From NCBI GenBank assembly GCA_965231035.1, contig OZ246409.1, forward strand, positions 463,041 through 495,040: a stretch of DNA of 32,000 nucleotides, written 5' to 3'. Source of the stretch: an uncultured Muribaculaceae bacterium (GTDB lineage: Bacteria; Pseudomonadota; Alphaproteobacteria; Rs-D84). Positions within the stretch are counted from its first letter, which is position 1, and each line of letters begins with the position of its first letter. Positions 1 to 32,000 of this stretch are shown here, piece after piece. Under the pieces are notes generated by a model, which saw only the letters and a program-made list of their open reading frames with translations, did no database searches and was not told the DNA's origin. A program made the translations under genes and the position numbers.

Positions 1-2
1 AG

Positions 3-728
3 GGAACCTATACCGGTTATTACTCTCCAATAATACCAGCTTGCAAAAATCAAACCTCCGTCTGTAACGAGCCTATTATGGGCGTTCCAACAGATGGTAC
101 AAATTACAAAGGTGTTGATAAAAGAACAATTGTTAATGAAAGAATTGGTAAAGTTTTATACTGGGCAAACATAGTCGATGTTCAAAACCTGCAAATCCAA
201 GGCAGTGGCATGTTACGACTGGAAGACGGAAGTATGATCAAGGTTAATTTTGCAGGTGTAAACGATATGCCATTTAAATCTATTGGTGAACAATTAAGAA
301 CTCGTGGTATAAAACCAACAGATGGATATTCGGCAGATGCAGTCTGGACATACCTGAAACAAAGACCAGATTTGGCACGTGAAGTTATTTACAATAACCC
401 GCGCTATGTATACTTCTATGTATCCGTACCACCAGATGTTATTGGCAAGCTTGGAACCCCATTATCCAAAATTCGCAGCATAGCAATGGATGACACAATT
501 TATACACTTGGGTTGCCAGTTTATATTGATACAAATTTATCTGATGGACGCAGATTCAGAAGATTGATGATTGCTCAAGACACTGGCAGTGCAATCAGGG
601 GATGGATACGCGCAGATATCTTCTTTGGCAAGGGCGAAGAAGCATATAAATTTGCGCACGGTCAACACTCGCAGGGTCAAATGTTTATTCTGATGCCAAA
701 AGAGTATTCTTATGTCAAACCAAACTAA
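3..728 (+). CDS. mltA: Membrane-bound lytic murein transglycosylase A (MltA), N-terminus cut off by window edge
   Basis: The frame of the 78..728 ORF stays open back to base 3 with no stop codon, so the gene enters from upstream. The C-terminal segment MIAQDTGSAIRGWIRADIFFG looks like the MltA 3D domain. Confidence 0.75.
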   Translation, partial: GTYTGYYSPIIPACKNQTSVCNEPIMGVPTDGTNYKGVDKRTIVNERIGKVLYWANIVDVQNLQIQGSGMLRLEDGSMIKVNFAGVNDMPFKSIGEQLRTRGIKPTDGYSADAVWTYLKQRPDLAREVIYNNPRYVYFYVSVPPDVIGKLGTPLSKIRSIAMDDTIYTLGLPVYIDTNLSDGRRFRRLMIAQDTGSAIRGWIRADIFFGKGEEAYKFAHGQHSQGQMFILMPKEYSYVKPN

Positions 729-1041
729 TAGATTGAATCACAGACTGACACGTCCCCAAACCTTGGGATCTGCTTTTGGTGGATTGCTTAAAATTTTTGG
801 GGTGCGTGCGTCTGATTCTGATTTGGCAGATCGTTGGGATGAAATTATGGGTGCAGATATTGCAAAAATTGCAAAATTAATCAGTATCAGAAAAACTAAA
901 GATAAAAAATTTAATATCTCGGTATGTGCATTAAATCCGGCGTTTGCACTACAACTATCTTACCAAGCTGATGAAATTACAAAACGTATTAATAAATATT
1001 TCGGATACGATGCCGTTGGTAAAATAATTATTAAAAAATAA
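712..1041 (+). CDS. Small DUF721/DciA-like protein
   Basis: 109-aa ORF overlapping the mltA end by 17 nt. The W..IMG..IAK ... ISV.....A.QL......I..RIN...G...V..I pattern resembles DUF721 as I remember it. Assignment is from memory only. Confidence 0.4.
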   Translation: MSNQTNRLNHRLTRPQTLGSAFGGLLKIFGVRASDSDLADRWDEIMGADIAKIAKLISIRKTKDKKFNISVCALNPAFALQLSYQADEITKRINKYFGYDAVGKIIIKK

Positions 1042-1136
1042 AATTAAAGTGTTTTATCAAATAAAAAATTTAGCAATATTAAATTTTTTAATATTTTCAA
1101 TTAATTATTATTAATGTTTTACTTTTTTCTTTAATA

Positions 1137-1616
1137 TCAAAATTTGAACCTAGACATATTTGAATGTGCCAGCGCAATGGCAATAGCATCGCTTTCATCG
1201 GGTGTTTTCGGGTCAGAATTCGGCAAGAATATTTTCACCATTTTATAAATCTGGTCTTTGTCTGCATGACCAGCCGCCGAGATGGCTTTTTTAATTTTAT
1301 TAGGTTCGTATTCAAATACAGGAATATCTTTTGCAGCCACTGCAACTATTGCAGCCGCACGTGCGTGTCCCAATACCAAAGTAGTTTGTGGATTCTTGTT
1401 TGAAAAAGTTATTTCTATTGAACATTCATCCGGTTGCCAAATTTCACATAATTCTGTAACGTTTTTGAAAATGCAAGCTAGACGCATTGCTAAACTGTCA
1501 GATTTTTTGGGTAAAATAACACCACTGGATACATATTTCCGTGTCGATCCTGCTGTATCAATTACAGCCCAACCCGTGTGTATCAAGCCTGGATCAATTC
1601 CAATAATACGTGTCAT
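1137..1616 (-). CDS. ruvC: Holliday junction resolvase RuvC
   Basis: N-terminus MTRIIGIDPGLIHTGWAVID and C-terminal DESDAIAIALAH acidic catalytic motifs are typical of RuvC. Length is 159 aa. The ATGA overlap with the upstream ORF suggests coupling. Confidence 0.9.
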   Translation of the reverse strand: MTRIIGIDPGLIHTGWAVIDTAGSTRKYVSSGVILPKKSDSLAMRLACIFKNVTELCEIWQPDECSIEITFSNKNPQTTLVLGHARAAAIVAVAAKDIPVFEYEPNKIKKAISAAGHADKDQIYKMVKIFLPNSDPKTPDESDAIAIALAHSNMSRFKF

Positions 1617-1963
1617 TTTTGTTTTATTCCGATTTTATTAAATTGGTTTTTTAATAAATTATAGTTTTCTTCTATAAATTGACCGGATATTTTCCCAGAA
1701 ACATCTTTTCCGTTTTTTATAAACCTTTTACTTTCTGTTATAATATAGAACGGTTCTGCATAATTATTACCACCCATGCTGATATTTGAATTTGTAAACA
1801 CAACATAACCCCAGCCAAAATTTTTAAAGTTATGTTGTTCTACGTTTTCTGGTTTTTTTTTAATAATATTATTTATATCAATTTTACACTGAGCTTCTAT
1901 TTTTGATTGTGATGTATAAAACAAATTCTTTACAAATTTTTCCAGATACATAATTTTCCCCAA
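1613..1963 (-). CDS. Hypothetical protein (ORFan wedged between yebC and ruvC)
   Basis: 116-aa ORF, 2 nt after the yebC stop and overlapping the ruvC start by ATGA. It is noticeably more AT-rich than its flanks and has no recognisable motif. Confidence 0.5.
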   Translation of the reverse strand: MGKIMYLEKFVKNLFYTSQSKIEAQCKIDINNIIKKKPENVEQHNFKNFGWGYVVFTNSNISMGGNNYAEPFYIITESKRFIKNGKDVSGKISGQFIEENYNLLKNQFNKIGIKQK

Positions 1964-1965
1964 AT

Positions 1966-2682
1966 TTATGCCGCAGCTGTTATTACTTTTTGAACATCGT
2001 CATTATCTTCCAATGCCTCGACCATTTTTTCCAACTTGGCATATACTTCATCATCAACATCCATTGGCATATTTGGAATCCAGGTCAGTTCTGCCCTTTC
2101 TGGTTCACCCAGTTTATCTGCCAAAGCCTTTTGTACAGCCATAAAATCATCTGGTTTGGTTCTGATAATATAACCCTCTTCCGAAGATTCAACATCATCA
2201 CCACCAGCCTCCATCACAGCCATCATCATATCATCAGCTGATTTAGCCACCTTTAATGGATAATAAATTTGCCCCGCATGTGTGAACATAAAAGATACCG
2301 ATCCAGCTTCGCCCATATTTCCACCATTTTTGGAAAAAAGACTGCGAACTTCTGGTACTGTTCTGCGTGGATTATCAGTCAAAGCCTCAACAATAACAGG
2401 AACTGCGCCTGGGCCATAACCTTCATATCTAACAGATTCATAATTTTCTATATTGCTGCTTGATGCTTTTTCAATTGCACGTTTAATGTTATCATTAGGC
2501 ATAGAGTTCTTGCGCGCGTTCAAAACAGCCAAACGCAGGCGAGGATTATTGTCTGGACTGGGGTCACCCAGTTTGGCCGCCATAGTAATTTCACGTGCCA
2601 ATTTTGTAAATAACCCACTGCGTGCGGCATCTGCTGCACCTTTTTTATGCATAATATTATGCCATTTGCTGTGACCCGACAT
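1966..2682 (-). CDS. yebC: YebC/PmpR-family transcriptional regulator
   Basis: N-terminus MSGHSKWHNIMHKKGAADAARSGLFTKLAREI is the YebC family signature. Length is 238 aa. Its position upstream of ruvC is the classical arrangement. Confidence 0.9.
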   Translation of the reverse strand: MSGHSKWHNIMHKKGAADAARSGLFTKLAREITMAAKLGDPSPDNNPRLRLAVLNARKNSMPNDNIKRAIEKASSSNIENYESVRYEGYGPGAVPVIVEALTDNPRRTVPEVRSLFSKNGGNMGEAGSVSFMFTHAGQIYYPLKVAKSADDMMMAVMEAGGDDVESSEEGYIIRTKPDDFMAVQKALADKLGEPERAELTWIPNMPMDVDDEVYAKLEKMVEALEDNDDVQKVITAAA

Positions 2683-2685
2683 AAT

Positions 2686-2714
2686 TTGACCTTTTTGTTT
2701 TATTGAAGTAATAT
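2686..2714 (+). promoter_or_regulatory. Putative sigma70 promoter for ruvA-mnmE
   Basis: TTGACC (2686..2691), 17 nt spacer, TAATAT (2709..2714). An AAAGGA Shine-Dalgarno follows, ahead of the ATG at 2742. Confidence 0.45.
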
Positions 2715-2741
2715 GGATTTATATAACCAAAAGGATAGCAA

Positions 2742-3302
2742 ATGATTGGCAAATTGCAAGGGGTTGTTGACTATATTGGTGAAGGATTTGTAATCATTAT
2801 GGTAAATGGTGTTGGATACAAGGTTTTTTGCCCTGAATACCTGACGGCAAAATCAACTGTTTCATTATGGATTGAAACTGTTGTACGTGAAGATTCATTC
2901 AGGTTGTTTGGATTTACATCTATTGCCCAGCAAAATTTATTTAATCAATTAACCACTGTTTCTGGTGTTGGGCCTAAGGTTGCAATATCTATATTATCAA
3001 CACTTAAACCTGATATTTTGCTTTCTGCAATTGCAACTGGCGACGCCAAAACAATATCCGCTACCCCAGGCGTTGGTAAAAAGGTTGCTGAAAAGATTAT
3101 TGTGGAATTAAAAGGTAAAACAGGTTCTATAACTTTTGATTCTGTTGGTGGAAATATCCTGTCCGACCTGCTTTGTGGATTGGAATCACTGGGATACAGG
3201 CGTATTGATATTGTTGAAATCGCACAAAAACTGGTTGATCAAAACCCAGACCTGGGTGTTGAAAAATTAATCCCAATGGCACTTAAAAACATAACAAAAT
3301 GA
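2742..3302 (+). CDS. ruvA: Holliday junction branch migration protein RuvA
   Basis: MIGKLQGVV...VNGVGYKV N-terminal OB-fold motif and HhH motifs (VSGVGPKVA, TPGVGKKVAEKI). Length is 186 aa. Confidence 0.9.
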   Translation: MIGKLQGVVDYIGEGFVIIMVNGVGYKVFCPEYLTAKSTVSLWIETVVREDSFRLFGFTSIAQQNLFNQLTTVSGVGPKVAISILSTLKPDILLSAIATGDAKTISATPGVGKKVAEKIIVELKGKTGSITFDSVGGNILSDLLCGLESLGYRRIDIVEIAQKLVDQNPDLGVEKLIPMALKNITK

Positions 3303-4597
3303 TTGATACAATTTTTGCACTTTCTTCTGCTTATGGTAAATCTGGTGTTGCGGTTATTCGCATCAGTGGACCTGACTTATCAAAAATATTTCAAAAAATT
3401 ATTGGCAAAAAAAATATTAAGAATCGCTATGCCTATTTTGTAAATCTAAAAGAATCTAAAGACGCTTTAATCGACCAATGTGTTACTATATATTTTAAAT
3501 CTCCAGCCAGTTTCACTGGTGAAGATGTTATTGAATTGCATACCCATGGATCGCCTGCAGTAATTGAAAAAGTATTTGAATTATTACGCGGCTTTGGGAT
3601 GCGTATGGCGGAACCTGGCGAATTCAGTCGGCGTGCTTTTTATAATAATAAAATGGACCTGACCGAGGTTGATGGTCTGGCCGCATTACTGGACGCACAA
3701 ACAGATAAACAAAGAATCGCTGCTTTAAAATCTATGACTGGTAATGACAGCAAAATATATGAATCTTGGCGAAATCAGATGATTGAAATTTCTGCATATG
3801 CGGCAGCTATTTTGGATTATGATTCAGATGACTTGCCCAAAGATATTGATAAAAAGTTGATTAAACAAACAGAAAAATTATACAATGAAATAAACTCTGC
3901 ACTTGGCAGATACTCGACGGTACGCGCCATCCGCAAAGGTTTCAGTATTGTTCTGGTCGGACCAACAAATGTCGGAAAATCATCACTTTTTAATAGATTG
4001 GTTGGATCTGGGCGTGCAATTGTTTCTGATATCCCTGGTACAACACGTGATGTAGTTACCAGCGATTTAGACCTGGATGGATATCTGGTTCATTTATCTG
4101 ATACTGCTGGCATTCGCGAATCAAAAGATACTATTGAAAAAATCGGTATTGAGAAAACAAATGAAGAAATAAATAATGCTGATTTGATAATACGAATTCA
4201 GAGTTCAGATTCTAAAATTCAATCACATAAACCCCAAGAAAATGAAATTTTTGTTATAAATAAATCTGACCTGAATAAAACAAATAAATCAGATTGTATT
4301 TTAGTATCAGCAAAAAATGGTGATGGTATTTCAGATTTAATATTGGCAATAAAATCCAAAATTAAATCAATTGTTGGCAGAAAAGAAAACGATTTGGCAA
4401 TTAACGAAAGAACTCGTGAACACCTTATTAATGCCGCAAAAGAACTGGAATTAGCAATATCATCAAAAAGTATAAACTTTGATATCTTTTCAGAAAACAT
4501 CCGCAGTGCTGCTGATTCTATTGGAAAAATATTGGGCACAATCAGTGCAACTGAGGTTGCAGATGCAACCTTTTCCCAATTATGCCTGGGTAAATAA
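3299..4597 (+). CDS. mnmE: tRNA modification GTPase MnmE
   Basis: DTIFALSS...GVAVIRISG N-terminus, G1 motif GPTNVGKSSLFN, DTAGIR, NKSDL, and the diagnostic C-terminal CLGK tetrapeptide. The start overlaps the ruvA stop (ATGA). Confidence 0.92.
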   Translation: MIDTIFALSSAYGKSGVAVIRISGPDLSKIFQKIIGKKNIKNRYAYFVNLKESKDALIDQCVTIYFKSPASFTGEDVIELHTHGSPAVIEKVFELLRGFGMRMAEPGEFSRRAFYNNKMDLTEVDGLAALLDAQTDKQRIAALKSMTGNDSKIYESWRNQMIEISAYAAAILDYDSDDLPKDIDKKLIKQTEKLYNEINSALGRYSTVRAIRKGFSIVLVGPTNVGKSSLFNRLVGSGRAIVSDIPGTTRDVVTSDLDLDGYLVHLSDTAGIRESKDTIEKIGIEKTNEEINNADLIIRIQSSDSKIQSHKPQENEIFVINKSDLNKTNKSDCILVSAKNGDGISDLILAIKSKIKSIVGRKENDLAINERTREHLINAAKELELAISSKSINFDIFSENIRSAADSIGKILGTISATEVADATFSQLCLGK

Positions 4598-4604
4598 ACT
4601 ATTA

Positions 4605-4631
4605 AAAAACCGGTCATTTGACCGGTTTTTT
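4605..4631. terminator. Bidirectional rho-independent terminator between convergent mnmE and the acyl-CoA synthetase gene
   Basis: aaaaaa-CCGGTC-attt-GACCGG-tttttt: a perfect hairpin flanked by an A-run and a T-run, so it can work on both strands. Confidence 0.75.
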
Positions 4632-4632
4632 A

Positions 4633-6213
4633 TTACTCTTTTCTTATTGGGTATTGCCCATCAATCAAATTTTGACGCACAACATGGTGTTTTATCTTTT
4701 GAGTACTGGTCAAAGGTAAATCATCATTTGTCATAGCAAAGTGCGTTACCCATTTATAGCTGGCAACTTTCTTGTTTGCAGCTGCGACTTCTGCGGATAA
4801 CTTTTCTAATGTAATACCCTCTTCTACGCTGAAAACACCATAAGATACTGTTTTATCTTTTACCTTGTGTTCAAACACTGCGACATTTTTTATACCAGGC
4901 ATTTTCATATACAAAGCTTCCAACTCGTCTGGATAAACATTCTTGCCAGAATCCAAAACAATTACTTGTTTTTTACGTCCCGCAAAGTGCAGTTCTCCAT
5001 TCTTGTCCATACTTACCATATCGCCAGTATTAAAGAATCCACGATCATCGAATACTTCGGCATTTACTTCTGGATTATTCATATAACCACCAAAAATATT
5101 ATGCCCACGCAACCATAAAATACCGATACCTTCTTCGTTCTTATCGCGAATCTCACATTCGTTATTTTCAATTGGTGCACCAAAAGCAAAAGGATAACGA
5201 TGTTTTGTTGGCTTTGATATACAAACTGGTCCAACAGTTTCCGTCAAACCATAACCTTGGATAAATGTTAAACCCAAACGTTCATAGAAAGTTTCAACCT
5301 CTGGCTTGGTTGCAGCACCACCACCAACCAGCAAACGTGCACGTCCACCAAATACTGCCAATATTGGTTCCTGTACTTTTTTAACCAAACCGCCAAGTCC
5401 TATTTTTTTCAGAAACTTTCCACGTCTTAGTACAAAAGATACCAACCACCATTTTTTCTTGGCTTTGATATTATCTATAATTTTATTACGGAAAACTTCC
5501 CATAATCTTGGAACTGCTGGGATAACTTGGGGTCTAAATTTTGCAAAATCATCCATAATATCTTTTGGATTAACTGTTGGCTGTAACAGCATACCACCGC
5601 CGTAATGCAATGTTGCCAAGATTTCTACTGCAAAACCGAATACGTGATACATTGGTAAAAATCCGTACAAAATATCACCAACATGCATCCAACGATTCAT
5701 GTCTTCCAACGAATTTGCACATTCAACCAAATTAAAGTGTGTCAAAGGTACAATCTTTGGAATTCCCGTAGAACCAGATGTAAATGATAATGTTGCAATA
5801 TCTGTTGATTCAACAACAGCTGGTTTAAGATCCGATTTAGCTGCATCATCTTTTTTTGTTATATCATGGAAAGCAAATTTATCCGTTTTGAAAAAGAATG
5901 TCTTTTCAGCAAATATCATTTTGCATTCAGTCAATTCCGCCATATTATTATATTCAAATGGTGTCAGATTAGTATCTAACATTAGACATTTGCCACCCAA
6001 ATACCAAATTGCAAACAATGTAATTGGAAATTCTGGGATATTGTGTGCCAAAATTCCGATTGTATCGCCTTTTTTTACACCATCAGCTTCCAGAGTAGTG
6101 GCGCGTTTTTTTACAAGCTCTATGAATTGTGTATAATTTACACCTTCACGAACCAGGAAAGGACTATTTGGATATTGTCCAGCTGTCTTTTCCAATAATT
6201 GAAACATATTCAT
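4633..6213 (-). CDS. AMP-dependent acyl-CoA synthetase/ligase (FadD-like long-chain fatty acid CoA ligase)
   Basis: Adenylate-forming motifs SFTSGSTGIPK, GYGLTE and TGD..S.D..G.L.F.GR.K. A strong AAGGAG SD sits upstream of the ATG. Confidence 0.8.
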   Translation of the reverse strand: MNMFQLLEKTAGQYPNSPFLVREGVNYTQFIELVKKRATTLEADGVKKGDTIGILAHNIPEFPITLFAIWYLGGKCLMLDTNLTPFEYNNMAELTECKMIFAEKTFFFKTDKFAFHDITKKDDAAKSDLKPAVVESTDIATLSFTSGSTGIPKIVPLTHFNLVECANSLEDMNRWMHVGDILYGFLPMYHVFGFAVEILATLHYGGGMLLQPTVNPKDIMDDFAKFRPQVIPAVPRLWEVFRNKIIDNIKAKKKWWLVSFVLRRGKFLKKIGLGGLVKKVQEPILAVFGGRARLLVGGGAATKPEVETFYERLGLTFIQGYGLTETVGPVCISKPTKHRYPFAFGAPIENNECEIRDKNEEGIGILWLRGHNIFGGYMNNPEVNAEVFDDRGFFNTGDMVSMDKNGELHFAGRKKQVIVLDSGKNVYPDELEALYMKMPGIKNVAVFEHKVKDKTVSYGVFSVEEGITLEKLSAEVAAANKKVASYKWVTHFAMTNDDLPLTSTQKIKHHVVRQNLIDGQYPIRKE

Positions 6214-6361
6214 TAAAAATCTCCTTTGAAGTCATACAAGGAAACAAAACCTTTTTACGCACGCACACCAGTGGCGTTCACGCGCAGATTTCGTAATAAA
6301 ATCCTTGTTGTTTTTATATTGGACTAAAGCTATTATAATTAAAGAAAAGCGGATTGCAAAC

Positions 6362-7129
6362 ATGAAAATTCTAACTTTGAATATTAATTCAATTCGGGCA
6401 CATGCTGAAAGTTTTATCGAAATTTTGCAGCACGGCAATTACGATACCATATTGGTCCAGGAAACCAAGGTTGAAAACACCAGTTTTCCGCACAATTTAT
6501 TTGATACTTTTGGATATAATGTAAAGATTTTTGGTCAGAAAAGCTGGAATGGGGTTGCTGTTTTTTCAAAATATTCTATCGAGGATACAATTATTGGGCT
6601 GCCAAACTACCCTGACCCCAGTGCCAGATATATTGAATGCATTATTGATGGTCGGATACGCCTGATAAATGTTTATATGCCTAATGGCGAGGCCGAAGAT
6701 TCACCAAAATTCCCATATAAACTGGAATGGATGGAAAAGTTTAGTCAACACATCAAACATTACACAAATTCCGAAGAAGCTGTTATTATCGGTGGCGATT
6801 TTAACGTTGCGATTTCGGATATTGATGTCTGGAATCCGCCCGCATATCGCGGCAGCAGTATATCAGCCGAATCCGCCAGAAAAATAATGAAAAACTGGTT
6901 GGATAATGGATGGCGTGACGAATGGCGCCACCATCACCCAAATGAAGTTGGATATACTTGGTATGGATACCGTGGTGGTGATACAGTAAAAAAGAACGAA
7001 GGTTTGCGTCTGGACTATTTTTTGACCAATCATACTGCACAAAAAATTATTCGTGGTTGTGAAATTGATTTTTGTCCCCGTGGACACAATAAACCAACAG
7101 ACCATTGCGGACTGGTTTTGGAAATTTAA
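6362..7129 (+). CDS. xthA: Exodeoxyribonuclease III
   Basis: MKILTLNINSIRA start, then QETK, GDFNVA and C-terminal TDHCGLVLEI motifs of the ExoIII/EEP family. I chose the internal ATG at 6362 rather than the ORF-track start at 6305. Confidence 0.88.
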   Translation: MKILTLNINSIRAHAESFIEILQHGNYDTILVQETKVENTSFPHNLFDTFGYNVKIFGQKSWNGVAVFSKYSIEDTIIGLPNYPDPSARYIECIIDGRIRLINVYMPNGEAEDSPKFPYKLEWMEKFSQHIKHYTNSEEAVIIGGDFNVAISDIDVWNPPAYRGSSISAESARKIMKNWLDNGWRDEWRHHHPNEVGYTWYGYRGGDTVKKNEGLRLDYFLTNHTAQKIIRGCEIDFCPRGHNKPTDHCGLVLEI

Positions 7130-9612
7130 TCATCAACCCTTGCCAGGTCGTCATATGCTTTGTATTTAGCATCCGAAGTTTCGTAATATTCATACAGTTC
7201 AAAATCGTTCGAATATCTGCCAAACAGTTCTGATACCTTTTGAACAGATGCTTCTATCATTTTTTGTGCTTGTTCACCAAAATATTCTATTGTTTCTACT
7301 TTTCTATTCTTCAACTGCAAGAATTGCAGAACCGGCGTTTTACTTTTGTATGATGATTTAATTGGAAAACCACCCTGCTGCATCATAAATGCCTCTAATG
7401 GTAATTGTGGCATCATACCTTCTTCTAATTGCTTCTTGGATGGTGCCGCGCCAGTCTTAATATCTAATACACAACCATCCCAAATTCTGTCTGCACGCGC
7501 ATGAACACGTCTTCCGACAATATTTACACTGCCCTTTATTTCGACAGACGCATCTTTGCTTTCGTTCAGCATTTTATAAACAATCGGTGCAATATCTAAA
7601 AACCGTTTGTGCCAGAAATGAAACAACACGCTGCCATCTGGTAAAATTTCTTTTGCACACAAATCCATTTCTGAAATTATTTTTTCAACCGGCCAACCTT
7701 GGGCTTGTTCTATCACATTATGTACCAGATTACCAAAATCACGTGCATCGGGTTCTTTCCAATAATCATCCCTTGGACGCAGCCCCAAAATATGCTTGGC
7801 ATAAAAAGTGTATGGATTATGAATCAACAATTCCAATTCGGTAACATAAACATCTGTTCGGTCTGCTGGTGGACGTGGGGCCGAATAATCCAGCGGTTGA
7901 TACGGAACATTATCCTTTGTACGAACAGATTGTAAAATATCATCCGACCTGTCTATGTCGTTTTGTGCAACAGATACGCGGGATAAAAATCTGGATTCTG
8001 TTGTTTGTGAATTGCCTGCAGTTTTACTGCGTAACCAATAAGTTTCAGCACCACAAGAAAGATTCATAAAATCCAAAGACATCAATGAAACTTTTCTGTC
8101 AGGTGATGGTAAACCGATCTTTTCTGCCAAATGCCGTGGCAACCAAGAATTTTCGTAACCGGTTGCTGGGAACATACCTTCATTCAGTCCGGTTAAAATT
8201 ACAACATCCGCTGTCTGCATACGTGATTCAATTGTTCCCAAAACAGACACCTGGGCACCATCATTCATTGGTGGTCGAATTGATATGCTTGATAAAGTAT
8301 CTGATATAATCTGTCTAGCATCGGACATTCCCAAGATAATTCCATTTTTATTTAATATTTCAGATGTTTTTTGTAACGCCTCTAAAATTGATAAAGATTC
8401 TTCTGAATCAATCTCAAAAAATGGTGACATTTTATCTGATAAATTTTCTATTATACTTACCAATGTTTCAAATAAATTAAATTTATTGTTTTTATATTCT
8501 ATATCAAAAGTTCCATCGTGATTTTCCATCCAGTCATCAAACATATTTAAAACAGCACGACCAAATAAACTGGTGGTGCCAGACTTGCCACCTGAAAAAT
8601 CAGCAATAATATTTTGCTTTGCCAAAGCCTGCTCTATACGCTGATTTCCTGCGGCATCCGGAGTTATAACCAAAACAGATTTATTTTCAGAAATCGCACG
8701 CTTTGCGATTTCGGCAACAACATTTGCTTCTTCGCTCTCACGCGAACATTCTATTAATTTCGCATTACATCTTTTTTCGGTTCTGATGCATGTATTACCA
8801 AAAGCAGAATTAAATAAATCTATATTTGAATCACTGGTATCAATCACAGAAACATCTGATGGTTTTACGTTTATTTTTTGCAAAAATTTATATTCTGAAT
8901 TATAAGGGTTTGTGTTTAATAAAAAATCTTGTTCACGACCATAAATCTTACCAGGCAAGATTATATATCCATTTTCCAGACCCGCAATATAAGCCATTAA
9001 ATCCGCAGTCGAAGGCACACTGGCCGTTGATCCACAAACAATAACCTTTCTTTTATTTGCCAATAATTTTTTCCACGCCAAAATATCAGCATTTCTTTTT
9101 TGTGTTTGTGTAATCTGGTTATTTGTTATCTGGGGCAGAATCTTTGTAACTATTTCCAGAAACTTGGCCTTTTGCTGAAAATGTTCAGCATATTTTTCAT
9201 CAACTAAATTTATCCAATCTATTTGACTGCTGTTTATGCCTTCGTTTTCCAGGTAATCCTGCATACGAACCAAGTCATGTGCAATTGGTGTCGCGGCTGA
9301 TATAGTTCTGATATTTGGATCTGCTGCCAACAGCTTTGCCAGTATTAAAACACGTTCTTGGTTTGAGATAACCTGTGGTTCTATTTCTTCGTCTTCATCA
9401 GCACCCTCGCCCAATGGAACCAAGGTTGGCAACAAAGCAGCCCCACCCATTTTATCAACAATCATTTTTTCGACTGAACGAACAGCACGTCTGGATGGCA
9501 AAAATATTATTAAATCAGATAAATTAGAAATATCTTGTCCAATGACAGACCACAAGGCATCTAAAAGTCTTGTAGGGTTGCTGGCACAAAAGATATTTTT
9601 ATTTGATGCCAA
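7126..9612 (-). CDS. addB: AddB-like double-strand break repair protein (PD-(D/E)XK nuclease C-terminus)
   Basis: 828-aa protein. The C-terminal ARADRIWDGCVLDIKTG resembles the RecB-family nuclease motif (D...hhDYKTG) seen in alphaproteobacterial AddB. The overall layout is helicase-like without a Walker A motif. Confidence 0.65.
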   Translation of the reverse strand: MASNKNIFCASNPTRLLDALWSVIGQDISNLSDLIIFLPSRRAVRSVEKMIVDKMGGAALLPTLVPLGEGADEDEEIEPQVISNQERVLILAKLLAADPNIRTISAATPIAHDLVRMQDYLENEGINSSQIDWINLVDEKYAEHFQQKAKFLEIVTKILPQITNNQITQTQKRNADILAWKKLLANKRKVIVCGSTASVPSTADLMAYIAGLENGYIILPGKIYGREQDFLLNTNPYNSEYKFLQKINVKPSDVSVIDTSDSNIDLFNSAFGNTCIRTEKRCNAKLIECSRESEEANVVAEIAKRAISENKSVLVITPDAAGNQRIEQALAKQNIIADFSGGKSGTTSLFGRAVLNMFDDWMENHDGTFDIEYKNNKFNLFETLVSIIENLSDKMSPFFEIDSEESLSILEALQKTSEILNKNGIILGMSDARQIISDTLSSISIRPPMNDGAQVSVLGTIESRMQTADVVILTGLNEGMFPATGYENSWLPRHLAEKIGLPSPDRKVSLMSLDFMNLSCGAETYWLRSKTAGNSQTTESRFLSRVSVAQNDIDRSDDILQSVRTKDNVPYQPLDYSAPRPPADRTDVYVTELELLIHNPYTFYAKHILGLRPRDDYWKEPDARDFGNLVHNVIEQAQGWPVEKIISEMDLCAKEILPDGSVLFHFWHKRFLDIAPIVYKMLNESKDASVEIKGSVNIVGRRVHARADRIWDGCVLDIKTGAAPSKKQLEEGMMPQLPLEAFMMQQGGFPIKSSYKSKTPVLQFLQLKNRKVETIEYFGEQAQKMIEASVQKVSELFGRYSNDFELYEYYETSDAKYKAYDDLARVDD

Positions 9613-10153
9613 TTATTTCCCTTAATTTTTCAATTCCGATTTTCTTTTCGGCAGATGTTTCCAGGATTTCTTCTATCATCGCAGGGTGATTTTTATGGTG
9701 AACTTCTAATTTTTCTTTTTCACGTGATTTTTTATCTTTCTTGGTAAAAACAACCTGGTATGAAATTCCATTGGCGTCGCAAAAATCCATCAGGTTTAAA
9801 TCAGAATCTTTGATGCCGACACGCGAATCAACCAGTAAAAACAATCTGGTTAATTGACGACGCGTCATAAGATATTCTTCCAATCGTAAAAGCCAACGTT
9901 CCATATCTGACTTGGATGTTGTGGCATAGCCGTACCCAGGTAAATCCACAATCATAATCCGATCGTCAAAGTTAAATAAGTTTAATGATTGTGTACGACC
10001 AGGTGTTTTTGATGTACGGGCGATTACATGCCCTGCAACCGCATTTATCAAAGAAGACTTACCTACATTGCTGCGGCCTATGAATGCATACTCTTTGAAT
10101 TGGGTACTGGGCAAAGACGCAACTGTTTCAAAACTTCCAACAAATTTTATCAT
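9599..10153 (-). CDS. engB: Ribosome biogenesis GTP-binding protein EngB/YihA
   Basis: G1 motif GRSNVGKSSLINA, DLPGYGYA, and TKKDK (NKxD-like). Length is 184 aa. Confidence 0.88.
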   Translation of the reverse strand: MIKFVGSFETVASLPSTQFKEYAFIGRSNVGKSSLINAVAGHVIARTSKTPGRTQSLNLFNFDDRIMIVDLPGYGYATTSKSDMERWLLRLEEYLMTRRQLTRLFLLVDSRVGIKDSDLNLMDFCDANGISYQVVFTKKDKKSREKEKLEVHHKNHPAMIEEILETSAEKKIGIEKLREIIGIK

Positions 10154-10938
10154 TTCTTCTCCAATAATTTTTTGTATGCTTCTTTTTTGGAAATCCCGGC
10201 ACGTGCGGCAATATCCGCCGCAGAAGATTTGGTAGAGCCCGCAACAACATCTTTCACAATTTCTGAAATCTCGGTATCTGTCATTTTTCTTTCTGGAGCC
10301 GGTTCAATAACGATAACAATTTCACCCCTGGGTGAATTTATATCTAATAAATCAGATGGATAACCAATAATAGTTTCTTCGTGTATTTTTGTAATTTCGC
10401 GAACTATGGCTATTATGCGTTCTGGCATAACACGTGACAAGACACCAATCGTATCCATTATTCTATTCGGGCTTTCGTAATAAATTATTGTATGTCTGAT
10501 TTTGTTATCTTCACGCACCTTCTTTTCATCAAAGAATCCACAGAATGTAAATCTGTCTGTTGGAAATCCAGACAAGACCAATGCAGATGTCACAGCGGTC
10601 GGCCCAGGTATTACAAAGATTGGCAAATTACTTTCACGTGCAGCACGCACCAAACGAAAACCAGGGTCACTGATACCAGGCATACCTGCATCAGATACCA
10701 GCGCAACAGTAAATCCATTTGAAATCTTTCCAATCAAATCATCAACTGTTTCCATTTCATTATGTTCATGAAAAGATACTTTCTTGGTTTTGATATCAAA
10801 GTGTGATGCCAGCTTTCCAAAAACACGAGTGTCTTCACACGCAACAATATCTGCATTTTTAAGTGTTTCTATGGCACGTGTTGACATATCAGATAAATTT
10901 CCGATTGGTGTTCCAACAATATATAACCCAGATTGCAT
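10150..10938 (-). CDS. rsmI: 16S rRNA (cytidine1402-2'-O)-methyltransferase RsmI
   Basis: LYIVGTPIGNLSDMSTRAIETLKNADIVACEDTR N-terminus is typical of RsmI (tetrapyrrole methylase fold). Its stop overlaps the downstream engB start (ATGA overlap). Confidence 0.88.
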   Translation of the reverse strand: MQSGLYIVGTPIGNLSDMSTRAIETLKNADIVACEDTRVFGKLASHFDIKTKKVSFHEHNEMETVDDLIGKISNGFTVALVSDAGMPGISDPGFRLVRAARESNLPIFVIPGPTAVTSALVLSGFPTDRFTFCGFFDEKKVREDNKIRHTIIYYESPNRIMDTIGVLSRVMPERIIAIVREITKIHEETIIGYPSDLLDINSPRGEIVIVIEPAPERKMTDTEISEIVKDVVAGSTKSSAADIAARAGISKKEAYKKLLEKK

Positions 10939-10984
10939 TTGAAATCCTTTTGATTTATAATAGACATTATTTTGGAGATTTTCA

Positions 10985-12619
10985 ATGTTTATAAAAAGAT
11001 TTTTAGGGTTTTCTGCACTGACTTTGACACTGTTTGGTTGTGCCCAACAGGCTGGTTGGCATTCTGAATACGGAAATTTGCCCGCACAAAAACCGTCTGA
11101 AATTCAATCAGGGTTAAGCTATGCTAACTATGGTTCTTATGATCAAACTGATAATTTTGCACCTGTTCTTCAAACTCAGGAAAAAAAGAACATTTCTGTT
11201 CTGCTTCCTTTGTCTGGATCAAATGCAGAATTGGGTAAAAGCATAACTCATTCAATTGAAATGGCATTTCTGCAACACCCAGATAAAAACATTTCTGTAA
11301 AATTCTTTGATGTGTCTGGGAATTACAATCAAAAACAGGCTGTTATTTCAAATGCACTTTCTTCAAACCCAGATATAATTATTGGCCCAGTATTTGCCGA
11401 AGATGCAAAAATGGTTCGCGATATGAAACCAGAAAGTTTGCCTGTTTTGTCATTTACATCTGATGTAAAAGCATTTGGAAAAGGTGTTATGACAATGGCA
11501 TTGATACCTGGACAAAGTGTTGAAGCTATTGTAAAAGAAATGAATAAGGATAATATTCAAAGAACAGTTATTTTTGCACCAAAAACCGATTCTGGTGAAT
11601 TTATGGCGGGTTCTGCTGTATTGGCTGCAAATATTTATGATATGCCAATTTCTGGACTTTTTTACTATGAACCAGGAAATTCTGAATCAATAAAACAGGC
11701 TGCAAAAACAGCCGCAATGTTTGATGCACGCTCTGCTGCAAATACTCGTGCACGCGAAATATTATCAGATATTTTGATCCAGGAAAAATTAAGCCAATCT
11801 CAGAAAACATCTATTAATGATCAGTTAGAAAAAATATCAAAATCAGATACTGTTGGCAACGCGCCGTATGATGCCGTATTATTCCTGGGTAATGCTGATG
11901 ATTCCAAAACAATTGCCTCGTTCCTGCGTTATTTTGATGTTTCGCCCCGGGATGCACATTTTTACGGAACAGCATTATGGGATACACCAGATTTGATTAA
12001 TGACTTTAATATGACTGGGGCAAAGTTTGCAGGATTGCCAGCAATGTCCGAAGATTTTGCAAGATTGTATGAACAGCTGGCTGGAAACCGTCCGACACGA
12101 TTGGATACTTTTGGATTTGATGCTGCGAATTTGGCACGTGGAATGCTGTATTCTGATAAATCTGTTGCGGCATATCTTCTGGACCCCAGTGGATATAATG
12201 GCTTGGATGGATTATTCAGATTGCGTCCCAGTGGCGAAAGCGAACGTGCATTGCAAATTGTAAAATTAACAGGTGGCGGTGCGGTAAGTGTTGAAAGATC
12301 CCCGGCAAATGATTTCTTGGTACCTTTGTATAGTATCCAAGCCAAGCAGATTTCACCTGCAAATGACATCGACCTGGTTGGCAAAGGTGTTAATCCAATG
12401 GATTATATAACTATACCAGACAGCTTAAAATCCAAGTATCGTTCAAAAACATTTGGAACAAATACCAAGATTGATACACCAGTAAGCGAAACCCAGTCAG
12501 CTGAAACTGTATTACCAGAAGATGACAGTGATGAAATTATCCAATCACCAGACTTTCAACCAGTGGCACTGGATACAGTGGACAAGAAGCTAATCGACAG
12601 CGTCCAAGTTAAGGAATAA
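10985..12619 (+). CDS. LpoA-like penicillin-binding protein activator / periplasmic-binding-protein-fold lipoprotein
   Basis: Lipobox LTLFGC. The ISVLLPLSGSNAELGKSI..SIEMA motif matches the LpoA C-domain / type I PBP fold. It is divergent from rsmI, as lpoA(yraM)/rsmI(yraL) are in E. coli. A GGAGA SD is present. Confidence 0.6.
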   Translation: MFIKRFLGFSALTLTLFGCAQQAGWHSEYGNLPAQKPSEIQSGLSYANYGSYDQTDNFAPVLQTQEKKNISVLLPLSGSNAELGKSITHSIEMAFLQHPDKNISVKFFDVSGNYNQKQAVISNALSSNPDIIIGPVFAEDAKMVRDMKPESLPVLSFTSDVKAFGKGVMTMALIPGQSVEAIVKEMNKDNIQRTVIFAPKTDSGEFMAGSAVLAANIYDMPISGLFYYEPGNSESIKQAAKTAAMFDARSAANTRAREILSDILIQEKLSQSQKTSINDQLEKISKSDTVGNAPYDAVLFLGNADDSKTIASFLRYFDVSPRDAHFYGTALWDTPDLINDFNMTGAKFAGLPAMSEDFARLYEQLAGNRPTRLDTFGFDAANLARGMLYSDKSVAAYLLDPSGYNGLDGLFRLRPSGESERALQIVKLTGGGAVSVERSPANDFLVPLYSIQAKQISPANDIDLVGKGVNPMDYITIPDSLKSKYRSKTFGTNTKIDTPVSETQSAETVLPEDDSDEIIQSPDFQPVALDTVDKKLIDSVQVKE

Positions 12620-12642
12620 AAAACCGCCATTCGGCGGTTTTT
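12618..12642. terminator. Bidirectional rho-independent terminator (lpoA-like gene on +, tRNA-Tyr on -)
   Basis: aaaaaaCCGCC-attc-GGCGGtttttt hairpin with A/T runs on both sides. Confidence 0.75.
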
Positions 12643-12646
12643 ATTT

Positions 12647-12733
12647 TGGTGGGAGTGGCTGGATTCGAACCAGCTCAGGCATAAGCCAACAGATTTACAG
12701 TCTGCCCCGGCTCTCCAACTCCGGCGCACGCCC
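12647..12733 (-). tRNA. tRNA-Tyr (anticodon GTA), class II with long variable arm
   Basis: Hand-folded cloverleaf. Anticodon arm is GCAGA-CTGTAAA-TCTGT, variable arm GGC-TTAT-GCC, T arm GCTGG-TTCGAAT-CCAGC, with an encoded CCA. Oddities are a C4:U69 mismatch and C at position 8. Confidence 0.8.
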
Positions 12734-12874
12734 AATCTTTTTTTGTAGAAAATTTGTCAGAGTGGAGCAGATATTGCGTATTGCGAAGTTTTTGTGATAG
12801 GAAGTGTATTTGACATACATGACCCGGAACAAAAACAAGCAAACGCAAAATAGATGCGCCGCTATAACAAATTT

Positions 12875-12949
12875 TGGTGCGAGTAGCGGGACTCGAACCC
12901 GCATTTCCAGCTTGGAAGGCTGGCATTCTAGCCTTTGAACTATACTCGC
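12875..12949 (-). tRNA. tRNA-Gly (anticodon TCC)
   Basis: Hand-folded. Acceptor is GCGAGTA/TACTCGC, anticodon arm CCAGC-CTTCCAA-GCTGG, T arm GCGGG-TTCGAGT-CCCGC, with an encoded CCA. Confidence 0.85.
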
Positions 12950-12968
12950 AACTCTCAAAAGCTTTGCA

Positions 12969-12996
12969 ATTATAACTGGATTTTGAAAAATTGCAA
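12969..12996 (-). promoter_or_regulatory. Putative sigma70 promoter for the tRNA-Gly / tRNA-Tyr unit
   Basis: Minus strand reads TTGCAA (12996..12991), 16 nt spacer, TATAAT (12974..12969), 19 nt upstream of the tRNA-Gly 5' end. Confidence 0.55.
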
Positions 12997-13000
12997 GTTT

Positions 13001-13714
13001 TTATCCGACAATACCGTTCTTGATTGTAATCGTTCTGTCAGCCATGGCTGCCAATGACAAATCATGGGTTACAAACAACATTGCCATCTTGTTTTTACGA
13101 ACCAAATCAAACAATAAATCAAATACAGCGCCTGCATGCTTTGGGTCCAAGGAACCTGTTGGTTCGTCAGCCAACAAAATATCAGGATCATTTGCCAAGG
13201 CACGTGCAACAGCTGTTCTTTGCTGTTCACCACCAGACATCTGACCTGGTAAATGGCTGGCACGATGCAAAACATTTGCAGATTTTAACAATTTTTTGGC
13301 TCTTTCAATTGCAATTGTTTCTTCCATACCATTTGCCAACATCGGCATCATAACATTTTCCAAAGCAGTAAAATCTGATAATAAATTATGACGCTGATAC
13401 ACAAATCCGATTTTATTTCTGCGTATCTGAGTGCGTTTTTCCTCATTCATTTTTTGGGCTGTGATACCCGAAATCAAAATACTGCCAGCATTTGGTTTAT
13501 CAAGCAATCCAACGCATTGCAACAAAGTAGATTTACCACAACCCGAAGGTCCGACCAGCGCAATAATTTCACCGCGACGCAAATCAAATCCACCACCAGT
13601 TAAAATATTTAATGGTTGTCCACCTTCCATAAATGTCTTTTTAATATCACGGACACTTAATACAACATCACCCTTGCCCGCAACCTTGGATAAAGATTTT
13701 AATATATTTGCCAT
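13001..13714 (-). CDS. lolD: Lipoprotein-releasing system ATP-binding protein LolD
   Basis: Walker A GPSGCGKST, signature MSGGEQQR, Walker B LLADEPTG. It lies 2 nt downstream of the LolC/E-type permease gene. Confidence 0.85.
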   Translation of the reverse strand: MANILKSLSKVAGKGDVVLSVRDIKKTFMEGGQPLNILTGGGFDLRRGEIIALVGPSGCGKSTLLQCVGLLDKPNAGSILISGITAQKMNEEKRTQIRRNKIGFVYQRHNLLSDFTALENVMMPMLANGMEETIAIERAKKLLKSANVLHRASHLPGQMSGGEQQRTAVARALANDPDILLADEPTGSLDPKHAGAVFDLLFDLVRKNKMAMLFVTHDLSLAAMADRTITIKNGIVG

Positions 13715-13716
13715 TT

Positions 13717-14970
13717 TTATTCATTCCTTAAAACTTCTACTGGGTCTGTGTTTGCAGCTTTCCATGCAGGATATAATGTTGCCAAGAACGCCAATGCAAT
13801 TGCAATCAATGCAATACCTATAACTGATGTAAATTCCAATTTTGATGGCAATTCTGACAAATAATATAAATCTGCTGGAAATAAATCACGTCCTGTGGCC
13901 CATTGAAAAAAATGTCTGATTGGTTCAATATAAATAGAAACAATAATGCCCAGACCAGTCCCCAGTATTGCACCAAGCGCACCAATACTGGTGCCAGCCA
14001 AGATAAATATTTTCATCATAGAATGACGTGACACGCCAAATGTGCGCAACACGGCAATATCTTTGGACTTATCTTTGACCAACATAACCAAAGATGACAC
14101 GATGTTAAACGCTGCAACAATTACAATTAACATCAAAATTAAAAACATAACATTTGATTCTACTTGTAATGCACCTACAAAACCTTTGTTTAAATCTTTC
14201 CAATCACGAACAACAAATCCACGTGGCAGCAGGTTTGTAAGTGCTTCACGAACTGCTGTTGTCTTTTCTGGATTCCGCAGGAACAAATCGATATGAGTGA
14301 CAGAATCACCAATATTCAAATACTTTTGTGCAGTTTCCAGCGGCATAAAAATATATCCAGAATCATATTCATACATTCCCATAAAGAATGAAGATTTTAC
14401 AGGATAAGACATAACACGCGGCATTGTACCAAATGCAGTCGATGTTCCACCATTTGCAGAAATCAAAGAAACATTGTCACCCATTGTTACACGCAAGGAA
14501 CGTCCCAATGATGAACCTATAATTAAATCTCCATCTTTTATATCATCCAGGTTTTTTCCATAAATACGTGTACCTGTGGAGGTCTTGGATTTTAAATCAG
14601 CCATTCTGATTCCGCGAATCATCGCACCAGAATTATATCCGTTTGCGGACGCCATAACTTGACCTTCGGCAATTGGGACAACACTGACAGCATTTAAAGA
14701 AACAATTTTGTTCTGATGCATTTTATTTATCAGAAAATCATAGTCTTTGATTGCGCCATCTTGGTGATAAACAACAACATGACCATTCATTCCAATTATG
14801 CGTGATAACAATGAATCATGGAATCCAGCCATCACAGACATAACAACAATAAGTGTCGCGACCCCCAGCATTATACCAATCAGGGATACCCATGAAATCA
14901 CACTGCCAAAGCCTTTACCTTTGGATCGCATATAACGAAATGCGACTTTTTTTTCCAATTTTGAAAACAT
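13717..14970 (-). CDS. Lipoprotein-releasing system permease, LolC/LolE (LolF-like, single copy here)
   Basis: 417 aa, FtsX/MacB-type topology. N-terminal AFRYMRSK motif, a large periplasmic loop, and a C-terminal FtsX-like TM bundle. It is paired with lolD. Confidence 0.8.
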   Translation of the reverse strand: MFSKLEKKVAFRYMRSKGKGFGSVISWVSLIGIMLGVATLIVVMSVMAGFHDSLLSRIIGMNGHVVVYHQDGAIKDYDFLINKMHQNKIVSLNAVSVVPIAEGQVMASANGYNSGAMIRGIRMADLKSKTSTGTRIYGKNLDDIKDGDLIIGSSLGRSLRVTMGDNVSLISANGGTSTAFGTMPRVMSYPVKSSFFMGMYEYDSGYIFMPLETAQKYLNIGDSVTHIDLFLRNPEKTTAVREALTNLLPRGFVVRDWKDLNKGFVGALQVESNVMFLILMLIVIVAAFNIVSSLVMLVKDKSKDIAVLRTFGVSRHSMMKIFILAGTSIGALGAILGTGLGIIVSIYIEPIRHFFQWATGRDLFPADLYYLSELPSKLEFTSVIGIALIAIALAFLATLYPAWKAANTDPVEVLRNE

Positions 14971-14982
14971 TAATACCTTCTT

Positions 14983-16317
14983 TTATTCGCTTAAATAATT
15001 TCTTAACGCATCGCCAGACAATGGTGCAGCAGGTTCGTCAGAATTTGTTGTACTTGCTATAGATATAACGCGTGGGCTCATAAACACAACTAATTCTGCA
15101 AATGGTGATATCAATGTTTCAGGTGTTGTAACAAATGAATGTGTTGGAATACCAATAATCACATAATTGTCACCCAATGTGCTGGGAATTTTGAAAGATG
15201 ATAATTCACCGACACTAGTACGCAAAACAATTTTTGCATCAATCTTTTTTGCACCAGCATAATTTCCATATTTTCCGGATGCTCCAATCGTTAAATCTGT
15301 TTCCAGCCTATCTTCTTTACCACACTGTCCAATATCAAATCTGGACTGCCATCCGTTTGGAATCACAAAAGTTCCCTGGGATATTAAAACCACATTACCC
15401 TGTTGTGACAAGAAGGCCTGTAATGTTTTTGTGTTAATTTCTGGGCTGACCACCAATGTTCTTCCGACTACACCTGGGATTGACATTTTTACATTCTTAT
15501 CCCCAAAGGCCGGTAATATATTCATCCAAACAATTGGATTGTCTGTGCGTGGGTATACACGGTATACGTCAATATCCCATGCAATCATATATTTTTTTGA
15601 CCCTACATCAGACACTATTTTTGAAACCTCGCGTTCTGTTTGATAATTTCCTTCAAATGAAACTGTTTTGTCTTCCCAATCAACTAACAGGTTTCGCATA
15701 TCTGTACCATGCATAGCATCCAACAAAGCCATAATTATATTTTCATCTTTTGGCATTTTCATCAGCCATTTTGCATGACTGGATAAATGAATTTCGTGCG
15801 CATCATCGTCATAGGAATAATAAGCCTTACCCATTTTCGTAATCAACTCTAAAGAATCAGCCAATGATCCGGCCTGAATTGATCCTGTTATTTGTTGTGG
15901 TAAACTTTCATCTGCAATGACTGCAATATCTGTACCATCCAACAGTTTATCCAAGGTTTGTTTTATAGTCAGTTTTTTGAATTCATAATTTGATACATTA
16001 AATGCAGGCAAATCGTCACCTGTATCTAGGCGAACTATTTCAATTTTTTCTTCGGGCACAACAGATAAAACGTTCTGGTTATTCCAATCAACTTCACAGC
16101 GCTTTGGTAATTCAATAGAAAAACGACGTGCAGTATCAGTTGTCAGAGCCGCCTTTTTTGGGAAAATAGGAACCGAGTTTTCATCAATTACCATATTTTC
16201 AGTTACGTTAACTGTTTGGTATTGTTGCTGATTTTGCTTTTGGATACACCCAGTTAAGCCAATCAAAACAAAGAATGCTAAAAACAAATTTGAAATTTTT
16301 AAATTATTTTTTTTCAT
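14983..16317 (-). CDS. Secretin-like outer-membrane lipoprotein (liposecretin candidate)
   Basis: Lipobox LIGLTGC. An STN/secretin-N-like segment is present (LTIKQTLDKLLDGTDIAVIADESLPQQITGSIQAGSLADSLELITKMGKAYYSYDDDAHEIHL). An N1-like segment ends in IAWDIDVYRV. The C-terminus (GDNYVIIGIP...AELVVFMSPRVI) resembles the secretin tail (dG.t.viGGl...eLlvfvtPrvi). Assignment is by eye only. Confidence 0.45.
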   Translation of the reverse strand: MKKNNLKISNLFLAFFVLIGLTGCIQKQNQQQYQTVNVTENMVIDENSVPIFPKKAALTTDTARRFSIELPKRCEVDWNNQNVLSVVPEEKIEIVRLDTGDDLPAFNVSNYEFKKLTIKQTLDKLLDGTDIAVIADESLPQQITGSIQAGSLADSLELITKMGKAYYSYDDDAHEIHLSSHAKWLMKMPKDENIIMALLDAMHGTDMRNLLVDWEDKTVSFEGNYQTEREVSKIVSDVGSKKYMIAWDIDVYRVYPRTDNPIVWMNILPAFGDKNVKMSIPGVVGRTLVVSPEINTKTLQAFLSQQGNVVLISQGTFVIPNGWQSRFDIGQCGKEDRLETDLTIGASGKYGNYAGAKKIDAKIVLRTSVGELSSFKIPSTLGDNYVIIGIPTHSFVTTPETLISPFAELVVFMSPRVISIASTTNSDEPAAPLSGDALRNYLSE

Positions 16318-16330
16318 ATTTTTTGTATCC

Positions 16331-16651
16331 TTAGATGTTCATTATTTTTTCGAATTCTTCCAAAGTCATTTCATAAATAGGTTTTTGTGTCGGTGTTGTA
16401 AGACCTTTGACCTTTTCATATTGTTGGGCAAACTTATCTATGACTGCGGAAACTTCCGGAGTTACAGACACTTCTTTTTTTAACCTGTTTCCGTATTCTG
16501 TGATAAACTCTAAAACATCGGCCGCAAAGAATCTCCCGACATAATTTTCTATTGCAATTCCACCCTTTTGAACACATATAGCCGACATAACCGTGGTCAG
16601 CTGATTATAGAAATTTGCCATCTGTATAAAATTATCAACATTATTTGCCAT
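16331..16651 (-). CDS. Hypothetical small acidic cytoplasmic protein, first gene of the lipoprotein-lolCD unit
   Basis: The ORF track starts at 16678. However, the ATG at 16651 (MANNVDNF...) has a GAGAGGA SD 8 nt upstream, and the predicted -10 box overlaps the 16678 ATG. No family was recognised. Confidence 0.5.
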   Translation of the reverse strand: MANNVDNFIQMANFYNQLTTVMSAICVQKGGIAIENYVGRFFAADVLEFITEYGNRLKKEVSVTPEVSAVIDKFAQQYEKVKGLTTPTQKPIYEMTLEEFEKIMNI

Positions 16652-16676
16652 GTACCCTATCCTCTCTCTTTCATGC

Positions 16677-16706
16677 ATTATAAAAACTATTGCCCTGCTT
16701 TGGCAA
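16677..16706 (-). promoter_or_regulatory. Putative sigma70 promoter for the small protein / liposecretin / lolCD unit
   Basis: Minus strand reads TTGCCA (16706..16701), 18 nt spacer, TATAAT (16682..16677). It interleaves with the divergent plus-strand promoter. Confidence 0.45.
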
Positions 16707-16718
16707 TTAAATTATAAT
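16690..16718 (+). promoter_or_regulatory. Putative sigma70 promoter giving a leaderless mRNA for the 126-aa lipoprotein gene
   Basis: TTGCCC (16690..16695), 17 nt spacer, TATAAT (16713..16718). Exactly 7 nt separate it from the ATG at 16726, and there is no SD. Confidence 0.5.
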
Positions 16719-16725
16719 GTAATTC

Positions 16726-17106
16726 ATGAGATTTAGATACTTACCTTTATTACTTATTTTGGCCGCTTGTGCATCTGCAAATACTGGAAGTATTGATGAC
16801 GCAACTGTACTGAATTGGGAAAACGAAGCTGTAACCATTGAACAATTTATTCGCGACCATAAAAATTGTCTGGGTGTAACTGCATCCGCTCACCAACCTC
16901 GCAGCAGAATCGCTAAGCTTTTGGCACCAAATCAGAGCGGACAAATGCCAGATTGGGACGGTTTATGGGTAACATTCCAGTCAAATGAATATTCTGATGT
17001 TGGCCAAAGGGTTTTGATGTCAATTCCTCCTAATTCCAGTTCTAAATCCGTTGGTTCATACCGTAAATGTATGTTCAGACGCGGATATTTATTGCGCGCT
17101 AGTTAA
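16726..17106 (+). CDS. Hypothetical lipoprotein
   Basis: Signal peptide plus lipobox MRFRYLPLLLILAAC. Length is 126 aa. No family was recognised. Confidence 0.6.
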   Translation: MRFRYLPLLLILAACASANTGSIDDATVLNWENEAVTIEQFIRDHKNCLGVTASAHQPRSRIAKLLAPNQSGQMPDWDGLWVTFQSNEYSDVGQRVLMSIPPNSSSKSVGSYRKCMFRRGYLLRAS

Positions 17107-17140
17107 TTTTCAGCCTGCACTTTTTTCTTATACCGTTTTG

Positions 17141-17149
17141 TGATATAAT
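17141..17149 (+). promoter_or_regulatory. Putative extended -10 promoter (TGnTATAAT) immediately upstream of ftsQ
   Basis: TGATATAAT at 17141..17149. There are 7 nt to the ftsQ ATG (17157), no SD, and no -35 (T-run instead). Confidence 0.4.
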
Positions 17150-17156
17150 TAGATTC

Positions 17157-17837
17157 ATGAAAAAGTCATTTTGGTTTTGGCTGTCTTTTGTTGTTGCTAT
17201 TATTTTGGCAATATACTTTGCCACAAGGGTTATTATGGTGTCTTTGGGCCATGGAAACAGTGCAACTGTAAAATCTATTTCTGTTTCTGCTGATCTGGAC
17301 AACAGGAATTTAACCATGCTGGCCAGTGCAGCTGGTATAACACCGGGAACTAATTCTTATTCTTTGAACCTGGGTGAAATTAATACACGTGTTGCCAGTG
17401 TTCCAGATGTTAAAGAATCCGCAGTCCGCAGATTACCGAATGGAAATCTGGCTATCAAGGTTAAGTTACATAAAATCATCGCAATTTGGACAGATGGACA
17501 AACAATGTATCCATTGTCGGCTGATGGCACAATTATTAAACGATCAATTGATCAAAAACCACAAAATATAATTGTTTTTCGTGGGGATTTGCCATCTGAT
17601 ATAATCGAAATCAACAAAGCAGTTCAAACGCTTGCCAAAGACATAAATTATATGGAATGGGTTGAAAATCGCCGTTGGAACATACATACAAACAACGATA
17701 CTATTATCTTATTACCAGAAGAAAATCCTTATTCCGCTATAACCAGCCTGATGACCTTGGACAAGAATAAAAAAATACTTTCGAAAAAGATACATATTCT
17801 GGATATGCGTGATCCTGCCAGAATATTGGTTCGATAA
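17157..17837 (+). CDS. ftsQ: Cell division protein FtsQ
   Basis: Short cytoplasmic N-terminus, a single TM (FWFWLSFVVAIILAIYFATRVIMV), then a POTRA-like region (VKSISVSA...NLTML...V..V.ESAVRRLPNGNLAIKV). It lies directly upstream of ftsA. Confidence 0.75.
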   Translation: MKKSFWFWLSFVVAIILAIYFATRVIMVSLGHGNSATVKSISVSADLDNRNLTMLASAAGITPGTNSYSLNLGEINTRVASVPDVKESAVRRLPNGNLAIKVKLHKIIAIWTDGQTMYPLSADGTIIKRSIDQKPQNIIVFRGDLPSDIIEINKAVQTLAKDINYMEWVENRRWNIHTNNDTIILLPEENPYSAITSLMTLDKNKKILSKKIHILDMRDPARILVR

Positions 17838-17876
17838 TAGCTTGTAAACTTTTATCGCAAGACATGTGGTGATTTT

Positions 17877-19649
17877 ATGAATTTGTTTGATTCATCTTTT
17901 TTGTGTCTTGATATTGGCAGCAACACTGTTCGCGGCATTGCACATCGAATACGCTCTGGAAAAATAACCAAATCTGCAATTCACAGTGTCGAAAGCGATG
18001 ATACAGTCTTTGCAATCAAAACTGTTATTGATGAAATGGAACGTCAATTAGGCGTACGTTTTGATTCTGCTTATATAACTGGAAATTTTGGAAACTCTAA
18101 TTTTGAGATGATTGCAAAAAGTACCGTATGGAATGGTGATCATAAAATTACAGAATCAGATGTAAGATATCAAATAAGTCAAATTACCCCAAATGCAGAA
18201 TTTTATCCAATGCACATTGTACCGCTACGTTATGATACTTCGCATGCCAGAAATTTATTAACCCCTATTGGACATACAGACAAACAATTAATTTCTATTT
18301 TTGGGGTAGTAAGTTATGAAAATGAAAGACTGAACACAATATTATCCCAGCTTCGCAGTGCACATATCCAAGTCGAAAATATGTTTGATCCATCTTTTAT
18401 ATTGGATACTGCATTGCGCGATTCAAAACAATCTGTTTTGTTTATGGATATGGGCGCAGAATTCACCAGTATTTCAATCTGGACTGGACGTGGACCGGTA
18501 TTTTTCGAAAAGATTCCCAAGGGTCAGGATTTTATAACAAAAACAATTGCCAGTGAATTAAATATAAAGATAAAAGATGCCGTTAAAATCAAACACCAGG
18601 TTGCCAGCGTAATTGCTAGTGAAATGGACAGATTTACCCCTGCTGATACTTTGTATGATTTTTCGCGTGCTGATTTGAATGAAATAATACTTCCGACATT
18701 ATCAGATATTGTTGAAACAGTCAGCGAATCTTTGGAAACAGCTATTTCAAAATATAACCCTTGTAAAATATTCCTTTCTGGCGGTGGTGCATGTATCCAA
18801 GGAATCGAAGAAATGGTCACAGATACATTTGGAATAGAAACACAAAATATTGGATCAGATGCGGTTATACGTGCACTTTCGGATTATGTTTGGAAACAAG
18901 AATCTGGACATGTAAAAGCTTTCTTGGACCGACATGAAAAATGGCAGAACACTTTTGCAAAGGTATTAAATAAATTCAAAAAGAATAAAAACAAAGGAAC
19001 CAGATTTATTCCAATAATGCCCAGCACATTGGCGTTTGATATGAAAAGCAAAGAAACTTATGAACTTTTCAAATCTGGCGGAATTTCAATGATTCATGTT
19101 GATATTATGGATGGTTTTTTTGTGGATCGTATTGCCGGTGGAATTGAAGAATTGAAAACCATACGTGAAAACACTCACTCTCATCTGCATGTTCATTTGA
19201 TGACGGAAAGCCCTGCTGCTTGGGCGGCTGCGGCTGCAAATGCAGGTGCAGATACAATAATTGTATCAACAAATACTGCGGGTGTTCGTGCTGCACTTCG
19301 TCAAATAAAAGAAATGGGCAAAAGATCTGGAATTGCACTAAATCCGGAAAGTCCTGTTGAAATATTAAAACCAATATTAAAAGAAATTGATGAAGTTTTG
19401 ATAATGTCTGTCAGACCTGGTGCAGGCGGACAAGAATTTAATGAAAATATTCTAAGAAAAATCTCTGTTTTGGCAAACACCAGAAAACGGTTTGGATTAA
19501 AATTCAAAATATCCGTAGACGGTGGAATTACACCTGGTGCAGCTGAATTTTGCTGGCGCGCTGGTGCAGACTTTTTGGTCAGTGGAACATACCTATCTGA
19601 AAGTCATGATTTCCCGTTGGCAGTACAAAGTCTTTTACACAAAGAATAA
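17877..19649 (+). CDS. ftsA: FtsA fused in frame to ribulose-phosphate 3-epimerase (FtsA residues ~1-369, Rpe residues ~376-590)
   Basis: FtsA part has actin-fold motifs LCLDIGSNTVRG, VLFMDMGAEFTSISIW and IFLSGGGACIQGIEEM, and aligns along its length to E. coli FtsA from memory. It ends in an amphipathic KWQNTFAKVLNKFKK helix. Rpe part has IMPSTLAFD, HVDIMDGFFV, HVHLM, MSVRPGAGGQEF and SVDGGI. There is no stop codon between them. Confidence 0.8.
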   Translation: MNLFDSSFLCLDIGSNTVRGIAHRIRSGKITKSAIHSVESDDTVFAIKTVIDEMERQLGVRFDSAYITGNFGNSNFEMIAKSTVWNGDHKITESDVRYQISQITPNAEFYPMHIVPLRYDTSHARNLLTPIGHTDKQLISIFGVVSYENERLNTILSQLRSAHIQVENMFDPSFILDTALRDSKQSVLFMDMGAEFTSISIWTGRGPVFFEKIPKGQDFITKTIASELNIKIKDAVKIKHQVASVIASEMDRFTPADTLYDFSRADLNEIILPTLSDIVETVSESLETAISKYNPCKIFLSGGGACIQGIEEMVTDTFGIETQNIGSDAVIRALSDYVWKQESGHVKAFLDRHEKWQNTFAKVLNKFKKNKNKGTRFIPIMPSTLAFDMKSKETYELFKSGGISMIHVDIMDGFFVDRIAGGIEELKTIRENTHSHLHVHLMTESPAAWAAAAANAGADTIIVSTNTAGVRAALRQIKEMGKRSGIALNPESPVEILKPILKEIDEVLIMSVRPGAGGQEFNENILRKISVLANTRKRFGLKFKISVDGGITPGAAEFCWRAGADFLVSGTYLSESHDFPLAVQSLLHKE

Positions 19650-19651
19650 AT

Positions 19652-20047
19652 CTATTTTATTATAATTTTTCTGCCGTCACCAAATTCTTCTATGAAAATA
19701 TGAATTGTGTTTTTTGGTAACTTATCTTCTGCTATTTCTGGCCATTCAATTAATGTAATATCATTTTCAATTGCATACATCAGACCAATCTCTTCCAGTT
19801 CTGATGGATCATTTATTCGATATAAATCAAAGTGCGATATTCCATCGTAATTTTGCACCAGAGTAAATGTAGGACTGGGGACTATTGTATCAGACCCACG
19901 TAAAGTTTGAATTATTGTGCGTGCAATTTCAGATTTTCCCATACCAAGGTTTCCATGCAATGCGACAGTTTGTGGCGCATGCAAGGTTTTTGCAAAATCA
20001 TGTGCCCAATTTCTTGTTTCATCAATGTTTTTTAAAATCTTTTCCAT
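19652..20047 (-). CDS. tsaE: tRNA threonylcarbamoyladenosine biosynthesis protein TsaE
   Basis: P-loop variant HGNLGMGKSEIAR, SPTFTLV and HFDLYR motifs of the TsaE/YjeE family. Length is 131 aa. Confidence 0.85.
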   Translation of the reverse strand: MEKILKNIDETRNWAHDFAKTLHAPQTVALHGNLGMGKSEIARTIIQTLRGSDTIVPSPTFTLVQNYDGISHFDLYRINDPSELEEIGLMYAIENDITLIEWPEIAEDKLPKNTIHIFIEEFGDGRKIIIK

Positions 20048-20050
20048 TTA

Positions 20051-22051
20051 TTACCCCAATAACAATAAATCGTCTTCCATTTGATGTATTTTGTCGCGAA
20101 GTATACCAGCCTCTTCAAATTCCAAATTCTCGGCATGCTTGTACATTTGCTTTTTGTTTTTTTCTATCTCGCGGCGCAAAGTTTCCGCATCCATAACACC
20201 ACCATCTTTACTGTACACGAATTTATTTTTCTTGTCAGTTTTTTCTTCGCGTTCTTTGACTTCTGCAAATATAGCCTTTTGAACAGATTTTGGTGTTATT
20301 TTGTGTTCAAGATTATATTTTTCTTGTTTTTCGCGTCTGCGTTCTGTTTCATCCATTGCAGCACGCATAGATTCAGTTATTCTATCGGCGTATAGAATTA
20401 CGCGACCATTTGCATTTCGTGCGGCGCGGCCAATTGTTTGAATCAAAGAACGTGTAGAACGCAGAAAGCCTTCCTTGTCCGCATCCATTATCGCAACCAG
20501 TTCACATTCTGGTACATCTAAACCTTCACGTAATAAATTAATTCCAACCAATACATCATATTTACCCATACGCAATTCGCGTAACAATTCAATACGCTCT
20601 AATGTTTCAATATCACTGTGCAGATATTTTGCATGAACACCGTTTTCTGTTAAATAATCTGTCAGCTGTTCTGCCATCTTTTTGGTCAATGTTGTTATCA
20701 GAACACGACTTGGCACAACCTTTTTAACTTCTTCTAACAAATCATCAACCTGGTGTTCTGTTGGGCGAACTTGGACAATCGGATCCAACAAACCTGTTGG
20801 GCGAATAACCTGCTCTGCGACAATACCATTTGATTGTTCCAATTCCCAATCTGCTGGTGTTGCAGACACAAATACAGTCTGAGGACGCAAAAAATTCCAT
20901 TCTTCAAAAGTCAGTGGTCTGTTATCAATACACGAAGGTAATCTGAATCCATAATTAGAAAGCGTTTCTTTGCGTACACGATCGCCACGCGCCATAGCAC
21001 CAATTTGTGGAACACTGACGTGGCTTTCGTCCACAAACAAAATAGCATCACTTGGCAAATATTCAAATAATGTTGGTGGCGGTTCACCAGGTGCGCGTCC
21101 TGATAAATACCTGGAATAATTTTCAATACCGCGACATGTGCCTGTAGCCTCCATCATTTCAATATCAAATCCAACACGTTCGCGCAGTCTTTGTTCCTCG
21201 ACATATTTCATATTTTCGTGAAAATATTCCAAACGTTCTTTTAAATCTTGTTTTATCTGACCGATTGCCTGTAATACCGTTGGCATTGGTGTTGCATAGT
21301 GTGTATTTGGATAAACAGTTACCGTATCCATCTGTTTAACCTTGGCACCGGTTAACGTATCAAATTCCCAAATTTCTTCAATCTCGTCCCCAAAAAAAGA
21401 AAGCTTCCATGCACGATCTTGGGAGTGAGATGGAAATATATCCAAAGTATCCCCACGAACACGAAATTCACCACGTGAAAAACCAATATCGTTTCTTTTA
21501 TATTGAACATCAACCAGGCTGCGCATAACATCCTTGGAACTGATTTTTTCATTTACATTAAAAACTATTTTCATCCCTGCATATTTTTCTGGTGATCCTA
21601 TACCATAAATAGATGAAACAGATGATACGATTACAACATCGTGTTCTTCTAATAATGCGCGTGTTGCAGAATGTCGCATACGATCCAGTTGTTCGTTTAT
21701 GGAAGCATCCTTGTCAATATATGTATCTGTGGTTGGGATATAAGCCTCAGGTTGATAATAATCATAATAAGAAACAAAATATTCAACATGATTGTTTGGG
21801 AAAAATCCCTTCATTTCAGTATAAAGCTGTGCTGCCAGAATCTTGTTTGGTGCCATAATTAACGCAGGTCTTCCTATATTCGCAATAACATTTGCCATGG
21901 TAAAGGTTTTACCCGATCCAGTCACCCCTAATAAAACTTGGGATTTTTTACCAGATTTTACACCATTTGTCAGATCGGCGATTGCGGTTGGTTGATCACC
22001 CATTGGTTTATAATCACTTTGAAGATCAAATATTTTTTTATTCACAAACAT
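20051..22051 (-). CDS. uvrB: Excinuclease ABC subunit B
   Basis: Walker [13 protein letters not shown], beta-hairpin region [10 protein letters not shown], helicase motifs, and a C-terminal UVR domain ([14 protein letters not shown]). Confidence 0.95.
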
Positions 22052-22095
22052 AAATATAAAGCATTATAATCAAATTACAAGCAAAGAGAGAATTT

Positions 22096-24579
22096 TTGAA
22101 AAAACTAAAACCACGTCATAAACGCCGGCTTTTTTGGGTTATTTTATCGGCATTCGCGGCAATGCTGGTTGCCATTATTGTTGTTCCACCATTTATAAAA
22201 TTGAATGGTATTAAACCAGACCTGGAACATGCGATTTCTATACAAACAGGAATAGAAACAAAAATAGATGGAAATATAAATTTCAGCCTGCTTGGCAGAT
22301 TAAACATTGTTGCGCATGATGTATTGTTACCAAGTGGTAAAATTGAATCTTTACAATTTGCGGTTCCTTTATCAAAAATCTTTAATCCTGCATCAGCAGA
22401 AATTTCAGGCAAGGTTTTTATATACGGTGCGAATTTACAAATAGATACTCTGACCCCACCACGCATAAATAACAAACTGGAAATCAGAAATTCTGTAATA
22501 TCATTTATGGGCAAAGATTATGAAATAGTCCAAGGACAACTGTCCAATGGTATGCTGAATGGCACAGTAAGAACCGACCAGCATAAATATGACTTTGATT
22601 CAAATGGTGACGAATTTCATATACAAAACAAAAACAATGACTTGAATATTTCTGGACATTTATATTCGGACGGAACCGCAACTGGAACATTATCTATTGA
22701 TACAAATGATGCGAACAAGTTTTTTGACTTTACAGAACCCAAGATTCATAAAAATGTGAAATTAACTACGGATTTTACATGGAATGGAAAACATGGAATA
22801 AAGTTTGCAAACATCCGCGGTGGTGATTTTACTGGGGAAATAGAACTGTTTGAAGACGGTCATCGTGAAATAACATTAATGTCTGATGATATAAAATTTG
22901 ATATATCGTTTTTAATGCGCCCTACTTCGGTATTTTTCAACACCAAGTTTAATATTAATCTAAGTGGCAGTTTGAAACTGGAAAACAAAATATTTAAACA
23001 TATAAAAATAGATGCGGTTGGCGAAAAATCCAGAATAAAGATAAATCAAATTGTGGCTGATGACATTATAATAAATGGTGGCGAAATAAATGTTAATGGT
23101 GCTGAAAATTTGGGGTTAAATTTAAAACTTTATGGCGAAGATGCTTATTGTTTGTTTTCAGGAACACCTGATGATTGGAATTGTTCAGAATTAAAACAAG
23201 GCGAGTTCTATGGCAAAGCCAGCAGCAACAAAAATAGATTTGAACTGTATGTAAAATCCGATAAAAATATGCCTGCAAAGGCTATTCTGCTTAAAAAACT
23301 TGGATTTCTGGGAAAAAATGGTTATGTTAATTTTAAATTTGCAGATGCAGCTGGAGAAATCGATTTAAAAAATTCCATAATCAATCCACACTATGAATTT
23401 GTTAAAAACAAGACATTATCTTGGTTGGGGGTAAAGCTGTTCTTTTTACCAGATTATATGAATACATTGCCTGGTGATTTTAGTTGGTCAAAGAATGATA
23501 TATTTTTTGAAACTTATTCCAAAAATATTAAATTTGTAATTGGTTCTGACTATTTTGTAATAACCGGTAAAGATATCAAAGATTGGTTTCCAAATTCAGA
23601 TTTAAAATTCTTGAATGACAATATGGCTTATTCGATTTCTGGAAACTATAAGAATTCCAGTATTTCAAATCTTGAACTTAAAATCGCAGGACACGTTTTC
23701 AAAGGAACCGTCGTAGGAAATAATATAACATTAAAAACAGATTTGTTAAATATTGATACTTTTACCAATCAAAAATTTATTGATAACTTTGATGAAAATC
23801 AATTTTTAACTGCTGAACCATTGATGATTCCTTTTGATTTTGGGGTAAATGTTTCGTTTGCCTCTGACATGATTATATATAATGGAAACCAGTTTACTAA
23901 TTTTGTGTATTCATTAAAATCAGGTTCATCCCAAGATTTTTCTATAACAGACAGTATGCATGGAAATTTATTGGCTGATATTACAAAGTACAAGAATAAA
24001 TATAACATCACATTACAGCTGAATAAATTTGATATTCCAGAAAGATTGTTTTCATCCACAATGCCTGTAAACCTTGAAAACACAACTGTTACAGCCCAGG
24101 CTGATTTGACCACAAATGGTAAAATTGCCTATGACATTTGGAATAACCTGTCCGGAAATATTGACATGTCTTTCGAAGGTGGAAATATTATCGGTCTGGG
24201 GGTTGATGGTTTTTATGCAAATGCAGAAAAAATAACAACTCTGAATGCCGAAGAAATATTGTCCAATGCCTTGGAAGACGGTAAATCAAAAATCAAAAAA
24301 ATCCGAGTCACAGGAAAATATAATCACGGTAATTTTACCAGCACACAGCCTTTTGCACTTTCATTGTACAGGGCAGATTCTATGGGTCGAGTAAATATTG
24401 AAAATGGCAAAATGCATATAAAAATGAATTTGATTTTGCGTGGAACATCACCTTCGCCTGACCAGATAAATTTGGAAATTATGCCTGATGGAAAACGTGT
24501 TTATTCACTGTCTGAAATTATGAAAAACTTTGATCCAGATTTCTTGCGTGAATTTTCAAAAACACATGAAAAGTTTTAA
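22096..24579 (+). CDS. AsmA-family outer-membrane biogenesis protein (AsmA-like)
   Basis: The TTG start is needed to include the N-terminal anchor LFWVILSAFAAMLVAIIVVPPF. The protein is 827 aa, long, Asn/Lys-rich and beta-rich. Family assignment rests on architecture only. Confidence 0.5.
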   Translation: MKKLKPRHKRRLFWVILSAFAAMLVAIIVVPPFIKLNGIKPDLEHAISIQTGIETKIDGNINFSLLGRLNIVAHDVLLPSGKIESLQFAVPLSKIFNPASAEISGKVFIYGANLQIDTLTPPRINNKLEIRNSVISFMGKDYEIVQGQLSNGMLNGTVRTDQHKYDFDSNGDEFHIQNKNNDLNISGHLYSDGTATGTLSIDTNDANKFFDFTEPKIHKNVKLTTDFTWNGKHGIKFANIRGGDFTGEIELFEDGHREITLMSDDIKFDISFLMRPTSVFFNTKFNINLSGSLKLENKIFKHIKIDAVGEKSRIKINQIVADDIIINGGEINVNGAENLGLNLKLYGEDAYCLFSGTPDDWNCSELKQGEFYGKASSNKNRFELYVKSDKNMPAKAILLKKLGFLGKNGYVNFKFADAAGEIDLKNSIINPHYEFVKNKTLSWLGVKLFFLPDYMNTLPGDFSWSKNDIFFETYSKNIKFVIGSDYFVITGKDIKDWFPNSDLKFLNDNMAYSISGNYKNSSISNLELKIAGHVFKGTVVGNNITLKTDLLNIDTFTNQKFIDNFDENQFLTAEPLMIPFDFGVNVSFASDMIIYNGNQFTNFVYSLKSGSSQDFSITDSMHGNLLADITKYKNKYNITLQLNKFDIPERLFSSTMPVNLENTTVTAQADLTTNGKIAYDIWNNLSGNIDMSFEGGNIIGLGVDGFYANAEKITTLNAEEILSNALEDGKSKIKKIRVTGKYNHGNFTSTQPFALSLYRADSMGRVNIENGKMHIKMNLILRGTSPSPDQINLEIMPDGKRVYSLSEIMKNFDPDFLREFSKTHEKF

Positions 24580-24929
24580 ATCACACGAATAAAGTTTCTG
24601 CAACATATAGGATCACCAAAAGCATTTAAATGATATTTTTTACCATTTCTGCGAACCAAACAACATCCTTCGGTGTAAACATGTATGCCACGTTGATTAT
24701 AAATTAGAATCCTGTCTGCACCTATTAAATCAGCACGTCTGCCACGAATAATTTTTACAAATAAATCATAAAAACCTGATGGTTCGTCATTTTGATACGG
24801 GGCATATAATATTCCACCTTTCTTTACCAATCCACCCATATCATACTTATAGAAATTATGTTCCAGCACACAAACCTGGTAATAAGTCAGGTTTAAACGT
24901 TGCGATAAATCTGCAATTTGATTTCTCAC
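24576..24929 (-). CDS. Hypothetical Cys-containing protein
   Basis: 117-aa ORF with a GTG start, a TATAAT box and an AGAGA SD-like stretch upstream. Cys residues are scattered through the sequence (...EGCC...PICC...). No family was recognised. Confidence 0.4.
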   Translation of the reverse strand: MRNQIADLSQRLNLTYYQVCVLEHNFYKYDMGGLVKKGGILYAPYQNDEPSGFYDLFVKIIRGRRADLIGADRILIYNQRGIHVYTEGCCLVRRNGKKYHLNAFGDPICCRNFIRVI

Positions 24930-24997
24930 TCTGTTTTCTCTTTGATGTAAATTATATCGAAAAAACAGGTTGATATTTATAGGCTTGTATTCTTACT

Positions 24998-25023
24998 AAA
25001 AAACCGCCATACAGGCGGTTTTT
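24998..25023 (-). terminator. Rho-independent terminator downstream of aspS (structurally bidirectional)
   Basis: aaaaaaCCGCC-ataca-GGCGGttttt, beginning immediately after the aspS stop codon. Confidence 0.75.
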
Positions 25024-25024
25024 C

Positions 25025-26779
25025 TTAGTTCTTTTTTCTGACTTGGATATGAACCTCGCGCAGTTGTTTTTCTGTAACTTCGCGTGGGGCACCCAACATC
25101 AAATCTTGGCCACGTTGATTAGTTGGGAACAATACAACCTCGCGCAGATTTTCTGCCCCAGACAGCAACATTACCAATCTGTCGATTCCAAATGCACATC
25201 CGCCATGTGGTGGTGCACCATACTGGAACGCAGCATACATTCCGCCAAACTTTTCTTTGACCACATCTTCGCCATATCCTGCAATTGCAAAAGCTTTTAC
25301 CATTGTTTCAGGATTATAGTTGCGAAGACCACCACTGCATATTTCATTTCCATTCAAAACCATATCAAATTGATTTGCTTTGATTGTCAATGGGTCGCCA
25401 TCTAATGAACCCTTGGGCAAGCTGAATGGGTTATGTCCAAAATCAATTGTGCCGGTCTCTTCATTTAATTCGTACATTGGGAAATCTTCGACCCAACATA
25501 ATCTGAATTCCTTTGGATCAATCAGATTCAAATCTTCACCCAACTTGTTACGCAATTTTCCTGCTGCTTTGGCTGCGATTTCAGCTTTGTCACATACAAA
25601 GAACAAAGATGCATTGTCACCTGCAATTTTGCGCAATTTTGCAATACGATCTGCATCTAATTTCTTTGCGACTGGACCTTTGGCCTCTTCTGCAAAAATT
25701 ATATATCCTAATCCGCCAAGTCCCAGCTCTTTGGTTGCAAACTCACCCAGCTTGTCAAACCAAGAACGTGGCTGTGAAGCAGAATTTGGTGCAGGGATTG
25801 CGCGAACAACACTGCCACCTGCAACTGCATCAGCAAAGATTCCAAAATCAGACCCACGGAATATTTCAGTAACATCAGAAATTTCAATCGGGTTACGCAA
25901 ATCTGGTTTATCAGACCCATATTTCAACATTGCAGTATCAAATGGTATATGTGGTATTTCAGAACCGATTTTAGCGTCTGGGGCAAACTTTCTTATCATT
26001 TCAGGTATAATTTCATCACCAACAGCCTGGATATCGCGCAGATCAACAAATGACATTTCCAAATCCAATTGATAAAATTCCAATAATCTGTCTGCACGCA
26101 AATCTTCATCACGGAAACATGGCGCAATCTGAAAATAGCGATCAAATCCAGAAATCTGAATCAACTGTTTGAACTGCTGTGGGGCCTGAGGTAACGCATA
26201 GAACATCCCATGATGATAACGGCTGGGGACGATATAATCGCGTGCACCTTCTGGGCTGCTGACGGTCAAAATAGGCGTTTGGAATTCTGAAAATCCCATA
26301 TCCCACATTTTATCACGCAAGAATTTTATAACACTGTTACGGAACAATATATTTTTATGTAGTGATTCACGACGCAAATCAATATAACGGTATTTCAAAC
26401 GCAAGTCTTCGCTGACACTGCCATCGTCACCAAATACTTGGAAAGGCAAAACATCTGAATTGGTTAAAATTTCCCATGCGCTTGATTGGACTTCAATACT
26501 GCCGGTTGGAATTTTATCATTCACTGCTGATTTTTCGCGGGCTACAACCGTTCCAGTAACCATAATTACAGATTCAGGACGCAATTTTTCCAAATTCGCA
26601 TCGCCACCATTAAATACAATTTGTGTAATTCCATAGTTATCACGCAGGTCAATAAACAACAAAGACCCATGGTCGCGTTTACGATGAACCCAACCTGATA
26701 AAACAACTGTTTCACCAACATTTTTTGTGTTCAGTTCACCACAAGTATGTGTACGATATTTAGATTTTAATGATAGCAT
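25025..26779 (-). CDS. aspS: Aspartate--tRNA ligase
   Basis: 584 aa bacterial-type AspRS. It has an N-terminal OB fold, FYALPQAPQQFKQL (the QSPQLFKQ equivalent) and class II motifs (FRDEDLRADR, GNEICSGGLR, PPHGGCAFGIDR). Confidence 0.95.
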   Translation of the reverse strand: MLSLKSKYRTHTCGELNTKNVGETVVLSGWVHRKRDHGSLLFIDLRDNYGITQIVFNGGDANLEKLRPESVIMVTGTVVAREKSAVNDKIPTGSIEVQSSAWEILTNSDVLPFQVFGDDGSVSEDLRLKYRYIDLRRESLHKNILFRNSVIKFLRDKMWDMGFSEFQTPILTVSSPEGARDYIVPSRYHHGMFYALPQAPQQFKQLIQISGFDRYFQIAPCFRDEDLRADRLLEFYQLDLEMSFVDLRDIQAVGDEIIPEMIRKFAPDAKIGSEIPHIPFDTAMLKYGSDKPDLRNPIEISDVTEIFRGSDFGIFADAVAGGSVVRAIPAPNSASQPRSWFDKLGEFATKELGLGGLGYIIFAEEAKGPVAKKLDADRIAKLRKIAGDNASLFFVCDKAEIAAKAAGKLRNKLGEDLNLIDPKEFRLCWVEDFPMYELNEETGTIDFGHNPFSLPKGSLDGDPLTIKANQFDMVLNGNEICSGGLRNYNPETMVKAFAIAGYGEDVVKEKFGGMYAAFQYGAPPHGGCAFGIDRLVMLLSGAENLREVVLFPTNQRGQDLMLGAPREVTEKQLREVHIQVRKKN

Positions 26780-26925
26780 TTTGACACCCTTTTTTATTCA
26801 TGATTCTGATTTCATATTTATGAAACCACAGGGGCGGTAATCAACCGCGGTGCCACCCTGGCTTGTAACTTTATTTAAGTTTTCTGTTCTGCTCGCCGGT
26901 CGTTAATCGGGTCAACGCTGAACAC
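26780..26925 (-). promoter_or_regulatory. T-box leader (tRNA-sensing riboswitch) of aspS, minimal format
   Basis: Minus strand 26860..26829 reads CAGGG-UGGCACC-GCGG-UUGAUUA-CCGC-CCCUG, the canonical antiterminator. The conserved core AGGGUGGNACCGCG is fully matched, and N=C fits discriminator G73 of tRNA-Asp. Upstream are a hairpin with GAC/GAU codons and a Stem III-like hairpin. The SD AAGGGUG can pair with the antiterminator 3' strand. Confidence 0.75.
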
Positions 26926-26931
26926 ATTTGG

Positions 26932-26959
26932 ATTTTACATCTATTTTTGTTAAATTCAA
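26932..26959 (-). promoter_or_regulatory. Putative sigma70 promoter for the aspS T-box leader
   Basis: Minus strand reads TTGAAT (26959..26954), 16 nt spacer, TAAAAT (26937..26932). The predicted start near 26925 coincides with the base of the first leader helix. Confidence 0.5.
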
Positions 26960-26971
26960 GGGATTATTTAA

Positions 26972-27045
26972 TGGTGCCCGCAGCAAGAATCGGACTTGCG
27001 CCTCGTCCTTACCAAGGACGTGTTCTACCACTATACTATGCGGGC
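26972..27045 (-). tRNA. tRNA-Thr (anticodon GGT)
   Basis: Hand-folded. Acceptor is GCCCGCA/TGCGGGC, anticodon arm CGTCC-TTGGTAA-GGACG, T arm GCAAG-TCCGATT-CTTGC, with an encoded CCA. The T-loop has C rather than U at position 55. Confidence 0.75.
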
Positions 27046-27055
27046 AATGGAAATG

Positions 27056-27083
27056 ATTATACATTCAGATTACTAAAAATCAA
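27056..27083 (-). promoter_or_regulatory. Putative sigma70 promoter for tRNA-Thr
   Basis: Minus strand reads TTGATT (27083..27078), 16 nt spacer, TATAAT (27061..27056), 10 nt before the tRNA 5' end. It closely resembles the tRNA(CAT) promoter. Confidence 0.55.
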
Positions 27084-27100
27084 TTGTTTTGTGAAAATTC

Positions 27101-27128
27101 AAAAAATAAAACCAGGATAAACCTGGTT
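27101..27128 (-). terminator. Rho-independent terminator after tRNA(CAT)
   Basis: Minus strand reads AACCAGG-uuuau-CCUGGUU followed by UUUAUUUUUU. Confidence 0.65.
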
Positions 27129-27134
27129 AAAATC

Positions 27135-27209
27135 TGGTAGCGGGTGAGGGATTTGAACCCCCGACCAAAGGATTATGATTCCTGTGCTCTACCACTGAGC
27201 TAACCCGCC
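27135..27209 (-). tRNA. tRNA with CAT anticodon (elongator Met or lysidine-type Ile2; cannot be distinguished by eye)
   Basis: Hand-folded. D arm is GCTC-AGTGGTA-GAGC, anticodon loop ATCATAA, variable TGGTC, T arm GGGGG-TTCAAAT-CCCTC, with an encoded CCA. There is a G1:U72 wobble. The variable and T-loop regions resemble E. coli ileX as I recall it. Confidence 0.75.
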
Positions 27210-27219
27210 AACAGGGCGC

Positions 27220-27247
27220 ATTATAACATTCAAAAATTAAAAATCAA
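27220..27247 (-). promoter_or_regulatory. Putative sigma70 promoter for tRNA(CAT)
   Basis: Minus strand reads TTGATT (27247..27242), 16 nt spacer, TATAAT (27225..27220), 10 nt before the tRNA 5' end. Confidence 0.55.
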
Positions 27248-27264
27248 TTATGAATTTATACTAT

Positions 27265-27293
27265 TTGTTTTGTTATCTAAAAAAAGATATAAT
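27265..27293 (+). promoter_or_regulatory. Putative promoter giving a leaderless mRNA for the PagL-like gene
   Basis: TTGTTT (27265..27270), 17 nt spacer, TATAAT (27288..27293). There are 7 nt to the ATG at 27301 and no SD. Confidence 0.4.
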
Positions 27294-27300
27294 TACCCAT

Positions 27301-27888
27301 ATGAAGAATTATATTTTCGCATTTTTACCACTTTTTATACTGGTATCACCAGCAATTGCTGATGATAACCCGTTTTTTGGAACCGCACGTAACCAAATTG
27401 CTGTGAATATCGGTCAGGGTTTTAATTCATTCAGTTTGATACCAACACCTGATATGCCAGTACCATTTAATATGATACAAATTCAGTATTCACAACCAAC
27501 AGAATTCTTTCGTATGCCAGCCAGACGTTCGTTGAACGCAATTCAAACTATTGGTTATGGTAAGAAATATCAGTATACCGATTATGTTAAAACATTTGAA
27601 TGGGATTGGACAAAGTATTCTGAACAAATCGCCTTGTTGTCCGAAGATGTTATACTTTACAACACAACCAAGTTTTACTTTGGTGCTGGACTGGCCGTTG
27701 GTATCCAGGGTCAGGAAAACGAACGCGAAGGAACAAAATTTTTAACCGGATTTAAACTGCTTGCCGGATATAAGATTTCGGAAAAATTTAATTCAGAATT
27801 GTTTATGCAACATTTTTCAAACGGCAGCACTGATCCACAAAATTATTCTTATAATTTCTGGGGTTTGGGGGTTTCTTATAATTTCTAA
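27301..27888 (+). CDS. Outer-membrane beta-barrel protein, PagL-like lipid A deacylase / acyloxyacyl hydrolase family
   Basis: Signal peptide MKNYIFAFLPLFILVSPAIA, C-terminal aromatic residue (..GLGVSYNF), and a MQHFSNGS motif resembling the PagL H-x-S catalytic pair. I chose the start at 27301 rather than 27250 because of the signal peptide. Confidence 0.55.
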   Translation: MKNYIFAFLPLFILVSPAIADDNPFFGTARNQIAVNIGQGFNSFSLIPTPDMPVPFNMIQIQYSQPTEFFRMPARRSLNAIQTIGYGKKYQYTDYVKTFEWDWTKYSEQIALLSEDVILYNTTKFYFGAGLAVGIQGQENEREGTKFLTGFKLLAGYKISEKFNSELFMQHFSNGSTDPQNYSYNFWGLGVSYNF

Positions 27889-28551
27889 TTACCAATTTAT
27901 TGGACTTGAACCATTTTTAACTAAATATTCGTTTGTACGTGAAAATTGATGATTACCAAAGAATCCGCGATGTGCAGATAATGGCGATGGATGAACACTT
28001 TTTAATATTAGATTTTCAGAAGTATTTACAAATTCTGCTTTTTTCTGGGCATAACTTCCCCACAACAAATAAACAATGTTTTTACGTGTTGTCAGCGCAC
28101 TAATTACCGCGTCTGTAAATTGCTCCCACCCCTTACCTGCATGAGAAGCCGCTGTATGTGCCTGAACAGTCAAAGTTGAATTCAACAATAATACGCCCTG
28201 CTCGGCCCATTTTGTTAAATCGCCATTTGTTATACTTTTTCGACCCAGATCGTTTTCAATTTCTTTATAAATATTTATTAATGACGGTGGAAGTTTTATG
28301 CCATCTTGGACTGAAAAACAAAGGCCGTGAGCTTGCCTCGGTTCATGATATGGATCTTGCCCAATTATTACAACCCTAACTTTATCAAATGGGCATAAAT
28401 TAAAAGCGTTGAACACGTTTGCTGGTGCCGGATAGACGGTTTTACCAGATAAATATTCAGAGCGTACAAAATCAGTTAATTTGATAAAATAATCTTTATC
28501 AAATTCCGCACCCAACACCTGTTTCCAAGATTCTTCAATTTTTACATTCAT
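27889..28551 (-). CDS. ung: Uracil-DNA glycosylase (family 1)
   Basis: GQDPYH water-activating motif, the HPSPLSA leucine-intercalation loop and LLLN. Length is 220 aa. The start overlaps the upstream stop (ATGA). Confidence 0.93.
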   Translation of the reverse strand: MNVKIEESWKQVLGAEFDKDYFIKLTDFVRSEYLSGKTVYPAPANVFNAFNLCPFDKVRVVIIGQDPYHEPRQAHGLCFSVQDGIKLPPSLINIYKEIENDLGRKSITNGDLTKWAEQGVLLLNSTLTVQAHTAASHAGKGWEQFTDAVISALTTRKNIVYLLWGSYAQKKAEFVNTSENLILKSVHPSPLSAHRGFFGNHQFSRTNEYLVKNGSSPINW

Positions 28552-28889
28552 GTCAAATTTTCAACCTTGTTTTTTAATATTTTATATCTTTCTATTGTTT
28601 CTTTATCATGAAAGTTTCTTTTTATAAAAATAGAATTTTCATAATTTACTGTTTCTGTAAATTGATCTTTTGTTGAATCTATTATTTCTCCATCTATAAA
28701 ATTAAAGAAGTGAGATACACCATTAACTTTTATTTTTCTTATTTCTCCACCAAATTTATCTTGAATACATAATGCTGAAACAGAACATTGTCCTGTTGAT
28801 TTTGGTTCTCTTTTATCATTATAAAGAGATGTTTCCGCAGACCAACACTTTGAAAGTTTTTCAATAAACTTTATAATATCTTTATTCAT
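28548..28889 (-). CDS. YunG-like uncharacterised protein
   Basis: The CWSAETS....STGQCSVSALCIQDKFGGEI pattern recalls the B. subtilis YunG family (from memory). The start is set at ATG 28889, which forms an ATGA overlap with the upstream stop. The ORF-track start at 28922 would overlap by 37 nt. Confidence 0.45.
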   Translation of the reverse strand: MNKDIIKFIEKLSKCWSAETSLYNDKREPKSTGQCSVSALCIQDKFGGEIRKIKVNGVSHFFNFIDGEIIDSTKDQFTETVNYENSIFIKRNFHDKETIERYKILKNKVENLT

Positions 28890-29539
28890 AATTTTATGTA
28901 TCCATTCTGACAGGCCTTCCACAGGACAACATCAATATACCCGCGTGGCAGACCAGTTTCAGATTCAAGAAAAGAAAACATATTATCGCAAACTGATTTT
29001 ATTTCTGGGTTTAGTTTTCCGTTATCTATTTTATCGTTTAGATTAAAGTCCCCACTGTGTAGCACGCCCAGCCTTTGAATCCAAATATCATATTTTACAA
29101 CATTTTCACCCAGGTTTCTTGCCAGATGATTTGCAGTAATTTTTCCAATATGTGGTAACGATGTTAAAAATGTAATTTTTGAATCCAGATCAGAAATTGA
29201 ATAATAATCATTTCTGTATTTTTCGCGATTCTGCCAAATTTTTAAAATCGCACCTGTCTTATTTTTGTTATTAAAGATTTTTAATAAATCTTCATGATTC
29301 GCTAAAATACCGGCTTTTTTGATATAATTTATAATTTCGGCATGTTTTCTTTTGGCAGTTTTTTGTGAAAAACCCCCAGCCAAAATTACATAGGCAACCA
29401 TTTCTGCAAATTCATCCGGGGACAGTATTTTTTTGTTCACAAGATTGGCTTTGATTTCATCAAATGAACTTGAATCCGAATCCAAACCTGCTGCACGCAG
29501 ATTTTTTTCTAATTCAAAAAACCAATCGCGTGTGAACAT
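28886..29539 (-). CDS. HhH-GPD superfamily DNA glycosylase-like protein (MagIII/EndoIII-like, no Fe-S motif seen)
   Basis: The helix-hairpin-helix plus catalytic Asp arrangement LTSLPHIGKITANHLARNLGENVVKYDIWIQRLG parallels L.G(I/V)GxKTA...vvDxh..R of the Nth/MagIII family. Length is ~217 aa. ATG 29539 overlaps the upstream TGA by 1 nt. Confidence 0.5.
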   Translation of the reverse strand: MFTRDWFFELEKNLRAAGLDSDSSSFDEIKANLVNKKILSPDEFAEMVAYVILAGGFSQKTAKRKHAEIINYIKKAGILANHEDLLKIFNNKNKTGAILKIWQNREKYRNDYYSISDLDSKITFLTSLPHIGKITANHLARNLGENVVKYDIWIQRLGVLHSGDFNLNDKIDNGKLNPEIKSVCDNMFSFLESETGLPRGYIDVVLWKACQNGYIKL

Positions 29540-29838
29540 CAAGACTCTTTCCAGCTTTCTATTTTTTCAGACCATTTATCTGGCATTTTATTATCAAGGT
29601 AATTCCAAATCTCTTTATCAGAAAAGTTATAAATCTTTTTTATGAATTCCAACATAATATAAACATCTGCTGTTTCTTCAAAAATATCTTTTATGTTATC
29701 TTTTCCTCTATAAATATTTTTCATAAGTTCTGCTGTTAATTCATTGCACTCTACAATTGTGCCTATTACAGCAAAATCTTTACCTTTATATTTTAAAATA
29801 TCATTAAGTATTTGTTCTGTTTTTTTATTCATAAACAA
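29539..29838 (-). CDS. MazG-like all-alpha nucleoside triphosphate pyrophosphohydrolase
   Basis: 99 aa with an ExxE...ExxD metal-binding pattern (VECNELTAEL ... FEETADVYIML) typical of small MazG-type NTP-PPases. It lies 12 nt downstream of the gyrB stop. Confidence 0.5.
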   Translation of the reverse strand: MFMNKKTEQILNDILKYKGKDFAVIGTIVECNELTAELMKNIYRGKDNIKDIFEETADVYIMLEFIKKIYNFSDKEIWNYLDNKMPDKWSEKIESWKES

Positions 29839-29850
29839 ACCTTTTATATC

Positions 29851-32000
<2,150 letters not shown>

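Follow-up and report, generated by a model that had tools for sequence, protein, structure and literature searches.

Background

FtsA is the chief membrane anchor of the Z-ring. It binds the C-terminal peptide of FtsZ through its subdomain 2B and recruits proteins of the late divisome, and the amphipathic helix at its free C-terminus is regarded as indispensable for its action. The C-terminal region has been reported as a switch in polymerisation and membrane attachment (PMC4252000). What, then, is to be made of a gene in which FtsA does not end at this helix and runs on, without a stop codon, into ribulose-phosphate 3-epimerase (Rpe)? Such a gene lies in the stretch of DNA analysed here (32,000 nucleotides, hereafter the window), which belongs to Rs-D84, an order of Alphaproteobacteria with genomes of 0.75–1.0 Mb; of the non-oxidative pentose-phosphate genes, only transaldolase is reported to be lacking there (PMC12306168).

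The initial annotation took the gene for a true in-frame fusion that keeps both the amphipathic tail of FtsA and the active site of Rpe intact, and named two alternatives: loss of the ftsA stop codon with Rpe also made separately from an internal ATG, and an assembly or sequencing error at the junction. In this study we ask whether the frame is real, whether each half is what it appears to be, whether one or two polypeptides come from it, and what the union might be for. The fusion is backed by homology, fold, synteny and selection.

Results

The open reading frame and its reality

The features of the locus are collected in Table 1. The 590-residue frame on the plus strand lies where the initial annotation had placed it, with residues 355–369 (KWQNTFAKVLNKFKK) at nucleotides 18939..18983 and the ATG at 19017 encoding Met381, and every motif listed there is present, namely LDIGS, DMGAEFT and SGGGA in the FtsA part and IMPSTLAFD, HVDIMDG, HVHLM, MSVRPGAGGQEF and VDGGI in the Rpe part.

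Table 1. Features of the ftsA::rpe locus, in window coordinates; residues are those of the 590-aa product.
Feature	Coordinates	Strand	Evidence and remarks
ftsQ, 226 aa	17157..17837	+	Pfam FtsQ_DivIB_C, E 7e-10, and POTRA_1; immediately 5' of the fusion
ftsA::rpe fusion ORF	17877..19649	+	590 aa and stop codon, ATG start, no internal stop
FtsA-like actin-fold core, residues 1–341 (subdomains 1A, 1C, 2A, 2B)	17877..18899	+	Foldseek, hhalign, PDB sequence match
Phosphate-1 ATP-binding motif LDIGSNTVR, residues 11–19	17907..17933	+	D12 and G14 invariant (120 sequences); aligns with LDIGTSKV of canonical FtsA
Phosphate-2 motif DMGAEFTS, residues 191–198	18447..18470	+	G193 invariant (120 sequences); aligns with DLGAGTTD of canonical FtsA
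Adenosine motif LSGGGA, residues 300–305	18774..18791	+	G302 invariant, G303/G304 at least 90% (120 sequences); aligns with LTGGGS
Long predicted helix, residues 343–367, FtsA C-terminal tail	18903..18977	+	AlphaFold2 pLDDT 92 (341–350), 88 (351–360), 65 (361–370)
Basic amphipathic segment, residues 352–369 (RHEKWQNTFAKVLNKFKK)	18930..18983	+	Predicted counterpart of FtsA's membrane-targeting helix, in an internal position
Disordered Lys/Arg-rich linker KKNKNKGTRFI, residues 368–378	18978..19010	+	pLDDT <50 at 368–374; ω ~0.16
Rpe (β/α)8 barrel, residues 379–590	19011..19646	+	Pfam E 3e-46; NF004076; PDB 2fli, E 1e-38; Foldseek
Internal ATG, Met381, the alternative Rpe start	19017..19019	+	Not conserved
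HVDIMDG, predicted metal ligand His407 and catalytic/metal Asp409	19095..19115	+	Align with His34 and Asp36 of S. pyogenes Rpe 2FLI; invariant (120 sequences)
HVHLM, predicted metal ligand His440	19188..19202	+	Aligns with His67 of 2FLI; invariant (120 sequences)
VDGG, predicted catalytic/metal Asp548	19515..19526	+	Aligns with Asp176 of 2FLI; invariant (120 sequences)
tsaE	19652..20047	-	Pfam TsaE, E 7e-32; convergent, ends 2 nt past the fusion stop; syntenic in 59 loci

Profile searches with the whole ORF fix the domain borders, Pfam placing FtsA (PF14450) at residues 190–322 (E 1e-10) and Ribul_P_3_epim at 380–573 (E 3e-46), with the NCBIfam ftsA model TIGR01174 colinear with residues 27–338 and the rpe subfamily model NF004076 with 380–585. 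The same two-domain architecture was recovered in all 120 of the 120 best protein clusters, at lengths of 588–596 aa, and the full-length fusion is also present in nearly every one of the 80 best-matching reference-genome loci (44–67% identity). These loci come from Candidatus Enterousia / order Rs-D84 and from related gut or termite-gut Alphaproteobacteria, and together with the window they form a set of 81 sequences. The frame is open across the junction in 77 of them, with ORFs of 588–597 aa, and the four without a full open frame (L066, L070, L073 and L080) end at contig edges. Two candidates for an unfused FtsA turned out to be a truncated fusion (P0125, 430 aa) and a frameshifted one (P0121, 487 aa).

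That the fusion is an artefact of assembly, sequencing or gene calling at the junction, as the initial annotation had allowed for the first two, is almost certainly wrong. The same protein, 100% identical, occurs on nine contigs of independent JGI, Logan, ENA and NCBI assemblies, the orthologues at 44–76% identity all keep the open frame, as do the 77 sequences above, and the junction region of the alignment is both gap-free and under purifying selection. The ftsA::rpe architecture stands far above chance and is real.

The initial annotation knew of no described FtsA-Rpe fusion. In the literature, our searches for such a fusion and for FtsA in Rs-D84 returned nothing, and wider ones only unrelated papers, most of them on division. 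The databases are another matter, since in them hundreds of entries from metagenome-assembled genomes (MAGs) already contain the fusion under the label 'ribulose-phosphate 3-epimerase' alone. Because the label names only the enzyme, gene inventories of the clade may list FtsA as missing, an error that would mislead reconstructions of a minimal divisome.

The N-terminal half is a divergent FtsA

The top 17 Foldseek matches of the N-terminal half in the PDB are all FtsA, with target-normalised TM scores of 0.67–0.74 (PilM reaches 0.55) and alignments that span 348–385 columns of FtsA chains of ~380 residues. Alignment to canonical FtsA with hhalign gives a probability of 99.9% (E 1.7e-31) and is colinear over residues 8–323, the 1C/SHS2 region included, and the best PDB sequence match is likewise an FtsA (7q6f). 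The 1C subdomain, which in FtsA is inserted in domain 1 where actin has 1B, is recognised from the colinearity across residues 72–160 and from a conserved pattern, 'H.iP..Y..D...P.G...L'; the Pfam SHS2 model finds no match in the window protein, nor in the isolated 1C region even at E <= 10, and SHS2_FTSA scores in distant members of the fusion family. Against the curated models the half fares unevenly, passing the PF14450 threshold (42.4 vs 31.8) and missing those of TIGR01174 (78.1 bits vs a cutoff of 175.85) and PRK09472 (27 vs 409).

The N-terminal 341 residues are the FtsA orthologue of this lineage, by virtue of the actin fold, the 1C subdomain, the ATP motifs and the slot directly after ftsQ, and, as judged from the sequence scores, the orthologue is a strongly divergent member of the family and not a standard equivalog. 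Since its score falls so far under the equivalog cutoff, a lost or altered division function is possible, a point to which we return once the genomic and evolutionary evidence has been given.

The amphipathic segment and the linker

An AlphaFold model of the junction gives a helix over residues 343–367 followed by disorder at 368–374. The amphipathic segment within this tail has a hydrophobic moment of 0.63, that of the membrane-targeting sequence of Escherichia coli FtsA being 0.57, and at the family median it lies within the top ~2% of the 14-residue windows of each member's own protein. R352, W356 and F367 are conserved in the segment, and the net charge of residues 352–377 ranges from +6 to +12 across the family, while Pfam finds no match to the junction peptide even at E <= 10. 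From sequence and model we take the segment to be the likely counterpart of the FtsA membrane-targeting helix and a putative membrane binder. It is internal, with 221 further residues after it. In the distant members P0139, P0152 and P0180 a basic stretch rich in Pro and Arg forms the junction, and no amphipathic helix is evident, so that membrane binding through the helix is not universal in the fusion family.

The C-terminal half is a canonical Rpe barrel

The Pfam match to PF00834 covers positions 2–197 of the 198 in the model, at a score of 157.7 against a cutoff of 21.1, and the subfamily model NF004076 is passed (186.2 bits vs 165); the half falls short of the stricter equivalog TIGR01163 (162.1 vs 212.6). 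Foldseek superimposes the half on Rpe 2FLI with a TM score of 0.92, an rmsd of 1.5 Å and 36% identity. The residues aligned with His34, Asp36, His67 and Asp176 of 2FLI, which we take to be the metal-binding and acid-base residues of Rpe, are those given in Table 1. Sequence and model agree on a complete, canonical Rpe barrel of the ribulose-phosphate-binding superfamily at residues 379–590 with its metal and catalytic residues intact, and we predict that it is an active epimerase, which would interconvert ribulose-5-P and xylulose-5-P.

Genomic neighbourhood

The fusion is adjoined on its 5' side by ftsQ in 79 of 80 related loci, and the two genes are probably co-transcribed; their transcription unit ends where it meets the convergent tsaE. 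One distant fusion member has the order ftsI-ftsQ-fusion, and a canonical relative with a stand-alone FtsA (P0295) has ddl-ftsQ-ftsA-ftsZ. The tubulin signature of ftsZ, GGGTG[ST]G, is absent from the window and from ±10 kb of all 80 loci. No second copy of FtsA or Rpe was found within ±10 kb of the loci, and an extra weak FtsA-like match in one of them (L017) is MreB. A search for the order that would have preceded the fusion, ftsA with its stop codon followed by rpe, did not find it, the nearest stand-alone FtsA genes being followed by ftsZ (P0295) or by unrelated genes (P0294).

Evolution and selection of the two halves

Across 142 fusions the pairwise identities of the N-terminal half and of the C-terminal half are correlated with r = 0.95, down to identities of 17% (N) and 32% (C). 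Grouped at 50% identity, the fusions fall into some 25 clusters, and the closest stand-alone relative lies at ~28%. These observations speak for a single ancient fusion. Median ω is 0.06 for the FtsA part, 0.16 for the linker and 0.05 for the Rpe part. The FtsA and Rpe parts diverge in step, and purifying selection acts on both with equal strength.

These results bear on the proposal that the N-terminal domain is a degenerate relic of FtsA which has no role in division and serves Rpe as scaffold, membrane tether or solubility partner. Its strong divergence (TIGR01174 at 78 bits vs 175.85, the nearest stand-alone FtsA only 25–28% identical) and an ftsZ that is not adjacent would both fit such a relic. 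Against it stand an ω of ~0.06, equal to that of the enzyme half, the invariance of the ATP-binding motifs and of many other residues, the full FtsA architecture with its 1C subdomain, and the linkage to ftsQ in 79 of 80 loci, which in a distant member extends to ftsI-ftsQ. We consider the relic very unlikely.

One polypeptide or two

A real reading frame may still yield two proteins, by proteolysis of the linker or by internal initiation near the start of Rpe, the latter being close to the initial annotation's proposal of a lost stop codon with separate Rpe from the ATG at 19017. The case for two products rests on the predicted disorder of residues 368–374 (pLDDT <50), on the abundance in the linker of basic residues, which are targets of many proteases, and on the fact that codon 381 is ATG in the window, in a clade that seems to initiate translation without a Shine-Dalgarno sequence. 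The Shine-Dalgarno core is indeed absent 5' of codon 381 in 77 of 77 sequences, which is uninformative because the true starts in the clade also lack it (59 of 60).

The conservation of the codon is more telling. Residue 381 is Met in 73 of 120 family members and Leu in the other 47, and among 77 species the codon is ATG in 38, TTA in 19, TTG in 17 and CTG in 3. With Leu in 47/120 and TTA, a codon that does not serve as a start, in 19/77, production of Rpe from codon 381 is not a conserved feature, and to that extent the proposal of the initial annotation is unsupported. A promoter and terminator scan of positions 16600–20200 gave counts equal to the shuffled expectation and no promoter-like site just 5' of the junction, a weak negative that also speaks against separate expression. 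Two further observations weigh against two products by either route. The open frame and the linker are held under purifying selection (ω 0.16) while the identity of the N-terminal domain falls to ~25%, and no stop codon has been regained among 77 species and ~25 deep clusters, although a stop is easily regained and its reappearance in some lineage would be expected if separate proteins were favoured. Separate release of FtsA and Rpe is in our judgement quite unlikely.

We favour, with a probability of about 0.75, a single ancient and vertically inherited ftsA::rpe fusion in the genome-reduced gut Alphaproteobacteria (Candidatus Enterousia / Rs-D84 and deeper relatives), giving rise to one bifunctional and probably membrane-associated polypeptide of ~66 kDa.

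Discussion

How the fusion may work and how it may have arisen

Under the reading just given, the fusion protein would be made and used as a single chain, in which the FtsA part, by way of its now-internal amphipathic, polybasic segment, would anchor FtsZ and the divisome at the membrane and the Rpe part would be the pentose-phosphate epimerase of the cell, held at the membrane. Rpe enzymes are typically oligomers, and oligomers of the fusion would gather several FtsA units and membrane helices, which may help FtsA to assemble. The order of events was probably that ftsZ moved elsewhere, that rpe came to lie 3' of ftsA, and that the ftsA stop codon was then lost; the fusion would have been kept since the cell needs both activities and a tether at its N-terminus does the Rpe barrel no harm.

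Is the enzyme more than a passenger? It could serve FtsA as a module for regulation or assembly, either as a sensor of pentose-phosphate status or through an oligomerisation that governs how FtsA polymerises and how avidly it binds the membrane, with division coupled to carbon metabolism as the outcome. The retention of the fusion over very deep divergence with tightly co-evolving halves (r = 0.95) is in keeping with such a role, as is the position of the ~24 kDa Rpe domain exactly at the C-terminal switch region of FtsA (PMC4252000), and within the Alphaproteobacteria there is a precedent in GdhZ, a metabolic enzyme that controls division (PMC4802739). Yet the Rpe domain looks ordinary, with invariant catalytic residues and no extra insertions, just as would be expected of a pure passenger, and the AlphaFold pTM of 0.61, together with the disordered linker, suggests that the domains have no fixed interface. 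Fusions of neighbouring genes may, moreover, arise neutrally in reduced genomes. We regard a regulatory module as unlikely.

A bolder form of the proposal is a hard-wired link between carbon metabolism and cytokinesis, in which the substrate occupancy or oligomeric state of Rpe would tune the contact of the FtsA tail with the membrane and the polymerisation of FtsA, so that in these minimal gut bacteria pentose-phosphate flux would gate division directly and the FtsA targeting helix would work from an internal position. This we hold to be unlikely. Should the link to Rpe prove to have a function and not to be an accident, division and metabolism would be coupled in a new way. Returning to the bifunctional fusion that we prefer, the retention of a ~24 kDa enzyme right after the FtsA helix while the FtsA half diverged (to ~25% identity) amounts to a natural test of how much the position of the tail matters.

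Comparison with known systems

With canonical FtsA (Thermotoga maritima 1E4F/4A2A; Vibrio maritimus and E. coli 7Q6x) the N-terminal half shares the actin-like fold, the 1C subdomain, the three nucleotide motifs, a gene placed directly after ftsQ, and a post-core tail of ~35–40 residues that ends in a basic amphipathic helix, in the fusion a predicted one. In contrast to canonical FtsA, it is only ~16–18% identical to the solved FtsA structures and 25–28% to the nearest stand-alone FtsA, scores under the NCBIfam FtsA cutoff, and belongs to a gene that is not followed by ftsZ. The amphipathic helix, which in canonical FtsA forms the C-terminus of the protein, is internal in the fusion, where a polybasic linker and a 212-residue enzyme follow it.

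The C-terminal half resembles the Rpe of Streptococcus pyogenes (2FLI) in its full barrel and in the conservation of the His/Asp/His/Asp set, the Met cushion residues and the phosphate-binding Gly loops. It differs in that its first strand is joined through the linker to FtsA, and for this reason in many species the Rpe part lacks its own initiator Met. Other natural Rpe fusions in the protein database, with PASTA (P0331), thiamine pyrophosphokinase (P0297) and AP_endonuc_2 (P0304), show likewise that Rpe tolerates N-terminal partners, but they involve other partners and other lineages, and none joins Rpe to a cytoskeletal or division protein.

Control of division by metabolic enzymes is familiar from other bacteria: GdhZ and KidO act on FtsZ in Caulobacter, and UgtP and OpgH are examples elsewhere. 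There too an enzyme of central metabolism is physically associated with the early divisome, and GdhZ is alphaproteobacterial (PMC4802739). Whereas all four of these are separate proteins that bind FtsZ reversibly, the Rpe of the fusion is covalently joined to FtsA, and the resemblance between them is an analogy of possible function, not one of family.

Identity of the two halves

The uninterrupted 590-codon ORF encodes an in-frame fusion of FtsA and ribulose-phosphate 3-epimerase (Rpe), as the initial annotation had observed from the sequence. That observation is confirmed: all motifs and coordinates it quoted are correct (residues 355–369 correspond to nt 18939–18983 and Met381 to nt 19017), and its main interpretation is supported by Pfam and NCBIfam domains, whose borders are collected in the table, by fold, by synteny and by the open frame in relatives. 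An AlphaFold2 model of the protein, with 120 homologues as input, is confident (mean pLDDT 91.8).

Judged by sequence comparison and predicted fold, the N-terminal half is FtsA. Among solved structures its sequence is nearest to FtsA proteins (7q6f, E 1e-10) and less similar to PilM, and a Foldseek search of the PDB with the model returns FtsA for all 17 best matches (target-normalised TM 0.67–0.74 over 348–385 columns), against a TM of 0.55 for PilM. Profile–profile alignment of 20 fusions with 22 canonical FtsA proteins gives a probability of 99.9% (E 1.7e-31), is colinear over residues 8–323 and includes the FtsA-specific 1C/SHS2 region, with 'MHIiPLRYD…tPvG…qL' in the fusions and 'LH.iP..Y.vD…P.Gm.G..L' in FtsA. 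The nucleotide-binding motifs are retained and largely invariant in 120 sequences (D12, G14, G193, G302). The domain is nevertheless divergent by family models: the NCBIfam FtsA model scores 78 bits, far under its cutoff of 175.85, and the Pfam SHS2 model finds no match in the window protein. Gene order indicates that the fusion fills the slot of ftsA, since ftsQ lies directly upstream in 79 of the 80 reference-genome loci, the most FtsA-like distant member has the order ftsI-ftsQ-fusion, and a canonical relative has ddl-ftsQ-ftsA-ftsZ.

The same kinds of evidence identify the C-terminal half as a canonical Rpe with an intact active site. It aligns end to end with the Streptococcus pyogenes Rpe structure 2FLI (E 1e-38), and the modelled fold superposes on 2FLI with a TM of 0.92 and an rmsd of 1.5 Å. 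His407, Asp409, His440 and Asp548 align with His34, Asp36, His67 and Asp176 of 2FLI, its metal and acid-base residues; all four are invariant in 120 sequences, bearing out the earlier reading of the catalytic positions, as are the Met cushion (M411, M442, M510) and key positions of the PGxGGQ and DGG loops. Other natural Rpe fusions occur in the protein databases, with PASTA (P0331, 478 aa), thiamine pyrophosphokinase (P0297, 437 aa) and AP_endonuc_2 (P0304, 555 aa), and partners at the N-terminus of Rpe seem to be readily tolerated.

Features of the window and of the fusion protein
Feature	Position	Strand	Remark
ftsA::rpe ORF	nt 17877–19649	+	ATG start
NCBIfam ftsA	residues 27–338		colinear
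Pfam FtsA family PF14450	residues 190–322		E 1e-10
Pfam Ribul_P_3_epim	residues 380–573		E 3e-46
NCBIfam rpe subfamily NF004076	residues 380–585		186 bits, cutoff 165
444-aa lipoprotein-like gene	nt 14983–16317	-	no Pfam match
115-aa gene	nt 16331–16678	-	no Pfam match
126-aa lipoprotein-like gene	nt 16726–17106	+	no Pfam match
sigma-70-like promoter pair	nt 16677–16718	divergent	TTGCCA-18-TATAAT (-), TTGCCC-17-TATAAT (+)
tRNA Tyr-GTA	nt 12647–12733	-	nothing unusual
tRNA Gly-TCC	nt 12875–12949	-	nothing unusual
tRNA Thr-GGT	nt 26972–27045	-	nothing unusual
tRNA Met-CAT	nt 27135–27209	-	nothing unusual

Distribution and age of the fusion

An assembly or sequencing error at the junction, one of the alternatives raised initially, is rejected: the exact protein of the window is encoded on nine contigs from independent assemblies (JGI, Logan, ENA, NCBI), and of 81 sequences, the window and 80 related loci, 77 keep an open frame over the junction, with ORFs of 588–597 aa. 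The exceptions that were checked (L066, L070, L073 and L080) have ORFs cut by contig ends. These loci are the best 80 of 576 matching stretches confirmed when a single genome of each GTDB species was scanned; identity is 44–67%, almost all are full-length fusions, a few being cut by contig ends, and the sources are Candidatus Enterousia and unnamed 'Alphaproteobacteria' or 'Rickettsiales' MAGs from human, livestock, bird and termite guts. The best 120 clusters from a search of 5.8 billion proteins likewise carry both domains in every case (588–596 aa, identity falling from 100% to 56%). One MAG, JAZOUE01, has a pair of distinct fusion genes, each on its own contig and preceded by ftsQ (L016 and L073, with 57% and 52% identity to the window protein); a bin mixing two species is most likely, rather than paralogues.

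An exhaustive phmmer search of 1.84 billion cluster representatives with the N-terminal 378 residues extends the family to about 25 clusters of 540–623 aa, with N-domain identity down to ~26%, and ordinary FtsA proteins (400–440 aa) appear only below E ~ 1e-17, at 25–28% identity. All distant long proteins tested have the C-terminal Rpe domain, and five still match Pfam SHS2_FTSA. Two shorter matches proved to be one truncated and one frameshifted fusion. Across 142 fusions the pairwise identities of the FtsA and Rpe halves are tightly correlated (r = 0.95, down to 17% and 32% respectively); such co-divergence is expected if the genes fused once, long ago, and were then inherited vertically.

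The junction and the number of chains

The alignment of the fusions is gap-free across the junction, where the model places one long helix (residues 343–367), a disordered stretch (368–374, pLDDT < 50) and the first barrel strand (380–383). The end of the helix, residues 352–369 (RHEKWQNTFAKVLNKFKK), is amphipathic with a hydrophobic moment of 0.63, compared with 0.57 for what we take to be the membrane-targeting sequence of E. coli FtsA. The family mean is 0.64, with a median rank in the top ~2% of windows within each member's own protein; R352, W356 and F367 are conserved, and the net charge of residues 352–377 ranges from +6 to +12 among family members. P0140, a distant fusion, has WVQIKNWFEKHL at this place, which resembles how stand-alone FtsA proteins end (LGRLGAWFKEHF). 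From this amphipathicity, conservation, charge and likeness, the fusion appears to retain the FtsA tail and its predicted membrane-targeting helix, now in an internal position. The helix proposed initially is not family-wide, since three distant fusions (P0139, P0152, P0180) have a short Pro/Arg-rich basic junction in which no amphipathic helix is evident; on these branches it seems to have been lost or replaced.

The other initial alternative, that the ftsA stop was lost and Rpe is also made from the ATG at 19017, fails as a conserved feature. Of 120 sequences, 73 have Met and 47 have Leu at position 381, and among 77 genomes the codon there is ATG in 38, TTA in 19, TTG in 17 and CTG in 3; TTA cannot initiate translation. 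A scan of the region found no promoter-like site directly upstream of the junction. Shine-Dalgarno motifs are uninformative on codon 381 because genuine starts in the clade also lack them: an AGGAGG-type core spaced by 4–12 nt is missing from 59 of 60 starts of the fusion gene (77 related sequences; nt 17857–17876 in the window), which points to initiation independent of the motif, a common trait of reduced, AT-rich genomes. In 11 independent close pairs analysed by codon, the median ω is 0.06 in the FtsA part, 0.16 in tail plus linker and 0.05 in Rpe, values indicating that purifying selection on the coding sequence extends to each of these segments, the linker too. FtsA and Rpe may still be separated by proteolysis within the predicted disordered linker; no stop codon has reappeared in 77 species or ~25 deep clusters, which speaks for at least good tolerance of the single chain.

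Genomic context

The order lolD-lolE-three unknown genes-ftsQ-fusion-tsaE-uvrB-asmA-aspS is conserved in the clade. The three genes between lolE and ftsQ (444, 115 and 126 aa) keep their order in 64 of 80 related loci and are a clade-specific block of unknown function beside division genes. The 47-nt gap between the latter two holds a divergent, near-consensus promoter pair, of which the plus-strand member may drive a lipoprotein-ftsQ-fusion operon; promoter-like matches in the region are in total no more numerous than in shuffled sequence. The stops of the fusion and the convergent tsaE are 2 nt apart (19649, 19652), leaving no room for a terminator, and in L050–L057, L061 and L077 tsaE overlaps the 3' end of the fusion by a few nt (about 11774–11782 in most). 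The rest of the window is housekeeping (mltA-like, dciA, ruvC, yebC, ruvA, mnmE, acyl-CoA ligase-like, lolDE-like, tsaE, uvrB, asmA-like, aspS, pagL-like, a UDG-family gene and gyrB), with no further division or pentose-phosphate genes beyond ftsQ and the fusion.

Enterousia/Rs-D84 MAGs have genomes of 0.75–1.0 Mb in which most biosynthetic pathways are absent and the non-oxidative pentose-phosphate genes, except transaldolase, are retained (PMC12306168); a second ftsA or rpe would be unexpected at this size. Across all loci, the flanking ±10 kb contain just one additional gene of the actin type, an MreB in L017, from an Enterousia MAG (5635–6696 (-), Pfam E 2e-139, ~4 kb upstream of the fusion), so that the clade keeps MreB besides the FtsA fusion despite strong genome reduction.

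Proposed function and relation to known systems

As a single chain, the FtsA half would use the polybasic linker and the helix, now internal, to anchor FtsZ and the divisome, while Rpe would run its normal reaction tethered near the membrane. The tether need not disturb catalysis, since the N-terminus of a TIM barrel lies on the side opposite the catalytic face. Rpe enzymes are usually dimers or hexamers, and a fused oligomer gathering several FtsA units and helices could raise membrane avidity or bias FtsA oligomerisation, which would matter because the C-terminal region of FtsA is reported to be a polymerisation and membrane switch (PMC4252000).

The architecture is already in public sequence databases, under names that do not mention FtsA ('ribulose-phosphate 3-epimerase' or 'hypothetical protein'). 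Full-text literature searches returned only unrelated papers, with no report of an FtsA-Rpe fusion, in agreement with the initial annotation, nor of FtsA in Rs-D84. What is new is a natural FtsA with an internalised predicted membrane-targeting tail and a C-terminal metabolic enzyme, an architecture maintained throughout a clade of uncultured Alphaproteobacteria from the gut. Whereas ftsA of the canonical relative precedes ftsZ, no ftsZ was found within ±10 kb of the fusion, either in the window or at the 80 loci. Regulatory coupling of the fusion to pentose-phosphate status is conceivable, purely by analogy with GdhZ in Caulobacter (PMC4802739).

Follow-up and report, generated by a model that had tools for sequence, protein, structure and literature searches.

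Within the 32-kb window, by which we mean the whole stretch of DNA analyzed here, the minus strand encodes at positions 25025..26779 a bacterial-type aspartate–tRNA ligase of 584 aa (aspS; NF001750, 752 bits; TIGR00459, 590 bits), whose AUG start codon lies at 26779..26777. All the features described below are on this same strand. The host is a gut alphaproteobacterium with a reduced genome, and genomes of its gut lineage have been reported to stay below 1 Mbp (PMC12306168). Upstream of the gene there is a promoter-like site at 26932..26959 (TTGAAT as −35, a 16-nt spacer and TAAAAT as −10), recognized at the level of consensus matches only (9 of 12) and unchanged in the relatives L201, L205 and L208, from which transcription is predicted to start at about 26926..26924, that is, at the foot of the first hairpin of the leader. 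Three independent assemblies of the species share one and the same leader sequence. A preliminary description of this DNA, made from its letters, had already pointed out the promoter and had placed a T-box-type element directly 5′ of aspS in a proteobacterium-like genome; the gene identity is upheld by the NF001750 match, and the element is genuine, with an exact core and covarying helices, as detailed below.

The discriminator core of this element (the antiterminator, or antisequestrator) occupies positions 26829..26860, as delimited by motif match, by alignment to the Rfam model RF00230 and by pairing across related leaders. It is composed of a helix A1 (CAGGG/CCCUG, 26860..26856 with 26833..26829), the 7-nt T-box bulge UGGCACC (26855..26849) and a helix A2 (GCGGU/ACCGC, 26848..26844 with 26838..26834) capped by the loop UGAUU (26843..26839), so the earlier reading of the minus strand at 26860..26829 as CAGGG-UGGCACC-GCGG-UUGAUUA-CCGC-CCCUG was exact. 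Also exact was the claim of a full match to the 14-nt conserved T-box sequence, AGGGUGGNACCGCG, which is found at 26859..26846 as AGGGTGGNACCGCG with 0 mismatches and in a single copy within the window, while 0 of 100 dinucleotide shuffles contain it even when one mismatch is tolerated (chance expectation 0). The bulge's UGGC is invariant in 33 of 33 leaders, the variable base of UGGN being C throughout, which agrees with the proposed fit to a tRNA carrying G73. This is the discriminator base of bacterial tRNA-Asp and tRNA-Asn; it is assumed here, neither tRNA having a gene in the window, among 32 aspS loci or on the 21.7-kb loci of the same species. A further trait of the core is the pair that closes A2, which is G-C in all 28 aligned leaders (column pair 97–122) and not the conserved G·U wobble, the steric sensor of the aminoacyl group; a G-C closure is also seen among the listed T-boxes of a metagenome scan that have a long Stem I and terminators, and it is not exclusive to these leaders.

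Immediately 5′ of the core lies a Stem III hairpin (AACUU-AAAUA-AAGUU, 26867..26881), found by both the RF00230 alignment and the minimum free energy (MFE) fold and present just as the preliminary description had it, followed by ACAAGC leading into helix A1. Of the usual flanks of Stem III, the AA is present in ACAAGC and the 5′ RRRxG is not evident. The hairpin recurs with another loop (AACUU-AACA-AAGUU) in L201, L205 and L208; most other relatives have no hairpin at this site but retain AAGUNAUAAAU. The RF00230 alignment covers model positions 162–216, which are Stem III and the antiterminator only, and scores 23.4 bits (E = 0.002 in a permissive, local search of 301 nt), whereas the gathering score of the model is 93 bits, a value that neither the window nor 19 relatives reach. 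The check on Rfam that had been put forward therefore gave a split answer, with a partial match but not one at threshold. The gathering score is a curation cut-off for a full-length class I model and not a biological criterion, and we have set aside a refutation on this score because the partial match and the covariation in orthologous leaders outweigh it. Standard annotation misses the element because the Rfam model matches its discriminator alone.

The 5′ part of the leader folds into a minimal Stem I (26885..26924), according to a parse common to 27 of 28 leaders. Its C-stem, UGUUCAGC/GCAGAACA, pairs 26924..26917 with 26892..26885 and contains one A·A mismatch. Above it, a K-turn is formed by the 3-nt bulge GUU (26916..26914) and by tandem G·A pairs between GA 26913..26912 and GA 26894..26893, followed by a C·C opposition (26911/26895), an upper helix of 3 bp (CCG/CGG, 26910..26908 with 26898..26896) and a terminal 9-nt loop, AUUAACGAC, at 26907..26899. 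The K-turn signature (C-stem, 3-nt bulge, GA...GA) recurs in 27 of 28 leaders as a sequence pattern only, often with a UGAUGA box.

In the register given by the alignment, the predicted specifier of the window is AAC at 26902..26904, an Asn codon complementary to the anticodon GUU, with U 26905 on its 5′ side and the purine G 26901 on its 3′ side. Across 33 leaders, the triplet at loop positions 4–6 is GAC (Asp) in 24 and AAC (Asn) in nine, with no other triplet; column 21 of the alignment holds G or A only, and columns 22–23 are invariant A and C. The third base is thus always C, the 3′ neighbor is a purine in 33/33 leaders and the 5′ neighbor U in 30/33, and AAC occurs in three or more distinct subfamilies of leaders. 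These aspS leaders present, then, codons suited to the gene that they precede, with the proviso that an Asn specifier on aspS, such as the AAC of the window, is sensible only if the AspRS is non-discriminating. Neither gatCAB nor asnS is found in the 32-kb window, an absence that concerns the window only and is uninformative on the discrimination of the AspRS. The pairing of AAC with GUU is a weak codon–anticodon interaction.

The hairpin at 26924..26885 and its triplets GAC, GAU, AAC and, at 26901..26899, a second GAC had all been located correctly in the preliminary description, which had also flagged the Asn codon that proves to be the specifier in register. Two of its other candidates have a different explanation: GAC at 26913..26911 is in fact the G·A element of the K-turn plus one base, and GAU at 26908..26906 gives way to AAC at 26904..26902 in the comparative register. 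The suggestion of a dual AAC/GAC reading is unsupported because the second loop triplet is not conserved among relatives, where it drifts through AAC, AAA, AAG, AAU, ACC and GAC.

As had been noted, the leader is far shorter than those of canonical T-boxes. The platform of AG bulge and distal loop by which Stem I stacks on the tRNA elbow in class I is absent, Stem I stopping here at the 9-nt loop 3 bp above the K-turn, and RF00230 positions 1–161 are unmatched by the window's leader. A Stem II S-turn and a IIA/B pseudoknot are absent too: in the window, Stem I and Stem III are just 3 nt apart, and the relatives have an A-rich linker of 25–35 nt without a conserved hairpin. On the 3′ side, the MFE fold places in the spacer a hairpin of 9 bp (hairpin H, UGGUUUCAU-AAAU-AUGAAAUCA, 26807..26828), which has no U-tract 3′ of itself and is not a terminator; a hairpin of different sequence (GGAUUGC...GCAAUCC) sits at the same place in L028.

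The evolutionary record of the element speaks of its maintenance. AspRS orthologs at 68–89% identity have a leader of the same type, and among loci of the Candidatus Enterousia clade with at least 68% AspRS identity and upstream sequence present, 27 of 28 carry the T-box element 5′ of aspS, with the motif about 100 nt upstream of the gene and GGUGGCACCGCG likewise in 27 of 28. The motif was found in 0 of 51 more distant alphaproteobacterial aspS loci, and two relatives within the clade, L026 and L203/L204, are without the element. In the alignment of 28 leaders, 95.3% of the cells are paired, compared with 34–55% when the partners are slid, and both sides have changed in 13 of 20 pairs, values that 0 of 500 shuffles reach. 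Such double changes affect 6/6 pairs of the C-stem and 2/3 pairs of the upper stem, while helix A1 (100% paired) has compensatory changes at two pairs and helix A2 (94.6% paired) at three, so that all four helices covary; the check on conservation and covariation of A1 and A2 that the preliminary description had proposed comes out in favor of the element. RNAalifold, unaided, recovered the same helices, including both of Stem I. On this comparative evidence, the leader element is under selection. More than 100 relatives of the AspRS reach 80% identity or more. Among the nearest of them there are hybrids, which combine the window's Stem I with the downstream arrangement, called relay below, of most relatives, and one lineage devoid of a T-box.

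How the element could act on aspS is suggested by its ribosome-binding region (26782..26791), where the Shine–Dalgarno sequence (SD) AAGGGUG at 26791..26785 overlaps GGUGUCA (26788..26782), a 7/7 complement of the bulge UGGCACC whose final GUCA resembles the 3′ end of tRNA (GCCA). The unconstrained MFE fold of the window pairs 26855..26849 with 26788..26782, and an equally good complement arises in 2 of 500 shuffles of the downstream region. A 7/7 bulge complement is carried by 26 of 28 leaders (each at 0–7 of 500 in shuffles), as against 3 of 118 ordinary T-boxes, which suggests that what uncharged tRNA displaces is a sequence in cis that mimics the tRNA's own 3′ end. The direct format, where the complement overlaps the SD-start region, is found in two species only, those of the window and L028, with no further case among the nearest AspRS relatives. 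Most relatives would use a relay instead, in which the bulge complement, GGUGCC(A/G), acts on a partner strand and this in turn on the SD; in the 24 relay-type leaders, the bulge complement is 99.4% paired. The bulge:SD helix is beyond covariation testing because the bulge is invariant.

That the SD lies inside an occludable region, as the preliminary description had it, is supported by these data; its choice of partner is not. It had paired the SD's GGGUG with CGCCC (26836..26832), and the modeled energies of the window's leader are −31.8 kcal/mol for the bulge:SD state, −28.9 for the antiterminator, −22.8 with neither and −18.8 for SD:CGCCC. This last helix, worse than no helix at all, is disfavored because A2 must open, and its duplex energy is at the level of composition (z = −0.8 against composition-matched shuffles). 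In these models, the T-box bulge is the better-supported partner of the SD-start region. Unconstrained folding of whole leaders gave inconsistent SD accessibility and is interpretable only with explicit state constraints. With such constraints, the bulge-occupied and antiterminator states of 32 leaders differ little in energy (+1.2 kcal/mol on average), and the first of these raises SD pairing from 0.59 to 0.80, by at least 0.15 in 18 leaders with a fall in one; in the window, SD pairing in the modeled ON state is still 0.61.

The SD:CGCCC helix would be the window's version of a more conventional switch, in which the antiterminator 3′ strand (GCGCCCC or CCGCCCC) leaves A1/A2 for a downstream G-rich strand, the SD itself in the window and an element x (GGGUGC) in the relatives, where a strand b would thereby be freed onto the SD. 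We consider this strand swap unlikely, although it is the mode of known transcriptional and actinobacterial translational T-boxes (PMC7583486, PMC11297988), and the downstream element is equally able to pair with the 3′ strand, with 97.2% of cells complementary in the 24 relay-type leaders and a duplex of about −11.5 kcal/mol. Besides the poor energy in the window, it leaves unexplained the invariant C and the purine at x positions 7–8, which pair only with the bulge, and UUGGUGCC/UUGGUGUC, present in four leaders, costs one pair with the 3′ strand and none with the bulge.

It appears improbable to us that the sensor controls transcription or the stability of the RNA, be it by a processing site or by a terminator of Rho-dependent or non-canonical type. 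Known T-boxes are mostly transcriptional (PMC7583486), relay-type relatives carry a run of 5–6 U before strand b, and the SD pairing that persists in the modeled ON state is substantial. Yet no terminator-like site occurs between the element and the aspS AUG in the window, in line with the lack of a GC stem plus U-tract that had been remarked on earlier, while a U5 run follows within 60 nt in 84 of 118 ordinary T-boxes; the relatives' U-run is inside the x:b hairpin, at least 13 nt past any GC helix, and the position of the bulge complement over the SD-start region in the window and L028 speaks for initiation. Least probable of all is the remnant of a T-box, inherited or acquired horizontally, that has lost tRNA sensing and persists as a structured 5′ UTR with another role or none: the missing elbow platform and Stem II, the score below the Rfam threshold and the two in-clade relatives without the element would suit it, but selection is precise on the bases that contact tRNA, with UGGCACC invariant, the triplet alternates only between GAC and AAC through repeated G/A switches while adjacent loop bases drift, and the helices covary.

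Our preferred reading, to which we give a probability of roughly two in three, is that the aspS leader (about 26926..26780) is a T-box-type riboswitch of minimal architecture, with a probably translational output via the bulge:SD helix. The K-turn-based Stem I would end in a 9-nt loop that presents the codon, AAC here and GAC in most relatives, to the anticodon of tRNA-Asn or tRNA-Asp, and the UGGC of the discriminator would read G73-C-C-A, the 3′ end of an uncharged tRNA. When no such tRNA is present, the bulge UGGCACC would pair with GGUGUCA, 2 nt short of the AUG, and block initiation; uncharged tRNA would occupy the bulge, A1 would form, and the ribosome-binding site would be freed for the production of more AspRS. 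More tentatively, and at somewhat below even odds, the tRNA may be held by two short duplexes only, the terminal-loop codon and UGGC:GCCA, with no elbow docking or Stem II, in competition with a sequence in cis that imitates its 3′ end, GUCA of the SD-start region in the window and GCCA or GCCG in the relatives, and the toggling of the specifier between Asp and Asn may arise because the AspRS is non-discriminating.

Among known systems, the transcriptional class I T-boxes described by RF00230 (such as B. subtilis tyrS and glyQS) share with these leaders the 14-nt sequence, the succession of A1, 7-nt bulge and A2, Stem III (in the window), the K-turn at the base of Stem I, a codon ending in C and followed by a purine, and the location before an aminoacyl-tRNA synthetase gene; the linker AAGUNAUAAAU-CAGGGUGG is near-identical to that of streptococcal glyQ T-boxes. 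In contrast to class I, the specifier here is in the terminal loop, distal Stem I and terminator are lacking, A2 is closed by G-C in place of G·U, the score falls far below the model's gathering score, and the host is an alphaproteobacterium. The class II ileS T-boxes of Actinobacteria (M. tuberculosis, M. smegmatis; Sherwood 2015, PMC11297988, PMC7583486) have a similarly short, platform-less Stem I without a terminator, and the same logic, here predicted, of an SD that is masked in the OFF state until uncharged tRNA releases it. However, their binding of tRNA depends on Stem II (S-turn) and the IIA/B pseudoknot, absent here, and they mask the SD with the 3′ strand of the antisequestrator, while the best-supported SD partner here is the T-box bulge. 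The glycine T-boxes of glyQS, naturally devoid of Stem II, have the same reduced set of Stem I, linker, Stem III and antiterminator only, but with a full-length Stem I, an elbow platform and strong GGC:GCC pairing, as opposed to a truncated Stem I with AAC or GAC.

A precedent for tRNA-Asn sensing before aspS, in the pathway of a non-discriminating AspRS, is the Asn "NT-box" of the Clostridium acetobutylicum aspS/gatCAB operon (Saad et al. 2012 JBC; 2013 PNAS; via PMC4206432, PMC4574755), which shares the Asn codon. It is a canonical, long transcriptional Firmicute T-box whose specifier loop is internal and whose two codons overlap, whereas here the codon is in a terminal loop and Asp and Asn codons toggle between species. 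T-boxes in Proteobacteria have likewise been described upstream of leuA in the deltaproteobacteria Geobacter and Pelobacter (PMC2494555); these are described as typical T-boxes on a biosynthetic gene, unlike the atypical element on a synthetase gene of Alphaproteobacteria found here.

We also scanned metagenomes with the pattern GGGTGGDACCGCG-N4-24-CGCCCC for siblings of the minimal class having another UGGN base, and none was present among the matches listed, a weak negative. The best listed matches to the class model R1 (34–39 bits) are ordinary Firmicute T-boxes that precede glyQ, pheS and similar genes and have terminators and a long Stem I. A literature search, in part too loose to be informative, returned no report of a T-box in Alphaproteobacteria or Pseudomonadota; the proteobacterial T-boxes of published surveys are confined to leuA of Geobacter and Pelobacter (PMC2494555), and the translational model of TBDB was run on Actinobacteria plus the truncated-Stem-I sequences from its class I model (PMC7778990).

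The aspS leader represents a T-box of a new architecture, and one new to Alphaproteobacteria, with a switching mechanism that we infer, and it extends T-box regulation to this class; similar reduced T-boxes may have been overlooked elsewhere because the element falls under the Rfam threshold. The current view is that a T-box can hold its tRNA only via the elbow platform of Stem I or via Stem II; the distal platform is also missing in most translational T-boxes, and Stem II, present in most T-boxes, is reported to be essential where Stem I is short (PMC7583486). Some 30 natural sequences with neither platform nor Stem II would offer a direct test of the minimal needs of tRNA recognition, and a sensor of about 100 nt would become available for engineering. 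The conserved bulge complement points to an undescribed principle of T-box switching, a cis mimic of the tRNA 3′ end, and the repeated switches between Asp and Asn codons may serve as a natural experiment in the re-tuning of specificity where two tRNAs depend on a single synthetase.

Read directly, positions 26860..26829 of the minus strand give CAGGG-UGGCACC-GCGG-UUGAUUA-CCGC-CCCUG, and the 14-nt T-box consensus AGGGTGGNACCGCG has a single 0-mismatch match in the 32-kb window; dinucleotide shuffling (100 rounds) produced none, not even at a tolerance of one mismatch. Both results bear out the T-box core that a preliminary description had placed, with coordinates that were all correct, before aspS (25025..26779, minus strand; NF001750, 752 bits). 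A site search also recovered the promoter-like TTGAAT-16-TAAAAT named there (26959..26932, minus strand) and, again as described, found no terminator-like site between it and the aspS AUG. At gathering thresholds, Rfam release 15 reports four tRNAs alone in the whole window and no T-box. The anticipated RF00230 hit was obtained only in part: a permissive search of 26700..27000 matched model positions 162-216 of 219 (Stem III and antiterminator) with 23.4 bits (E = 0.002), versus a gathering score of 93. As none of 19 orthologous loci reached threshold either, the element is invisible to standard annotation.

The nearest AspRS loci among reference genomes come from gut and rumen Alphaproteobacteria MAGs, several of them Candidatus Enterousia (68-85% identity), followed by a second tier (60% identity or less) of Rhodospirillales and similar bacteria; the “alphas” match of AddB accords with this placement. 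Enterousia (order Rs-D84) have genomes below 1 Mbp, where amino-acid biosynthesis is absent (PMC12306168). The AspRS of the window is recorded from a contig of 848,746 bp, its leader is identical across three independent assemblies, and GGUGGCACCGCG lies ~100 nt 5′ of aspS in 27 of the 28 clade loci with upstream sequence and in none of 51 more distant loci. Within the clade, the region upstream of aspS in L026 (2780-3010; AspRS 74% identity) is unrelated and carries no T-box, nor is there one in L203 and L204 (940-1203 in each; AspRS 89%), where a peptidase S51 gene ends 2 nt before the aspS start; at least two losses or bypasses of the element are therefore implied.

When 28 sensors were aligned with MAFFT and the pairs of the four named helices counted, standard pairs filled 95.3% of cells, versus 34-55% with partners slid by 1-3 columns, and 13 of the 20 pairs had changed on both sides, so that the helices are conserved and covary as a true leader would require. 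The observed pairing measures were reached by none of 500 shuffles, and RNAalifold, unaided, found the same helices (18 pairs, 11 with compensatory change). Chance and non-functional drift are thereby ruled out; homology to the T-box and selection on the helices are shown.

All leaders but one share a parse of Stem I consisting of a C-stem, a 3-nt bulge, GA, N, a 3-bp helix and a 9-nt terminal loop, with the 3-bp helix, N, GA and C-stem on the 3′ half. This reads as the signature of a K-turn, often with a box-C-like UGAUGA, which would sit directly under the hairpin loop. In that loop, alignment column 22 is A and column 23 C without exception, and column 21 admits G or A alone. Of 33 leaders, 24 have GAC as the triplet and nine AAC; a purine follows it in every case (33/33) and U mostly precedes it (30/33), and the flanking positions of the loop drift. 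At least three distinct leader subfamilies use AAC, as loop AUUAACGAC in the window, L028, L201, L205 and L208, as ACCAACAAC or ACUAACAAC in L001, L020 and L023, and as ACUAACAAC in L016, whose closest leader relatives carry GAC. A purine after the codon and a third-position C are specifier rules of T-boxes (PMC7583486), and together with the restriction to two codons they make up the T-box specifier signature; GAC and AAC are the two codons whose tRNAs a non-discriminating AspRS takes as substrates. By comparative register, the predicted specifier of the window is AAC at 26904..26902 (minus strand). The GAC at 26913..26911 (minus strand) was rejected, since it belongs to the K-turn.

Stem I goes no further than three base pairs beyond the K-turn, which leaves no AG bulge and no distal loop platform. 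The window has just GAA between Stem I and Stem III, and relatives have an A-rich linker with no conserved hairpin; hence Stem II and IIA/B are absent, and the earlier judgement that the leader is too short for a canonical Stem I platform and Stem II holds. The tRNA affinity of T-boxes reportedly depends on a distal Stem I platform or, with a short Stem I, on Stem II (PMC7583486). Glycine T-boxes may omit Stem II owing to a strong GGC:GCC and a long Stem I (PMC7583486; PMC11297988), and the absence here of both long Stem I and Stem II is the main structural surprise. The pair closing the upper antiterminator helix, A2, is G-C in all 28 aligned leaders, not the conserved G.U.

As for the strand covering the Shine-Dalgarno sequence (SD), CGCCC (26836..26832, minus strand) had been proposed to sequester GGGUG. 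This duplex (-8.4 kcal/mol) stays at the level of composition-matched shuffles (z = -0.8), and its state, imposed on the 157-nt leader, reaches -18.8 kcal/mol, against -22.8 for neither helix, -28.9 for the antiterminator (lower helix A1 plus A2) and -31.8 for the T-box bulge paired with the SD-start region, in energy models that leave out tertiary contacts and the K-turn; it loses because it must open A2, and the proposal is abandoned. The unconstrained minimum-free-energy structure pairs the bulge UGGCACC (26855..26849) with GGUGUCA (26788..26782, both minus strand), which overlaps with the SD and stops 2 nt short of the AUG. A downstream 7/7 bulge complement is present in 26 of the 28 leaders, each reached by 0-7 of 500 shuffles, and in only 3 of 118 ordinary T-boxes. 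In the window and in L028, the only two species seen with this direct format, it coincides with the SD-start region. The other leaders have it in the form of the invariant element x (GGUGCC(A/G)), 41-75 nt 5′ of the AUG, and the last four bases of x (GCCA or GCCG) match a G73 tRNA at its 3′ end. In 24 such relay-type leaders, the cells in which x is paired amount to 99.4% for the bulge, 97.2% for the antiterminator 3′ strand and 83% for a downstream strand b, with variation in this last pairing almost all on the b side; of the three, only pairing with the bulge accounts for the C and the purine that never vary at x positions 7-8. The OFF-state helix lies beyond the reach of covariation because its partners are invariant. 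In the nearest relatives of the window (AspRS 89%) the chain is explicit and runs from bulge GGCACC through x (GGUGCC/GGUGCU) and b (GGCGCC/GGCACC) to SD GGUGUU, and the parity of this relay, with two intermediates, would keep the T-box logic in which uncharged tRNA switches expression ON. Imposed on 32 leaders, a “tRNA-bound-like” state (A1 plus A2, bulge blocked) and a “bulge-occupied” one are near-isoenergetic (mean difference +1.2 kcal/mol), and modelled SD pairing goes from 0.59 in the former to 0.80 in the latter, rising by at least 0.15 in 18 leaders and falling as much in one; in the window the bulge-occupied state has an advantage of 5.1 kcal/mol, in L028 one of 5.6.

The leader of the window (26777-26942, minus strand) is a mosaic: its promoter, its Stem I with loop AUUAACGAC and its Stem III are shared with the AspRS-89% relatives (L201:940-1203, L205:940-1203, L208:970-1203), and its A2 loop, spacer hairpin H (26828..26807, minus strand) and SD segment are instead like those of L028 (2830-3003; AspRS 68% identity), which suggests that lineages have exchanged expression platforms as modules. 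Most relatives, not the window, also have a basal helix P0 under an internal loop, ~10-20 nt 5′ of the K-turn (L003-L011 and L024, e.g. L005:2829-2836), as GGG...CCC, CAGG...CCUG (L012) or GCGCA...UGCGU (L008); its 5′ strand GGGCGC is perfectly complementary to the antiterminator 3′ strand and could for that reason join alternative pairings. An out-of-frame 13-codon uORF (26763-26801, minus strand, start ~26801; AUG AAU AAA AAA GGG UGU CAA AAU GCU AUC AUU AAA AUC UAA) overlaps the aspS start; it has no evident SD and is probably incidental.

Just 5′ of the leader, on the same strand, lie genes for tRNA-Thr GGU (26972-27045) and tRNA-Met CAU (27135-27209), each with its own promoter-like site, and a terminator-like hairpin follows tRNA-Met (27128..27110, minus strand). 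In L002 (2754-2830), L011 (2747-2825) and L027 (2735-2815) the T-box leader starts from a few to ~25 nt past the 3′ end of tRNA-Thr (...GGGCACCA), leaving no room for a promoter; there the tRNA and the leader probably share a transcript, from which processing releases the leader. Elsewhere in the window, an ORF at 17877-19649 (plus strand, 590 aa) joins an FtsA/PilM-like N-terminal part (residues ~27-338) to a ribulose-phosphate 3-epimerase C-terminal domain (residues 380-586), an unusual fusion conserved across three further assemblies of this species.

A metagenome scan with the same discriminator and a non-C base at UGGN returned at least 120 loci, and no sibling of another specificity was found among the matches listed. 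The best of them, at 34-39 bits with R1, the class model of minimal leaders (76.9 bits for the window, a member by construction), were rejected: on inspection they proved to be ordinary T-boxes of Firmicutes, located on glyQ, pheS and similar genes and equipped with a long Stem I and GC-stem/U-run terminators. In Streptococcus-like glyQ T-boxes among the metagenome loci (e.g. L101, L102, L117, L171, L173) A2 is likewise closed by G-C rather than by the G.U wobble described as aminoacyl sensor, and such closure is compatible with bona fide T-boxes; some glyQ loci of this set (L081-L200) have glyQ starts interrupted or duplicated 3′ of the leader. The streptococcal glyQ linker AAGUAAUAAAUUAGGGUGG nearly equals its Enterousia counterpart, AAGUNAUAAAUCAGGGUGG; this likeness argues for common descent, and the Enterousia element was possibly acquired from gut Firmicutes.

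Published surveys give Geobacter and Pelobacter leuA alone as proteobacterial T-boxes (PMC2494555), the TBDB translational model was run on Actinobacteria genomes and on truncated-Stem-I sequences from its class I model (PMC7778990), and our literature search found no report for Alphaproteobacteria; the element widens the phylogenetic range of T-boxes, as suggested at the outset. Sharing the family core, the aspS leader would work like a translational T-box, but it differs from class I in having no platform or terminator, from actinobacterial class II in having no Stem II or IIA/B and a different anti-SD, and from glycine T-boxes in that Stem I is truncated. In the mechanism that we propose, the loop codon would pair with the anticodon of tRNA-Asn (in the window) or tRNA-Asp, and UGGC with the G73-C-C-A end of the uncharged tRNA, assuming G73; the tRNA would oust the cis complement from the bulge, helix A1 would form and the SD be freed. 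Sensing Asn would be sensible if this AspRS also charges tRNA-Asn for transamidation, and a precedent is the Asn T-box on the aspS/gatCAB operon of C. acetobutylicum, as cited in PMC4206432 and PMC4574755 (Saad 2012, 2013). AspRS synthesis would thus rise when its tRNA substrate is uncharged.
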